A stretch of 64,000 nucleotides of DNA from NCBI GenBank assembly GCA_963717145.1, contig OY970325.1, positions 2,976,001 through 3,040,000 on the forward strand, in the 5' to 3' direction. Of the stretch, positions 1-64,000 are shown piece after piece. Under the pieces are notes generated by a model, which was not told the origin of the DNA, did no database searches, and worked only from the letters and a program-made list of their open reading frames with translations. Origin of the DNA: an uncultured Armatimonadetes bacterium (lineage in GTDB: Bacteria; Armatimonadota; UBA5829; DTJY01). A program made the translations under genes and the position numbers. Each line of letters opens with the position of its first letter. Positions within the stretch are counted from its first letter, which is position 1.

Positions 1-355
1 ACGACGATGGCAACGTCGTCGACCTGGAGACGCCGTACTCGGGATCGAACCTGTTCTCGCTGGCGTCGGGCGGCGCGATCTACGTCCGCGACCCGCGCAA
101 GCTGCTCGACAACGAGCAGCTGAACGGCGGCGAGTACCGCGAACTGACGGACGCGGACTGGAAGCTGATCAAGCCGTATCCTGGAGGAGAACGAGCAGCT
201 TTTCGACATATCCGGTCTCGCGGCTGCTGACCGTCGACGGCGAACTCAGGGAGCCGGCGGAGGTCTACCGCAAGGTCGCCCCTGCCAGGCCGATAGTCGC
301 GGTCGGCGGCCCTGCCGATGACGATGCGAACGTTGGTGAGGAATCGGATGACTAA
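1..355 (+). CDS. 3' end of a glutamate synthase alpha-subunit-like protein (partial, about 2 indels)
   Basis: Manual translation across indels near 180 and 213: DDGNVVDLETPYSGSNLFSLASGGAIYVRDPR...LEENEQLF...VYRKV...EESDD*. The TAA stop at 353-355 overlaps the next gene start. Confidence 0.6.
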   Translation, partial: RRWQRRRPGDAVLGIEPVLAGVGRRDLRPRPAQAARQRAAERRRVPRTDGRGLEADQAVSWRRTSSFSTYPVSRLLTVDGELREPAEVYRKVAPARPIVAVGGPADDDANVGEESDD

Positions 356-918
356 GACAGATCACCATCGAGAAGATAGACAACAGCCTGCTGCAGGGAA
401 CTCGACCCGGAGGGCAGGCTGAACCTGACGCTCGTGCCTGCAGTGCGGGCGATGCTCGTCCGGCTGCACCATGCGCCAGGAGACGGACATCCTCCCGCAT
501 CAGCTCAACCGCATGGCGGCGCTCGGGATGAAGGATGAGCTGCTCGCGAGCAAGGCGATCTGGACGTGCGTATCGTGCCACACGTGCGTCTCGCGCTGCC
601 CGATGCAGGTCGATACGCCCGCGCTGTCGACAAGCTGCGCGACGATGGCCGTGTCCGCGCCGGCGCAGACCTTGAGCGAGTGCGCATCTTCAACGAGGTG
701 ATGCTCGGCTCGGTCGGCAGCTTCGGCCGAGTCTACGAGTTCGGGCTGATGGCGGCCTACAAGCTGCGGACGCGCGACTTCTTCAGCGATCTGGCGAAGT
801 TCCCGACGATGCTGCTGAAGGGCAAGATGAAGCTCTTCCCGCCGTCGACTTGCGGGACGCAAGGCGCGTGGCGGCGATATTCGAGCAATGCCGGAACGCA
901 CGGAGGGCAGAGAAATGA
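348..918 (+). CDS. hdrC: Heterodisulfide reductase subunit C (4Fe-4S), broken by several indels
   Basis: Fragments QCGRCSSGCTMRQETDILPHQL, IWTCVSCHTCVSRCP and FGRVYEFGLMAAYKL in shifting frames; lies directly upstream of hdrB. Confidence 0.8.
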
Positions 919-1794
919 AGATACTCTTTCTTCCCGGGCTGCTCGCTGGATTCGACTGCCGCGGACTTCCAGATGTCCACACTGGCAGTCGCGAAGGCGC
1001 TGGGAATCGAGCTGGAAGAGATACCCGGACTGGACCTGCTGCGGCTCGACTCCCGCGCACGCGACCGATGCGCTGCTGGCGGCGTCGCTTCCGGCTCGCA
1101 ACCTGGCGATTGCCGAGGAAGCTGGGACAGGATGTGGTCGTCTGCTGCGCGGCGTGCTACGGCACGGCTCGCAGCGGCGAACCTGGCGATCAGCAGAAGA
1201 TGCAGACCTGCGAGCGGAAGTCGCCGAGACGATCGGCCGCGAGTACGCGGGCGGCGTGAAGGTGCGGCATTTCCTGCAGGTGCTGCTCGAGGATATCGGG
1301 CTCGCGGAGATCAAGGATCTGGTCACGCGCAGTCTCGGCGGGCTGAAGGTCGCATGCTACTACGGCTGCCTGCTCACTCGTCCGAAAGAGCTGAGCATCG
1401 TCGACGATCCCGAGGACCCGCAGTTGATGGAGAGACCTGCTGACGGCCGCAGGCGCGGAAGCCATCGAGTGGCCGTTACAAGACCGAGTGCTGCGGCGCG
1501 AGTTTCTCGATCACGCGAACGGACACCGTAAAGCGCCTGTGCGGCGAGATTCTGCGGATGGCGAAGGAGAGCGGCGCGGACTGCATCGCGGTCGCCTGCC
1601 CGCTCTGCCAGACGAACCTCGACCTGCGGCAGGCGGATATCGAGAAGGCGACCGGCGAGACGTTCGGGCTGCCGGTGTTCTATTTCACCCAGCTCCTGGG
1701 GCACGCGTTCGGCCTGTCCGACGAGGAGTTGGGAATCGGGAAGCTGATGACCGAACCCGTGCGAAGGTGTTGGCGAGGTAGAGTACGAGTATGA
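915..1794 (+). CDS. hdrB: Heterodisulfide reductase subunit B (CCG domains), broken by indels
   Basis: PGCSLD, DWTCCGSTPAH, KVACYYGCLLTRP, CCGAS and ACPLCQTNLD motifs across ORFs 888, 973, 566 and 1558. Confidence 0.88.
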
Positions 1795-4700
1795 GTACGA
1801 GTCAAGAGCACAATTGGCGCTGTGATGGTGTGTGGCGGAGGGATCGCCGGGATACAGTCGGCGCTCGACCTCGCCAACTCGGGGTTCAAGGTCTATCTCG
1901 TCGAGAAGTCGCCGACGATCGGCGGCAAGATGGCACAGCTCGACAAGACCTTCCCCACCGGCGACTGCGCCACGTGTATCATTTCGCCGAAGCTCGTCGA
2001 GTGCACGCGCAACCTGAACATCGAGATCCTCACTCAGTCACAGATCGAGGAGATGGAGGGCGAGCCGGGCGACTTCCGCGTGAAGATCCGTCAGAAGGCC
2101 CGATTCGTCGACATCAAGAAGTGCAACGCGTGCGGCGACTGCGAGAAGGTCTGCCCGGTGATGGTGCCCGACGACTTCAACCGCGGGCTGAGCAAGACTA
2201 CGGCGATCCACAAGATCACCGCGCAGGCGGTCCCGAACGCTCACGTCATCGACAAGCGCAAGCGTCCCCCGTGCGTTTCGGCCTGTCCGATGGGCCAGAA
2301 CGCTCAGGCATATATCGCTCTGATCGCGAAGGGCAAGTTCGCTGAGGCGGCGGAGATCATCCGCAAGGACAATCCCCTGCCCCTCATCTGCGGCTACGTC
2401 TGCCATCGCCCGTGCGAGGCCGAATGCCAGCAGGGACGATACGGCGATCCGGTCTCGATCCGCGAGTTGAAGAAGTTCGCGCTCGATCAGGCGGGACCCT
2501 CTCCCTCATCCGTAGGGGAGGCCTTCAACGGCCTCCCGGCCGGGAGGCCGTTGAAGGCCTCCCCTACGGATGAGGGAGAGGGTGCACGGCAGGAGAAGGT
2601 CGCGATCATCGGCTGTGGTCCCGCAGGGCTGGGCGCGGCGGACTACCTTGCCCGAAAGGGATACGGCGTCACGATCCTCGAGGCGCTTCCGGTCCCGGGC
2701 GGCATGATGCGCGCCGGCATCCCCGATTTCCGACTACCGCGACAGGTGCTCGACAACCAGGTGAACCGCATCCTCGACCTCGGCGTCGAGGTGAAGTACG
2801 AGACGCCCGTCGGACCCGGCCTGACCCTGGACGATCTGCTCAAGAACTACAAGGCGGTCTTCGTCGGAGTCGGCGCACAGAAGAGCTCCGGGCTCGGGAT
2901 CGACGGCGAGGATCTCAAGGGCGTTCGTTCGGGCATCGATTTCATCAAGCAGGTGAACCTGGGCGAGCAGGTCGAGATCGGCAACAGAGTAGCCGTCATC
3001 GGAGCGGGCAATGCGGCGATGGATATCGCCCGCACCGCCCTGCGACTCGGCGCGAAAGAAGTCACCATCGTCTACCGCCGAACCAAGCGCGAGATGCCCG
3101 CCGACCCGGTGGAGGTCGAGGACGCAATCGCCGAGGGCGTGAAGTTCGTGTTCCTCACAAACCCAAAGGCGTTCCTTGGCCACGAACGGTACGCTAATCG
3201 CCATCGAATGCCAGAAGATGAAGCTTTCTGACGAGCACGACGCGTCCGGTCGCAGAAGGCCGGTACCGATCGAGGGCTCGGAGCATGCACTCCAGTTCGA
3301 CGAAGCCATCATTGCCACAGGTCAGACGCCCGACCTCGGATTCTGCGAAGGCACTGACATCGAGCTTAACAAGTGGGGACTGCTGAAGGTCGATCCGATC
3401 ACTCTGGCCACGAACAAGCCGGGCGTATTCGCGGGCGGCGACGTGTGCGCGGGTGCCGGAACCTTGAGCGAGGCGGTCGGCGCGGGAATCCGTGCTGCCG
3501 TATCCATTGACAAGTTTATCAACGGCGAAGACATCGCCGAGGGGCGCGACCCCGATTCGCGCATCTGGTCCGACGACGATCATCGCGAGTTGGAGAGAGC
3601 GCATTCCCGCGAGAAGCGTCTCAAGAGCAAGCGCATACCACCATCATCCGTAGGGGAGGCCTTCAACGGCCTCCCGGCCGGGAGGCCGTTGAAGGCCTCC
3701 CCTACGGATGTGGTTGGCGGCTACTCGGTGGAGGACGCAATCCTGGAGGCCGAGCGATGCCTCGCATGCGGAATCTGCTGCGAGTGCATGGAGTGCGTCA
3801 AGGCCTGCCAGCCGAAGGCGATCGACCACGAGATGAAGGACACCGTCCGCGAGATCGAGGTCGGCGCGGTCATCCTCTCACCGGGTTACGAGGAGTTCGA
3901 CGCCCGGCTGCGCGGTGAGTTCGGCTTCGGGCGATACCCCAACGTCGTCACCAACGTGCAGTTCGAGCGAATGCTCTCGGCCAGCGGTCCGTTCGGCGGG
4001 CATGTGATCAGGCCGTCCGACGGCGGGGAGCCGAAGCGAATCGCCTTCATCCAGTGCGTCGGCTCGCGCGATACGTCGACCGAGAAGCCGTATTGCTCGT
4101 CGGTCTGCTGCATGGCCGCGATCAAGGAATCGGTCGTGGCGAAGAGCCATTCGCCGGAACTCGATGCGACGATCTTCTACACCGACATCCGCGCGTTCGG
4201 CAAGGATTTCGACCGCTACTACGAGCGCGCGAAGACCGAGGGCGTGCAGTTCGAGCGGAGCATGGTCTCCCGCGTCGTCGAGATGCCGGGCTCGAAGATC
4301 CTGCAGGCTCTCCTACATCAAGGACGGAGAGCCCGTGGACGAGGAGTTCGACATCGTGGTGCTCTCGACCGGCATTCGGCCCAGCGAGGAAGCGATCCGG
4401 ACCGCAGGCGCGGTCGGCGTCGAGCTGAACGAGTGCGGTTTCTGCCGGACGAGACGGCACTACGGCGACATCGACGCGATGGCGTCTTCGTCGCGGGAGC
4501 GTTCCAGGAGCCGAAGGACATCCCCGAGACCGTCACCCAGGCGAGCGCGGCGGCGGCGATGGCGATGGAGCTGCTTGCCCCGGCTCGCGGCACGATGGTC
4601 GCCGAGAAGAACTACCCGCGCGAGCACGATTTCACCGACGCGCCGCCGCGAATCGGCGTGTTCATCTGCCACTGCGGGATCAACATCGCGTCCGTCGTCG

Positions 4701-6305
4701 ATGTCGAGAAGGTCGTCGAGGCGGCGAAGGGCATGCCGTTCGTCGCCTATGCGGAGAACGCGATCTACGCCTGCGCGGACAACACGCAGGACCGCATCAA
4801 GGAACTGATCAAGGAGCACCATCTGAACCGGCTGATCGTGGCGTCCTGCACGCCGCGCACCCACGAGGCGCTCTTCCGCGACACGGCGCGCGAGTGCGGC
4901 CTGAACCCGTTCCTCGTCGACATGGCCAACATCCGCGACCAATGTTCGTGGGTCCACTCGGCCGATCACGAGGCCGCGACCGAGAAGTCGATCGACCTCG
5001 TGCGGATGGCGGTCGGGCGCTCGGCGAGGCTGATCGTCGCTCACCAGCGAGGAGCTGCCGGTCACGCAGTCGGCGCTGGTCCTCGGCGGCGGCCCGAGCG
5101 GGATGACCGCCGCGCTTTCGCTCGCGAACCAGGGCTTCCGCGTGCATCTGGTCGAGAAGACCGACGCGCTTGGCGGACGTCTGAAGGCTCCGCGGAGACG
5201 GATCTGCTCGACCGGCTCGTGACGATGGTCGCAGAACCATCCGCTTATCTCGACGTATCTTTCGTCGAAGCTCGACACGCTCACGGGCCACGTCGGGCAA
5301 CTTCACGAGCGAGGTAGAGACGCCCGATGGACCGAAGAAGGTCGAGCACGGCGTGCTCATAGTCGCAATCGGCGGCACGGAGTACAAGCCGACTGAGTAT
5401 CTCTACGGCAAGGACGCGCGGGTCGTGACTCAGCGCGAGCTCGAGAAGAAGCTCGCGTCGGGCGATCTCAACCTGCGGCGACGAGCCGACGGTCGCGATG
5501 ATCCAGTGCGTCGGGTCGCGGAACGAGGAGCGGCCGTTCTGCAGCCGGTCGTGCTGCACGGACGCGGTCAAGAACGCGATCCGCATCAAGGAACTAGGCC
5601 CGGACGCGGTGGTGGTGCTCTATCGCGACATGCGGACCTACGGCTCGAACGAGCTGCTCTACCAGAAGGCGCGCGAGATGGGCGTGCTCTTCGTGAGATA
5701 CGATCCCGAGCAGCCCGCCGAGGTCTCGAACGACGAGATCGCTTCGGATCAAGTTCACCGAGCCTGACCTGAACGTCCCGATCGATCTCGCGCTCGACCT
5801 GCTCGTTCTCTCGACCGGCATGTCGCCCGCGACCGATAACGTGGAGGTCTCGGAGCTGGCGAAGATCCCGATCAACGCCGACGGGTTCTTCCTCGAGGCG
5901 CACGTGAAGCTGCGGCCCGGTGGACTTCGCGTCGGAGGGCATCTTCCTGTGCGGGAGCGCGCACTCGCCGAAGACGACGATGGAGAACATCCAGCAGGGG
6001 CGAGCGGCGGCCGGCCGCGCGGCGACGATCCTGAGCAAGAAGACGATGGTGGTCGGCGGCCAGGTGAGCCACGTGGACGTTCGCAAGTGCGTGTCGTGCC
6101 TGACCTGCGTGAAGGTCTGCCCGTACGACGCGCCGGAAGTGAGCGAGTCGAACGGCAAGAACCGCGTGGAGATCAGGCGGCGAAGTGCATGGGCTGCGGA
6201 AGCTGTGCGTCGGCGTGCCCGGCGAAGGCGATCCAGCTCCAGCACTTCACGGACAAGCAGGTCGAGGCGGCGATCGAAGCGCTTCTCGAAGCGGTAACAC
6301 GCTAA
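1791..6305 (+). CDS. hdrA: Large HdrA-family flavoprotein with an inserted GltD-like NAD(P)H oxidoreductase module (HdrL-type), about 1500 aa, multiple indels
   Basis: HdrA motifs: GGGIAG..LDKTFPTGDC, FIQCVGSRD...CSSVCCM, CHCGINIA, ASCTPRTHE, NIRDQCSWVH, DGFFLEAHVKLRP and ferredoxin CxxCxxCxxxCP motifs. GltD motifs: PPCVSACP, CGYVCHRPCE, GCGPAG and GAGNAAMD..YRRT. Confidence 0.88.
2496..2583. repeat. Perfect 88-bp palindrome (GTAG-REP doublet, family A) inside hdrA, in frame
   Basis: accctctccctcatccGTAGgggaggccttcaacggcctcccgg|ccgggagg...CTACggatgagggagagggt. Confidence 0.93.
3645..3710. repeat. Perfect 66-bp palindrome (GTAG-REP doublet, family A) inside hdrA, in frame
   Basis: Same core as 2496-2583; translated as SSVGEAFNGLPAGRPLKASPTD. 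Confidence 0.93.
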
Positions 6306-6310
6306 CCGAA

Positions 6311-6402
6311 ATGTCCCCCTTACGAAGGGGGACCGGCCTCTGGGCCGAGGGGGTTTTCCGACTCCCGACTGATAACTGATAACTGATTACTGAAGACTGG
6401 TT
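6311..6402. repeat. REP-like element (family D, CCCCTTACGAAGGGG hairpin) followed by an ACTGATA heptamer tract
   Basis: The same element occurs as a doublet at 36786-36901. Heptamers actcccg-actgata-actgata-actgatt-actgaag-actggtt at 6361-6402. Confidence 0.8.
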
Positions 6403-6408
6403 TCCCAA

Positions 6409-6829
6409 ATGACTGATTTCGAACCGAAAATCCTTGCTCTCTGCTGCCATTACTGCGCATATGCCGCCGCGGACCTCGCCGGCTCGATGCGCCTGCAGTA
6501 TCCCGCCGAATGTGCGCGTCCTGCGGCTGCCGTGCACGGGGAAGGTCGACGTGGACTACCTCATGAAGGCATTCGAGCAGGGCGTGGACGGCGTGATCGT
6601 CGCCGGGTGCCTCGAGGGCGGCTGCCACTTCCAGGAGGGCAACCTCTACGCCCGAAAGCGCGTCGGCCTCGCGAAGGATGTCCTCGCGGAAGCCGGCATC
6701 GAGGGCGAGAGACTGGAGATGTTCAACCTCTCCTCCGCCGAGGGCAACCGTTTCGCCGAGATCGTACAACAAATGACCGAAAGGATCAAGGAGTTGGGAC
6801 CGAACCCGATCAGGGGTTGTGGGGTGTAG
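6409..6829 (+). CDS. mvhD: MvhD/FlpD [2Fe-2S] subunit (one indel near 6505)
   Basis: CCHYCAYAAADLAGSMRLQYP followed by PNVRVLRLPCTGKVD...GVDGVIVAGCLEGGCHFQEGN. Confidence 0.9.
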
Positions 6830-6905
6830 GTTATGGGTTGTGGGTTTTGGGTTATGGGTTTTGGGTTCTAGGTTTTGGGTGTCGGGTTGGGGGTTAACGG
6901 TTTTC
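6815..6905. repeat. Tandem degenerate heptamer tract (GGTTxTG)n, about 13 units
   Basis: ggttgtg gggtgta ggttatg ggttgtg ggttttg ggttatg ggttttg ggttcta ggttttg...; contains the mvhD stop codon. Confidence 0.9.
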
Positions 6906-6919
6906 AGGGAGGGATTCGT

Positions 6920-7378
6920 TTGGCGAAGTTGAATTCGTTCCGCGATTTGAACGTCTATCAGGAACTCAAGAAGTTGCACCTGATTGTACATGAGATCACC
7001 CTTGGCTTCCCCAAGTTCGAGACATATGAGCTTGGTTCGCAGCTCAGGCGATCGTCGAACTCTGCCCCTGCCATTGTCGCCGAAGGATGGGGCAGCAGGC
7101 ACACCAACATCTACATTGAGGCCGTCGATCGTGCTATTGGTGAGGTGAGAGAAACCCAGCACCACCTGGATGTCGCATGTGATAAGGGTTATCTGGACAC
7201 CCGGCGCTTTCAGGACCTGGACGCGGAATATGAAGGCTGCAATCGAATGCTTGAGTCGCTGCACCAGTCACTGAGCCAGTGGAAGGGCAGCACACGGACC
7301 GGCAATATGATCCGTGAAGAACCTGCCGTCTATGAAGTCGGAGACCCGAACCCAGAACCCATAACCCAAAACCCATAA
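6920..7378 (+). CDS. Four-helix-bundle protein (23S rRNA IVS / bAvd-like family)
   Basis: TTG start after AGGGAGG; SFRDLNVYQ...FPKFETYELGSQLRRSSNSAPAIVAEGWG...GEVRETQHHLDVACDKGYL. Confidence 0.88.
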   Translation: MAKLNSFRDLNVYQELKKLHLIVHEITLGFPKFETYELGSQLRRSSNSAPAIVAEGWGSRHTNIYIEAVDRAIGEVRETQHHLDVACDKGYLDTRRFQDLDAEYEGCNRMLESLHQSLSQWKGSTRTGNMIREEPAVYEVGDPNPEPITQNP

Positions 7379-7436
7379 CCCAAACCCATAACCCAGAACC
7401 CGTAACCCAGAACCCATAACCCATAACCCGTAACCC
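7341..7436. repeat. Tandem heptamer tract (xxAACCC)n, about 13 units, reverse complement of 6815-6905
   Basis: agaaccc ataaccc aaaaccc ataaccc ... gtaaccc; ends just before the GGAGG ribosome-binding site of metV. Confidence 0.9.
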
Positions 7437-7451
7437 TCTGGAGGAATCGCC

Positions 7452-8132
7452 ATGATCGTTGCTCATCGCAAACACATACAGGACTTGAAGGCCATGCTGG
7501 CTGAGTATCCGCGCGTGCTCGTGCTCGGATGCGGCACGTGCGTCACCGTCTGCCTCGCAGGCGGGGAGCGCGAGGTCGGGATGATCAGTTCCGCGCTTCG
7601 AATCGCCAACAAGATGGATAAGGGCGCGTCGGAACAGAGTGTCGTCGAGGCCACGATCGAGCGCCAGTGCGAGAACCAGTTCATCGAGGACGCGCTCGAC
7701 GAGATCCTCGCAGCCGATGCGGTGCTCTCGCTCGCATGTGGCGCGGGCGTCCAGGCGATCGCGGAGCGGTTCCCGAACAAGCCGGTCTACGCCGGGCTCG
7801 ACACCAAGTTCATCGGAATCCTCCAGGAGCAGGGCATCTGGACCGAGAAGTGCGTCGGATGCGGGAAGTGCGTGCTCGGAAGCTACGGCGCGGTCTGCCC
7901 GATCACCCGCTGCTCGAAGGCGCAGCTCAGCGGTCCGTGCGGAGGCGCTCGTGACGGCAAGTGCGAGGTCGCGGAGGACATGGACTGCGCCTGGCAGCTC
8001 ATCTACGACCGACTGAAAGCGCTCGGCCAGCTCGACCGCCTCGCCGAGCCCGCTCCCCTCGCGGATTGGTCGAAGTCCCACGAAGGCGGCGCGCGCAAGA
8101 TCGTCCGCGAAGACCAGCGGATCGGGAAGTAG
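7452..8132 (+). CDS. metV: Methylene-THF reductase small Fe-S/Zn subunit (MetV, MTHFR C-terminal domain)
   Basis: GCGTCVTVCLAGGEREV, ERQCE, LACGAGVQ, CVGCGKC..CPITRCSKAQLSGPCGG..CEV..DCAWQLIYDRL; sits after hdr-mvhD. Confidence 0.88.
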   Translation: MIVAHRKHIQDLKAMLAEYPRVLVLGCGTCVTVCLAGGEREVGMISSALRIANKMDKGASEQSVVEATIERQCENQFIEDALDEILAADAVLSLACGAGVQAIAERFPNKPVYAGLDTKFIGILQEQGIWTEKCVGCGKCVLGSYGAVCPITRCSKAQLSGPCGGARDGKCEVAEDMDCAWQLIYDRLKALGQLDRLAEPAPLADWSKSHEGGARKIVREDQRIGK

Positions 8133-8325
8133 TCAGTCTTCAGTTATCAGTCATCAGTGAAGACCCCGGACGATACGTTCGGGACAGACCAAGCGATATT
8201 CGGGATGGAGTTGTACTCCATCCCGTTTTGCTTGTTTGCCGATGCCTCGGCCTCCCGTCTCTCACAGCCCCCTGCCGGCGTCGTGTTCTCCGATCACACA
8301 AGACGTGCGCCATACCGCTCGGTGA

Positions 8326-8354
8326 TTGACTCAATGCTTACTATATGTTACGCT
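8326..8354 (+). promoter_or_regulatory. Putative sigma70 promoter for the STAND gene
   Basis: TTGACT-17 nt-TACGCT with a TG extension, 66 nt upstream of ATG 8421. Confidence 0.55.
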
Positions 8355-8420
8355 TAGGTGTCCGGCAACAACTCCGCCGTACTACTAAGGCAGACTCCAG
8401 CCGGGAAGAGGTCCCCAGCC

Positions 8421-11400
8421 ATGCCGTTCTCGCTGGAAAAACAGTTAAGGCTTTTCGGTCCTCAGCTTTTCGAGGAGCTTTGTCACAAGCTGATCGCAGG
8501 TCCCGACGGCACGGCTTTCCACGTCGAGGGGAAGGGCGGCGACGAAGGGATCGACATCTTCTCCGGCCCGCGAGGCGTCCCGAAGTCGGAGCGGAACGGA
8601 GAGAAGCTCCACGTATGGCAGGTCAAGTTCTTCCCCGACGGTCTGAAGGAGTGCCAGCGCGGGCAGATCAGAGAGTCCTTCAAGCGCGTGATGGACAAGC
8701 ACGAGCCGGACACGTGGACTCTGTGTGTCCCCGTGAACCTGGAGCAGGACGAACTCGACTGGTGGGATCAGTACAAGGCCAAACACACTGAGGTCGAGAT
8801 GAATCTTCTCGACGGTGGAAACGTCGTGAAGCTTGCGATGGAGCCGCAGCACGCCTCGATCCTCAGCCAGTATTTCATCGGCCCCTCCCATGAAGGTGCC
8901 ACCGACAAGATACTGAAGCGGCTTAACGATTTCGAGGGGGTGCCGGAGAAGCTCGAGCAGGCAGAACGCGCAACCAAGCCAAAGACGGACTTCTACGACG
9001 GCGCCGTCGCCGACTGGAACGACATCCTCAAGAGACGCGATGCATACAGGGAGAAGACCGCCGAGCTGTGGCAGTTTGTCCATGACAGAGTGACGAATCC
9101 CGGCGGCAGCGTGCCGTTCATCGTTCTGACCGGCGAGAGTGGCGAGGGAAAGACAACCATTCTGAAGCGCTTCGCCGCCGGGCTGGTGGACGCCGGATAC
9201 AAAGCCGTCTACTGGCATAAGCCGTTTTCGGAGAAGCTCTCCCCCGAGCAGTTTGCAGACCTAGGGGATGGCACGGTTGCATTCATATTCATCGACAAGG
9301 TCAGCAACTTCGACCTACACACCCTCAATGGCTTTCTCGATGGCTTGCGGTGCATCCCTATTCGCCCCGTGGTCATCGCCGCAGCGATCACTTCTCTCTG
9401 GGACGATCTGACCCGCGATCCGGAGAACTACGCGGACTTCCGGCGGATTCGGCTGGAGAGGATGACTCGCAGAGATATCCTCGCGCTCCTCGACAAACTG
9501 ACAGAAGACCCCGAGCATGCTGATGAATACCTTGGGAAACTCGCCGGGCACACCCGTGAAGAGCAGGTGCAGGTATTCGAGGGGAAATCGAAGAGCCAGC
9601 TTCTCGTCGCGCTCCTGGAGGCGAAATACGGTGTCAAGTTCAAGAAGTTTGTGCTGGACGAACTGGCAGAACTGCACGAACGTCACAAGGGTTGTCTTAG
9701 AGAGGCGTGCGACTACGTAAGCGCCTTACATCGCCTCGATCTCCCCATGCCGAAGTCGATGCTGGAGAGGCTCCTTCCGGGTTGCGGTGACCTCGAACGC
9801 GAGGTATTCAGAAAGACCCAAGGCCTCATCCAACTGCTTGCCGAGGGAGGAAACATCGTCACGCGTCACTCTCTGATTGCCCAGGTCATCTATGAAGACA
9901 GTCGCGGGCAGGAGGAATGGTATAAGAGGATCATCGCTGCAGCCCTGGGCAGTGACGAGGAAAGCCTGATGGGCCGTATGATCCACACGATCAGAGTTTC
10001 CGGAGAACGCGAGCTTGCCATGAGGCTTCTCCTCTGGGCCTCTGTGCGGTTTCCCTGCAGCCCAACCTTCCTCTTCATGCACGGGCAGCACTCTCGTGCA
10101 ACCGATGATATCGCCGGAGCTCGCTTGTTCTTTCGCAAAGCCATTGATCTTGATCCTTCACATGCGCTTACTCTTAGGGCTTGGGCAATGTTGGAAAGGG
10201 ATGAACGCAACACCGGCTACAAGGACGACCCACGACCCTATACGGCGCGCTGGCTGTTTGGCAAAGCCGTCGACGCAGACCCAAGCGCGGCTTCAGTCTG
10301 GCTAACGTGGGCGGCGATGGAAAGGCAAAGACGCAATGTCGGTTCTTTGGACGAACCGGAACCGCATACCGCAAGATGGCTCTTCCGGAAGGCTACCCAG
10401 GCGGTTCCCAATGACATTCATATCAGACTCGCATGGGCGATGATGGAGAAGGAGCAAGGCAACATCGGCGAGGAAACGGATCCCGCGGCATGTACCGCCA
10501 GATGGCTCCTCCGCAAGGCTGTCGAGCTTGATCCAACGAGTGCACACTGCTGGCAGGTTTGGGCGGCGCTGGAAAGGGATGAAGGCAACGTTGGTGATCG
10601 TGAAAACCCAGCTGAATACACGGCCAGATGGCTCCTGCGGAAAGCTCTTGAGGTCGATCCCGCGCATATCCCTAGCATGCATACGTGGGGAATCTTGGAG
10701 AAGGAACAAGGTAACATCGGGGAACGCGAAGATCCCTTGGATTGCACCGCAAGATGGCTCTTCCGCAAGGCAACGGACACAACTCCCGAAGCACCCCACA
10801 CCTGGCATGCCTCGGCCGTGATGGAGATGGATGCAGGAAATGTGGGCGATGAGGATTGCCCTCAAGAGCATACCGCTAGATGGCTCTTCCGCAAGGCGGC
10901 GGACGCCGATCCGAAGAGTGCCCATGTCTGGCAGGCATGGGCAGCCATGGAGCACAAGCAGGGCAATACTGGACCGCTCGACGGCTCGAAGGAATACTCC
11001 GCCAGATGGCTCTTCCGCAAGGCGGCGGACGCCGATCCGAAGAGTGCCCATGTCTGGCAGGCATGGGCCATCATGGAGAAGGAGCAAGACAACATCGGAC
11101 CGCTCGACGGCTCGAAGGAATACTCCGCCAGATGGCTCTTCCGCAAGGCGGCAGAAGTCTACCCAAAGGATGCCCCTGCATGGCAGGCGTGGGCCATCAT
11201 GGAGAAGGAACAGGGAAACATCGGCCCGCTAGATGGCTCCAAGGAATACTCCGCCAGATGGCTCTTCCGCAGGGCCGCCGAGGTTGACCCCCGTGCTGCC
11301 CCCACCTGGCAGGCGTGGGCCGTCATGGAGAAGGAACAGGACAACATCGGCACACTCGACGGCTCCGACCCATACTCTGCCAGATGGCTCTTCCGCGAGG

Positions 11401-12578
11401 GCGTCAAGGCCGACCCGAACATGCCCCATACCTGGCAGGCGTGGGCCGTCATGGAAAAGGAGCAGAAGAACGTCGGCGCGCCCGACGGTTCCGACCCATA
11501 CTCCGCCAGATGGCTCTTCCGTGAGGGCGTCAAGGCCGACCCCAAGAATGCCCATACCTGGCAGGCGTGGGGCGTCATGGAAACGGCCGAGAAGAATGTC
11601 GGTGCCCCGGACGGCTCCGAACCTTACTCCGCCAGATGGCTCTTCCGCAGAGCAGAGGAAGCCGATCCTGACCATGATTCCATCTGGCGGCCATGGGCAG
11701 CATTGGAGATGAGGCAGGGCAACATAGGCCAGATGTGCGACCCGAAGAGATATACGGCGCGATGGCTCTGTCGGAGGGCTATCGAGGTCACCCCTAGAGC
11801 CGCATGGGCTTGGCAAGCATGGGCGATGCTGGAAGCTGAACAGGGGAACATCGGCAACTGCAAGCGACCGGCGCCACATACCGCGAGATGGCTCTATCGC
11901 AAGTGTGCCGAGACGGCCGATCTAGACTCAAGCACGTGCTACACCTGGGCGGTACTAGAGGCGGAGCAGGGAAACATCGGCCAGAAGGCCGACTTTGAGG
12001 AATTCACGGCTAGGTGGCTATTCCGCACATCAGTTGAACTCAGTCCGAACTACGCGGGGGCTTGGCACAAGTGGGCGCTGATGGAGATGAGAGAGGGAAA
12101 TCTCGGCGATCCGGACGCCCCAGAGGAATACACCGCCCGGTGGCTTCTTCCCAAGGCCATGTCACTCGACACGAAGAACGGTCGCCTGCTGACACAGTGG
12201 GCAACAATGGAGAAAGCCCAGGAGAATTGGGCCGAGGCGGAACGCCTCTACAAGAAGGTCTTGGAGATCACCAGCAGTCCTGTGAAGAGACGGGGTGTCC
12301 ATCGAACCATGGGGATGATGATGCTGTGGCTTGGCAGGGCGGAAGAAGCCGCAGAGCATCTGGAGTCGGTGACTGATGGGAATACTACGGATTACATGGC
12401 TCGTATATACCTGGCATCAGCCCACGCGACACTGCATAGCTGGGACGATTCAGACGCGCAGTTCCAGATCGCCATGGGGATGAGTCCCGGCAACTATGGG
12501 GTTCAGGACCTCTACCACGTAATGCTCGGCTACAGAGACAGAATCGAAGCCCTGGAGACCGGGGTGAGTGACGAGTGA
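8421..12578 (+). CDS. Nuclease-STAND NTPase-HAT/TPR repeat protein (Avs/NLR-like defence candidate)
   Basis: N-terminal FEELC..GGDEGIDIF..WQVKFF (PD-(D/E)xK/Mrr-like). Walker A IVLTGESGEGKTT and Walker B-like FIFID. Sixteen 42-aa ARWL repeats followed by C-terminal TPRs. Confidence 0.8.
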   Translation: MPFSLEKQLRLFGPQLFEELCHKLIAGPDGTAFHVEGKGGDEGIDIFSGPRGVPKSERNGEKLHVWQVKFFPDGLKECQRGQIRESFKRVMDKHEPDTWTLCVPVNLEQDELDWWDQYKAKHTEVEMNLLDGGNVVKLAMEPQHASILSQYFIGPSHEGATDKILKRLNDFEGVPEKLEQAERATKPKTDFYDGAVADWNDILKRRDAYREKTAELWQFVHDRVTNPGGSVPFIVLTGESGEGKTTILKRFAAGLVDAGYKAVYWHKPFSEKLSPEQFADLGDGTVAFIFIDKVSNFDLHTLNGFLDGLRCIPIRPVVIAAAITSLWDDLTRDPENYADFRRIRLERMTRRDILALLDKLTEDPEHADEYLGKLAGHTREEQVQVFEGKSKSQLLVALLEAKYGVKFKKFVLDELAELHERHKGCLREACDYVSALHRLDLPMPKSMLERLLPGCGDLEREVFRKTQGLIQLLAEGGNIVTRHSLIAQVIYEDSRGQEEWYKRIIAAALGSDEESLMGRMIHTIRVSGERELAMRLLLWASVRFPCSPTFLFMHGQHSRATDDIAGARLFFRKAIDLDPSHALTLRAWAMLERDERNTGYKDDPRPYTARWLFGKAVDADPSAASVWLTWAAMERQRRNVGSLDEPEPHTARWLFRKATQAVPNDIHIRLAWAMMEKEQGNIGEETDPAACTARWLLRKAVELDPTSAHCWQVWAALERDEGNVGDRENPAEYTARWLLRKALEVDPAHIPSMHTWGILEKEQGNIGEREDPLDCTARWLFRKATDTTPEAPHTWHASAVMEMDAGNVGDEDCPQEHTARWLFRKAADADPKSAHVWQAWAAMEHKQGNTGPLDGSKEYSARWLFRKAADADPKSAHVWQAWAIMEKEQDNIGPLDGSKEYSARWLFRKAAEVYPKDAPAWQAWAIMEKEQGNIGPLDGSKEYSARWLFRRAAEVDPRAAPTWQAWAVMEKEQDNIGTLDGSDPYSARWLFREGVKADPNMPHTWQAWAVMEKEQKNVGAPDGSDPYSARWLFREGVKADPKNAHTWQAWGVMETAEKNVGAPDGSEPYSARWLFRRAEEADPDHDSIWRPWAALEMRQGNIGQMCDPKRYTARWLCRRAIEVTPRAAWAWQAWAMLEAEQGNIGNCKRPAPHTARWLYRKCAETADLDSSTCYTWAVLEAEQGNIGQKADFEEFTARWLFRTSVELSPNYAGAWHKWALMEMREGNLGDPDAPEEYTARWLLPKAMSLDTKNGRLLTQWATMEKAQENWAEAERLYKKVLEITSSPVKRRGVHRTMGMMMLWLGRAEEAAEHLESVTDGNTTDYMARIYLASAHATLHSWDDSDAQFQIAMGMSPGNYGVQDLYHVMLGYRDRIEALETGVSDE
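10240..12200 (+). repeat. Coding tandem repeat, 126-nt (42-aa) unit, 16 copies
   Basis: agatggctcttccgcaagg recurs at 126-nt spacing (10878, 11004, 11130); the central copies are nearly identical. Confidence 0.92.
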
Positions 12579-12758
12579 TTCGCAGAGGGCAAGAGCTGCG
12601 AGGACACCATGTGCTGTGAAGTCTCTACGACCCAGTCCACAGATGGATGATCGCCCCATAGACGCCCATATGAGCTATACCTTCGATAGAGCTGTCCGCT
12701 CGGACTCGCTTTGAGCACTATTCCCATGATCTATCCGCCATCTTCCTCTAGACCCACA

Positions 12759-12790
12759 ACCACCCCGGAGGTTTTCACCCCCGGGGTGGT
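12759..12790. terminator. Hairpin between convergent genes
   Basis: accaccccggaggttttcacccccggggtggt. Confidence 0.5.
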
Positions 12791-12994
12791 CGTGGTGATG
12801 CGTGGTGCATGTTGCTTTATTGCCTTACTACCTGCGATACTCCCCGCCGCGCGGGCTACTTTTCCGGTATCCGGCATCCGGTATCCTGCTGATCCTGCAC
12901 TGCTTCCGGTGACCGGTATCCGACCTCGCCCCGCCGGCGGAGAATGCGGCGCGCGGTTCACATTCCGCATTCCGCATTCCCAATTCGCAATTCC

Positions 12995-13660
12995 CTAGGC
13001 GGCGATCGTCGCCTGGAAGACGTCCGACCATGAGCCGGCCTCGCCTTTCTGGTTGACCCAACGCAGACGGTAGTACGCCATCTTGCCGGCGTCTCCCTCC
13101 GCGTGTTCCACCACGGCGGGCGTGCGACCCGCGGTCTTGGCGTAGGTCATGTCGCTCGGCCCGGAAGGGGCTTCGCCGACCTTCACCCAGATCTCGCAAC
13201 CGCGAATGCCCGCGGGCTTCGCCTTGCTGACGCCCGCGTCACCCTCGTTCTCGAAGCTGACGATGTGCTTCAGCGGCTGGCCTCCGTTCGCGCGACCGGT
13301 CGGCCTGAGCGTTGGCGGCATCTCCGCCGGGACGTAGGCGCTGCCACGGACGGTGATGCGCATCCCCGTGCGATCGGTGTCCGTGACCAGCGGACCGGAC
13401 TGGAACCGATTCACCAGCGCGCGGATCTGCTGCTCGAGATCCGTCCGCTGCGTATCCTTCGTGACTGTCGCGCCCTGGGCCTGCGCTTTCCACATGATCT
13501 GCTTGTTCAGCGCATCCTTCCAGAGCGGGGTCGCGGCCACGATATCGGCGATGTCTTCGTCAGTGAAGCCCATCGTCTCCATCCTCGGCGTCGCGTAGGT
13601 CAGGAAGTTATCGACCCATTCGTCGAACTCCGCATCTTTGGTTGGCAAGTAATTTGCCAT
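12995..13660 (-). CDS. Hypothetical protein, N-terminal helical region + C-terminal FN3/Ig-like beta domain (paralog 1)
   Basis: GGAGG ribosome-binding site; YLP..D.EF..W...F; AKPAG..G.EIW.K.GE; AYYRLRW....GE.G.WS....ATIAA. Aligns end to end with 39059-39733. Confidence 0.85.
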   Translation of the reverse strand: MANYLPTKDAEFDEWVDNFLTYATPRMETMGFTDEDIADIVAATPLWKDALNKQIMWKAQAQGATVTKDTQRTDLEQQIRALVNRFQSGPLVTDTDRTGMRITVRGSAYVPAEMPPTLRPTGRANGGQPLKHIVSFENEGDAGVSKAKPAGIRGCEIWVKVGEAPSGPSDMTYAKTAGRTPAVVEHAEGDAGKMAYYRLRWVNQKGEAGSWSDVFQATIAA

Positions 13661-13775
13661 TCTTATCACCTCCTCTCATGCAAGTGTTACCTCCATTATC
13701 GGCCAACTTATGGTAGAACCACAGAGTTTCAGGCAGTCGCTTTTATAGAAAAATGGCTCGGAATTTGGTATGGTA

Positions 13776-14006
13776 GAAAAACTCATTCTTTCCTTAGAGG
13801 GAACGGCGGATTCCTCGGAGGGAATCATTCTTTCCGCAGAAGGAATGGCGGATTCCTCGGAGGGAATCATTCCCCCTGCAGAGGGAACGGCGGATCCTTT
13901 CGAGGGAATCATTCCCCCTGCAGAGGGAACGGCGGATCCTTTCGAGGGAATCATTCCCCCTGCAGAGGGAACGGCGGATCCTTTCGAGGGAATCGTTCCC
14001 CCGTCA
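13776..14006. repeat. Array of eleven 21-nt units (42-nt A/B superunit)
   Basis: GAGGGAAcggcggatcctttc alternating with GAGGGAAtcattccccctgca. Confidence 0.95.
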
Positions 14007-14362
14007 GCCCTGAGTGTGCCGGTGAATGACGGCATGTATCGAAGGGCGGCCGGAGGCGAGGGTGCTGGGGGCGGAACCCGCCTGAGCAGGGATGGCACCG
14101 GGGCACGGGGGTGTCAAGGACAGATGCCCTGCGCTGGTCGGATGGCGACCCGAAACACTGGCTCTACAATCGGGATTTCCGGGTTGGACGGAAGTGCGCT
14201 CTACAAGCCAAGCTCGGCGGTCCAACCCTCAAATCCCGGTACACCGAGTTCGATGGTTGGATTGTCTGATGGTTTGATGGTAAGGCCGGAGCGCGATGCG
14301 CTCCGGCCTTGATCATGCCACACCCTCCGAGTCCGAGTAGGCCGATGGTGTGGTCGCCTGTA

Positions 14363-17300
14363 TCACGGCCGGTAATTGACCGTGCCAGGAGTCGACTGAG
14401 CGGGATTAGCGACGCCGTTCATGTCCGTGCATACGCCCGTCGCAAGCGTCGCGCACAGAACGCCTCGATGGGGTATGCCGCTGCTGACCGCGACGTTGAA
14501 TGTCTTGCTGTCGCCGCTGTTTGTGATCGTCTGCGTGGGGCTGATACTTGCCCCATTCAGCGTGAGTGTTACATCGCCGGTCTGGAAGCCGGTGACCGGT
14601 CTGCTGAACACTACCGTGAAGTTGATCGGCAGCACGCTCGTCTGGTCCGACTGGCCTGCAGCTCGCTTGATGATCACGGGCTGCACCTCATACGCGCCCA
14701 TGTCAAGGGTGTGCTCAGGAGTTTCGGATGCCCAGTACGTGTCGCGCCAGTAGCCGTCGCAGTCCACGAAGAAGTCACGCGTATAGGCACTGAATACCGC
14801 GTCTGACCAGGCTCTATTGCCGTTATCTACGCAAGGAGAGTTGTGGACCAGACGATAGTTCTCGGAGGTTCTGCTTACGAACATAGGGTCCGTAAAGATG
14901 TTGCCCAAGCACTCCCCAAAGCTGCCCTGGAAGTCAGTGCCATTTCCCCACAGGCAGGAGTGGTCAACTATGGTCTGGCCGCCGCCGGACGATATCCCGA
15001 CGCCGTTGTACGCCACGATATTGTTCCCAATGTTGCCGTCACCCTCAGACGTGGCGTGGCCTACACCATTACCCACGATAGTATTATTGGCCACCAGCGA
15101 ATACGTATACCCGCTGCAGATGCCGATCGAGCTGCCCGTGATCACGTTGTTGAAAATCGCGTTCGGCCCAATCCCTTCTTCTAATATACTGCAAGCTACG
15201 CCACGAGCCGAGTTGCCCGCTATCACGTTGTCATAGATCCGCGCCGTGCATCCTTGACCAGTAGACACGCCAGAACCGTTCCCCGTGATGATGTTGTCGG
15301 AAACTGCGGCATAAGTCCATATCTCATCTTCAGTTCGGGATACGCAGACACCGCAGATACCGTTCGTAATCGTGAAACCGCTTATATGCTGGTTATACCA
15401 ACGATTGTAGTTGCTGCTTGCGCCAGTCGTACTGCCATTGGCCGCTAACACGACCGGGCCCGAACCATTGCCGACCAGTGTCGTCACGTTCGCTCGACAG
15501 TCTCTCTGGTCAGCCGTGGTCTCTATGCCGGCGAAGCCGCCGAACAGGCGTATGTCAGGCGGAAGAACGAAACTTCCAGACTTGACGGGAACGTTATACG
15601 TTCCCGCCGCCACCCATACCTGAGGGATGATATCAGGTAGTGCGACAAGAGGACCGGCAAGGTCGAGTGCCTTTTGGACAGTCGCCACGGCCCACTCCCA
15701 ACTGCTCCCATCGTAGGCGTCGTTGCCGCCCGGCTTCACACAGATCACGTATCCCGGAGCATCCGGTTGGTAAGTCACCACATTATCCGTGCTCGTTGAG
15801 GCCTCGTTGAAACGGCCCCACTCGTCGGTGCATATTCCGGCGGGAATTCGTGCGCTGACCGTGCCAAGAGTGGCGCACGTGTACGCGGCGCCCTGCCTGT
15901 TCAGGGTGACATCCACATAGAACGTGGTTCCGAAACCCTTATGGTCGCTGATTTGTACCCGCGGGCCGTTCCTTGTATCGATATGTAGTCTGTGTCAACG
16001 GCCAGGAAGCTTTCGGCCGGCTGGCTGAAGACCACCTCAAAGCTGATCACGTCCGATTTCGTCGGATCCAGACCCGGGGCCTGGTCGATAGTTACTGTCA
16101 GAGGTGGTGAATAGGTGACCGACACGATATCGGACTCGGTGTTCCAGTAGCCGTTCGAGGCCTGCGCTACATGCGCCGGCACCTGGCAAGTCACCGGGCC
16201 CGGCGCGGATGCCGTCACGTGCAGCACGTAGGTAGACCCGCTTATCGTGTCGAGCGCTCCCTTCGTGCCGTTAGTAACATTGATGCTGCCTGCAGTCAGA
16301 CCCGTGACGTTGTCCTTGAACGTGATGGGGAACTCCATATCCGCGTCGATGCACGGGCTGGCCGGTCCCGTTACAGTCGCCGCGCCGAGACCCACCGAGT
16401 ATGACCGGATAGGGAATTGCCTCGGGTAGTGGTCTTTGCTGGTGTCTCCCCTGTCATAGCCGTGCACCACGAAGTAGTAGGCATCGTCGGGGAGGTAAAG
16501 GTGCTGACTGGACCCTACCGTTTGCACTTCGTCGACTTTGACCAGGTCTGATCGACGGAACGCCTCCACGATACCCATCCAGATATTGCCTGGACTCACT
16601 GTCCAGTTGATGTCGTAGCCGCCCCAGGCGGGCTGCGTTATGACCACGTTGGAGACACGACCATTCGAGAGCCGATGATCGGTGTCCGTGTCATAGGCAG
16701 GAATCCCGGCCACGTTTCGAGTGCCGGTGGTGCAGTCCAACGGCCTCCACATTGGCCAAGTCCATGGGTCTCCCGTAGGGAATGACCACCTCTTCTCCAC
16801 ATGCTGGAGCGTGACTTCGTATGAATAGAACCCACGGGGGGCCAGCGCCCCGCCGCTGTCTCTGCCATCCCACTCTATGTTGATGGGGGTGGCCGGCAGG
16901 GTATCAAACACGGGGACATTCAGTGTCCGAACCAGGTTGCCTGTCGCGGCAGAGTAGATGCCGACGGTTCCGCTCGTCGCAGTCAACGGTCCGCCGTCTG
17001 TGACATCATCGCCCGCGGGAGTGCGCCCAAAGGATGCAACTGGATGCGGGCTCCCTGCATTCCCTTCCCATACCAGGTACTGAGGCATGTTCAGGTCTTC
17101 GACGACCAGGTTGTTTATAGCGACGTCCTTGGTCACAGTCAGGGGAAGCGTATCCGTCCCGCTGAAGCTGAGATAGCCCGTTCCGGACGCCTCAATGCGA
17201 AACACGGCATTATGATACTGATGACTCCGCCACTGGAATGCGTCTACGGCCCACGTGCATTCCTGCCTCCACCATGTAGACTGGTCGAAGCACGGTACGC

Positions 17301-17652
17301 TCACGTAGGGTATCGTAGCCGAGGAAACCCAGTCCGCTCGGCCGAACGTCTTGACGACGGGCGAATGCAGGGGACCTCCTTGCACGGGGTCGTCGGGCAC
17401 GATCTCAGAGACGGTCAGAGTCAACGCGGACAGCCGCGTGTCCGCATAGGGGTACCACTCATTGGGGCAGACGTCTCTGTATACCTTGATAATCACGTTG
17501 CCGTTGGGCAGCCCCATCACAGTAATGCCCATCGCGTAGTTTCCACGCGTACCGATTGAGTAGACGTGATCATTGGGCATGCCAATGTCTGCCCAAACGC
17601 CGGTAGAGATCAGCAACAGGATAGAACAAATCAGCAGTATCCGCTTCATCAC
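14363..17652 (-). CDS. Large secreted surface protein: signal peptide, FlgD-like Ig, bacterial Ig-like domains and right-handed beta helix; one gene split by an indel near 15935
   Basis: MKRILLICSILLLISTGVWA signal; IEWDGRDSGG..RGFYSY. The Ig repeat continues across the ORF junction (TTFYVDVTL...ASTSTDNVVTY). Also DGSSWEWA..TVQKAL and DPMFV...SPCVDNG. Confidence 0.75.
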
Positions 17653-18782
17653 TTCACCTCCTTAGGCAGGAGATACTTACATCTAAGTTGGAGGTCTTTC
17701 ACACTTGCATCGATGGCCAAATCCGGGAAGGATTTGAGAACCTGGTCCGCAAGGTCCTTCGCCTCTTGATACCGGTTCAGGTGATACAGCGCCTCGCCTT
17801 TCCAATAGAGAGCGTTGGGCACCAATTCAGTCCCCGTCAGCTTCTTCGCTTTCGCCGGATCAAGCATTGCGGTCTTCGCATAGAAGGGCTTTGCAGCCAG
17901 CCAGTTCTTATGCTTTTCCTCAGGCGACTTGCCCGGCTGCGCATCCAGGAACTGGTCGAATCCCGCTATGGCCTCGACCCACTGCTGCTTGACATAGTAC
18001 GTGCATGCCAGCTCGAACTGAGCAACAGCCTTGATGTACTTGTCCGGCTGCTTCGAGTCGAGCACCGCCTGGTAATGCTCGGACGCGCCCTTACCGTCAC
18101 CCTGAATCAGGCGGATTTCCCCCAGGCCCATGCGGGCCCTGACACTCTGTGGGTTGGTTTGCGACTTCGCAGCCAGAGGCTTGAAGATCGCCTCTGCCCT
18201 GAACAGATAAGACTTGTTGGAGCTCTGCCAATACTGACTGATGCACGCAAAGCCGGCTTCGGCTCGACTATCATCCGCTCTGTTGGGCTCTGCTTCAGGA
18301 ACACCGGCACTCTGCTCGAACAGCGAGCACGCGCTGTACATATCTCCATCGCGCAAAGCCTTGTGGCCGAGGCAGTGCAGTGCGTCAGCAGCTTCCTTGG
18401 TGCGCGGGTATTTCTTAACTACTTGGCTCCACTCATCAGTCGGCTGGCCGATTCTGTCGCGCAGGTAGCCGATCCGGAGTAGCGCGACGGGTGCCTCCGG
18501 CGAGTTGGGAAACTTGTCAACGGTCCGTTTGAACTGAGCTATGACCTCAGCAACCGGAGCATGCCTCTTGTCCTTGATGTGCCCCATCATCAGCAGAGCT
18601 ATCGGCTCGTTGGGGGCACCGGGATGTGCCTCAATGATTTTCGCACATGCCCTCTCCGCCTCGTCCGTTTTCCCGGCCCGCACCAACAATGCTGCGTCAC
18701 GCACCGTCGCGGGCTGTTCCAGGCAGTAGCCTGTCGGGGCCAGGCAGAGAATGCCTAGCAGCACAACCACGTGTCTGAACAT
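17649..18782 (-). CDS. Exported TPR protein (BamD/YbgF-like repeats)
   Basis: Signal peptide; FPNSPEAPVALLRIG, YPRTKEAADALHCLG and ALYWKGEALY repeats; translationally coupled to the surface protein gene. Confidence 0.78.
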   Translation of the reverse strand: MFRHVVVLLGILCLAPTGYCLEQPATVRDAALLVRAGKTDEAERACAKIIEAHPGAPNEPIALLMMGHIKDKRHAPVAEVIAQFKRTVDKFPNSPEAPVALLRIGYLRDRIGQPTDEWSQVVKKYPRTKEAADALHCLGHKALRDGDMYSACSLFEQSAGVPEAEPNRADDSRAEAGFACISQYWQSSNKSYLFRAEAIFKPLAAKSQTNPQSVRARMGLGEIRLIQGDGKGASEHYQAVLDSKQPDKYIKAVAQFELACTYYVKQQWVEAIAGFDQFLDAQPGKSPEEKHKNWLAAKPFYAKTAMLDPAKAKKLTGTELVPNALYWKGEALYHLNRYQEAKDLADQVLKSFPDLAIDASVKDLQLRCKYLLPKEVK

Positions 18783-18876
18783 TTGTGTTTCCTCCCTTTC
18801 GTTTTCGCAAAGGGGGGGTGGCCTGCCCCCACATTAAGAAGACGTACGGTAGCGAAACTACAACTCCGTAGCGTCG

Positions 18877-18905
18877 AGTGTAGCACCCGGCAAGCAGTTT
18901 GTCAA
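18877..18905 (-). promoter_or_regulatory. sigma70 promoter for the TPR/surface protein operon
   Basis: Minus strand TTGACA-17 nt-TACACT. Confidence 0.7.
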
Positions 18906-18920
18906 CATAGAAGTCAAGGA

Positions 18921-20418
18921 GAAAGAGTTCACGATCGTTGATAGTGAAGTTTGTCAGGCTGGATCGGTCGCGGGTGTCTGAGGAACGCCCATGAGCATCC
19001 GCCGGCATGACTCCATCGCATCTTCACCACGCAAGTGCCAGGTCCCGAATAGACTCATCAGCGCCATGCGGGTCTCAGATCCCTTGGCCGACCGTGTGCC
19101 GCCGCTGATCTTGCGAGCCGTTACCGCAGGCCGGATCGCTCGCTCGGCCGCGTTGTTCTCGCTTGGTACTTCCGGACATTCTACGAAGACAAACAGCTCC
19201 GGCAGGAACCTCTCGATCCGCTGAGCCAGTATCCGCTGGGGAACATCCCGCTTCAGGTATGGCCTGGCGAGCCGATACAACTCTTCCTCGAATGCGATCC
19301 GCTGCTCGTGCCGAGCCTTCGACTCCTCGTTCGAATATCTCTTCGCGCGTCTGTAAACGGCCTTGACCTTGCCGACCCAGACTGCTACCCCTCTCTTGTC
19401 AGGGTTCGCCTCGACGAGCGTTCGCAAGTCCCGCAGGTAGTGCACCCAGCACCGCTGATGCCGCCCCAAGAGCACGTTGTAACCGCAGTAGAAGTCGCTT
19501 ACGACTACACCGCCGTAGTCCTCTCCCAGCACATCCTTTGCGACCTCTCCGCTCCGACTCTTGTCTCGGATGAAGTAGCGCACGCGTGGCGTCGAGAAGC
19601 TCCAGATGTATCCGTTCCTCCCGTCTTCCCGCCAGCCGGTCTCATCCGCGTTCACCGCAGGGCTTCCCCGCACCGCATGAAGAAGCTTCTCTACCTCCGA
19701 CTTCCCCATGGATGCTACCGTATGTAGTATCTTTGTGATCTCTCCGCGCCCGAGATGCAGACCGTAGAGTGATTCCAGAAGCTTCTGCACACGCTCGACC
19801 GGCATTCTACCGACCGTGTGGAGATAGCTCACCAGGCTCATCAGCCGGATGCCCACCCGGTGTGTCCCGACCACCTCTTCGGAGAGGTCGAGCTTCGGCA
19901 CGTGTATCTTGTGGCAGACTCCGCAGTACCGTCCGATCACCAGGTGCTCGATGATCCTGACCGGCATCACCGGTATCTCGATCACCTGCCGGCTGTGATG
20001 CATCGTGCCGCCGGAGAGCTTCCTGCCGCAGTCGGGACAGGTGTCGAGCGCGTGCTCCACGATCTCCGTGGGGGTCTCCCTCAAGCGGGCAAACGACTTC
20101 TGCCGCTTCTTGCGATCCTTCTTCTTGCGCTCGGGCCGGTTTGCCTTCACAAAGGCAGGTATCGTCCTGCCGCCGCCACCGAGCTTGGACCGGAGTTCTT
20201 CATTCTCCTTCTCAAGCGCTCGGACGCGTTCGGTCAGGGTGTCTACACCTTCACGCAACTCCAGGACGGCCTGATGCTGCTCTCGGATCGCCTGGTGCTG
20301 CTCCAAGACGATGCCGATCAGTTCTTCTCTTGATAGGTTGCCGAGATCGTTCACAACCTACCATTCGACAGCCGATCCTGGGTACTTCCTCAGATTATCA
20401 ATGATCGTGAACTCTTAC
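18921..20418 (-). mobile_element. IS66-family element (single-ORF, ISBst12-like), copy 1
   Basis: Imperfect terminal inverted repeats GTAAGAGTTCACGATCATTGATA / GAAAGAGTTCACGATCGTTGATA; 8-bp direct repeat GTCAAGGA at 18913-18920 and 20419-20426. Confidence 0.92.
18954..20354 (-). CDS. tnpC: IS66 transposase
   Basis: Coiled coil, CPDCG zinc finger, ADETGW, VSDFY, QRCWVH, NNAAERAIRP. Confidence 0.93.
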   Translation of the reverse strand: MNDLGNLSREELIGIVLEQHQAIREQHQAVLELREGVDTLTERVRALEKENEELRSKLGGGGRTIPAFVKANRPERKKKDRKKRQKSFARLRETPTEIVEHALDTCPDCGRKLSGGTMHHSRQVIEIPVMPVRIIEHLVIGRYCGVCHKIHVPKLDLSEEVVGTHRVGIRLMSLVSYLHTVGRMPVERVQKLLESLYGLHLGRGEITKILHTVASMGKSEVEKLLHAVRGSPAVNADETGWREDGRNGYIWSFSTPRVRYFIRDKSRSGEVAKDVLGEDYGGVVVSDFYCGYNVLLGRHQRCWVHYLRDLRTLVEANPDKRGVAVWVGKVKAVYRRAKRYSNEESKARHEQRIAFEEELYRLARPYLKRDVPQRILAQRIERFLPELFVFVECPEVPSENNAAERAIRPAVTARKISGGTRSAKGSETRMALMSLFGTWHLRGEDAMESCRRMLMGVPQTPATDPA

Positions 20419-20426
20419 GTCAAGGA

Positions 20427-21927
20427 GAAAGAGTTCACGATCGTTGATAGTGAAGTTTGTCAGGCTGGATCGGTCGCGGGTGTCTGAGGAACGCCCATGA
20501 GCATCCGCCGGCATGACTCCATCGCATCTTCGCCGCGCAAGTGCCATGTCCCGAACAGACTCATGAGCGCCATTCGGGTCTCCGATCCTTTGGCCGAGCG
20601 TGTGCCGCCACTCACCTTCCGGGCCGTTACCGCAGGCCGGATCGCCCGCTCGGCGGCGTTGTTTTCAGACGGCACTTCTGGATGCTCCACAAAGACAAAC
20701 ATCTCCGGCAGGAACTTCTCGATCCGTTCAGCGAGTATTCGCTGGGGAACATCCCGCTTCAGATATGGCTTGGCGAGCCGATACAACTCTTCCTCGAATG
20801 CGATCCGCTGCTTCTGCCCGGCCTTCGAACCATCGCCCGAAAATGCCTTCGCGCGCCTGTAGATGGCCTTGACCTTGCCCACCCAGACTGCTACCCCTCT
20901 CTTGTCAGGGTTCGCCTCGACGAGCGTTCGCAAGTCCCGCAGGTAGTGCACCCAGCACCGCTGATGCCGCCCCAAGAGCACGTTGTAACCGCAGTAGAAG
21001 TCGCTTACGACTACACCGCCGTAGTCCTCTCCCAGCACATCCTTTGCGACCTCTCCGCTCCGACTCTTGTCTCGGATGAAGTAGCGCACGCGTGGCGTCG
21101 AGAAGCTCCAGATGTATCCGTTCCTCCCGTCTTCCCGCCAGACCGGTCTCATCCGCGTTCACCGCAGGGCTTCCCCGCACCGCATGAAGAAGCTTCTCTA
21201 CCTCCGACTTCCCCATGGATGCTACCGTATGTAGTATCTTTGTGATCTCTCCGCGCCCGAGATGCAGACCGTAGAGTGATTCCAGAAGCTTCTGCACACG
21301 CTCGACCGGCATTCTACCGACCGTGTGGAGATAGCTCACCAGGCTCATCAGCCGGATGCCCACCCGGTGCGTTCCGACTACCTCTCCAGAGAGATCGAGC
21401 TTCGGCATATGCCTCTTGTGGCAGACTCCGCAGTACCGTCCGATCACCCTGTGCTCGATGACCCTGACCGGTGCTATCGGTATCTCGATTACCTGCCGGC
21501 TGTGATGCACCGTGCCGCCGGAGAGCTTCCTGCCGCAGTCGGGACAGATGTCGAGCGCATGCTCCACGATCTCAGTCGGAGTCTCCCTCAGCCGCGCAAA
21601 CGACTTCTGTCGCTTCTTGCGGTCTTTCTTCTTGCGCTCGGGCCGGTTTGCCTTCACAAAGGCAGGAATCGTCCTGCCGCCGCCACCGAGCTTGGACCGG
21701 AGTTCCTCGTTCTCCTTCTCAAGCGCTCGGACGCGTTCGGTCAGGGTGTCCATCCCTTCACGCAACTCCAGGACGGCCTGATGCTGCTCTCGGATCGCCT
21801 GGTGCTGCTCCAAGACGATGCCGATCAGTTCTTCTCTTGATAGGTTGCCGAGATCGTTCACAACCTACCATTCGACAGCCGATCCTGGGGTACCTTCCTC
21901 AGATTATCAATGATCGTGAACTCTTAC
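20427..21927 (-). mobile_element. IS66-family element, copy 2 (divergent isoform; transposase 20460-21861 frameshifted near 21140)
   Basis: Same terminal repeats; third GTCAAGGA at 21928-21935; ORFs 20905-21861 and 20460-21152. Confidence 0.92.
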
Positions 21928-22074
21928 GTCAAGGAGCAAGGGACATGGAAATTGTTGTATGCTACGGATGACACTTCACCGACGCGTCTAGTGAGTGGGT
22001 TCACACGTGACAGTAGAAGGACAACGCTCCGGATAGAGCCTTTGCTCCATCCCATCTTCTTCTTGACAGCCGGG

Positions 22075-23288
22075 CTATCCTCGACCGCGGGTGCGGTAGT
22101 ACTGCATGCCTTCGATGAGGGTGCGGAGGTTCTCCCAGGGGACTCCGGGGGCGATGGAGCTGGATGCGCCGAGGAATAGACCGGTCGGGGGCCCGCATTC
22201 GACGAGCCAGTCGAGTTCGCGCTTGACATCGGCGGGAGTGCCCATCGGAAGCGTGCGCGTGACCGATGAGCCGGCGATGATGATGAGGTTGCGGCCCTCG
22301 CGGTCCTTCATGCGGCAGATCCGCTCGTAGTCCATCCCGTCCTCGTACTGGAACCCCTGGAACCCGCTGAGCCCGACATCGAGCAGGCGGGGACCATCTG
22401 CATCAGGTTGCCGTCACAGTGCCAGATCAGGCGGACACCGGTCTTGAGGACGGGCGACAGGCAGCGGGCGAAGTGCGGGAACCAGATGCGATCGAGCGAA
22501 TCGATCCGGACGAGCGTGCCTCGGGAGTCCGCCATGTCGTGATCGAGGCGGTAGAGCGGCGGGAGGTCTCCCTCGACGAACGCGCGGGCGGCGGCCCGGT
22601 TGTTCTTGAGCGCGACATCGGCCTGGAGGGAGAAGTGCTTCTCCAGAACGTCGGGATAGAGGGCGTATGCGGAGAAGTAGTTCACATAGCCGTATGTCCC
22701 GTAGGCGAAACCGGGGAAGGCGATGAACCCGTATGGGCCCTTCAGGATCGATGGGCCGAACTTCTCCTGGATGGCGCGCTCGTTGGCGAGGATCTGCCCC
22801 ACCACAGCGTCCTCCTCCGGTTTCCCCGTAGTGGCCGTGCCTCCGTGCCGGCCATGCCATGTTGGAGGCCGGCACGGAGGCACGGCCACTACGGGTGGAT
22901 TGGAGTTGCCGGCGGCGGCACGGAGCTTCGGGAAGACGAACCGCTCCATGTGCTCGGCGACGGCTTCCGGCGAGTCGATGAGTATGTCGTCGAGGACGAG
23001 GGTCTCACCGCCGGTGGTCGCGCCGTGAGCCTTGCCCTGGAAGCCTTGATCGCCCATCGTGAGCGGGTTCTCCGGGATGTACTGATCGAGCAGGCACGTG
23101 CCGAGGGCGCGCTGCATCGCGAGGTAGACTTCCTCGGGGCGCTTGGCGTAATCGCCCGGAGCCGCGCCGGCGATGCGCTCGATGTGGGCGTGCTCCATCA
23201 CGTTGAGCAGCCACGAGGGGATGCCCTTCACGGGACGCTGGTGGATCGTGTCGAGCGCGAGTTGTGCGTTTTCGGTCATCTGGACCAT
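22075..23288 (-). CDS. URO-D/MtaA-CmuA family protein (indel near 22390) with an in-frame REP insertion
   Basis: DHDMADSRG, IWHCDGNL, GFQGFQYEDGMD, LPMGTPADVKRE, LGASSSIAPGVPWEN. Confidence 0.8.
22825..22895. repeat. GTAG-REP doublet (family C) inside the coding sequence
   Basis: cccGTAGtggccgtgcctccgtgccggcc...ggccggcacggaggcacggccaCTACggg; the same family occurs at 47438 and 56124. Confidence 0.92.
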
Positions 23289-23313
23289 TGCGGCCTCACT
23301 GAAGCGATTCCGT

Positions 23314-23431
23314 GCAGCCCGGAACTGACCCTCACCCCCGGCCCCTCTCCCTCAGAAGGGCGAGGGGGGTTGGCTCTCCCCTCGCCCTTCTGAGGGAGAG
23401 GGGCCGGGGGTGAGGGTCAGTTCCGGGCTGC
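23314..23431. repeat. Long inverted repeat (CCCTCACCCCCGGCCCCTCTCCC family doublet)
   Basis: gcagcccggaactgaccctcaccccc...gggggtgagggtcagttccgggctgc. Confidence 0.9.
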
Positions 23432-23441
23432 GACAGTCTAG

Positions 23442-25029
23442 CAGCCTGTCCATGAAATAACCTCTGGCGCAAGGTGCCAGGTATGTAGTAAAATACGGGT
23501 ATGAGCAAGCCATACCTTCCTTATCAACCTGACCAGATATTGCTGTTGCCGCCCTTGATGTCGGAGTGGCTGCCCGAGGGACATCTCGCATACTTTGTGA
23601 GCGATGTCGTAGACAGTCTCGACCTTTCCGCGATATACGCCTCATACGAGAAAGAGGCCCGAGGAGCGCCGCCGTTCCATCCGGCAATGCTTACAAAGAT
23701 CATATTCTACGGTTTGTGCCGGGGAGTGTATTCATCTCGAAAGCTCTCCCTGGCCACGTATGAAGATGTAGCCTTCCGGGTGCTTGCGGCAGGAAATCAT
23801 CCCGACTTCCGCACGATAAGCGAGTTCAGGAAGAGGCATCTCAAGTCCCTTGCGGACCTGTTTGTGCAAGTGCTCAGGCTATGCGCAAGCGCCGGGCTTG
23901 TGTCGATGAAACACATAGCCATAGACGGAACAAAGCTGCTTGCCAACGCAAGCAAGCACTCCGCCATGAGCTACTCTCGGATGGTCGAGAAAGAAAAAGA
24001 GCTTCAGGCTGAGATCGAGGCGCTCCTTGCGAAGGGTCTTTCTGTGGACGACCAGGAAGACGCGGAATATGGTCTTGACCGCCGAGGAGACGAACTCCCG
24101 GAGGAACTCGCAACCAGAGAGAAGCGGCTCGCCAAGATCAGGGAAGCAAAAGAAGCGCTGGAGCGCGAGGCCAAAGAGCGAGCATCAGCCGAAGAAGCGA
24201 TGCGAGCCCAAGAGAAGGCGGAGCAGGAAGCATCCGGGAAGAAGCCTCGCGGCAGAGAGCCGGGGCCCGTAAAGACAGAGCCGGAAGGGAAGGCACAGCG
24301 GAACTTCACAGACCCGGAAAGCCGGATAATGAAGGACGCAAAGAAAGCCTTCGTGCAGGCATACAACGGACAAGCTGCGGTAGACGCAGATCATCAGATT
24401 GTAGTGGCGTGTGATCTCACGAACCAGGCAGCGGACTCACCGCATCTTAGTGACATGATCGAGGCAATCAAGGAGAACACCGGAAAGAAACCGGAAGAAC
24501 TATCCGCCGATGCCGGATACTTCAGCAGCGACAACATAGAGATGGTCGAGCAGCAAGGGATCGACGCTTATATACCGCCTGACAGACAACGTCATGGCAA
24601 AGAGCCGACGGCGCCTTCCTGCCTTGATCCGGCAAAGCAATCCGCCGCAGATCGCCAGAGAGCAAAGCTCTTGACTCCTCTTGGCCGAAAGATCTACGGG
24701 AGGCGGAAGGAGACGGTAGAGCCGGTGTTCGGCCAGATCAAGAGCGCACGGAACTTCCGAGGCTTCCTACTCCGAGGCCTTGCGAAAGCGAAGTCGGAGT
24801 GGACGCTTGCGTGTCTTGGGCACAACATGCTGAAGCTATACCGATACGGCGACCGGAAATCGATCTTCGATACGTAGATATATGACCTGGATCAGGCTGA
24901 TTATCAAGGTACAAGGGGTCTTTACAGACCCTCGCCGGAAATCCGGCGAAAAACACTATCGAACAGCAGCCAGCGCGACCCCGCAGATGGGAAACTCACC
25001 CACATAGCGGGGAATTCTCAGACAGGCTG
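23442..25029 (+). mobile_element. IS1182-family element, copy 1 (1588 bp)
   Basis: Ends CAGCCTGTC...GACAGGCTG with CTAG duplicated on both sides; same length and same protein as 53269-54856. Confidence 0.93.
23501..24877 (+). CDS. IS1182 DDE transposase
   Basis: WLPEGHLAYFV, PDFRTISEFR, IDGTKLLANAS, TDPESRIM, ADAGYFS, RKETVEPVFGQIK. Confidence 0.93.
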   Translation: MSKPYLPYQPDQILLLPPLMSEWLPEGHLAYFVSDVVDSLDLSAIYASYEKEARGAPPFHPAMLTKIIFYGLCRGVYSSRKLSLATYEDVAFRVLAAGNHPDFRTISEFRKRHLKSLADLFVQVLRLCASAGLVSMKHIAIDGTKLLANASKHSAMSYSRMVEKEKELQAEIEALLAKGLSVDDQEDAEYGLDRRGDELPEELATREKRLAKIREAKEALEREAKERASAEEAMRAQEKAEQEASGKKPRGREPGPVKTEPEGKAQRNFTDPESRIMKDAKKAFVQAYNGQAAVDADHQIVVACDLTNQAADSPHLSDMIEAIKENTGKKPEELSADAGYFSSDNIEMVEQQGIDAYIPPDRQRHGKEPTAPSCLDPAKQSAADRQRAKLLTPLGRKIYGRRKETVEPVFGQIKSARNFRGFLLRGLAKAKSEWTLACLGHNMLKLYRYGDRKSIFDT

Positions 25030-26253
25030 CTAGGCTTTCGGATCGAACTGCGGGACTTTGAGCTGCTTGCCGCCTTCTAGCGCCGACTTGTGAGCGACGA
25101 TGCCCGGCACGGTCATCGCCAGCGCCGCGTAGATGTCGACAGCCGGCTTGCGGTCGTGCATCAATGCGTCGATGAACTCGTGGGTCAGGAAGGTATGCGA
25201 TCCGCCGTGTCCGCTCGGATGACGAAGCGGTTCGGGAAGCATGTCGGTCATCCAGTAATCGGGCTGAGCATAGGGTTCCAGCTTCGGTTCGCCGCGGGCG
25301 AATCCGGCATCGTCGGTCCCCATCTTATCCTGGAAGCTGACCGTCATGTGACCGAGGCCGTTCGGATTGGGATCGAAGAAGCTCATCTTCTCGCCGAACC
25401 ACTGGCCGCGTTCAGTCCCTCTGACCGGCGCGTTCCAGTATACGCCGACGCGGAAGCCGTGCCCCTTGTCAGTCGTGAAGAACCCGGTCTCGTTGCAGAA
25501 CGGGTTGTCATACTGATTATCTTTGTAGAACTGCGAGCCGTCGCTCCAGCCCGTGCAGGAAACCTTGGTGAGCCGCTCGCCGGTCACTCCGACGAGGTAG
25601 GCGGTGCAGTGGGTCGGATAGTTCATGGGCGCGAGGCCGTAGCGCCAGGTTCTCACTCCATCCTCGACGTAGAGCACCGCAAGCCCGGGATGATGGTACT
25701 CGGCCTCGGTGTAGAAGATCTCGCCGAACTTGCCTTCCTTGAACCACTGGCGGGCCGAGATCACCGAGCCGTGGTAATAGCTGGTTTCGCACATCATATA
25801 GGTGAGGCCCGTCTTCTTCACGGCGGCGAGCAGTTCCTCGGCCTCGTCGATCGTCATGCACGCGGGGACGGCGGAGATGACGTGCTTGCCGGCTTTGAGG
25901 CATGCAACCGCGTGCCGGACGTGATCGGGCGCGCCGGTGTAGACCCCGACCGCATCGACGTTCTTGTCCTTGATGAGTTCCTCGAGCGACGGGTATGTCT
26001 TATCGCAGCCGTAGGTCTTGACGAGGTTCGCCAAGCGCTCGGGCCTGAGATCGCTGACGGCCTCGACGATGCAGTCGGGATGCTCGTGCCAATGGAACGT
26101 CGCGCCGAATCGTCCGCCGACGATACCGATACGTATCTTCTTCACCGGTGTGCTCCTTTCCGACTGAGCGGCGACGATGCCGGGGGACAGCGCCATCCCG
26201 AGTATGGTCGCGCCTCCTGCCTGGAGGAATTGTCTCCTGGTGTAATCTGTCAC
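25030..26253 (-). CDS. Gfo/Idh/MocA family oxidoreductase with a Tat signal
   Basis: TRRQFLQ signal; IRIGIVGG; GKHVISAVP; HGGSH. Confidence 0.85.
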   Translation of the reverse strand: MTDYTRRQFLQAGGATILGMALSPGIVAAQSERSTPVKKIRIGIVGGRFGATFHWHEHPDCIVEAVSDLRPERLANLVKTYGCDKTYPSLEELIKDKNVDAVGVYTGAPDHVRHAVACLKAGKHVISAVPACMTIDEAEELLAAVKKTGLTYMMCETSYYHGSVISARQWFKEGKFGEIFYTEAEYHHPGLAVLYVEDGVRTWRYGLAPMNYPTHCTAYLVGVTGERLTKVSCTGWSDGSQFYKDNQYDNPFCNETGFFTTDKGHGFRVGVYWNAPVRGTERGQWFGEKMSFFDPNPNGLGHMTVSFQDKMGTDDAGFARGEPKLEPYAQPDYWMTDMLPEPLRHPSGHGGSHTFLTHEFIDALMHDRKPAVDIYAALAMTVPGIVAHKSALEGGKQLKVPQFDPKA

Positions 26254-26265
26254 GTCTGCCTCCTA

Positions 26266-26347
26266 TGGAGTGCGGAAGCGGAGTCTGCGGAGCTTCCGCT
26301 TTCGGATACAAAGCGGAAGCTCCGCAGACTCCGCTTCCGCACTCCAC
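26266..26347. repeat. Palindromic doublet (GGAGTGCG family)
   Basis: tggagtgcggaagcggagtctgcggagcttccgctt...aagcggaagctccgcagactccgcttccgcactcca. Confidence 0.88.
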
Positions 26348-26351
26348 AAAT

Positions 26352-26384
26352 AAAAAGGGCCTCGGACAGAAGCCCGAGGCCCTT
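26352..26384 (-). terminator. Rho-independent terminator after gspD
   Basis: Minus strand aagggcctcgggcttctgtccgaggccc followed by TTTTT. Confidence 0.75.
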
Positions 26385-26396
26385 GATTACGCTGTA

Positions 26397-28793
26397 CTAC
26401 TTCGTCCCGGCAGTTTCCTGCACACCGGTATTGATGTCGCCGTCCTTCGGCTTGTTCGAGAGTTCGTTCTTCACTTGCTCAGTGACCTCTGAGACCGCAT
26501 CGTCGTCGATCAGAATGTGCGGCGTCAGGAAGACCATCAGCTCGCTCTTGGTGTTGTTCCACGAGCGCGACTTGAACAGCTCGCCGATCAACGGAATGCG
26601 CGATATGATCGGGACTGCACTCGTAACGCGCTCCTTGTTCTCTTTGATGATCCCGCCGATCACGATCGTCTGCCCGTCCTTGACTATGATAGAGGTCTCG
26701 GCGCGGCGGTTCGCGATGATCGGAGCGTTCAGCTCCGGCTCTCGGCCTATGATCTCGTTGATCGTCTGGAGCACGTCGAGGGAGATCGTTCGGCTCTCTC
26801 CATCTGTTGGGTTCGCTCCATTGACGTGCGGCGTCACCGTAAGCGCAACCGCGACGTTCTTGAAGTCGACCGTGCGGATGAAGTTGCCCGAGTTCGTCTG
26901 CTGCTCAGACGATATGAACGGCTGATCGCTGCCGATGCTGATCGTGGCTTCCACGTTGTCCGCCGTAGTTATCCTCGGGACGGAGTACACCTTGACATCC
27001 GACCGTGTCTCCAGGGCACGCAGCATGGCTTTGAGGTTGTCGCTGATGATGCTGTACTTCAGGCCCAGAGTCTGCTTGGCCAGATCGAAGTTCGTGCTCG
27101 CAGATTCCTTGGGAGTGCCGTCGGGATTCGTCTTGCCGCTCAACCAGCTCCACTCAACGCCGAACTTGGTATCGTCGTTGAGCGTTACATCGATGATGGC
27201 CACCTCGATGTAGATCTGAGGAGTGCGCTTGTCGAGCAACTCAATCATCTTCTCGATTGCCGTGAAGGACTGCGGTGGGCCGGTGATCAGGAGGCTGTTG
27301 GTCTTCTCCTCGGCGACGACGGTGATATTCCTGAGCTGAGAGAGCGGACTGCCCTCATCCTGGTTCCTGCTGCTCCCAGAGCCGAAGATCATGTCGAAGA
27401 AGCTTCCGGAACGCCGGGACTCCCCTCGGAACAGCCGGTTGAGAGAGTCGGCCAGTTCCACGGCCGTAGCATATTTGAGCTGGAAGATGCGCATGATCTC
27501 GCTCATGACCTTGGGAGCATCGAGTTCCTTGATCATGTCATCGAAGGCCCTCAGGTTCTGCTCGGTGGCCGTCACGATCACCGAGTTGGTGCGAATATCG
27601 GCGACGATAACATTGCGCTTGAGACCCGCGTACCCTGTGGACTGGCCCCGGTTACTGCCGCCGCCGTACCAGTAGTCCCAGGGATTCCGGCGGCTGCTGG
27701 AATCCACTCCGCCCTGAGGCTGCTCGAAGAGATTGTTGAGCTGCGTGGCCACCATGTTGGCATCGGCATAGGTCAGGGGATAGACCTTTGACTTGACCTC
27801 AGGTTCGGTATCGACATCGAGCTTCTTCAGAGTGTCCAGGACCAGCTTGATCTTCTCTTTCGACGCCGAGATGATCAGGCTGTTGGTGCGGGCATCCGGA
27901 GCAAGGCGTATCTCACCCTTGAGGCTCATGATGCCGTCGTCTGTCTTCACCTGCTGCGGCTGCCCCTCCTGTCGCTGCTGTGGTTGCTGTCCCGGCCCGC
28001 CGGCCGGTTTGAGCTGGTATATCTGCGTCAGCGTCTCAGCCAGGCTGTCGGCGCTGGAGAACTTGCACCGGTAGACCTCGACTTCGATGACATCCGACGT
28101 GTCTTTGTCGAGCGCCCTGATGACCTCGGCGACGCGCTTGACGTTCCCGGCATTGTCGGTGACGATCAAGGTGTTGGTCGTGGTGATGGCGACACAACTC
28201 GCCTGTGTCTCATCGATCAGAGACTTGAGGTCGTCCTTCAGCTTCAGGGCGCTGATGTACGAAAGGGGAATGACCTGCGTCACCATGTTGTCGCTTGGGA
28301 CCATCTGGTCCGGATCGCTGCCCGAAAGAACGGTCACATGGTCCGAGACCGCCTTCTTGAGGGACGTCACACGGATGACCTTGTCGGTGAGTGTTCCGAC
28401 CATCAGGAATCCGCGCACCCTCAGGGCGGCGTTGACGACCTCGTAGGCGTCGCACAGAAAGATCTCCTTCTGGCTGACGATGGTGACGTTGCCGGTCAGC
28501 GCCGGGTCACAGACGATCGGTACCCCGGCCGCCGTGCTGATGAACTTTACGACGCTGACGACATCCGCCTTGTCGAAGCTCATCGAGACCTTGGTTTCGG
28601 CGGGATCGGGCCGCTTGGTCGCTTCGGGAGACTTCTCCTTGGGCGCTTCGGCGGGCAGACCGGGCAGCGGCGTGACGCTGGCCGGTGCTACCTCCTTCTC
28701 CGCCGACGGAGGCGTCGCCGCGTTCTGCGCGAACCCCCCGACCGATAGGGCTGTTAAGAATATGATTGCGAGTACCCCTGATATAAAACGCAT
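26397..28793 (-). CDS. gspD: Type II secretion secretin
   Basis: Signal peptide; Secretin_N repeats (DARTNSLII, DIRTNSVIV); C-terminal GQTIVIGGII..VPIISRIPLIGELFK..SELMVFLTPHI. Confidence 0.93.
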   Translation of the reverse strand: MRFISGVLAIIFLTALSVGGFAQNAATPPSAEKEVAPASVTPLPGLPAEAPKEKSPEATKRPDPAETKVSMSFDKADVVSVVKFISTAAGVPIVCDPALTGNVTIVSQKEIFLCDAYEVVNAALRVRGFLMVGTLTDKVIRVTSLKKAVSDHVTVLSGSDPDQMVPSDNMVTQVIPLSYISALKLKDDLKSLIDETQASCVAITTTNTLIVTDNAGNVKRVAEVIRALDKDTSDVIEVEVYRCKFSSADSLAETLTQIYQLKPAGGPGQQPQQRQEGQPQQVKTDDGIMSLKGEIRLAPDARTNSLIISASKEKIKLVLDTLKKLDVDTEPEVKSKVYPLTYADANMVATQLNNLFEQPQGGVDSSSRRNPWDYWYGGGSNRGQSTGYAGLKRNVIVADIRTNSVIVTATEQNLRAFDDMIKELDAPKVMSEIMRIFQLKYATAVELADSLNRLFRGESRRSGSFFDMIFGSGSSRNQDEGSPLSQLRNITVVAEEKTNSLLITGPPQSFTAIEKMIELLDKRTPQIYIEVAIIDVTLNDDTKFGVEWSWLSGKTNPDGTPKESASTNFDLAKQTLGLKYSIISDNLKAMLRALETRSDVKVYSVPRITTADNVEATISIGSDQPFISSEQQTNSGNFIRTVDFKNVAVALTVTPHVNGANPTDGESRTISLDVLQTINEIIGREPELNAPIIANRRAETSIIVKDGQTIVIGGIIKENKERVTSAVPIISRIPLIGELFKSRSWNNTKSELMVFLTPHILIDDDAVSEVTEQVKNELSNKPKDGDINTGVQETAGTK

Positions 28794-28821
28794 AGAGCTA
28801 TCCTTCCTCCAAAAACCTTCC

Positions 28822-29493
28822 CTAGCCACCCGGTTTCGGCTGACCCTCGGGGCCGCCTGGCTTCCCATCGCCGCCCGGTTTCGCCGGAGCCGCAGGCGCA
28901 TCGGTCTTGTTCTCACCCATCGTCAGGGTGAACTGCAGTCCGTTCTTCTCGAGCACCACCAACTGCGAGTTGATCGTCATCACGCGGTAACCGAAGGCGC
29001 TCTCGCCCTGCCCGACGAACCGCGTCTCCTTGGACTGCAGGTTCTCGAGCAGAGCCATCTGTCCGCTCGGCATCCCGACCGCTCCGGTGAAAGCGATGTT
29101 CTTCTTGACCTCGTCGATGTTGCCCGCAGGAGCAACCGGCATCGGCGGGAGCAGCGGCTTAGCCGGGGGAGTTGGAGGCGTCGCGGGCTTGCCGCCTTGA
29201 CCGGGCTGCTGAACGGCGCCCACCGGCTGGAACAGGTTGCGCTCAACTATGATTGCATACGGATCACCGCTTGTGGACGCGGTGACGGCCCCGGCCTTGC
29301 CCTTCTTCTCATCAGCTCTGGCGTTGATCCCCTTAGCACCGGACTTGCCGGCGACGGCATAGGCAGGCGTCGTGTCGGCCATCTTTCTCACCGTAACCAC
29401 GACTCCACTGAGAATGACTATCATGGCGATCATGCAGTACGCCGCGATGCGCGGAGACACCTGAATCGATCGCAAACGGTCAATAGCGCTCAT
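28822..29493 (-). CDS. T2SS GspC/PilP-like protein
   Basis: N-terminal transmembrane segment, YAIIVERNLFQP, Pro-rich linker and HR-like beta domain; directly upstream of gspD. Confidence 0.6.
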   Translation of the reverse strand: MSAIDRLRSIQVSPRIAAYCMIAMIVILSGVVVTVRKMADTTPAYAVAGKSGAKGINARADEKKGKAGAVTASTSGDPYAIIVERNLFQPVGAVQQPGQGGKPATPPTPPAKPLLPPMPVAPAGNIDEVKKNIAFTGAVGMPSGQMALLENLQSKETRFVGQGESAFGYRVMTINSQLVVLEKNGLQFTLTMGENKTDAPAAPAKPGGDGKPGGPEGQPKPGG

Positions 29494-30362
29494 TTCCTAC
29501 CTCCTTCAGGCACGGGCTCGGGCACTGGACTGCCCGCCTTGCTCGGGCCCGCTCCCGGCGAAACGGGCATCGCCGTGCCACCTGCCTGGATCCGGTCACC
29601 CGCCGGTTTGTCTCCATTACCGTTACGAGGCGGTCCCGTCCTGCGGGCCGAGCCGTTTGGTCGTTGCGACGGCCCTGCCGAGGACACTGCCGTCGGCGCT
29701 TTCACTGACGGCTGAGGAGCAGGTTTCGACGGCTGGTCCGCAGGTTTCGCGACGGCCTTGTCGGCTGACTTCGACTCTACCGCGGCAGTCTTGGCGGGTA
29801 CGACCGCCCGACGTCTCGTAACGCGCGAGTTCTTGTCGAGCACGACAAACGATGAGACGGTCATATTGACCTGCAGCTTGTCACTCTCACCCTGTGCATT
29901 CCGGACCTCAAGACGCTCGACGTCGATCAGAGGCACGGCGGTGCTCATGTCTTTCAGTAGTTTCGTGAGATTCTTCAGGTCGGTCTGGACGACGATCCTC
30001 ATCGGGAACCGCTCTATGTTGCTGGACGCGGTCATAGGCTCCGGCTGGAGGTTCTCGATCTTGAGGCCGTTTGCCTGGACGATGCCGGAGACCTGCGCCA
30101 CCATGAAGGGCATTTGATCGCTCCAGGAACAGGTGGACATGCGGCCTCCAAGCTTGAGGGCGAGGTCGCCATAGTCGTCACGCCACTTGGCACGGTCTTT
30201 CAACTCTCCCCTCGACTTGAGGAGGAGCTGCTTCTGCGCCTGGATGCCGTTGGACAGCCTCGACGCCGCCAACTGCTGGGCGATGACTCCGATTGCCAGG
30301 GCCACGACCAGTACGCCGAGCGCGGCGATCGCTACTACATGTATGCGCTTCGAGTTATTCAT
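29490..30362 (-). CDS. T2SS GspM/PilO-like protein
   Basis: Transmembrane segment, coiled coil and ferredoxin-like domain (PLIDVERLEV); operon position. Confidence 0.7.
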   Translation of the reverse strand: MNNSKRIHVVAIAALGVLVVALAIGVIAQQLAASRLSNGIQAQKQLLLKSRGELKDRAKWRDDYGDLALKLGGRMSTCSWSDQMPFMVAQVSGIVQANGLKIENLQPEPMTASSNIERFPMRIVVQTDLKNLTKLLKDMSTAVPLIDVERLEVRNAQGESDKLQVNMTVSSFVVLDKNSRVTRRRAVVPAKTAAVESKSADKAVAKPADQPSKPAPQPSVKAPTAVSSAGPSQRPNGSARRTGPPRNGNGDKPAGDRIQAGGTAMPVSPGAGPSKAGSPVPEPVPEGGRK

Positions 30363-31971
30363 TGCACCACTATCCCCGTCTTCCCACTGCTGGCTGGTTT
30401 CACCTTGCCCGTCGAAGATCGGCCGACAAGACCCTTCTGAATGGGCAGCGAGCACGTAATCTGGAACTCATACCCCTGGCTGCTCTTCGCCAGGTTCGAG
30501 AAATCCAATGACACATCTTTGAACAAGTCCAACTGGTTCAGCACATCAACGGCATCGGCAACCGCCGAGTTGGAAAGCGCTGATCCCTTGACGACGACCG
30601 CCTTGTTGCACTCGAAGGCGTACTCCGACAGCCAGACGCTTCTCGGCAGGACCGTGCTCATCTGGCGCAGAATGTCCAGCGGACAGGTCTCCTTGTTCTG
30701 AATCGCCTGCACGACCTGCGTCACGTTGCCGGCCGGCGACTGAAGGTTCGGGCCGGCCTGTCGCGTGTTCCGTTGGATGACATCCACCTCGGACTTCACC
30801 AGGTTGAACTCGGCGGACTTTTCGCTGAGTCCCGGGCCGCCCCCCAGCAGCATCATGAGGAGGACCACCGCGACCCCACCGAGGCTCGACAGAGTCACAA
30901 TCTCCTTGCGGCGGCGAGTCCGTTCCTCAGCACGGTGCTGCGGCATCAGGTTCACGGTTGACTTGCCCTCAAGCCCTGCCTTCGCCAGTCCGGTGGCCGT
31001 CGCGAATTCGGCCGGCGAGCCGCGCAACGTGTGCTCTGCTACGGCGCTGATGGTCATGCCGGCCCACGGATCCCCGATCTCCAACTGCAGGCCGGCTCGC
31101 CGAGTAAGCTCATCAGCCAGTCCCGGCACGTCCGTTACCTCGCCGACGAGTACCGCGCGCTGCGGGCGCTGGTCGCTCTCTTCGAGCCGGCGCAGATACC
31201 GCCGAACGGCGTATCTTCGAGGGAGAGTTTCTCCACCCAGCCCTCGATCGCGGGGCACTCCGCGGCCCCGAGGGTCGAGAGCGGCGAGAGTCCCCGAGTC
31301 TTCCTGATCTCCCTGGCATCCTCGGCGTTCTCGCTCAAGTCTTGTGTGAAGGCTTGCGTAAGCTCATCGCTTCCCACGCGAGCCGTCCGGTATGAGATGA
31401 TCTGATCGCCATCCACCGTGCAGAAGTCGGCCCACTCAGCCCCCACCTGCACCACAAGGACGGGCTCGTCTTTCGGCAGGACGACTCCATCGACCGCCGC
31501 CAGCGCGGATACCATCAGAGCATCCGGAGAGAGTTTCGCCCGCTCCAACGCTCCGAGGGTCTTCTCGACATCGGACTTGCGCACTCCTCCGATCACGACG
31601 TGGCACATCGCATCGCCGGTTTCGGAATCCACGCTGTAATCCCATACGAGATCGCTCAAGGGGAGCGGGATCTGCGACTCGGCCTCGAAGCGCACCATCC
31701 GCGCCAGGTCGGCCGGTTTCGCCTTCGGGACCTGGGCAAGCTTCACGGAGCAAAGGTGAGTCGGAAGCGATCCGACCACCCGCCCGGGGCTCGTCTCAGT
31801 GTCGAGCAGGAAGTCGCTCAGCGCCGCGGAGACATCGCCGTCCTCGGGGACGGAAATGCACGCCGCCTGAGTCACCTCGAGCTTTCCGGCCGTCCTTCTG
31901 AGTTCGACTACTCTGATATCCTTGACACCGATATCGATGCCAAGACACGTCTTTGGACCTAGTATTGTCAT
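30359..31971 (-). CDS. GspL-like PilM-PilN fusion (indel near 31215)
   Basis: CLGIDIG actin-like start, RFEAESQIP, VNLMP + transmembrane segment + LPRSVWLSEY PilN-like domain. Confidence 0.75.
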
Positions 31972-31974
31972 AAG

Positions 31975-33180
31975 TTACTCCCGCCAGTATTTGGTCTGGA
32001 CCTGATCCCCTGAAGCATCGACTATGCACACGATCGTGCAGGCCAACTGGCTCTGCTCCAAGCGGCCCGTTGCTGTGATCTTGAAGACTTGCGACCGGAC
32101 GGTCATATAGTCCGCCGACCTGGCGAATGCGTCGTCCGTCACACCTGCCACGTTCAATATCTTGCCCACGTCCTCGAATGGGCCGTTCGACTGCCGGTAC
32201 GTGATGATCTCCTCCGCGATTCCCTCATCCATGCCGGGAAGCGCAGAAAGCACCTCCGCCCGCGCGGTATTGATGTTGACCAGGCCCGGAATGGCATTGC
32301 CGCCGTCATCAGGCCGGACGAGATCTCCTCGGATGGTATCCGTACTCCCGGATCCGCTTGATCTGATGGTGATCCGGTCGAATATCGCGGCGACCTTATC
32401 CCGCCCCAAGTCACGCACTCGGATCACGTCCCCGGCGGTTCTGAAAGTCCTTCTTCCGCGACGTGCAATGATCGCATCAATGTCGCGCTCGGTCAGCTCG
32501 CCGGTGAACTTCTGTGTCAGTTGCTCCTTGCTCGCGGTCTGGATGTTGATCCGTTCCTCGCCTTCGACCGTCGTGTTCTCGTCGTGCGAGTAAGCGGTCA
32601 ACATGTTGGCGAGTGTCTTGCCATCCTGACTCACAGGCGATGCAAGCATCTCTTCCGTAATCTCCTTCACGAGCCGGAGTTCCAGAACGGTCTCGAACGG
32701 CTTGCTCTTGCACGTGTACGGCTCGGGTAGCCCCGAATAATACTGCGTCTCGGCCCCGAGCGGCTGAGGCTGATCGTCGGTGTCCCGCCAGTCGATTATC
32801 GAGTCCGCGGCATCCCGACTCCCGAACAGAATCTCAAGTACGCTCTGTTCGGCGGCGTTTACGTTGATCTTGCCGGCCTCATCCTCGATGACGACTTCGA
32901 AAGATGCGCCACCGAGGTCAATATCCTCCTGCTGGGATGAGAGCATCAGGCCACTCTCATTCAGGTAAGTTGTCGGCTGCTCCTTAAGCTTCTCGATCTC
33001 GGCCAGCGCCCGGTTGATGCCGGCGCGGGCCGCCCATCGGCACTGCATGAGCCCGCTGAAGTTGTGAGAGACCTGGGCCTCCGTCCGCGCCATCACGCCG
33101 ATCCCCGCCGCGAGCACGACGAGCGCCGCCAGAATCCAGAGAGTCGTGACCAGGGCTATCCCACTTCGATTACGGAGCAA
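31975..33180 (-). CDS. gspK: Minor pseudopilin GspK with HhH motifs
   Basis: GIALVTTLWIL, DEAGKINVN, IIDWRDTD, VNINTARAEVLSALPG. Confidence 0.9.
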   Translation of the reverse strand: MLRNRSGIALVTTLWILAALVVLAAGIGVMARTEAQVSHNFSGLMQCRWAARAGINRALAEIEKLKEQPTTYLNESGLMLSSQQEDIDLGGASFEVVIEDEAGKINVNAAEQSVLEILFGSRDAADSIIDWRDTDDQPQPLGAETQYYSGLPEPYTCKSKPFETVLELRLVKEITEEMLASPVSQDGKTLANMLTAYSHDENTTVEGEERINIQTASKEQLTQKFTGELTERDIDAIIARRGRRTFRTAGDVIRVRDLGRDKVAAIFDRITIRSSGSGSTDTIRGDLVRPDDGGNAIPGLVNINTARAEVLSALPGMDEGIAEEIITYRQSNGPFEDVGKILNVAGVTDDAFARSADYMTVRSQVFKITATGRLEQSQLACTIVCIVDASGDQVQTKYWRE

Positions 33181-33886
33181 CTGGTTCCCCCTGCGCCGGT
33201 GATGGATTCAGGTTCACGGTGGATGCGACTATCACCGGCTTGGCATCCTTTCGCTCGGGCCGCACGAGCAGCTCGACCCTGACGGCTTTGGGCGGTGTCG
33301 TCCTCTGTATCCAATCATCCTGCCACTCATCAGTATCGCCGTCCAGGTACTTGCAGTTGAAGCCGACGACCATCGTCGACAGCTCGAAAGGCTCCGGCTG
33401 CTCATCAGATATGCTCAGCCCGGGACGCGGATCGACGCTGACGAAGAAACCGTCCGGCTCATTATCCGGAGTCACCTCCAACGCGTAGGTCACCCTGCGC
33501 TGATCGCCCGAGGGACCTTTGACGGGCATGATGCTGTTGGCGGTTGTCAGGAATGACAGCTTGTCATGCTGGAGCGCGGTGCTGCTGCCCTCGGTGTCCT
33601 CACCCTCCAGACTGCTCGACTCCTCGCCCGGCTGCTGATACGCGCAACTCAGGTCCTTGTTGATCTGTGACAGCAGTATCCTGGCCGTCTGATTCAGATC
33701 CGCGCGCTCCTCAGCCACCGAGGCGCTCGAAGTCGCAGCGCGGTACGTCCCATAGATCGCTCCGATGATGATCGTGAAGATCACGAGCGCCACCATCGTC
33801 TCGATGAGCGTGAAACCGGCACAGTATCCGTCAGTCCTGAGTGCTCGTAGCCTGGCGGAGAGTGTATCGAAGGACGACTTCATCAT
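33170..33886 (-). CDS. gspJ: Minor pseudopilin GspJ
   Basis: GFTLIETMVAL; W..DW....PKAVRVEL. Confidence 0.8.
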   Translation of the reverse strand: MMKSSFDTLSARLRALRTDGYCAGFTLIETMVALVIFTIIIGAIYGTYRAATSSASVAEERADLNQTARILLSQINKDLSCAYQQPGEESSSLEGEDTEGSSTALQHDKLSFLTTANSIMPVKGPSGDQRRVTYALEVTPDNEPDGFFVSVDPRPGLSISDEQPEPFELSTMVVGFNCKYLDGDTDEWQDDWIQRTTPPKAVRVELLVRPERKDAKPVIVASTVNLNPSPAQGEPVAP

Positions 33887-34347
33887 CCCGGACCTCCCGG
33901 CGGAGGCTCGGGACCTGGAGACGGCTCCGATGTCGATTCCGGCGATCCGCTCTGCTCGGTAGACCTGAGGCAGGTGAACAACCGGAAGAACTTCGCACTA
34001 TCGCCGACCCTGCGGATCACACGTATTTCGGTGCGATAGAGATTCGCCTCGGGCGACTGCTGGATCTGCGCCTCCCACGTGTAATCCGGGAGGTCCGTGC
34101 CGAACGATCCTGATAGCGGCCCCGTTTCCAGATTCGGTTGCCGTTCGATCTCGCAGGCAACCCGCTGGGCCAGGAGCGCCATGTTGGAGTTCGACTCCGC
34201 TGCTTTGACTGTCAAGGTGCTGAATGAAAACGCCTGGAGCACTCCCACGATGCCGATTGCCAGGACCGCCATAGCGACCAGCAGTTCGAGCATCGTAAGA
34301 CCGCTCTCGTTATTTCGGATTTCGGATTTCGAATTTCGAATTTGCAT
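33883..34347 (-). CDS. gspI: Minor pseudopilin GspI
   Basis: GLTMLELLVAMAVL prepilin motif; operon position. Confidence 0.78.
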   Translation of the reverse strand: MQIRNSKSEIRNNESGLTMLELLVAMAVLAIGIVGVLQAFSFSTLTVKAAESNSNMALLAQRVACEIERQPNLETGPLSGSFGTDLPDYTWEAQIQQSPEANLYRTEIRVIRRVGDSAKFFRLFTCLRSTEQSGSPESTSEPSPGPEPPPGGPG

Positions 34348-34843
34348 CTATGCTGCAGCGTCCGGTGACTCCGTCCACGGTGATCCGGCGCACCCTGCCT
34401 TTCGAATCCGTGATGACGACCGCCGCTCTCTCCGACTGACCGACTTGATTGAAACTGATGAAGTCCTCTTCCGCGTCTGTGCCGGGCTTCTCGACGGGCG
34501 CCAGTTCCAGTCCCCTGGGCAGCCTGCGATACTTGCCGACCGAAGTCGTCAGCGGCACAAGGCTCTCCACGCCCTTCTCATCCTTCATCCGTGCCTCGAC
34601 CCGGATGCCTGTTTCGGTGCGGTCGAAGGCCACGCGCGTCTCCGTCTGGTGCGCCACGGCATAACTCCGCGCATAGTTGACCACAGAGACGATCATCCGC
34701 GCGCCGGACCGCAGCCTGGCATCGCTCAGGGCGGGAGCCATTGACACGACGACAACAGTGCTCATCAGCACGAAAATCACCATCACCACCATCAGCTCGA
34801 TGGTGGTGAAGCCTCGTCTAGTCCCAGTTGGCAACATCGGCAT
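34310..34843 (-). CDS. gspH: Minor pseudopilin GspH/FimT
   Basis: GFTTIELMVVM; YARSYAV. Confidence 0.78.
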   Translation of the reverse strand: MPMLPTGTRRGFTTIELMVVMVIFVLMSTVVVVSMAPALSDARLRSGARMIVSVVNYARSYAVAHQTETRVAFDRTETGIRVEARMKDEKGVESLVPLTTSVGKYRRLPRGLELAPVEKPGTDAEEDFISFNQVGQSERAAVVITDSKGRVRRITVDGVTGRCSIDANSKFEIRNPK

Positions 34844-35240
34844 CGCTGCCGGTTCCGCCTTCCTTGCCGTCCCGACCGAGCGTCGAGAGATCGAACGACT
34901 CGATGTTATTCTGGCCCGGGCATTCATACATGTATTCTCTTCCCCACGGGTCCGCCGGGATGGCCTTCTTCACGTATGGGCCGTTCCAGTTCTGGAGATC
35001 CTCGTTGGCCGGCTTGACCTTCAGGGCGGCGGTGCCCTCGTCGGTAGTCGGATACCGGTTGCAGTGGACGTAGAACTGGTCGAGCGCACTCTCCATGGTA
35101 TCGATATCCGCCACCGCCTTTGCATGCCGCGCCTCTTCCACTCGCTTGATGACGACGAGCGACACGACGCTGGCCAGTAGTACGATTATGACCATGACGA
35201 CCAGCAGTTCGAGAAGGGTGAATCCCCGCCTGCTGCGCAT
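34818..35240 (-). CDS. gspG: Major pseudopilin GspG
   Basis: GFTLLELLVVMVII, YPTTDEG, WNGPY, DPWGREY, GRDGKEGG. Confidence 0.93.
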   Translation of the reverse strand: MRSRRGFTLLELLVVMVIIVLLASVVSLVVIKRVEEARHAKAVADIDTMESALDQFYVHCNRYPTTDEGTAALKVKPANEDLQNWNGPYVKKAIPADPWGREYMYECPGQNNIESFDLSTLGRDGKEGGTGSDADVANWD

Positions 35241-35298
35241 GACCGCATTCAAATCGCGTAAGAGCATCTGTAACCTCGGCTTTCCGTTCATTCGTCTT

Positions 35299-35510
35299 CT
35301 GTAGGGGAGGCCTTCAACGGCCTCCCGCTCGGGCGGGCGTAGAAGCACCGCCCCTACAGCACATCGTTCCTGGTCCGTAGGGGAGGCCTTCAACGGCCTC
35401 CCGCTCGGGCGGGCGTAAGAAGCACCGCCCCTACAGCACATCGTTCCTGGTCCGTAGGGGAGGCCTTCAACGGCCTCCCGCTCGGGCGGGCGTAGAAGCA
35501 CCGCCCCTAC
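35299..35510. repeat. BIME-like array: three ~77-bp units of REP family A + inverted REP family B
   Basis: GTAGgggaggccttcaacggcctccc-gctc-gggcgggcgtagaagcaccgcccCTAC three times, with linker agcacatcgttcctggtcc. Confidence 0.92.
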
Positions 35511-36733
35511 CCTGATGTAAGATTCAGTTGGAATACCGGCAGGAGCATCGCCATTATGATGAAGGCGATCATGCTCCCGACGGTGATTATGATCAACGGC
35601 TCGAGCAGCGAAACGAGGCTCTTCAGGGACGCATCGACCTCGACATCATACGAATTCGCTACCGTGAGCAGTGTCCCCTGGAGGTCGCCGGTCTCCTCCC
35701 CGACGCCGACCATGTGGGTCAACAGCGGCGGAAAGACTCCGGTGTCCTTCAGTCGGGTCGCGAAACTCTCTCCTTCGCGCATACCTTCGCGCACCTGGTC
35801 CGCACCGCGCGCCAGCACCTCATTCCCCGCGACCTCGCGCACGACAACCATCGAGTCGAGCAGCGGGACTCCGCCCTTGAGCAGTGTCGCAGTCGTTCTG
35901 GCAAACCGCGAGACCGCCGACTTCAGTATCAGCTTTCCGAACAGCGGCATCTTGAGCTTCCAGCGATCCACGTGCAGTCGTCCGTTCGTGCTGCGGCCGT
36001 ACTCCTTCATCCCTACGACGAGACCGACAACCGACCCGATGATGAGCCACCACCAGTGTGTCAGGAACGCCGAAACCCCGAGCATGATGATCGTCGGCAG
36101 CGGGAGCGCCTGGTTGAACTCCTCGAAAATCGTTACGAATCGCGGGACTACGAATGTCACCAGCAGGAAGACTGAACTCAGGCCGACCGTTATCAGGAGC
36201 ACCGGATACGCCAGCGCGCTTCTGATCTGCAGCTTCTGGGTCTGCTCCTTCTCCTGATAGTCCGCGAGCCACAGCAGGACGTCGGACAACTGGCCACTCG
36301 CCTCGCCTGCTTTGACCATGCTGACGTACAGCGGCGGGAATATCCTGGGATGCGAGCTGAGCGCCTCCCAGAGCGCCTTGCCGCTCTGGACATCCTGCTG
36401 CATCCTCTGCATCACCGCGCGCAGTCGAGTGCTCTCCGTATGCTCGGTGAGGGCCGCGAACGTGCGCATCAACGGCAACCCGCCCGCGACGAGGTTGGCA
36501 AGCTGGCGACTGAATACCGTCAGATCGCGGCTATTGATCCCGCCGCCGACCTTGAATGCTTCCGCCCGAGTCTCGGACGCGGCTGATTGGCTGTCCCCGA
36601 CGGCTCGGACATCCACAGGGAAGAGCCCCAGGCCCTTGATCTGCAGGATGGCGGTCTTCTCATCGTCAGCGGTGACCCGGCCGGCAACCGATCGGCCTCC
36701 ATTATCCAAACCTTTGTAAGTGAAACCTGGCAT
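35507..36733 (-). CDS. gspF: T2SS inner membrane platform protein
   Basis: FSRQLANLV.GGLPL, MVKAGEASGQL, ALAYP, GEETGDL, LLEPLII. Confidence 0.93.
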   Translation of the reverse strand: MPGFTYKGLDNGGRSVAGRVTADDEKTAILQIKGLGLFPVDVRAVGDSQSAASETRAEAFKVGGGINSRDLTVFSRQLANLVAGGLPLMRTFAALTEHTESTRLRAVMQRMQQDVQSGKALWEALSSHPRIFPPLYVSMVKAGEASGQLSDVLLWLADYQEKEQTQKLQIRSALAYPVLLITVGLSSVFLLVTFVVPRFVTIFEEFNQALPLPTIIMLGVSAFLTHWWWLIIGSVVGLVVGMKEYGRSTNGRLHVDRWKLKMPLFGKLILKSAVSRFARTTATLLKGGVPLLDSMVVVREVAGNEVLARGADQVREGMREGESFATRLKDTGVFPPLLTHMVGVGEETGDLQGTLLTVANSYDVEVDASLKSLVSLLEPLIIITVGSMIAFIIMAMLLPVFQLNLTSG

Positions 36734-36785
36734 ATTTCTTCAGTTATCAGTCGTCAGTGGGAGTAGTCTCTGTCCGCGGCCCTGG

Positions 36786-36901
36786 CAAACCCCCTCGGCC
36801 CAGAGGCCGGTCCCCCTTCGTAAGGGGGACATCACCGAACCCCTCGCGCCAAAGATGTCCCCCTTACGAAGGGGGACCGGCCTCTGGGCCGAGGGGGTTT
36901 G
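36786..36901. repeat. Palindromic doublet, family D
   Basis: caaaccccctcggcccagaggccggtcccccttcgtaagggggacatc followed by an inverted copy. Confidence 0.9.
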
Positions 36902-36913
36902 ACCGGCCGCCAA

Positions 36914-38602
36914 TCATTCCGCGATGTCGAGTTCGTCCTGCTGTGTCGCGCGGACGACCTCTTCGACAGTTGTGATCCCGGCGCGAACCTTCGACCAGCC
37001 ATCCTGCCGGAGAGTCGTCATCTTTCGCTCGCAGGCTGAATCGCGGATCTCGCCCGCCGGCGCTCGATTGAGTACCAGGGCGCGAATCTTGTCGTCAATC
37101 ACGAGCAGTTCGAAGATGCCCGTCCGTCCGAGATAACCCCTTCGCTTGCAGTGCTCGCACCCCTTGCCCTGATAGAGAGTGCGCGATCCCGCCAGCTCGG
37201 CATCCTGTTGACGGAGCTTGGAAAGGACTTCATCGGCGTCCTTGCGGGGCTCCTTGCAGTTCGGGCAGATCACGCGCACGAGGCGCTGTGCGAGTACGGC
37301 CTCGACCGACGAGGCGACTAGATATGGTTCGATATCCATTTCGAGCAGGCGCGTGACGGCGCCTGCCGCGTCGTTTGTGTGCAGTGTGCTGAACACCAGG
37401 TGCCCCGTGAGCGCCGAGTGAATCGCGATCTCCGCGGTCTCGGGGTCTCTGATCTCACCGACCATGATGATGTCCGGGTCCTGGCGCAGGATGTGCCGGA
37501 GTCCGTTCGCAAACGTGAGGCCGATGCGCGCGTGTACCTGGATTTGGTTCACGCCGTCAAGCTGATACTCGACAGGGTCCTCGATGGTGATGATCTTCTT
37601 CTCCGGCGAGTATGCCCTCTGCAGCGCGCCGTAGAGGGTCGTCGTCTTACCGCTTCCAGTGGGACCGGTTGCGAGGATCATCCCGTGCGGGAGGGTGATC
37701 AGTTTCTCCATGCGCTTGAGGTCTGTCCCGAGCATCCCTACCTTCTCGAGGCTGTAACTCATGCTGCTCCGATCGAGGAGTCTCAGGACGACGCTCTCGC
37801 CGAACAGGGTCGGGACCGTCGATACGCGGATGTCGATCTCTCGTCCGCCGATCTTCGTTTTGATGCGTCCGTCCTGCGGCAGTCGTCTCTCCGCGATGTC
37901 GAGGTTCGACATGATCTTGAGGCGCGAGATGATCGCAGACTGGAGGCGTTTCGGCGGGGCCGAGATCTCATGTAGCATGCCGTCTACGCGGTAGCGGACA
38001 TGGAGACCCTTCTCGAACGGCTCGACGTGTACGTCACTCGCGCGTTCCTGGACCGCCTGCCGAAGGACCAGGTTGACGAGCTTGATGACCGTCGCTTCCT
38101 TGGCCATCCGCTCGAGGTCGCCGATCTCGTCCTGCGACTCATCGAGGATCTGTATCTCCTCGTCGGCGGTGTCGGCGATCATTCGCCGCATGTAGTGCTC
38201 TTCGACGAGGCGGCGTATCTCCTTCGGGTCGGCGAACACGAGATCGACGGCGAGGCCGGTCACCATGCGGATGTCGTCCGCGGCGCAGATGTTGAACGGA
38301 TCGGCGATGGCCACCTTGATGGTATGATCGCTAAGGCTCAGAGGCAGCGCCTGATGTCGGTAGGCAAGCTCGGGCGGAATGAGCGAGATCACCTGGGGAT
38401 TCAGATCGTCTTCCCTGATGTCGATCAGGCATCCGCCTGCCTGTGCGGCGAGGGCTTCCTGCACCTTCTCAGGCGTGCAGAAACCCATATTGACGACTAC
38501 CTCACCGAGGAGTTGGCCCGTATCGCGCTGCACGGCCAATGCCTGCTGCAACTGCTCTTCGGAGAGAGGTACTCGCTCCTGCAATAATTCGGCTATGCGC
38601 AT
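36914..38602 (-). CDS. gspE: T2SS ATPase
   Basis: ASDVHVEP, LDIAERRLPQDG, TGPTGSGKTTT, LRQDPDIIMVGEIRD, GHLVFSTLHTN and tetra-Cys motif. Confidence 0.95.
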   Translation of the reverse strand: MRIAELLQERVPLSEEQLQQALAVQRDTGQLLGEVVVNMGFCTPEKVQEALAAQAGGCLIDIREDDLNPQVISLIPPELAYRHQALPLSLSDHTIKVAIADPFNICAADDIRMVTGLAVDLVFADPKEIRRLVEEHYMRRMIADTADEEIQILDESQDEIGDLERMAKEATVIKLVNLVLRQAVQERASDVHVEPFEKGLHVRYRVDGMLHEISAPPKRLQSAIISRLKIMSNLDIAERRLPQDGRIKTKIGGREIDIRVSTVPTLFGESVVLRLLDRSSMSYSLEKVGMLGTDLKRMEKLITLPHGMILATGPTGSGKTTTLYGALQRAYSPEKKIITIEDPVEYQLDGVNQIQVHARIGLTFANGLRHILRQDPDIIMVGEIRDPETAEIAIHSALTGHLVFSTLHTNDAAGAVTRLLEMDIEPYLVASSVEAVLAQRLVRVICPNCKEPRKDADEVLSKLRQQDAELAGSRTLYQGKGCEHCKRRGYLGRTGIFELLVIDDKIRALVLNRAPAGEIRDSACERKMTTLRQDGWSKVRAGITTVEEVVRATQQDELDIAE

Positions 38603-38855
38603 TGCTCATCTTTCCGTTTTGTAATAACCAGGTACTATGACCCGGAATTGGCCCGGATTGTTCCTGATACCGTTTACATCCTGCGATCTTCCGCTACCCA
38701 GTACTTAGACGCGTATTCAGCCTGAAAAGTTGTGAAACCGGCGGAGATGCTTGCATCACGCACCCGCGAACCGTCGTTGCTCAATGGTCTTAGATACTCG
38801 CCGGCGTCATCTCCTTCAATCGGTTCCTGATGCAGAAAGAAGAGGGAACCGTCTG

Positions 38856-38972
38856 GTCCTGAGTGCGCCGGTGAATGACGGCGTGTATCGAAGGACGGTG
38901 GAACATGCACAAAGGTTGGTGGCACAAGGCCGTCCTTCGATACACGCCGTCATTCACCGGCGCACTCAGGAC
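38856..38972. repeat. Palindromic doublet (GTCCTGAG...CGAAGGAC family); a single related copy at ~14007-14047
   Basis: gtcctgagtgcgccggtgaatgacggcgtgtatcgaaggacgg followed by an inverted copy. Confidence 0.88.
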
Positions 38973-38993
38973 TAGCGGGTTCTGGGAAACAAG

Positions 38994-39026
38994 AAAAAGG
39001 GCGGGACACCTTCCGGCATCCCGCCC
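38994..39026 (-). terminator. Rho-independent terminator after paralog 2
   Basis: Minus strand gggcgggatgccggaaggtgtcccgccc followed by TTTTT. Confidence 0.7.
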
Positions 39027-39058
39027 ATTCCGACTTCTGACTCCTGACTCCTTGCCAC

Positions 39059-39733
39059 CTACGCGGCAATCGTCGCGACATCCACCTCGCTCCAGTCGCC
39101 TTTCTCACCGGAGCGGCTGATCCACCGCATGCGATAGTAGGCCGGCTGGTTCGCATCCTCAGCAGCGAACTCGACCACATACGGGCTGCGGGTCGCAACG
39201 CCGACCATCCGCATGTCCGTGTTGTTGATCGGCGGCTCGCCGATCTTCAGCCAGACCTCCGCGCCGAGCGCGCCTGCGGGCTTGGCCCTGCTCGTGCCGG
39301 TATCCGTCGAGTTCTGGATGCGGAGCACGTGCTTCAGGTGCGGGCGGATGTCGATGTTTGCGGTCGGCCTGTTGTCCTGAAGCGTGACGCTCTGAGGAGT
39401 ATTGCTCGATCCCCGGAGCGGTATCGCCATCTCCTGCCGGTCGACGTTCGTCGTGCCGGGGTGGGTCTGGATTCGGGCGACCAGCGGGCGGATGAGTTCC
39501 TCACAAGCTGCGCGGTTGATCTTCTTGTCCTCACTCGCAGAGGCTGCGGCCGTCTTGGCGGCATCCCATGCGAGCCGCGCCGTGTTGAAACCCGGCTCTG
39601 CGGCGGCAATATCGGTGACATCGCCGGCCACGAGTCCGAACTTGGCGAGATTCGAACTCACGTAGGCGATGAAAGTGCTCATCCACATCGTGAATTCGAG
39701 ATCGCTGCTCGGCAAATAGGTTGAAGAGGCCAT
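39059..39733 (-). CDS. Hypothetical protein, helical + FN3/Ig-like domain (paralog 2)
   Basis: Collinear with 12995-13660, sharing YLP, KH, AKPAG, AYYR.RW, GE.G.WS and ATIAA*. Confidence 0.85.
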   Translation of the reverse strand: MASSTYLPSSDLEFTMWMSTFIAYVSSNLAKFGLVAGDVTDIAAAEPGFNTARLAWDAAKTAAASASEDKKINRAACEELIRPLVARIQTHPGTTNVDRQEMAIPLRGSSNTPQSVTLQDNRPTANIDIRPHLKHVLRIQNSTDTGTSRAKPAGALGAEVWLKIGEPPINNTDMRMVGVATRSPYVVEFAAEDANQPAYYRMRWISRSGEKGDWSEVDVATIAA

Positions 39734-39859
39734 GTCTATGCCCTCACTTGATGGCCGACGACGCGCCGGCCGGTAGTCGGCGCAGTGTGACCCGAGCCGC
39801 CGTTCATATTATCGGCATTCAGGGCAGACTTCTCCAGCGATAGACGTGTAACCGCTCGA

Positions 39860-40075
39860 TCGGGGAACGGCATTCCCAAGCCGGGGGGTGGCATAAGTAT
39901 GCACGCGAACGCCTCAGGTATGACTACCCACGTCACCGGGAGGCATGGGAACGTGATAAGTATGCATACCCAAAGCACCGGTAGGCCGGGGATCGCCATC
40001 GGGACGCATACTTCTGAGATCAGGATTCGTGGGAATATGGTTTGCGGATCGAGGCACGGGAGGATGGGTGCGCGT
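39860..40075. repeat. Degenerate 21/42-nt periodic array
   Basis: gggaac/gcgaac/gggaac/gggatc/gggaat at 39863, 39905, 39947, 39989 and 40031; ataagtatgca twice, 63 nt apart. Confidence 0.7.
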
Positions 40076-40343
40076 GATTCCGTCATGGGTATCGCACCCG
40101 GCGTTCGTTAGGTACTTGTTACGAGTGAAGGGAAGTCTCTTTGTGCGGGCGCGTGGCGAGAAAGCTGGAGAAGAAATAAGTCGCGTTATCCAACAAGCTG
40201 GAAGGGGGATGGCCTGGCCTTCAGCCTCTGCCATCCCCCTCAGGAAGACAGTAATCGCAGATCGAGCCTAGTCCAGCAAACTCCACATCAGAAAGCCGTG
40301 ACTGGCAGGTTAAGCCGTTAGAGACATGCCAAAACCTCTGTGC

Positions 40344-40700
40344 CTATTTCGGCGGTTCCAGTCCTTCTGTCTTCTCTATCAGTTTCGTGCCTACATTGAC
40401 GCCAGCGGATAGGACGCCCGTCACCTTCTCGATCGCTGTGACCCCGCTTCTCAGATCTTCAAGTGCGTCCTTTATCGATTCGTTAGCTTTGCTAACATCA
40501 CCAACAAGGCTCTTTATCTGCTGCTCGTGTTTCGAGAAGATCAGGTTGCGTCCCTTGAGATAGTTGAGATTCGCTTGTTTCCAGGCATTCACTATCTCGA
40601 GAGTTTGGGCATAGTTCGCTCTCCGCACCATATCATCTAGGTCGTCGTCAATGAGTCGGAACTGCTCGCTCAGAAGCAGGTAAACGTCTTGGTCGTTCAC
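40344..40700 (-). CDS. Hypothetical all-helical protein
   Basis: 118-aa ORF coupled to the upstream gene (GTGA overlap, purine-rich ribosome-binding site). Confidence 0.7.
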   Translation of the reverse strand: MNDQDVYLLLSEQFRLIDDDLDDMVRRANYAQTLEIVNAWKQANLNYLKGRNLIFSKHEQQIKSLVGDVSKANESIKDALEDLRSGVTAIEKVTGVLSAGVNVGTKLIEKTEGLEPPK

Positions 40701-41854
40701 GGCTGCCCTCCTTTTTGGTTTGCCCTCAAAAGCTCAGTCATAAAGTTGGCCGGCATTCCTTTGGACTCAAGCTCGTCGAGCATGATCTGCACTGTGGCCG
40801 ATTCACTCATCAGCTCCTGCATGGAAAACGGTTTTTGAGCGGCGAGTTGCTCATGAAGGACCAGGAGCTTGCCAAGTGCGCGAGAAACACCCGTGCCCGT
40901 ATCTTCTGAGAGTTCCATCAACGGGTATGCACGTGCAATTATCATTTTCATGCTACCAGCCTTCAAGCCGGGCTGTGTAAACGGCATCGTAGGCTCGGGC
41001 CAGTGCAGTTGGTATTGGCTCAAGACTCGATTCACCAGAGCCGTAGAGTCGACAGCCTCACTCTCTACAAGTTCAAGAGCTACCGACTTATAGGTGGCTG
41101 CGCGTCGACCGGCAATGCCGGAGACTTCCCTATCCTTCCCTTGACTGTCCTTCATCGTCTTGTCTCCACCATAGAGTGGCATCTCGGCATCAAAAATTTC
41201 TTTGGTCTTCTGCACTATCGGGACAAGACGACGACTCTCTCGCAGCAATTTGCGGTTATGCTGGATAGTACCTAACTCCTTGATCAGATCCTTAAACAAT
41301 CCCTGAACCACTGTGGAAATCGTTCCCGTAGGATCTGGAAGGGATAGACTGGCTGCGGAATTCGCCGCCTTGATCAGTCCACCAATGCTGTCCTCCAGTT
41401 CTTTCGTCGAGTCATAGTCCGCCAACCGTCCATAGCTAGCGTATGCACGCTCTATTTCTTTGGCAAGCCGGGCCCTAGCAGCCAATGCCCGATAGGTTAC
41501 TTGATATTCGTGCAAGATTGCCTCATCTGTTGCCGACATCGCCAAGGAAGGAGGCGTAGGTGGAGTTTGGCCGTTCTCCTTTGCTTTCTTCACCTGTTCT
41601 TCGTATTTCCGTTCAACCAGATAGGCTTCACGAAAGGCATTCAACTCGTATGTATCCAGGGTATCCTGTTGCAACAACCCATAGTACTCCGCCATCTGCT
41701 TGAAAACAGTCTCTCCACCGCTGGCTACCTTTGATGCGTCCTGACGGAGAGACTTCGTGCAGCCTGTGAGTAAGATCGCACACAGGGCAAATAGCATGAG
41801 CCCACGGAATGGCCCACTGCGTGAACCATTTGACCGAAATGAGGGGTAGAGCAT
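40697..41854 (-). CDS. Hypothetical helical lipoprotein
   Basis: GAAGGAGG ribosome-binding site; lipobox LLTG-C; lower GC than the flanks. Confidence 0.75.
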   Translation of the reverse strand: MLYPSFRSNGSRSGPFRGLMLFALCAILLTGCTKSLRQDASKVASGGETVFKQMAEYYGLLQQDTLDTYELNAFREAYLVERKYEEQVKKAKENGQTPPTPPSLAMSATDEAILHEYQVTYRALAARARLAKEIERAYASYGRLADYDSTKELEDSIGGLIKAANSAASLSLPDPTGTISTVVQGLFKDLIKELGTIQHNRKLLRESRRLVPIVQKTKEIFDAEMPLYGGDKTMKDSQGKDREVSGIAGRRAATYKSVALELVESEAVDSTALVNRVLSQYQLHWPEPTMPFTQPGLKAGSMKMIIARAYPLMELSEDTGTGVSRALGKLLVLHEQLAAQKPFSMQELMSESATVQIMLDELESKGMPANFMTELLRANQKGGQP

Positions 41855-41935
41855 GCAGTCCTCCTTCAAAGCGTCACTTTTCCACTAATGGCTTAACCCA
41901 ACTAGCCTTGAAAGCTTGGCTGGATTAGCATCGGG

Positions 41936-41964
41936 ATTATAACAATATCCGGAGAGGCTGTCAA
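41936..41964 (-). promoter_or_regulatory. Consensus sigma70 promoter
   Basis: Minus strand TTGACA-17 nt-TATAAT, 82 nt upstream of the lipoprotein ATG. Confidence 0.8.
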
Positions 41965-41974
41965 TGGGTAAGTT

Positions 41975-42325
41975 CAGGGCAATCGCACATTGACGTGCAT
42001 GCGGTATTGTCACGATTAATGAGATTATTGCTGCACGAACCTTTGGGATAAAGCCTCGAGCTGGTGAATAGCACTTTCACCAGGAGGTCACCATGGGCGG
42101 TTACGCAGGGTTCTTCGCACACTTTGGCATCGAGCCTGATCCAAGAGGAGAGCGGGGTATGAAACAGAAGCTGTTAGATGTGCTCTTCATCGCATTGTGC
42201 ACGGTTCTCTCGGGCGGTGAAGGGTTTACGGATATGCATCTATTTGCGAAGTCGCGTGAGGAATGGCTGAGGAAGCATATCCAACTGCCTGGAGGCATAC
42301 CCTCGCACGACACGTTCCGAGGAGT
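41975..42325 (+). pseudogene. Truncated ISAs1-family element (left end + transposase N-terminus)
   Basis: CAGGGC end; DPR..LLDVLFIALCTVLSGGEGFTDM..F...GGIPSHDTFR, after which homology is lost. Confidence 0.8.
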
Positions 42326-42470
42326 GCCTTCGATCACTGTCAGCAACGAGCGCTCGCCCTGGGTACGTTGGTTCAGACCTAAGCGTATGGCCATGACTTG
42401 CAGCCATGGTTTAGGCCGTGATCTGCGGCCAGCGAGTGAGCGATTCCGTGGGGAAAAGGTGTCGGGTCGC

Positions 42471-42610
42471 CTATTCCAACGGATCCTCGAGCACCCACTG
42501 CTTGCCTTCGACCATCGGGGTGCGGTAGGTGTGCTCGATGCGGCCGGTCTTCTCGAGGTGGTCCATGCACTTCCTCAGGCAGCCCCGACCGCCGCAGATC
42601 GTGTGGTGGC
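42471..42610 (-). repeat. 140-bp imperfect direct copy of 43521-43660 (3' end of the QueG-like gene)
   Basis: About 5 substitutions between copies; includes the stop codon. Confidence 0.92.
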
Positions 42611-42680
42611 AGCCTGGAATTGATCGGATAGCTGCGTCACAGCCTCACCGATGATAGAGACGTATGGCGCATGCGGGCGC

Positions 42681-43310
42681 TCAGGATGTTACATTCGCGA
42701 AGGCGCGGTAATACTTGACCCGGAACTTAGGAAGCTCCAATATCCCCTGTATCTCTTCCGGTAGAAATTCATGGTCGCCGTAGTCTGCCGGATGTTCCTG
42801 CATCCACTTCGCCTGATCCCGGTCGATCGGCGCAGTGAAGTAGGCATCGGCTATGCCGTGGTCTATGTGTGACACCTCGGCGTCTGAGGTCGCGGACATT
42901 CCGAGCGGATAGAGCCGGAGCAGCCGTCTGTCCTTCCCTGACCAATATGCAAGGGGACGGATATCCGCGGTGCAGTCATCCATGCCCCAGTACGAGATGA
43001 GTTCCTCGATTCTCGGATACAGCATCCTGTAGTCCATGTCGATGGAAGCGAGCAGATGTGCTCGGACGACACCCCCACCGATATCATACCCGGCGAATAT
43101 CGGCTGCTCGGTGCAATCCTTCTGGAAACCTGCCATGCATTGCATTGCCAGCCAACCGGCCCACGGCAGCCCCTTAGCGGCGGCGTGATCGTACAGAGTG
43201 CGATATTCAAACTCGAAGACGGTTGAGCGGAAGACCTCATTCGTGTCGACGTCCAGCTCAATGGGCACAAGCTCCGAGAGGGAGATGTTAACGACCGGCC
43301 ATTGTGGCAT
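42681..43310 (-). CDS. Hypothetical protein
   Basis: 209-aa ORF with an AAGGAGG ribosome-binding site; no family recognised. Confidence 0.65.
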   Translation of the reverse strand: MPQWPVVNISLSELVPIELDVDTNEVFRSTVFEFEYRTLYDHAAAKGLPWAGWLAMQCMAGFQKDCTEQPIFAGYDIGGGVVRAHLLASIDMDYRMLYPRIEELISYWGMDDCTADIRPLAYWSGKDRRLLRLYPLGMSATSDAEVSHIDHGIADAYFTAPIDRDQAKWMQEHPADYGDHEFLPEEIQGILELPKFRVKYYRAFANVTS

Positions 43311-43520
43311 CCGATACGCCTCCTTTGCCGTGGGTGATATCCAAAGTATTCTAGCGATATTACTTCAAGTATTCAAGGACAGAGTTCCACTACTCCATCA
43401 CACGATCCTCCCCAAGGTAGGACTCCGACCGGCTGGGAAACAAGATCATGAGCGCGAACAAAGCGGAAGGCTTGGGCGCGTGGCAGTCCGGTCGGTGATT
43501 GCTGTGATGCGAACAAGGGG

Positions 43521-44423
43521 CTATTCCAGCGGATCCTCGAGCACCCACTGCTTGCCTTCGACCATCGGGGTGCGGTAGATGTGCTCGATGCGGCCGGTCT
43601 TCTCCAGGTGGTCCATGCACTTCCTCAGGCAGCCGCGACCGCCGCAGATCGTGCGGTGGCGGAAGCGGTGATCGAGGAACTTGTAGTACGGGGGCGGGTT
43701 CTCCTGGCTGGAGTCCGGCTCGAGGAACGGCGAATACTTCGGGTCCCAGCCCAGATGCGGATACCAGCACTTCCCGCAATCGAGTGGCGCGTGGCTGAAT
43801 ACCCGATCCTCGATGGTGAACTCGACGCTGCGCTCGGTCGGGATCGCGTCGGCGGGACACGCCCTCGCGCATTCGCCGCAGTTGTCGCATACGCTCCCTC
43901 GGAAGAGCGGATCGGGTTCGAGCGCCGCGTCGGTGAGGACGGCGAATATCCGCTGGCGCGGCCCGAACTGCGGTGTGAGGAGCAGCTTGCTCAGCCCGAG
44001 TTCGCCGAGCCCCGCCGCACAGCCGAGGACCCGCATGCTCATCATCCCGTCCGGTCGTGTACCGCCCGGGCGGACGGGCCGCCCCACGTGAGGCGTGAAT
44101 GGATTGTGGATCGGCACGGACGTGTAGCCCCGGTCCTCCAGGAAGAGGATGATCTTTCGCAGCATGTGAGGCGCGAGGATCTCGTTCAGGTACTGGTAGG
44201 AGTCGCAGTTGTACGCCTGCCAGTAGTTGCCCTCCTCGATCGTCTTGAGCGCGCCCCTGAGCATGCGACATCCGAGCACGATGGCGCTCTGTGTGCCGCC
44301 GAGGATGGTCCGTGGATGCAGATCGGGCGGCGCATTGTCGAAGCGGTCGATCGACGCGATCCCGACCAGGTCCGCGCCGGCCTCGCGAGCGACTTTCTTC
44401 ACCTCGGCGGTTAGTGTGGTCAT
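43521..44423 (-). CDS. QueG/reductive-dehalogenase-like cobalamin Fe-S protein
   Basis: GADLVGIA, AGLGELG..LLLTPQFGPRQR, CDNCGECARACPADAI. Confidence 0.8.
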   Translation of the reverse strand: MTTLTAEVKKVAREAGADLVGIASIDRFDNAPPDLHPRTILGGTQSAIVLGCRMLRGALKTIEEGNYWQAYNCDSYQYLNEILAPHMLRKIILFLEDRGYTSVPIHNPFTPHVGRPVRPGGTRPDGMMSMRVLGCAAGLGELGLSKLLLTPQFGPRQRIFAVLTDAALEPDPLFRGSVCDNCGECARACPADAIPTERSVEFTIEDRVFSHAPLDCGKCWYPHLGWDPKYSPFLEPDSSQENPPPYYKFLDHRFRHRTICGGRGCLRKCMDHLEKTGRIEHIYRTPMVEGKQWVLEDPLE

Positions 44424-44491
44424 TGTTGTTTCTCCGGGACGGGATCTATTCCCTCTCTCGTAGGGACGTGCAGAGCGATCATACGACTTGA

Positions 44492-45259
44492 TTATGCGCC
44501 TTGCTCTCCATCAAACAGCCAGCCTGTCTCATCTGAGCCAAATTGCTCGTCGATGGTCCTAGCGTTCGGCACTGAGGCATAGGTGGCGGGACTGTTGATC
44601 TTCTCGATGCGCGGATCGATCAGGCGATCCAGTTCGTCACTATCAGGCATGGACAGGCCCAGGAAGTCGAACACCTTCCGAAAGGCTTCCCGATTGTGCG
44701 CCACATCCATCGTGTACAAATCCTCATAGTACAAGGGCAGACACATGCCGGGCGGCTTCCGTGCGAGGACTCCGGCGTACAACCGCCTTCTCTCTCCTAC
44801 ACCCACGACCAGCGACCTCAAATCATCGAGATCGATTGGCTGGAGCGGCGGGTAAGCCGTCTCCGCATCACCCTTGAAGTCCCGTTTCTGCCAAAAGCCC
44901 GTCTGTTCTGCTATGAAGCCGGAAACCGTCTGCTGGAGGGTGTTCCGCCGGTAGAGAGTGATCACTTCGATGTCCGGCCTGAGCAGCAGATGTGTGTAAA
45001 GCTCCTCGGAGAGCTGGTAGTCACATACCTTGATGCCGTTGTATCTGGAGAACAATACGGCCAACTGCTCTTCCAGTGATGGGATGTCTATTATGAGATC
45101 GATATAGTCCGGTTCCCCGGGACTCCATGTGTGGTACCTGGGATGCAGGGGCTCCATTGCAATATTCAGCTCAGGGTGAAGCTGAAGCACGCGATAGAGA
45201 ATGGTGCCCCCGGTTCGGGGCTGGGCAAATATTACGATTCGATGGGAAATAGCAGTCAT
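44492..45259 (-). CDS. Sulfotransferase (Stf0-like)
   Basis: PAPS loop FAQPRTGGT; LYRRNTLQQTVS; YYEDL. Confidence 0.75.
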   Translation of the reverse strand: MTAISHRIVIFAQPRTGGTILYRVLQLHPELNIAMEPLHPRYHTWSPGEPDYIDLIIDIPSLEEQLAVLFSRYNGIKVCDYQLSEELYTHLLLRPDIEVITLYRRNTLQQTVSGFIAEQTGFWQKRDFKGDAETAYPPLQPIDLDDLRSLVVGVGERRRLYAGVLARKPPGMCLPLYYEDLYTMDVAHNREAFRKVFDFLGLSMPDSDELDRLIDPRIEKINSPATYASVPNARTIDEQFGSDETGWLFDGEQGA

Positions 45260-45362
45260 CTTTATCCTATTCTCCTCCGGGCGGGCGTTTTCCTATCGAG
45301 CGGGTGTCGATCTAGGGCGCGCTGGGTAGAATGGACACATATACCAATCTGAGGAGAGAACC

Positions 45363-45788
45363 ATGCCCATGAGATCAGCGCAAGCCGAATGGAGGGGAAA
45401 CCTCCGAGACGGCAACGGCTCGATGAAGCTCGAAGCCTGGGAAGGACCGTATTCATTCGCATCGCGTTTCGAAGAGGGAGAGGGGACGAACCCGGAGGAG
45501 TTGATCGCGGCGGCACACTCGGGATGCTTCAGCATGGCATTTGCGGGAGACCTCGGTCAGGCCGGCTACAAGCCCGTCCGCGTCCACACGACAGCGAGAG
45601 TCACGGTCGAGAAGGTTGGCGATGGATTCACGATCACGAAGAGCCACCTCACTACCGAGGCGGAAGTGCCGGACATCGACGAGGAGACGTTCCGCAAGAT
45701 TGCAGATGGAGCGAAGGCGGGATGCCCGGTATCGAGAGCCCTAGCCGGGGTGGAGATCACCATAGAAGCCAAGCTGGCGGATTCCTAA
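45363..45788 (+). CDS. osmC: OsmC peroxiredoxin
   Basis: SRFEEGEGTNPEELIAAAHSGCFSMA...AKAGCPVSRAL. Confidence 0.93.
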   Translation: MPMRSAQAEWRGNLRDGNGSMKLEAWEGPYSFASRFEEGEGTNPEELIAAAHSGCFSMAFAGDLGQAGYKPVRVHTTARVTVEKVGDGFTITKSHLTTEAEVPDIDEETFRKIADGAKAGCPVSRALAGVEITIEAKLADS

Positions 45789-45851
45789 CCACGGAGGCAC
45801 AGAGGACACGGAGAAAACCAAATCCGAAATTCGAGATGCCGCCAACGTCAT

Positions 45852-45929
45852 GGTAGGGAACGGTCGCCGTCCAGTTCCGTCGCTGTCCCAAGCGGACAGC
45901 CGCGGAACGCGACGGCGGCCGTTCCCTGC
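45852..45929. repeat. Degenerate GTAG-REP doublet
   Basis: gGTAGggaacggtcgccgtc...gacggcggccgttccctgc. Confidence 0.75.
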
Positions 45930-45992
45930 ATTTGTTATGCGAAGGGAACAGCACGCGTTCGGTCGAATAGGATGATGTGGAGGAACGGTTAT

Positions 45993-47405
45993 ATGAGCAT
46001 CACACGGCGGGACTTCATGAAGAAAGCGGCGGCTCTGTCCGCATTTGCACTTGGAGGTGAATCATTGGTAGATGCGGCACAGGATCAGAAGAAGCCGAAC
46101 ATCGTTTTCGTGTTCAGCGACCAACAGCGGTGGGACAGCGTGGGGTGCTACGGGCAGGAGCTTCCGCTCACGCCGAACCTCGACAAGATGGCGTCCGAGG
46201 GCGTGCGCTTCGAGACGGCATTCACCTGCCAGCCGGTATGCGGTCCCGCGCGGGCGGCTCTTCAGACCGGCAAGTACCCCACCGAGATGGGCTGCTTCAC
46301 GAACAACCGCGCGCTTCCGCTCGACGAGAAGACCCTCGCGACCTACCTCTCCGCTCAGGGATATGAGGTCGGCTACATCGGCAAGTGGCATCTCGCCTCC
46401 TCCAAGGGCGACAACTTCCGCGAGATAGGCGTCCCTCCCGAGCGACGCGGCGGCTACAAGGACTTCTGGCTCGCGTCCGACGTGCTTGAGTTCACGTCCC
46501 ACAGCTACGACGGCCACATGCATGACGGCAGAGGCGAGAAGGTCGAGTTCCCGAAGGACCGGTATCGCGCCGACTGCCTGACCGACTATGCCGTCGATTA
46601 TCTCAGGACGCGCGACTTAGAGAAGCCGTTCTTCCTGTTCATCTCGTACATCGAGCCGCATCACCAGAACGACCATAAGGTATTCGAAGGGCCGAAGGGC
46701 TCCAAGGAGAAGTGCAAGGACTACAAGGTCCCCGGCGACCTCGTCGGCACTCAGGGCGACTGGCAGGAGAACTACCCCGACTACCTCGGATGCATCAACA
46801 GCCTCGACCGCAACCTCGGCCGAATCCGTGAGGAGTTGGAGAAGCGCGGACTCGCCGACAACACGCTCGTCATCTACACGAGCGACCACGCCTGCCACTT
46901 CCGGACGCGGAACGGCGAGTACAAGCGCGCCTGCCACGACGACTCGATCCGCATCCCGATGATCGCCTGCGGTCCGGGGTTCGAGGGCGGCAAGGTCGTC
47001 CAGGGACTCGCGAGCCTGATCGACATGCCGCCGACGATCTTGGCAGCGGCGGGAGTGAAGCCTCCATCGCTCATGAGGGGCCATCCGCTGCAGGACCTCG
47101 TCGCCGGGAAGGACTGGCCGGAGGAAGTCTTCGTCCAGATCAGCGAGGCACAGGTCGGGCGGGCGATTCGGACGAAGAAGTGGAAGTACTCCGTCTATGC
47201 GCCGGACAAGAGTGGCGGCAAGGACCCGGGCAGCGATGTCTATGTCGAGGAGTACCTCTACGACCTCGAGAAGGACCCGTTCGAGAAGAACAGCCTGGTG
47301 AGCGACCCGGCCGTCGCCGACGTGAGGAAGGACCTCGCGGCCATCCTCAAGCGGCGGATGGTCGCTGTCGGCGAGAAGGAACCGGTCATCAACCCAGCGC
47401 CGTAG
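45993..47405 (+). CDS. Tat-exported formylglycine-type sulfatase
   Basis: TRRDFMKK signal; PNIVFVFSDQQR; CGPARAALQTG; GKWHL. Confidence 0.92.
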   Translation: MSITRRDFMKKAAALSAFALGGESLVDAAQDQKKPNIVFVFSDQQRWDSVGCYGQELPLTPNLDKMASEGVRFETAFTCQPVCGPARAALQTGKYPTEMGCFTNNRALPLDEKTLATYLSAQGYEVGYIGKWHLASSKGDNFREIGVPPERRGGYKDFWLASDVLEFTSHSYDGHMHDGRGEKVEFPKDRYRADCLTDYAVDYLRTRDLEKPFFLFISYIEPHHQNDHKVFEGPKGSKEKCKDYKVPGDLVGTQGDWQENYPDYLGCINSLDRNLGRIREELEKRGLADNTLVIYTSDHACHFRTRNGEYKRACHDDSIRIPMIACGPGFEGGKVVQGLASLIDMPPTILAAAGVKPPSLMRGHPLQDLVAGKDWPEEVFVQISEAQVGRAIRTKKWKYSVYAPDKSGGKDPGSDVYVEEYLYDLEKDPFEKNSLVSDPAVADVRKDLAAILKRRMVAVGEKEPVINPAP

Positions 47406-47538
47406 GGGCGGTGCTTCTACGCCCGCCCGCCTTCGGTGTAGTGGCCGTGCCTCCGTGCCGGCCTTACGGTGGGCTGGCCGGCACGGAGGCACGGCCACTA
47501 CGACGCGAAACGGGAGGCCGTTGAAGGCCTCCCCTACG
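47401..47538. repeat. Nested REP composite: family B, family C doublet, inverted family A
   Basis: Arms match 35299-35510 and 22825-22895. Confidence 0.9.
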
Positions 47539-47543
47539 GAACC

Positions 47544-50142
47544 ATGCCAGACGATCTGCGCACTACTCTGCAATCATCATTCGGATTCGAGAGCTTCCGT
47601 CCGGGACAGGAGGAGGCGATCGAACACCTGCTCGCGGGCAGGCACACGGTTGTCGTGATGCCGACCGGCGCGGGGAAATCGCTCGTCTACCAACTCGCAT
47701 CCCTGTGCGTCCCCACGACGACGCTCGTGATCTCGCCGCTGATCTCCCTGATGCGCGACCAGGTGACCGCCCTCAACAAGCGCGGAATCCATTCCACGTT
47801 CATCAACAGCACGGTTTCCGCCGACAACCAACTCCAAAGGACTCGCAATATGGAAGCCGGGCGATACAGACTCGTCTACGTCGCCCCGGAACGGCTGAGG
47901 AGCGTCAAGTTCCGCGAGGCGCTCGCCCGCACGCCGATCGGGCTGCTGGCGGTTGACGAAGCCCACTGCATCTCCCACTGGGGGCACGATTTCCGGCCCG
48001 ACTACCTGCAGATCGGCCCCGCCCGCGCCTTGATGAACAATCCCACGACCGTCGCACTCACTGCAACCGCGACTCCAGATGTGCAGAAGGACATCGCGCG
48101 CGTGCTCGGCCTCAAGCCGTGCAAGCTGGTGGTCACCGGGTTCAACCGCCCGAACCTCTTCTTCGAGGTCCGCTATGCCCCCGATGCCGAAGCCAAGCTG
48201 AGGGTGATCTACGAGCTGTTCGCGGAGTGTGAGGATCAGTGCGCAATCGTATATGCGGGCACAAGGCGGGATTCCGAGGAACTGGCTGAGTTCATCTCCG
48301 CGACCGCCAAGATCGACGCCAGGTATTACCACGGCGGTATGGCCGCTGATCTGCGGTCGGAGGTCCAGGACGCATTCATCAACCGACGGCTTCAGGTCAC
48401 GGTCGCCACGAACGCGTTCGGGATGGGGATCGATCGGCCCGACGTGCGGATGGTGATCCACCATTCGATCCCCGGAACGCTGGAGGCATACTACCAGGAA
48501 GCCGGTCGCGCCGGACGAGACGGAGAACCCGCGCGGGCGGTCCTGATCTACTCGCCGAAGGATCGGTCACTCCAGGAATGGTTCATCGAGAACAGCACCC
48601 CGAGTTGGGATGAGCTGTCTGTGGTGTACGGCGCGGCTCTCTCCGCAACTGCGTCCGACGGATGGATAGCGAGTGAGGATATCTCGCTCAAGACGGGGCT
48701 GCATGACGTGAGCGTCAGAATCGCGCTGGCTCAGCTCGAATCCGCCGGGATCGTCGATCATCTTGGAGATTCGGGCCTACGGATGCTGCTGAGGTGCAAC
48801 GAATGGGATGACAAGGCCCTGCGGACCGTGGACAACGCCGCGAACGAGCGGAAGAGGCTCCGGATGAAGCAACTCGCCGAGATGGTGTCGTACGCCGAAT
48901 CGGGTCAGTGCAGGAGGCGGATACTGCTCGGGCACTTCGGCGATACCGGGCCGGCGGATGCCCTCTCGTGCTGCGATAACTGCGCGGGGAGAGAGACTGA
49001 GCAACCGGCGGATTCGAGTATGAGTATGAGTAGGAGTATGAGTACGAGCGGTGAGATGGACGTGGCCATGACGATCCTCGATACGGTCCGGCTCGCGAAG
49101 TACGACCTGGGGCGTTCGAAGCTTGCGCAGGTGCTCTGGGGCGCGAAACGAGCCGATCTGAGACAATTCAGCCACGACAGCAATCCGCACTATGGGAAAC
49201 TCTCGGGCTTCTCGCAGGGAATGATCAGGGATCTGATAGATGAGTTGGTGTCGAAGGGATACATTCGGATGATCGGCGGCGCGCTCCCGGTGCTCCAACT
49301 CACACCACTGGGGATCACAGCCCTGAAGGAGCGGCGGGCGATCAGCTTGAACGTGCCCCTGCCCCGGCCGCCGAAACCCGCCAGGCCGAGACCCGTCTCG
49401 GGCGGCGAGCCAGATACCATCTCAGTCACGGAGGAGATGCTCCAACAGGGGATGACCCCGCCGCAGATCGCCGAGCTTCGGGCGCTGACGGTCGACACGA
49501 TACTCAGCCACTGCGCGAAACTGATCGCGTCAGGCACGGTGGAAACCTGCGATGTCATTCCGACCGACATCGAGGCAGAGATACGCGCCGCAATCGCAGA
49601 GGTGGGCGGCGTAGACCGAATCGCTCCGATCAAGCTCCTGCTCCCCGAATCGGTGAGCTACGGCGAGATCCGGTGTGTGGTCGAAGCATGGAAGACGGAG
49701 CATGGGATCATTGACGAATCAGCGCTGCTCAAGCGCATAGTGCAATGGGGCGAAGAGCGGTCATCAGATTCAGTACCGGAGCTGATCCAGGCACTGGCGA
49801 GCTCGGGCGGGAACGTGCGGAGACTGGCGGCCTCTCGCTCTCGGCAAGATCGGGGACCCCTCGGCGGTGGAGCCGCTGATTGCGCTGTTGAAAACGGAAT
49901 CTCACCCGCAGGTACGCCAGTATGCCATCAAGGCTCTCGGACGCATCGGTGATCCACGCGCGAAGCCCATTCTCGAGAAGATCGTCTCGGACACGGATGA
50001 ACCCCCGTACATCCAGGTATCGGCCAGCGAGGCACTTCACCTCATCTTGAAGGCGGCCTTCTCACGGCCCCAGACCTGTTCCAGCAACGCGGTCAGAGAG
50101 GCCGGACGCATCAGACCGATCAGACCGATCCGACGGATCTGA
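47544..50142 (+). CDS. recQ: RecQ helicase with RQC, helicase-HTH and C-terminal HEAT repeats (indel near 49835)
   Basis: MPTGAGKS, DEAHCISHWGHDFRP, TATAT, FGMGIDRPDVR, QEAGRAGRDG, CCDNC; HEAT-like VRRLAA...VRQYAIKALGRIGD. Confidence 0.9.
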
Positions 50143-50176
50143 CGGATCTGACGGATCTGATGCGACGCCCGACCCG

Positions 50177-50746
50177 GTGACCGTCTTCCTGTCGCAGGCG
50201 CATCCTCGGCCGCTCGTCGGGCCGTGGAGCATCGGATGGGCGCTCGGATTCCACAGCGGATTCAGCGGCGACCAGTGGTCCCGCAGCAAGGTCGGCCAGC
50301 TTGCGTATCAGCTCAAGTATCAGCAGGACCGCGCGGCCCTGAAGCCGCTGGTCGGCCTCATCACGTCCCTCATGGCGGAGCACCGGGAGCTTGCGAACGT
50401 CGATATCATCGCGCCCGTGCCCCCATCAACGGCCAAGGAGTTCGATCACGTCCAAGCATTGTCCGATGCGCTCGGCGGCGGACTCGGGATTCCCGTCCGA
50501 GCAGTGATCACCCGTCTCAGACCGACCGAGCCGCAGAAGGAGATGCGCTCCCTCGCCCAGAAGAAAGCTAACGTGGCGGGAGCGTTCGGGGTCGCCGAGA
50601 ATGTCGCCGGCAAGAGGGTCCTCATCGTGGACGACTTCTACGACTCCGGGGCGACCCTGGAGGAGATCACGCGCGTTCTCCGAACCGCAGGGGCTCTCAG
50701 CACGGCGGTTCTGACCCTGACACGCACGATACATTCGGATTCATGA
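50177..50746 (+). CDS. ComF-like phosphoribosyltransferase
   Basis: LKY, APVPPS, QK...NVAGAF, VLIVDDFYDSGATL. Confidence 0.85.
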   Translation: MTVFLSQAHPRPLVGPWSIGWALGFHSGFSGDQWSRSKVGQLAYQLKYQQDRAALKPLVGLITSLMAEHRELANVDIIAPVPPSTAKEFDHVQALSDALGGGLGIPVRAVITRLRPTEPQKEMRSLAQKKANVAGAFGVAENVAGKRVLIVDDFYDSGATLEEITRVLRTAGALSTAVLTLTRTIHSDS

Positions 50747-50755
50747 TCTGTATCG

Positions 50756-50826
50756 CGTAGGGGCGAAGCATTGGCTTCCGAATTCGATAGCGTGTTGGCA
50801 TACGGTAGCCAATGCTTCGCCCCTAC
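50756..50826. repeat. GTAG-REP doublet (family E); related copy at 57184-57254
   Basis: GTAGgggcgaagcattggct...agccaatgcttcgcccCTAC. Confidence 0.88.
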
Positions 50827-50857
50827 AGGTACCATTGAATTCCATTGAGGAAGAAGT

Positions 50858-51754
50858 ATGAACGACGCTTACTGGCTCGCGCTGAGCACGATACCGGGTA
50901 TCGGTGGGAAGACGGCCAAACTGCTGATCGAGCGGTTCGGCTCGCTCCCGGCGGTATTCGACGCGGACGACGATGAGCTGTCGAGCATCCCGCGCATCAC
51001 TCCCGAGATCGTCTCGGGCCTGAAGAGTGCCCCACTCGAGCAGTTGGAGGACGAGTTGTGCGACCTGAGGAGCGAGGGCATCCGGCTGCTCACGTGGGAC
51101 TCGGATGACTACCCCGCGAACCTGCTGAAGGCCGATGACGCCCCGCCGATGCTCTTCCTCAACGGCTCGATCGAACCCGCGGATGAGCGCGCGGTCGCAG
51201 TGATCGGTTCCCGCGAGGCGAGCGAGGAGTCCGTCGAATCGGCTCGGCGGTTGGCCCGGGAGTTCGCGAGTCGAGGGTTCACCATTATCAGCGGATTGGC
51301 GCTCGGGGTCGATGCCGCCGCTCACGAAGGCGCACTGGATGCGAACGGGAGAACGCTCGGGGTGCTCGGGTGCGGTATCCGGCACATTCATCCCCGGAGC
51401 AATCAGTCGCTGGCGGAACGCATCCTCGAGTCGGGCGGCTTGCTCTCGGAACTGCATCCGAACACTCCGGTTCAGGGGCGAAACCTGATGGCGCGCGACC
51501 GGATCATCAGCGGGCTCAGCCTCGGGGTGATCGTCGTCGAGGCGGGACTCAAGAGTGGGAGCCTCGATACGGCTTCGAAGGCACGGAAACAGGGACGGCT
51601 GGTCGTGGCGGTTCCCGGGAGTCCGGGCGCGGATGAGCTGCTCTCCAGCGGCGCGGTGCCGATCGACCCGGAGTCCCCGGACATCGACGCCCTCTGCGAG
51701 CAGATCGAGGGCCACGAACCTGGCGGCGAAGAGAATCAACTTGGGCTTTGGTGA
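50858..51754 (+). CDS. dprA: DNA-processing protein DprA
   Basis: HhH/SAM N-terminus; VAVIGSR, ISGLALGVDAAAH, RDRIISGLS, VVEAGLKSGSL. Confidence 0.93.
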   Translation: MNDAYWLALSTIPGIGGKTAKLLIERFGSLPAVFDADDDELSSIPRITPEIVSGLKSAPLEQLEDELCDLRSEGIRLLTWDSDDYPANLLKADDAPPMLFLNGSIEPADERAVAVIGSREASEESVESARRLAREFASRGFTIISGLALGVDAAAHEGALDANGRTLGVLGCGIRHIHPRSNQSLAERILESGGLLSELHPNTPVQGRNLMARDRIISGLSLGVIVVEAGLKSGSLDTASKARKQGRLVVAVPGSPGADELLSSGAVPIDPESPDIDALCEQIEGHEPGGEENQLGLW

Positions 51755-51814
51755 TGTCATGGGGCCTATGTGACCGATATGACGCATGAGACCCATGGGA
51801 CAAGCGAGTGAGTA

Positions 51815-52027
51815 GTGAAGAAGCATCCTGGCGGGAGGCCGAAGAATCCGGAGATGCAGTACGTCCACTGCCGAATGTGCCACCGACGCCTGTGCGCCGC
51901 GCCCATCGGCACGGATGTCTACTGCCCGAAGTGCAAGGCATGGACCCCGGTCGAGAAAACGGAGCTTCCGACCCAGGTCGGCGAGTTGTTTGGGCCTTTG
52001 GAGTGCGATGGCTCGACATCGCTTTGA
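51815..52027 (+). CDS. Small putative zinc-ribbon protein
   Basis: PGGRPK, CRMC and CPKC; the stop codon lies inside a palindromic element. Confidence 0.5.
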   Translation: MKKHPGGRPKNPEMQYVHCRMCHRRLCAAPIGTDVYCPKCKAWTPVEKTELPTQVGELFGPLECDGSTSL

Positions 52028-52109
52028 TCCGGGCGGCTTGACGCCCTCCGGAGGGCCGCCGTGTCAAGCCACGGCGCGGAAAAGCGATGTCGAGCCATCG
52101 CACTCCAAA
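51997..52109. repeat. Branched palindromic element (GGAGTGCG family); related copy at 54865-54976
   Basis: tttggagtgcgatggctcgacatcgcttt...aaagcgatgtcgagccatcgcactccaaa. Confidence 0.9.
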
Positions 52110-52131
52110 TGACAGAGCGAGAAGGACAGCC

Positions 52132-53268
52132 ATGACTCCCAAGGAACGCATGCTGAAGACCATGAGGCACGGCACGGCCGATCGAGTGCCGGTCGCGCCC
52201 GATATGTCGAACATGATCCCCGCGCGCTTGACCGGGAAGCCGTTTTGGGACATCTACCTCTACCAGGACCCGCCGCTCTGGATGGCCTACATCGACGCGG
52301 TGAAGTACTTCGGCTTCGATGGATTCCTCGACTATCAGGTACACATCGCGTTCCCGGACGAGATCGGGCCGCCGGATCCGCGCTGGCACAACGTCATCGT
52401 CGAGCGCACGGACGAGCACATCGTGACCCGGATCTACCACGAAGAGGACGGCACGCGCACCTGGAATCCGTTCACGACCGTCTACCAGCGCGCCAACCCG
52501 CCGAGCGGCGGAATCCACTTCAGCAAGCTCGGGCTGCCCGAAGTCCCCGAGCGCTGGGAGCCGATCGAGGGCGTCAAGGAGTGGCCCCAGGGCGAGGCGC
52601 TCTTCCAGGCGGCCTACGAGATGATGGGCGACGCGGGCGTCCTCGGCATCACGTGCGGAACGAGCGTCGTGGTCGGGAACGAGGACGGCATCTACGAGTA
52701 CACGGACAACCCGGAGGCCGTCCGCGAGCGGTCGAGACGGATCCTCGAGGCCTCGAGAAAGCGGTTCGAGAACATCCGCAACATGAAGATCCGCCCCGAT
52801 TACGTGAGTTGTGGCGGCTCGGGGACGCTCATCTTCCAGACCGTCGACATGTTCCGCGACGTCTCCCTGCCGATCGTGCAGGAGGTCACACGCCTGTGCA
52901 AGGATGCCGGCATCGTAAGCCACATTCACTCGTGTGGGCCGGAGACGGCGCTCGTGAAGATCTGCGCCGAGGAGACCGACCTCGACGTGATCGATCCGCT
53001 CGAAGTCCCGCCGATGGGCGACTGCATCCTGCCCGACCTCAAAGCGAAGTACGGCGACCGGCTCGTACTGAAGGGCAACCTGCACACGACCGAGACCATG
53101 CTCCACGGCTCATATGACGATGTCATCCGCGCATCGAGGAAGGCGATCGAGGACGCGGCCCGCGGTGGATCGTTCATTCTCTCGACCGGCGATCAGTGTG
53201 GGCGCGACACGCCGGATCGGAACGTCCAGGCGATGATCGACGCGGTGAATGAATTTGGGAGATACTAG
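52132..53268 (+). CDS. URO-D/MtaA-CmuA family protein
   Basis: MTPKERM...DRVPVAP; HIHSCG; LKGNL; FILSTGDQCG. Confidence 0.85.
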   Translation: MTPKERMLKTMRHGTADRVPVAPDMSNMIPARLTGKPFWDIYLYQDPPLWMAYIDAVKYFGFDGFLDYQVHIAFPDEIGPPDPRWHNVIVERTDEHIVTRIYHEEDGTRTWNPFTTVYQRANPPSGGIHFSKLGLPEVPERWEPIEGVKEWPQGEALFQAAYEMMGDAGVLGITCGTSVVVGNEDGIYEYTDNPEAVRERSRRILEASRKRFENIRNMKIRPDYVSCGGSGTLIFQTVDMFRDVSLPIVQEVTRLCKDAGIVSHIHSCGPETALVKICAEETDLDVIDPLEVPPMGDCILPDLKAKYGDRLVLKGNLHTTETMLHGSYDDVIRASRKAIEDAARGGSFILSTGDQCGRDTPDRNVQAMIDAVNEFGRY

Positions 53269-54856
53269 CAGCCTGTCTGAGAATTCCCCGCTATGTGGGT
53301 GAGTTTCCCATCTGCGGGGTCGCGCTGGCTGCTGTTCGATAGTGTTTTTCGCCGGATTTCCGGCGAGGGTCTGTAAAGACCCCTTGTACCTTGATAATCA
53401 GCCTGATCCAGGTCATATATCTACGTATCGAAGATCGATTTCCGGTCGCCGTATCGGTATAGCTTCAGCATGTTGTGCCCAAGACACGCAAGCGTCCACT
53501 CCGACTTCGCTTTCGCAAGGCCTCGGAGTAGGAAGCCTCGGAAGTTCCGTGCGCTCTTGATCTGGCCGAACACCGGCTCTACCGTCTCCTTCCGCCTCCC
53601 GTAGATCTTTCGGCCAAGAGGAGTCAAGAGCTTTGCTCTCTGGCGATCTGCGGCGGATTGCTTTGCCGGATCAAGGCAGGAAGGCGCCGTCGGCTCTTTG
53701 CCATGACGTTGTCTGTCAGGCGGTATATAAGCGTCGATCCCTTGCTGCTCGACCATCTCTATGTTGTCGCTGCTGAAGTATCCGGCATCGGCGGATAGTT
53801 CTTCCGGTTTCTTTCCGGTGTTCTCCTTGATTGCCTCGATCATGTCACTAAGATGCGGTGAGTCCGCTGCCTGGTTCGTGAGATCACACGCCACTACAAT
53901 CTGATGATCTGCGTCTACCGCAGCTTGTCCGTTGTATGCCTGCACGAAGGCTTTCTTTGCGTCCTTCATTATCCGGCTTTCCGGGTCTGTGAAGTTCCGC
54001 TGTGCCTTCCCTTCCGGCTCTGTCTTTACGGGCCCCGGCTCTCTGCCGCGAGGCTTCTTCCCGGATGCTTCCTGCTCCGCCTTCTCTTGGGCTCGCATCG
54101 CTTCTTCGGCTGATGCTCGCTCTTTGGCCTCGCGCTCCAGCGCTTCTTTTGCTTCCCTGATCTTGGCGAGCCGCTTCTCTCTGGTTGCGAGTTCCTCCGG
54201 GAGTTCGTCTCCTCGGCGGTCAAGACCATATTCCGCGTCTTCCTGGTCGTCCACAGAAAGACCCTTCGCAAGGAGCGCCTCGATCTCAGCCTGAAGCTCT
54301 TTTTCTTTCTCGACCATCCGAGAGTAGCTCATGGCGGAGTGCTTGCTTGCGTTGGCAAGCAGCTTTGTTCCGTCTATGGCTATGTGTTTCATCGACACAA
54401 GCCCGGCGCTTGCGCATAGCCTGAGCACTTGCACAAACAGGTCCGCAAGGGACTTGAGATGCCTCTTCCTGAACTCGCTTATCGTGCGGAAGTCGGGATG
54501 ATTTCCTGCCGCAAGCACCCGGAAGGCTACATCTTCATACGTGGCCAGGGAGAGCTTTCGAGATGAATACACTCCCCGGCACAAACCGTAGAATATGATC
54601 TTTGTAAGCATTGCCGGATGGAACGGCGGCGCTCCTCGGGCCTCTTTCTCGTATGAGGCGTATATCGCGGAAAGGTCGAGACTGTCTACGACATCGCTCA
54701 CAAAGTATGCGAGATGTCCCTCGGGCAGCCACTCCGACATCAAGGGCGGCAACAGCAATATCTGGTCAGGTTGATAAGGAAGGTATGGCTTGCTCATACC
54801 CGTATTTTACTACATACCTGGCACCTTGCGCCAGAGGTTATTTCATGGACAGGCTG
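53269..54856 (-). mobile_element. IS1182-family element, copy 2 (transposase 53421-54797)
   Basis: Protein identical to 23501-24877; CTAG at 53265-53268 and 54857-54860. Confidence 0.93.
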
Positions 54857-54986
54857 CTAGCTGCTTTGGAGTGCGATGGCTCGACATCGCTTTTCTGAGC
54901 CGTGGCTCGACACGGCGCCCCCGGGACGGCGTCAAGCCGCTTGGGTCAAAGCGATGTCGAGCCATCGCACTCCAAAGGGAGGACCA

Positions 54987-56129
54987 ATGGCAAGGGCAAA
55001 ACCGGTGAGTCACGCATCTCTCGCGATCAACGTGAGGCCGTGCGTTCGGCGGGAGGAATACCTGGACTACATGACCTTCCAGGCAAACGACCGCCCGCTG
55101 TTCACGGAGATCTTCGGCCCCCTGATCGGCCTCAAGGAGGAGTGGGCCGAGCAGGGCGCGACTCCCGAGGAGCTTGACCTCACGGCGTACACGTTTCGCG
55201 CGCCGATGAGGGGACGCGTCCCCGTCAATACCGGATGGATCGGCGGAGAACCCGAGGAGGTCCTGGAAGAGTCCGACGACTACACGATCACCCGCGACCG
55301 GATGGGCCGTACGATGAAGCTCCCAAAGGGATACGCCACCCTCGCGCTGCCGCTCGACTATCCGGTCCAAGATATGGACGACTGGCTCAGGGTGAAGCAC
55401 CACTATATGTTCTCAGAGGAACGGTTCGGCGCTGATTGGGAGCAGACGGCGCGCGATCACCTCCAAGCAGGGAAGGCGCTCGTAGTCGGGATCCCCGGCG
55501 GGTTCGACGAGCCGCGACAACTCATGGGTGAAGAGGAACTGTGCGTCGCGTTCTACACTCAGCCGGAGTTGGTCCACGATATGCTGCAAACGATCGGCGA
55601 CACGGCATTCGAGGTGCTGGAGCGCGTCTCATCGGTCGTGCAGGTGGACGAATTGAGCATTCATGAGGACCTCGCCGGCAAGAGCGGTCCGCTGGTCGGC
55701 CCGAAGCAGATCGAGGAGTTCATGAAGCCTTACTACCGGCGCATCTGGGACATGCTCCGCGACCGAGGCGCGAGGCTCTTCAGCCAGGACTCGGACGGCG
55801 ACATGAACCCCGTCATCCAGTCCTTCATGGACGCAGGGGTGAACGTGATGTATCCATTTGAGCCCGCCGCGGGCATGGACATCGTCAAGACTAGGGAGAC
55901 CTATGGAAGCAAGCTGGCGTTCTGGGGCGGTATAGACAAGCACGTCATCCGAAGGAGCAGGGAGGAGATCGAGGCGGAGTTGGAGTATAAGATTCCGCCG
56001 ATGGTTCGTACGGGCGGATGCGTGCTCGGCCTCGATCATCGCATCCCGAACGGCACGCCACTGGATAACTACCGGTTCTATGTACGCAAGGCGTGGGAGA
56101 TCATCGACCGCGAGGCGAATCACCCGTAG
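54987..56129 (+). CDS. URO-D/MtaA-CmuA family protein
   Basis: EDLAGKSGPLVGP, DSDGD, PFEPAAGMD, GGIDK, DHRIP. Confidence 0.85.
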   Translation: MARAKPVSHASLAINVRPCVRREEYLDYMTFQANDRPLFTEIFGPLIGLKEEWAEQGATPEELDLTAYTFRAPMRGRVPVNTGWIGGEPEEVLEESDDYTITRDRMGRTMKLPKGYATLALPLDYPVQDMDDWLRVKHHYMFSEERFGADWEQTARDHLQAGKALVVGIPGGFDEPRQLMGEEELCVAFYTQPELVHDMLQTIGDTAFEVLERVSSVVQVDELSIHEDLAGKSGPLVGPKQIEEFMKPYYRRIWDMLRDRGARLFSQDSDGDMNPVIQSFMDAGVNVMYPFEPAAGMDIVKTRETYGSKLAFWGGIDKHVIRRSREEIEAELEYKIPPMVRTGGCVLGLDHRIPNGTPLDNYRFYVRKAWEIIDREANHP

Positions 56130-56192
56130 TGGCCGTGCCTCTGTGCCGGCCATATGACACAGCAGGCCGGCACAGAGGCACGGCCACTACGG
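56124..56192. repeat. GTAG-REP doublet (family C variant with a compensatory change)
   Basis: ccGTAGtggccgtgcctcTgtgccggcc...ggccggcacAgaggcacggccaCTACgg. Confidence 0.9.
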
Positions 56193-56222
56193 CGCACTAC
56201 TTGAGTAGATCAGAGGCAAAGA

Positions 56223-57176
56223 ATGACACCTAGAGAACGATTCATCACAGCGCTCGAGGGCGGGCAGGTCGAGGGACGCGTGCCTCATTTCGAGCTTGTG
56301 TTCTTCCTCACCATGGAAGCATTCGGGAAGGTGCATCCCTCGCAACTGAGCTTCGGCCAGTGGGACCAGATGGAGGAGAAAGAGCGCCAACTCCACCGCG
56401 AGGATATCGCCGATATGTACATCCTCACGGCCGAGCGGTTCGAGCACGACGCGATCTTCCTCCACCCGAATCCCGGCCGATTCGACGAGATCCTCAGGCT
56501 GATCGACCTCATCCGCGAGAAGACCGGCGACAGGTACTTCCTGATGCTCCACGGCGATGCGACCTACGGCATCCCGAACGGCAGCCACATGGTCGATTTC
56601 AGCTTCCGAATGGTCGATGATCCCGACGGCATGAAGCGCGACGCCGATGCGATGGTCGACGGCGCTCTCAGAAACGCCGAGGAATTCGCGAAACATGGCG
56701 GTCTCGATGGATTCGCCCTCTGCGCCGACTACTGCCTCAACACCGGGCCGTTCCTGAGCCCGAATCAGTTCAGCGAGTTCGTGACCCCGTACCTCACCAG
56801 GCTCACGAAGGGCTATCGCGACATGGGCTTCTACGTCATCAAGCACACCGACGGCAACATCATGCCGATCATCGACCAACTCGTGGAGAGCAATCCCCAC
56901 GCGCTGCACTCGATCGACCCGCAGGCCGGCGTCGACATCGCCGAGGTGAAGCGGCTCTATGGCGACAAGGTCTGCCTGATCGGCAACGTGAACTGCGGGA
57001 TGCTCGACACCGGCACGGACGAGGAAGTGATCGAGTCGGCGCGCTATGCCCTGAGGAGCGGAATGCCCGGCGGCGGATACATCTTCTCGACGAGCAACTG
57101 CATCTACACGGGCATGCGGCTCGCGCGATATGAGCTGATGCTCGACGTCTGGCGCAAAGAGGGAAACTACACGTAG
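56223..57176 (+). CDS. URO-D/MtaA-CmuA family protein
   Basis: MTPRERF, KHTDGNI, IDPQAGVD, LIGNVN, GGGYIFSTSNCI. Confidence 0.85.
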   Translation: MTPRERFITALEGGQVEGRVPHFELVFFLTMEAFGKVHPSQLSFGQWDQMEEKERQLHREDIADMYILTAERFEHDAIFLHPNPGRFDEILRLIDLIREKTGDRYFLMLHGDATYGIPNGSHMVDFSFRMVDDPDGMKRDADAMVDGALRNAEEFAKHGGLDGFALCADYCLNTGPFLSPNQFSEFVTPYLTRLTKGYRDMGFYVIKHTDGNIMPIIDQLVESNPHALHSIDPQAGVDIAEVKRLYGDKVCLIGNVNCGMLDTGTDEEVIESARYALRSGMPGGGYIFSTSNCIYTGMRLARYELMLDVWRKEGNYT

Positions 57177-57267
57177 ACCCGACTGTAGGGGCGAATCTTT
57201 GGCTTCCGGTATCCGATAAGTTTCGGCCGTCGGTAGCCAAAGGTTCGCCCCTACCATGGAGGCCCCG

Positions 57268-58236
57268 ATGTCCGATGACCGATTGAAGGCGCTGACGTTC
57301 GACTACCCGGAGTTCATCCCGCTGACGGTCGCCCTGCTGCCGGCCATGTGGATGAAGTACCGCGACGACCTCCAGGCTCTGGTGGAGAGGCATCCTCTGA
57401 TCTTCGGCCCGTCGAATGGACAGCCGAGGGACTACGATGCCGTCACCGAGAACTACGCGGAGGGCTCCTTCACCGATATCTGGGGCTGCACGTGGTCGAA
57501 TATCCACAAAGGGCTGGCAGCGATAGTGACCGGGAATCCCCTGCCGACCCGGGAATCCGTTCAAGCGTTCAAAGCTCCTTTCACTCCTATCGGCGAGCTT
57601 CCTCACGGGTTCATGTTCATGCGGCTTTACTACCTGCGAGGATTCGAGGAGTTGATGATCGACTTCGCGGAGGAGCCGCCAGAACTGCAGATGCTCATAG
57701 ACCTCGTCTTGGAGCACAACATGCGCGAACTGGAGATCATCCTCTCGAAGCAGCAGGGCAGGCGGATCATCCACTTCGGCGATGACCTCGGGATGCAGCA
57801 CGCGCTCCCGATCAGCCCGGAGAAGTGGCGGAAGTACCTGAAGCCGTGCTACATGCGCCTCTACAGCAGGTGTCGGGAGGCCGGCCACTACGTCTACATG
57901 CACTCCGACGGCCACATGACGGAGATCATCCCCGACCTGATCGAGTGCGGCGTGGACGTCATCAACCCGCAGATACGGGCCAACGGGCTGGAGAACATCG
58001 CGCGCCTCTGCAAGGGGAAGGTGTGCGTCAACCTCGATCTCGACCGCCAGATGTTCCCATTCTGCACGCCGCAGGATATCGATGACCACGTCAGAGTAGC
58101 CGTAGAGACGCTCGGGGCGCCGGAGGGCGGCCTATGGCTCTACGCCGCCCCCTGCGAAAACACCCCGTTGGAGAATATCGAAGCGATCTGCGCCTCGATG
58201 GAGAGATACAGAAGCTACTTCACCGGACGCATGTAG
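57268..58236 (+). CDS. URO-D/MtaA-CmuA family protein
   Basis: LRGFEELMID, GDDLGMQ..ISP, MHSDGH, DLDRQ. Confidence 0.85.
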   Translation: MSDDRLKALTFDYPEFIPLTVALLPAMWMKYRDDLQALVERHPLIFGPSNGQPRDYDAVTENYAEGSFTDIWGCTWSNIHKGLAAIVTGNPLPTRESVQAFKAPFTPIGELPHGFMFMRLYYLRGFEELMIDFAEEPPELQMLIDLVLEHNMRELEIILSKQQGRRIIHFGDDLGMQHALPISPEKWRKYLKPCYMRLYSRCREAGHYVYMHSDGHMTEIIPDLIECGVDVINPQIRANGLENIARLCKGKVCVNLDLDRQMFPFCTPQDIDDHVRVAVETLGAPEGGLWLYAAPCENTPLENIEAICASMERYRSYFTGRM

Positions 58237-59462
58237 TTAGCGCACACATAATCCGCGATCTGTCGTCCGAGCGTCTGGCCGCAGTAGTCCGCAAACCGGA
58301 AGTGGATGCCTGCATAGATACGGCTCCGTCCGTTCTCCAGGCATGCCTGTGAAAACGTCTTGAAACTGCGCGGCCCGGCGAACGGCGAGGTCGAAGGCAG
58401 GGTAAACTGCATCATGTCCGTATGACAGAACAGCGCGAGCACCTTCGCTCCCGCGCCGCCGAACGTGCTGTGGCCTGAGACGTAATCCGGGAACGCCGGG
58501 GTGTTCAATAGTGGTGTCCATCCCGGGACCGGCATGGTGAAGTAGTTCCCATCGGTATCGGCCTCCCTGATCGCAGTGATCGGCCGCCACACATCGTACT
58601 TGTACTTGCAGTCCCACGCGGCGATGCAGGAATCGGCAAGGGCTACGTTCAGGAGCGCGAACAGCCGAGCGTTCTGGGCGAGCGAGAAGTGCCTCTTTGC
58701 CGAGACGATCTGCGCTATCAGACTCCAACGCCCGGGAGGAGACACCGAGCCGACATCATCCGCCCAGAAGAAGGCGATCTGCGTCTGGTCTCTAGTGCGA
58801 TAGCGACTATTCAGTTCGCCCATTAGCTGCACCTCAAACACAGCCATCGCGTAGTCACGACTCCGCATATCGGGCGGCGGCGGGAGAACTATCTGATCCG
58901 CGCTCGTCAGGGCAAATGGAGTGACAGAGGGCCAGTTGACCCCGACGGCGGGTGCGAATCCCGGTGGAGTCGGCCGCCAGACGCCGGGAGCAGGCAGGGC
59001 CGTGTAGGGAACAACATCGCCGGAGTGGTCGGTACTGCGCCAGGCGATGATCGATTCCGCCACGTAGACGCCGACCGCGATTCCATTATCCTTCGCCGGA
59101 CCATCGGGCACCCCTGACAGGGACGATGCCAGCGCCTGATCGTATATGTACTGCCTGGTCGGGAACAGAGAAACCAGCACGCGATGAGCCGCTGTCGCCG
59201 CCGCCGCTTCAGGTGAAGCCGGGTCCTCGGCGGGCGCATCTACATGGTACGGCTCATATGTCCGCTCGATGGAATTGACGGCATCATAGATGGCCGCATG
59301 GACCATCGCTAACGCCCGTGAGCCGAGCGTCGGCCTCAGGTCGGTCGCCTGTATCGTGTCGAGAGTGACGTTGTTCCAGTCGATGACAAGGTCCGCAGAT
59401 GCGGGTGTCAACAGCGCGAAAACGCAGGCTAGACAAGCCAGTAGAAAGATTCGCTGTTTCAT
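58215..59462 (-). CDS. Secreted vanadium-dependent haloperoxidase (PAP2 superfamily)
   Basis: Signal peptide; KYKYDVWRP, PDYVSGH and SRIYAGIHF active-site motifs. Confidence 0.88.
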   Translation of the reverse strand: MKQRIFLLACLACVFALLTPASADLVIDWNNVTLDTIQATDLRPTLGSRALAMVHAAIYDAVNSIERTYEPYHVDAPAEDPASPEAAAATAAHRVLVSLFPTRQYIYDQALASSLSGVPDGPAKDNGIAVGVYVAESIIAWRSTDHSGDVVPYTALPAPGVWRPTPPGFAPAVGVNWPSVTPFALTSADQIVLPPPPDMRSRDYAMAVFEVQLMGELNSRYRTRDQTQIAFFWADDVGSVSPPGRWSLIAQIVSAKRHFSLAQNARLFALLNVALADSCIAAWDCKYKYDVWRPITAIREADTDGNYFTMPVPGWTPLLNTPAFPDYVSGHSTFGGAGAKVLALFCHTDMMQFTLPSTSPFAGPRSFKTFSQACLENGRSRIYAGIHFRFADYCGQTLGRQIADYVCANYMRPVK

Positions 59463-59655
59463 CTCCTATCCTCACCTCATGCTTTGAGTATGGGCGCTCG
59501 CGAATGACAACTGCGGCGTCATGTCTACCGTACCCGTGAATTTACAGAGGCAAACGGTGGGATTGCGCGAATCGTGGAGACGCGATGGATCGGCCGACTG
59601 ATCCATCGATCAGTCGGCGAGGAATGGAGGAGTACTGCTCCGGCTCGGGCTGAGG

Positions 59656-62600
59656 CTACCTGGCCAGATGTCTTGGGCTGGGCGTCTCCAGCGGTTCCAG
59701 GCTTTGGATCACGCCGGCCAATTGCTCCAAGATGATGATATCGTCTTGTGTCCTTGGCAACAGGACATTCACGAGATTGCCCTGATAGAACTCACAGCTC
59801 GAGATGCCGGTTACGGAGACGAGAGAACCTCTGGATGGGACCAGGAGGCCCGGCGCTTCGACGTAGACGCCGATCGTTCCGGTGCCATCCTGCACTCCCG
59901 AGCCGTCGTCTAGGTAGAACCAGTCCTGCCTTCCGCAGGCAGTCACCCTGCCCCACACTCTGGTCAGCAGACCGACGTTGTTGGACCCGAATGATCCGAA
60001 GATCCCCTGCTGTCCTGTGCCGGTTGCGGGGTCGAATTGCCAGTCACCTCCGCCGAGCGTTTTGTGGGTCATGCCAACGGGGCCGATGCTGCCAATGCCG
60101 GTACGCATGATGAAGTTCGGGACCAGGCACTTCTCGCCGTTGGAATCCACCATCGTGAGGCCACTCACGAAGGCCGTATCGCCGACTTGGAGCAACGAAT
60201 CGCTCGACTCCACCCGGATCCCCGAGGATCGGTCCTTCGCTTCGAGATAGAAGCAGTCGTCGAAAGCCGCGGTGACGATGGCGTCTTCGACATTCAGGGG
60301 CGTCCCGGACGTGGCGGATTTCGCGCCGGATACCGAGATGAATTGCCTGGTGACAGCCTGCTCGGTCCCGCCGAACGCGCCCATGTCGATCCGGCTTCCG
60401 TCCGGGTCCTGCATCGTGGGATCGCCTGTATCGATGCAGGGGCTCGTGAAGCCCAGATGGAAGTCACCGTTCGCCGCATCGACAAACTGAGGGTCGAGGC
60501 TCAGGCTGTTCGCATCGCGACCAGTCGCCGCTTGCCAAGCGGATAGAGTCGGGTAGTTGACGTTCTGCAACTGGCCGACGTAGGCGCCGTTGGTCACGGA
60601 AAAGTCGTTGTAGTCAGAGAGGTTGAACCCAACCCACGAAAGCACTCCGAAGCTGTCCGGGCCGTCGGCACAGATGATGTTGTTCAGGAGGGTGGTGTTT
60701 GTGTTCCATAGGGTCCGGACTCCTCTGCGGTTGCCTGCGACCGTGCAGTTGCGCACTGTCACGTTGCGGGACTCGATCGTGATACCCGTGCCGTCATACT
60801 CATCCGTCGCATTTGCGGCTATGCAGTTCTCCAGCCGAGCGCTCTCGGCTGCAATTGAGAACCCTGAATAACGGTTGCCGTCCGCCTCACATCGGCTCAG
60901 CGCGCAACCCGTGCCATAGACTCGTATCCCGGTAGCAGCACCGGTTACCTTCATCCACCGCTGAGCCACGCCGGGATACCTGTCGCTCGTCGCGGTCGCC
61001 AGTGTCACAAAGCCCCCGTCGATCTGCCAGACTATCGACTCCCACGACTCCTCGCCATTCCGGCTCAGGATGACTCCATACGGCGACGCCTCGAAGGTCA
61101 CTGGGGATGTATCCGATCCCTGGTCGGCATCGGACACTACTATGTTGGCGCTCAGGAGGTAGGTCCCCGTGTCGATACGGACCGTGTCGCCCGGCTCGAG
61201 GTCATATGAGTCGAGAATCGCCTGCACGCTTGCCTTCGGATGATCCGGATCGGCCCCATGGTTCGAGTCATCGCCGGGAGCCGTACACCATTCGTCGGTC
61301 GTCGTCGAGACATCGTTGACGTAGAAGAGAATATCCTCTCCCAGCCGGAACTCGAGCGGACTGGCCGCAGATACGCTCTCATCCTGGACACAGATCACGG
61401 CCACACGGTATCGAGCACCGGGAGTCAACCCGCTGATGTCCCAGTCGTAGTCGCCCGAGGCGGGGTTAGCCGTGCCGGGGACATCCGTCCATGTGGACCC
61501 GCTGTCTGAGGAGTATGCGAACCGCACGGTGTCTCCCGCCTGCCAGCCGGTTCCCACTGACGTCCAGCGAACCTTCACCGGGACCGACAGGTCGAGGAAG
61601 TTCTCACCGCCGATCGGTGCATACACCCACAACTCCCGGCCCGCAGGGGTCGGTGACGACTGCTCCGTGCCGCCGTAAGCGCCCATGTCGATCCGGCTTC
61701 CGTCCGGATCCTGCATGGTCGGGTCGCCGGTGTCGATACACGGGCTCGTCGGCCCCAGGTGGAAGTCACCATTCGCCGGGTCAACGAACTGAGGATCGAG
61801 GCTCAGGCTGTTGGCATCGAACCCGGAGGTCAGTCGCCAGTTGTTCAGTGTCCGGCAGTTCACCTCATTGAACCGGCCGAGGTATGCTCCATTCGTGGCA
61901 TACACGTCGTTGTAGTCGCATGCGGTCACCGAACACCAGTTGACAACCAACCCATACTTGTCCTGGCCGTCCGCGCAGATCACGTTGTTCAGCAGACTCA
62001 CAGTCGCCACGTACGCGCTAAGGCCGGTTCTGCCACTGCCGGAGACAGTACAATTCCGAACGGTCACGCTGCCGTATAGGACGGCAATGCCTGTGCCGCT
62101 ATCTGAGTCCGTTGTGTTCGCGGCCACACAGCTCTCCAACAGGCAGTCCTGCGCCTCGATGTGGAACCCGGTGTACTCGTTGCCGTTCGCCTCAAGCCGA
62201 CTCAACTTGCAGCCCTCGCCATACACCATGACCGCGTGGAAGGCGCCCGTTATACGCATCCATCGCTGAGGAATGGCAGGATATTTCGAACTCTCAGCAG
62301 TCGTCAGGGTCACATAGCTGCCCTCGATGAGCCACCCGGCTCCTCCCTCGGTGCTGCCCCGGTCGATAGTCACCCCATACGGCGACGCCTCAAATGTGAC
62401 CTGAGCCTCCGCCGATCCCTGGTCGGCCATGGACACCGCGATGTCGGCGCTCAGATCGTAGGTACCTGTGTCGATACGGACAGCGTCGCCCGGTTCGAGG
62501 TCATAGGTGTTGAGGATCGCCTGCACGCTTGCCTTCGGGTGATCCGGATCCGTCCCGTGGTTCGAGTCATCGCCGGGGACCGTACACCATTCGTCGGTCG

Positions 62601-64000
62601 TCGTCGAGGAATCGTTCACGTAGAAGCGAATGTCCCTCCCCAAGCGGAAGTCGAATGGACTGGCGGCCGACAAGCTTTCGTCTTGGACGCAGATCACGGC
62701 CACATGGTAACGCGCGCCGGGAGTCAACCCGCTGATGTCCCAGTCGTAGGTCCCCAGGGCGGCTTCGGCCGTGCCGGGGATATCCGTCCACGTGGCCCCA
62801 CTGTCCGCCGAATATGCGAAGCGCACGGTGTCTCCGGGCTGCCAGCCCGATCCAGGAGCGGTCCAGCGGATGGTGACAGGAACTGCCTGGTCGAGGAAGT
62901 TCTCACCGCCGATCGGCGCATACAACCACAACGCCCGGCCCGCAGGGGTCGGTGATGACTGCTCCGTCCCGCCGTAAGCGCCCAGGTCGATCCGGCTTCC
63001 GTCCGGATCCTGCATCGTCGGATCGCCGGTGTCGATACACGGGCTCGTCGGCGCCAGGTGGAAGTCACCGTTCGCCGGGTCAACGAACTGAGGGTGGAGG
63101 CTCAGGCTGTGGGCGTCGAACCCGGAGGCCGGACGCCAACTGTTCAGAGTCGGGCAGTTCGTACCATTGAACTCGCAGACGTAAGCTCCATTCACGGCAT
63201 ACAGGTCGTTGTAGTCACAGACATTCACTGAACACCAGCGAACCAGCAACGCGTGGTCATCCTGGCCATCCGCGCAGATGATGTTGTTCTCAAGGGTGAC
63301 AGTTGCATAAAACAGGCTTAGACCGGCCCTGCCGTTGCTGGAGATCGTGCAGTTGCGAACCGTCACGGAACCATTGTAGGCGTCGATGCCTGTGCCGTGG
63401 TCGTCATGTGCGTTGTTCGAGGCCACGCAGTTCTCGATCAAGGTGTCGTTAGCGTTGAGGGAAAAACCTGCATAGAGGTTGCCGTCTGCTACGCATCGCC
63501 TGAACGCGCATCCCGAGCCGAGGACATAGACGCCATAGTCAGCGCCGGTTATTCGCATCCATCGCTCCGCGAGGCCGGGGTATTTGTCCACCGCCGCCGT
63601 GGTAAGGGTCACGTAGCTGCCCTCGATCTTCCAGGCAAAACGATTCGAGGTTCCCCGACTCGGTTGATGGTCACCCCATACGGCGATGCCTCGAAGGTGA
63701 CCGGAGCATCCACCGATCCCTGATCAGCCGTGGACACCACGATGTTGGCGCTCAAGTCGTAAGTCCCGGTGTCAATGCGGACGATATCCCCCGGTTCGAG
63801 GTCATACGTGTTGAGGATCGCCTGCACGCTCGCCTTCGGGTGATCCGGATCCGTCCCGTGGTTCGAGTCGTCGCCGGGCGCGAAGCACCACTCGTCGTTC
63901 ACATTCAGACCATCGTTGACGTAGAAACTCAGGCCACTCCTGATTCGAAAGTCGCCGGGACATGCGGCCAACGCGCTCTCGTCCTGGACGCATATCACCG
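59656..64000 (-). CDS. Very large modular surface protein (5' part outside the window): ~433-aa beta-helix + Ig modules and a C-terminal domain; indel near 63640
   Basis: DLEPGD..IDTGTY recurs at ~1300-nt spacing (61191, 62490, 63791); DPQFVD..GDFHL..SPCIDTGDP; C-terminal FYLE..DRSSGIRVE...NNVGLL.RVWGRVT..DDGSG. Confidence 0.85.

Follow-up and report, generated by a model that had tools for sequence, protein, structure and literature searches.

A family of hypothetical proteins with 21-bp phased upstream arrays: a candidate gene-plus-array module of bacterial chromosomes

Why should a gene for a protein without a name be preceded by a tandem array whose period is two turns of the DNA helix? 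The question is raised twice within the window, the stretch of 64,000 nucleotides from an uncultured Armatimonadetes bacterium analysed here, at two loci called p1 and p3. The p1 gene (12995-13660, reverse strand) is an open reading frame for 221 amino acids with GGAGG 8 nt 5' of its ATG. Upstream of it on the same strand, at 13785-14005, Tandem Repeats Finder (TRF), a register view and autocorrelation define an array of about 10.5 units of 21 nt, arranged as five super-units of 42 nt. TRF placed it at 13796-14002 with period 42, 4.9 copies, 92% matches and a score of 309, the 21-nt register gave ten full units and one partial unit over 13785-14005, and autocorrelation of the upstream DNA was 0.97 at k=42. 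Read along the gene strand, the head of each unit is TTCCCTC (GAGGGAA on the forward strand); the bodies alternate, and there are inner palindromes. An earlier note on this DNA had described the 21-nt units, their GAGGGAA heads and the alternating bodies correctly but had put the gap to the gene at about 115 nt; the near edge of the array lies 125-136 nt from the ATG at 13660. The interval between array and gene contains GCCGATAAT, a -10-like promoter element, at 13695-13703 on the reverse strand. On the other side of the gene and on the same strand, an STRR-like heptamer tract (12957-12995; TRF periods 7 and 14) comes right after the stop, a second tract (12863-12886; period 7, 3.4 copies) lies in the 3' region, and a GC-rich hairpin at 12759-12788 is likely to be the end of the transcript. 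An open reading frame at 13676-14098, reverse strand, spans the array and starts within a dispersed repeat element. When four metagenome runs were examined, most of the coverage was taken by a dispersed repeat at 14001-14051, and the p1 gene was partly covered in one run only.

The p3 gene (39059-39733, reverse strand, 224 amino acids) was said to be a diverged paralog of p1, and 91 of 223 residues are indeed identical (41%, E 5e-54). Its upstream array (39834-40069, reverse strand), delineated by autocorrelation and a register view, is degenerate, having a period of 42 nt and two alternating conserved cores of which one is palindromic. TRF made no call here. Windowed autocorrelation gave its top value, 0.58 identity, at k=42, followed by 63, 84 and 21, against a mean of 0.42 (sd 0.019) and a maximum of 0.49 for the best value at any k in 60 dinucleotide shuffles, and the periodicity is thus significant against shuffled controls. 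In the 42-nt register the gene strand shows a recurring CGTTCCC core, a head of the same kind as in the p1 array and in the orientation that had been claimed. The array-gene region contains one promoter-like site, where shuffled sequence gave 0.5 on average: a sigma-70-like promoter at 39808-39836 on the reverse strand (TGGAGA, a 17-nt spacer and GATAAT) that includes GCCGATAAT at 39808-39816. A sigma-70-like promoter is present in this interval at both window loci, and no terminator-like site was found there on the gene strand of either. A heptamer tract follows the p3 stop (39032-39052, reverse strand; TRF period 7, 3.0 copies, 92%), and further 3' on that strand is an intrinsic-terminator-like hairpin with a T-run (38999-39026; 12-pair stem, 9 G-C pairs). 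The picture drawn in the earlier note of a gene with an upstream periodic array occurring twice, with GCCGATAAT shared on the gene strand of both array-gene intervals and heptamers after both stops, is therefore sound.

The arrangement extends well beyond the window. This genome holds 25 paralogs, and an upstream signal of at least 0.55 in the 21-bp period family accompanies 24 of them as against 5 of 600 control genes; the array sequences of the paralogs are mostly unique. In four related genomes, 18 of 19 homolog loci peak at k = 21, 42, 63 or 84. A wider sample comprised 79 loci from seven phyla (Acidobacteriota, Planctomycetota, Cyanobacteria, Bacteroidota, Chloroflexota, Ignavibacteria and Armatimonadota); 55 of these reach 0.55, with 53 of the 55 peaking at 21, 42, 63, 83 or 84, and the array-bearing loci span a GC content of 33-71%. 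Hence the periodicity expected upstream of homologs in other genomes is there, and the proposal of a unit that keeps its period, position and strand but not its sequence has 25 loci here and about 100 elsewhere behind it. The family is large: its cluster representatives number 853 at E<=1e-30 and rise to 4242 when the cut-off is E<=1e-10. Among the papers listed by full-text searches of the literature, none ties a bacterial protein family to 21-bp upstream arrays, and the family with its array looks like a gene-plus-array module not described before. A phage or plasmid origin was considered and rejected, as tblastn of the family against 50,697 phage records and 72,556 plasmid records gave no match in either set and only 5 of 29 pattern matches in IMG/VR were confirmed as relatives.

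The geometry of the arrays is strict. Of 94 phased arrays, 83 have a base period of exactly 21.0. Arrays contain 3 to 19 units (median 7.3), 27 of 95 are organised in super-units of 42 or 63 nt, and the median distance between array and start codon is 141 nt. Periods not divisible by three are found in several of the 25 paralog arrays, namely 22 (four arrays), 43 (two), 41 (one) and 85 (one). Inverted-repeat arms of at least 6 nt are present in 32 of 95 consensus units, where 6.4 would be expected from shuffled units, and 45 of the 95 have no inverted repeat of at least 5 nt. Palindromic units of the type GGGAA...TTCCC occur in p1, p24 and a further locus, L042. In the p10, p21 and p3 arrays a core of 7-12 nt has been kept at strict 21-nt spacing while the spacers have drifted, and in 10 of 43 arrays the variable positions within units form contiguous clusters. 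Units are homogenised inside arrays (identity up to 98%) and turned over between paralogs, unit similarity being 18.4 of 21 positions where the proteins are 90-100% identical and 12.2 where they are 70-80% identical, against a background near 10.5. Non-coding arrays with this period, about ten of them, lie beside unrelated genes in this genome, and solo arrays built of p5 and p21 units are found upstream of unrelated genes. The arrays are stop-free in several frames, as had been pointed out, though this is uninformative because one stop-free 21-nt unit keeps a whole array open.

What belongs to the unit is indicated by the duplication that gave p1 and p2. The copies are 91% identical over -298 to +909, a span that takes in exactly the module from array to terminator hairpin; the similarity runs out at +909 from the ATG, window position 12752, and the heptamer tract after the p1 stop falls within it. 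No recurrent neighbouring ORF family was found in 80 loci beyond close relatives. The family gene is a self-contained module of array, promoter, gene and short-repeat 3' region. The -10-like motif CCGATAAT lies sense-upstream of 10 of the 25 family genes and occurs 108 times genome-wide. At p1, p2, p3, p4, p6, p13 and p14 the array-gene interval holds this motif or a full promoter-like site. At p16, p17 and p24 the -10-like motif is on the upstream side of the array, and the array there would therefore be transcribed. Heptamer tracts are a genome-wide class of repeat (115 period-7 TRF rows) and are merely enriched at family genes (7 of 25 versus 113 of 2691).

AlphaFold (pLDDT 87.9) predicts that the p1 protein has an N-terminal helical hairpin, residues 9-99, and a C-terminal FN3 domain at about residues 112-221. 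The predicted C-terminal domain has the seven-strand beta-sandwich topology of FN3 and aligns to 4yfe_B in VIA-align with Z 12.0 and rmsd 2.2 over 98 residues (Foldseek E 2.7e-05). Sequence libraries were uninformative, with no Pfam family at E<=1, the fn3 model included, a best E of 0.064 in PHROGs, a best NCBIfam match of 16.1 bits against a cut-off of 80, no PADLOC model matched and unnamed clusters only in the ESM Atlas. The N-terminal domain gave nothing at E<=0.001 with Foldseek against the PDB; its best match in a wide VIA-align search (Z 6.2, rmsd 3.2, 80 residues) was generic helical and below the meaningful level for helical proteins. No DNA-binding fold was recognised in these searches, neither ribbon-helix-helix nor winged-helix. 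Pairing of the chains is favoured by a dimer prediction, which gave ipSAE 0.71 versus 0.00 for the best control, a mark that 20 of 30 proteins solved as one-chain pairs reached, as did 1 of the 23 solved as single chains. The contacts agree between runs to at least 95%, partner pLDDT is at least 83, and the interface is formed by residues 2-103 of the helical domain. The family protein is thus predicted to be a homodimer in which two FN3 domains are attached to a helical-hairpin core. K68, R72 and R80, which are conserved, lie inside the predicted interface rather than on the free surface, the computed pI is below 8 in 20 of 25 paralogs, and the N-terminal domain is acidic in most. A C-terminal AA had been considered as a ClpXP-type degron but the idea was dropped because the C-terminal ends vary across phyla as T-I-[AGT]-[AG].

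The explanation that fits these results best, advanced tentatively since we infer that any protein binds at all, is that the array is a set of locus-specific, often palindromic protein-binding sites, phased at two helical turns, which control the adjacent promoter. Phased binding sites were one of three mechanisms proposed in the earlier note and are the one that fares best; the heptad peptide has been rejected and the processed repeat RNA is without positive support. The array would act as DNA, as a row of 3-19 short sites, and, the sites being exactly two helical turns apart, all of them would lie on one face of the helix beside the promoter. Cooperative binding of a dimeric factor to these sites would give switch-like control, either activation or silencing, of the one adjoining gene. 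The association, the period, the palindrome enrichment, the adjacency of promoter-like sites and the duplication as one unit from which this explanation starts are direct results, as is the prediction of a homodimer. The specificity of the association, the period shared across phyla, the site-like palindromes and cores and the reuse of p5 and p21 units in solo arrays all suit an array that works as DNA. Counting against it are the absence of a recognised DNA-binding fold, the acidity of most paralogs and the burial of K68, R72 and R80 in the interface. The loss of unit similarity is also faster than the drift of most protein-DNA specificities, and the order of motif and array at p16, p17 and p24, the 45 of 95 units lacking an inverted repeat and the roughly ten arrays beside unrelated genes count against it too.

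If a protein reads the array, the most economical candidate, albeit a doubtful one, is the homodimer of the module itself, which would make the module autoregulatory. It is the most economical because no gene travels with the module in any phylum and because the LytTR and AraC-type families, the classic binders of 21-bp direct repeats, are missing as partners: LytTR (PF04397) has no match in this genome and the AraC-type HTH_18 (PF12833) has one, too few for the number of modules. Rel and STAT factors read palindromes of the GGGAA...TTCCC type, a likeness suggested by the p1, p24 and L042 units. The family could, speculatively, be a new class of sequence-specific nucleic-acid binders, in which the FN3 pair of the dimer would sit on the palindromes, no paralog would bind any array but its own, which would co-evolve with it rapidly, and a cooperative filament would form a bistable, self-specific switch.

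An array that works as RNA is an unlikely alternative. The array would be transcribed and the repeat RNA cut into units of 21 or 42 nt that bind the cognate protein in a type III toxin-antitoxin manner, with the paralogs insulated from each other. The layout of locus-specific tandem repeats directly 5' of a protein gene is that reported for type III loci (Blower et al. 2012, PMC3401426), the presence of many insulated paralogs in one genome and the rapid turnover of repeats would suit co-evolving pairs, inverted repeats are frequent in units and, as noted, the -10-like motif precedes the array at p16, p17 and p24. However, the array-gene interval is not enriched in terminator-like hairpins (9 of 95 sense versus 5 of 95 antisense), and in subfamily A it contains promoter-like elements, 3' of the array at both window loci. 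Mismatches in the inverted-repeat arms comprise 64 G.T and 64 A.C, and such a lack of wobble bias argues against RNA hairpins and for DNA. The proteins are mostly acidic, have no PADLOC match and are built of a helical hairpin and FN3 rather than an endoribonuclease fold, and the 21-nt unit is shorter than the 31-62 nt given for the known families in PMC3401426. A guide or antisense relation of the array to the transcript of its own module was also rejected, the mean longest exact match being 8.76 nt sense and 8.64 nt antisense at the own locus versus 8.59 and 8.50 nt with transcripts of other loci.

Equally improbable is an array that serves as a copy-number rheostat, in which slippage by 21 bp would shift promoter output stepwise while keeping the helical face, giving a variable protein family heritable, reversible variation in expression with no need of a locus-specific factor. 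Homogenisation within arrays and turnover between paralogs are in its favour, as is a difference of about one unit between orthologous arrays in two species of one genus (9.7 versus 8.8 and 7.4 versus 7.7). One metagenome contig has 68 letters for 152 in the window, a difference of 84 or 4 x 21, which as a single contig is weak evidence, and tandem repeats are generally enriched in intergenic regions of prokaryotes (PMC12418385). Slippage alone nevertheless leaves unexplained the 21.0 period in 83 of 94 arrays across seven phyla, the phased cores with drifting spacers of the degenerate arrays and the enrichment of palindromes, and no polymorphism within a population was seen directly.

An effect of DNA shape alone, with in-phase bends curving the DNA so that it wraps around RNA polymerase or a nucleoid protein, would account for a conserved period with free sequence, at 1.96-2.00 turns per 21 bp in a dinucleotide wedge model, but is very improbable. 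With the wedge parameters assumed here, the 22 arrays modelled were straighter than tandem shuffled 21-mers (mean end-to-end/contour 0.922 versus 0.886), and for 11 of them the curvature did not exceed that of a typical non-repeat shuffle of the same array; the bends of palindromic units, besides, cancel themselves. Neutral or selfish satellite DNA gathered upstream of family genes by chance is as hard to credit: other repeat classes are abundant in this genome and solo arrays exist, yet the association is specific and ancient, given 24 of 25 genes versus 5 of 600 controls, seven phyla and the span of GC content. Heptad-repeat leader or partner peptides, 7 codons making 21 nt, can hardly be intended, for although 21 is divisible by three and open frames such as 13676-14098 span arrays, periods of 22, 41, 43, 83 or 85 exist, 8 of the 25 paralog arrays are not multiples of three, codon-position bias appears in 0 of 43 arrays (mean share 0.421 versus 0.428 on permuting positions) and the start of that frame falls in a dispersed repeat element.

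A large nameless family with a cis element of conserved geometry and free sequence in at least seven phyla bears the mark of a molecular ruler, and the known rulers (21-bp direct-repeat regulator, type III antitoxin RNA, iteron system, heptad peptide) do not fit. If a protein reads the arrays there would be dozens of naturally insulated protein-site pairs per genome, a clean system for the study of specificity co-evolution; if none does, a purely periodic property of DNA would control a conserved gene family, which would be equally unexpected. Should self-recognition be true, up to 25 mutually insulated protein-array pairs per genome would form a naturally orthogonal collection and a regulatory or identity system that spans phyla and has not been described before. 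An unannotated family of "hypothetical proteins" becomes a directly testable module, with a scan of upstream DNA for 21-bp phasing as the rule for finding further members.

The earlier note could not assign the gene and array to a named system, and no fit was found among the systems compared here either. LytTR or AraC/XylS promoters have two sites 21 bp apart just upstream of the -35 and one regulon-wide consensus; the spacing is the same here but there are 3-19 units of locus-specific sequence. A CRISPR array differs in that the units here stand head-to-tail without unique spacers. The 21-bp repeat enhancers of the HTLV-1 LTR, SV40 and HCMV are platforms for transcription factors upstream of a promoter but belong to eukaryotic systems, comprise about three units, rely on host factors and are not known to be linked to a protein family. 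The cyanobacterial STRR heptamers and the TAACTGA repeats of Beggiatoaceae (PMC4679880), tandem intergenic heptamers at many loci, correspond to the tracts after the stop codons here, a genome-wide class that is distinct from the 21-bp arrays and only enriched at family genes. Type III toxin-antitoxin systems (toxIN, cptIN, tenpIN) are alike in having a locus-specific tandem array directly 5' of a small protein gene and, according to PMC3401426, in having several insulated copies per genome whose repeat sequence co-varies with the gene; their repeats, however, are 31-62 nt in 1.9-5.6 copies (Table 2 of that paper) whereas arrays here are built of 21-nt units, 7.3 at the median. Unlike those systems, the module shows no enrichment of a short palindromic terminator between repeats and gene, and its protein is not a ToxN, CptN or TenpN endoribonuclease. 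The promoter evidence points both ways: a promoter-like site lies between array and gene at p1-4, p6, p13 and p14, which differs from those systems, but at p16, p17 and p24 the -10-like motif is upstream of the array, as it would be if the repeats were transcribed with the gene. Membership was rejected on toxin family, repeat length and copies and terminator, although the upstream repeats agree.

In iteron-Rep and ParR-parC systems, direct repeats spaced at about two helical turns lie upstream of, and presumably regulate, a gene encoding a dimeric binding protein; from one system to another the sequences change but the geometry stays. They differ from the module in the ribbon-helix-helix or winged-helix fold, which is not seen in the family protein, and in context, as 80 loci here show no partner ATPase or replicon context and there are no plasmid or phage matches. 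The module shares with them the direct-repeat geometry of about two turns upstream of a gene, with binding by its own protein only a candidate, and is unlike them a chromosomal element present in up to 25 copies per genome.

The earlier note had described a gene preceded by a periodic array at two places in the window, and open-frame calling, TRF and autocorrelation against shuffled sequence found all of the elements at both loci. The first gene, p1 (12995-13660, minus strand), encodes 221 aa from an ATG preceded by GGAGG. Upstream on the same strand lie GCCGATAAT (13695-13703) and then array 1 (13796-14002; TRF period 42, 4.9 copies, 92% matches), which in a 21-nt register comprises 10.5 units with alternating bodies, all of them headed by TTCCCTC as read on the gene strand. 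Heptamer tracts called by TRF lie 3' of the stop codon (12957-12995 and 12863-12886), with a GC-rich hairpin beyond them at 12759-12788. The paralogue p3 (39059-39733, minus strand), whose product is 41% identical to that of p1 (91/223 residues, E 5e-54), has a sigma-70-like site, TGGAGA-17-GATAAT, upstream on the same strand (39836-39808), a heptamer tract called by TRF (39032-39052) and a terminator-like hairpin (38999-39026). TRF called no array upstream of p3, where autocorrelation peaked at lags (k) of 42, 63, 84 and 21. Identity at k = 42 was 0.58, 60 dinucleotide shuffles having reached no more than 0.49, and the periodicity proposed for this second gene therefore stands above its controls.

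A dispersed repeat of ~50 nt is found upstream of p1 directly beyond array 1 (14001-14051), as an inverted pair at 38860-38975, and twice, with 100% identity, upstream of p2, a recent duplicate of p1. Four metagenome runs cover it to great depth, the summed contig depth rising to ~1000x. In one metagenome contig of a relative with ~87% identity (run X4, record 28), the 152 letters of 13727-13878 are replaced by 68 others, a length change of 84 = 4 x 21. Convergent to p1 is a 1406-aa ORF (8358-12578, plus strand) containing about six 126-nt (42-aa) repeats at 10746-11650; 126-nt repeats were also observed upstream of p2. Two long heptamer arrays ~450 nt apart, 6814-6895 (GGGTTGT x11.7) and 7349-7436 (AACCCAT x12.7), are mutual reverse complements and might fold together into a long hairpin enclosing the intervening DNA. 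A tandem repeat at 35301-35510 (77-nt period, 2.8 copies, 98% identical) consists of GTAG-type palindromic elements.

The window's genome (5.37 Mb, one contig, 60.6% GC) holds 25 paralogues, which split into two subfamilies, A and B; a profile built from them recovered the same 25 and no others among 30,801 open frames. Every paralogue begins M-x(1-4)-[DN]-Y-[LIV]-P, and TRF and autocorrelation placed a periodic array upstream of all 25, with best periods of 21/42/63/84 (n=16), 22/66 (n=4), 43/86 (n=2) and 41, 85 and 24 (n=1 each). Autocorrelation of at least 0.55 with a 21-family period was seen for 24/25 family genes versus 5/600 random well-supported genes, 28 of which reached 0.55 at any period. 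The array sequences are nearly all unique within the genome, the exceptions being the related arrays of p1 and p2 and solo twin arrays elsewhere that carry units of p5, p11, p12 and p21 and whose neighbours include radical SAM and YcxB-like genes. The p1/p2 duplication (-298 to +909, 91% identity) extends from the array start as far as the hairpin beyond the 3' heptamer tracts; thus the module of array, promoter-like site, family gene and short-repeat 3' region was copied as one unit. Heptamer tracts are part of a genome-wide class, and those with a TRF score of at least 50 come right after 7/25 family genes versus 113/2691 genes; across phyla the figures were 14/73 loci versus 3/73 control windows. 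Because of this enrichment they may belong, loosely, to the module.

Four solo twin arrays, without an adjoining family gene, are at positions 4716193-4716387 (p5 unit), 895087-895273 (p21 unit), 546392-546997 (p12 and p11 unit) and 1805382-1805668 (p11 unit) of the genome contig, G000:C1; two of them precede radical SAM and YcxB-like genes. Other non-coding 21-nt arrays, with unique units (4.7-8.3 per array), occur at G000:C1:1161107-1161280, 1189080-1189244, 1292442-1597 and 4826975-4827139, and the first three of these precede unrelated genes, which encode a GH99-like secreted protein and a beta-helix protein or form an ABC permease operon.

Of 40 related genomes, 10 belong to the same taxonomic family, and 5 of these carry the protein family; none of the 30 from the class's other families does. 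Searching 1.84 billion representatives with a profile gave 853 proteins when the cut-off was E<=1e-30 and 4242 when it was E<=1e-10, most of the 150 matches listed being ~220 aa long (range 179-351). Scanning a single genome for each species gave 248 relatives, and 80 loci were taken for analysis, with taxa read from record titles: Acidobacteriota (Pyrinomonadaceae, Blastocatellia), Planctomycetota (Phycisphaerae, Pirellulales and others), Cyanobacteria (Oscillatoria sp. PCC 10802, Hormoscilla), Bacteroidota (Microbacter, Paludibacter), Dehalococcoidia, Ignavibacteria and Armatimonadota. The periodicity accompanies most of these homologues. In four of the five related genomes that carry the family 18/19 loci peak at k = 21, 42, 63 or 84, the units again being different, and 55 of the 79 cross-phylum loci with enough upstream DNA (upstream GC 33-71%) reach 0.55, 53 of them peaking at 21, 42, 63, 83 or 84. 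When all 122 loci were pooled, 97 gave a signal, with a base period of 20.5-22 in 94; of these 94 phased arrays, 83 have a base period of exactly 21.0 and 4 one of 22.0. The median array length is 7.3 units (range 3-19), and the median distance from array end to start codon is 141 nt. In the 80 loci no neighbour gene recurred beside the family gene.

Inverted-repeat arms of at least 6 nt occur in 32/95 units versus 6.4 expected, and in degenerate arrays a short core stays strictly phased between drifting spacers. Units match at 18.4/21 positions when the proteins are 90-100% identical and at 12.2 when they are 70-80% identical, over a background of ~10.5, indicating from sequence comparison that units turn over much faster than the protein. 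The -10-like CCGATAAT lies between array and gene at both window loci and at five other subfamily-A paralogues; this 8-mer occurs 108 times in the genome, 10 of them sense-upstream of family genes. Three subfamily-B paralogues have this motif upstream of the array instead. At p8, p11 and p12 (G000:C1 near 5282690, 460274 and 2876927) a common conserved leader is seen ~120-330 nt upstream of the start codon, in which a conserved GC-rich hairpin follows a GACAAT -10-like box. An RNA hairpin under selection is doubtful, the mismatches in 1063 arm pairs being 64 G.T and 64 A.C, and no complementarity was found between the array and its own transcript.

The family protein matched no model in Pfam, PHROGs, NCBIfam or PADLOC, and no phage or plasmid matches were found. 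AlphaFold predicts for p1 (pLDDT 87.9) a helical hairpin with a 55-residue helix, then an FN3 domain; on this model the C-terminal domain can be assigned to FN3 with confidence (Z 12.0, rmsd 2.2, 98 residues aligned), and structure searches with the helical domain gave no informative match. Prediction with two copies gave an ipSAE of 0.71 versus 0.00 for the best control, a mark reached by 20/30 proteins solved as same-chain pairs and 1/23 solved as single chains. Contacts coincide between runs for 95% or more of the total (partner pLDDT at least 83), and the helical domains are predicted to pair antiparallel, in an interface that includes conserved K68, R72 and R80. The two-copy model passes its controls, which supports, but does not show, a homodimer. 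The paralogues are mostly acidic.

The array would be a row of binding sites on one DNA face beside the promoter, because the period is locked to two helical turns, the cores are palindrome-rich and locus-specific, the array adjoins the promoter and unit types are reused at a few other promoters. On this sequence evidence a phased DNA binding platform in general, with candidate sites in the units, is the best reading, though a tentative one and somewhat less likely than not. That the family protein itself binds its own array is the most economical hypothesis, since the module travels alone, the window's genome has no LytTR gene and one AraC-type gene only, and the protein is a predicted symmetric dimer; its acidic charge, the very fast turnover of units and its want of any DNA-binding fold that can be recognised lower the weight of such self-recognition, which is unlikely on present models. 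A model in which the array provides an RNA partner is unlikely, as terminators between array and gene are not enriched, and a copy-number rheostat deserves the same small weight. DNA shape alone is very unlikely, the arrays not being predicted especially curved under a wedge model, and so is a neutral or selfish satellite. The heptad-repeat peptide offered in the earlier note is hardly credible, and the array is not coding DNA, given that 8/25 array periods break the reading frame and that variation is concentrated by codon position in 0/43 arrays.

In the abstracts and passages that full-text literature searches brought up, those of PMC3401426 and PMC12418385 included, neither the family nor its 21-bp arrays are described. 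A type III toxin-antitoxin system was rejected because the protein is not a ToxN-like RNase, in addition to the terminator result. The nearest known kinds are promoters carrying 21-bp direct repeats, arrays of the iteron or centromere type, and type III toxin-antitoxin loci; for each of them the module lacks a defining feature that was tested.
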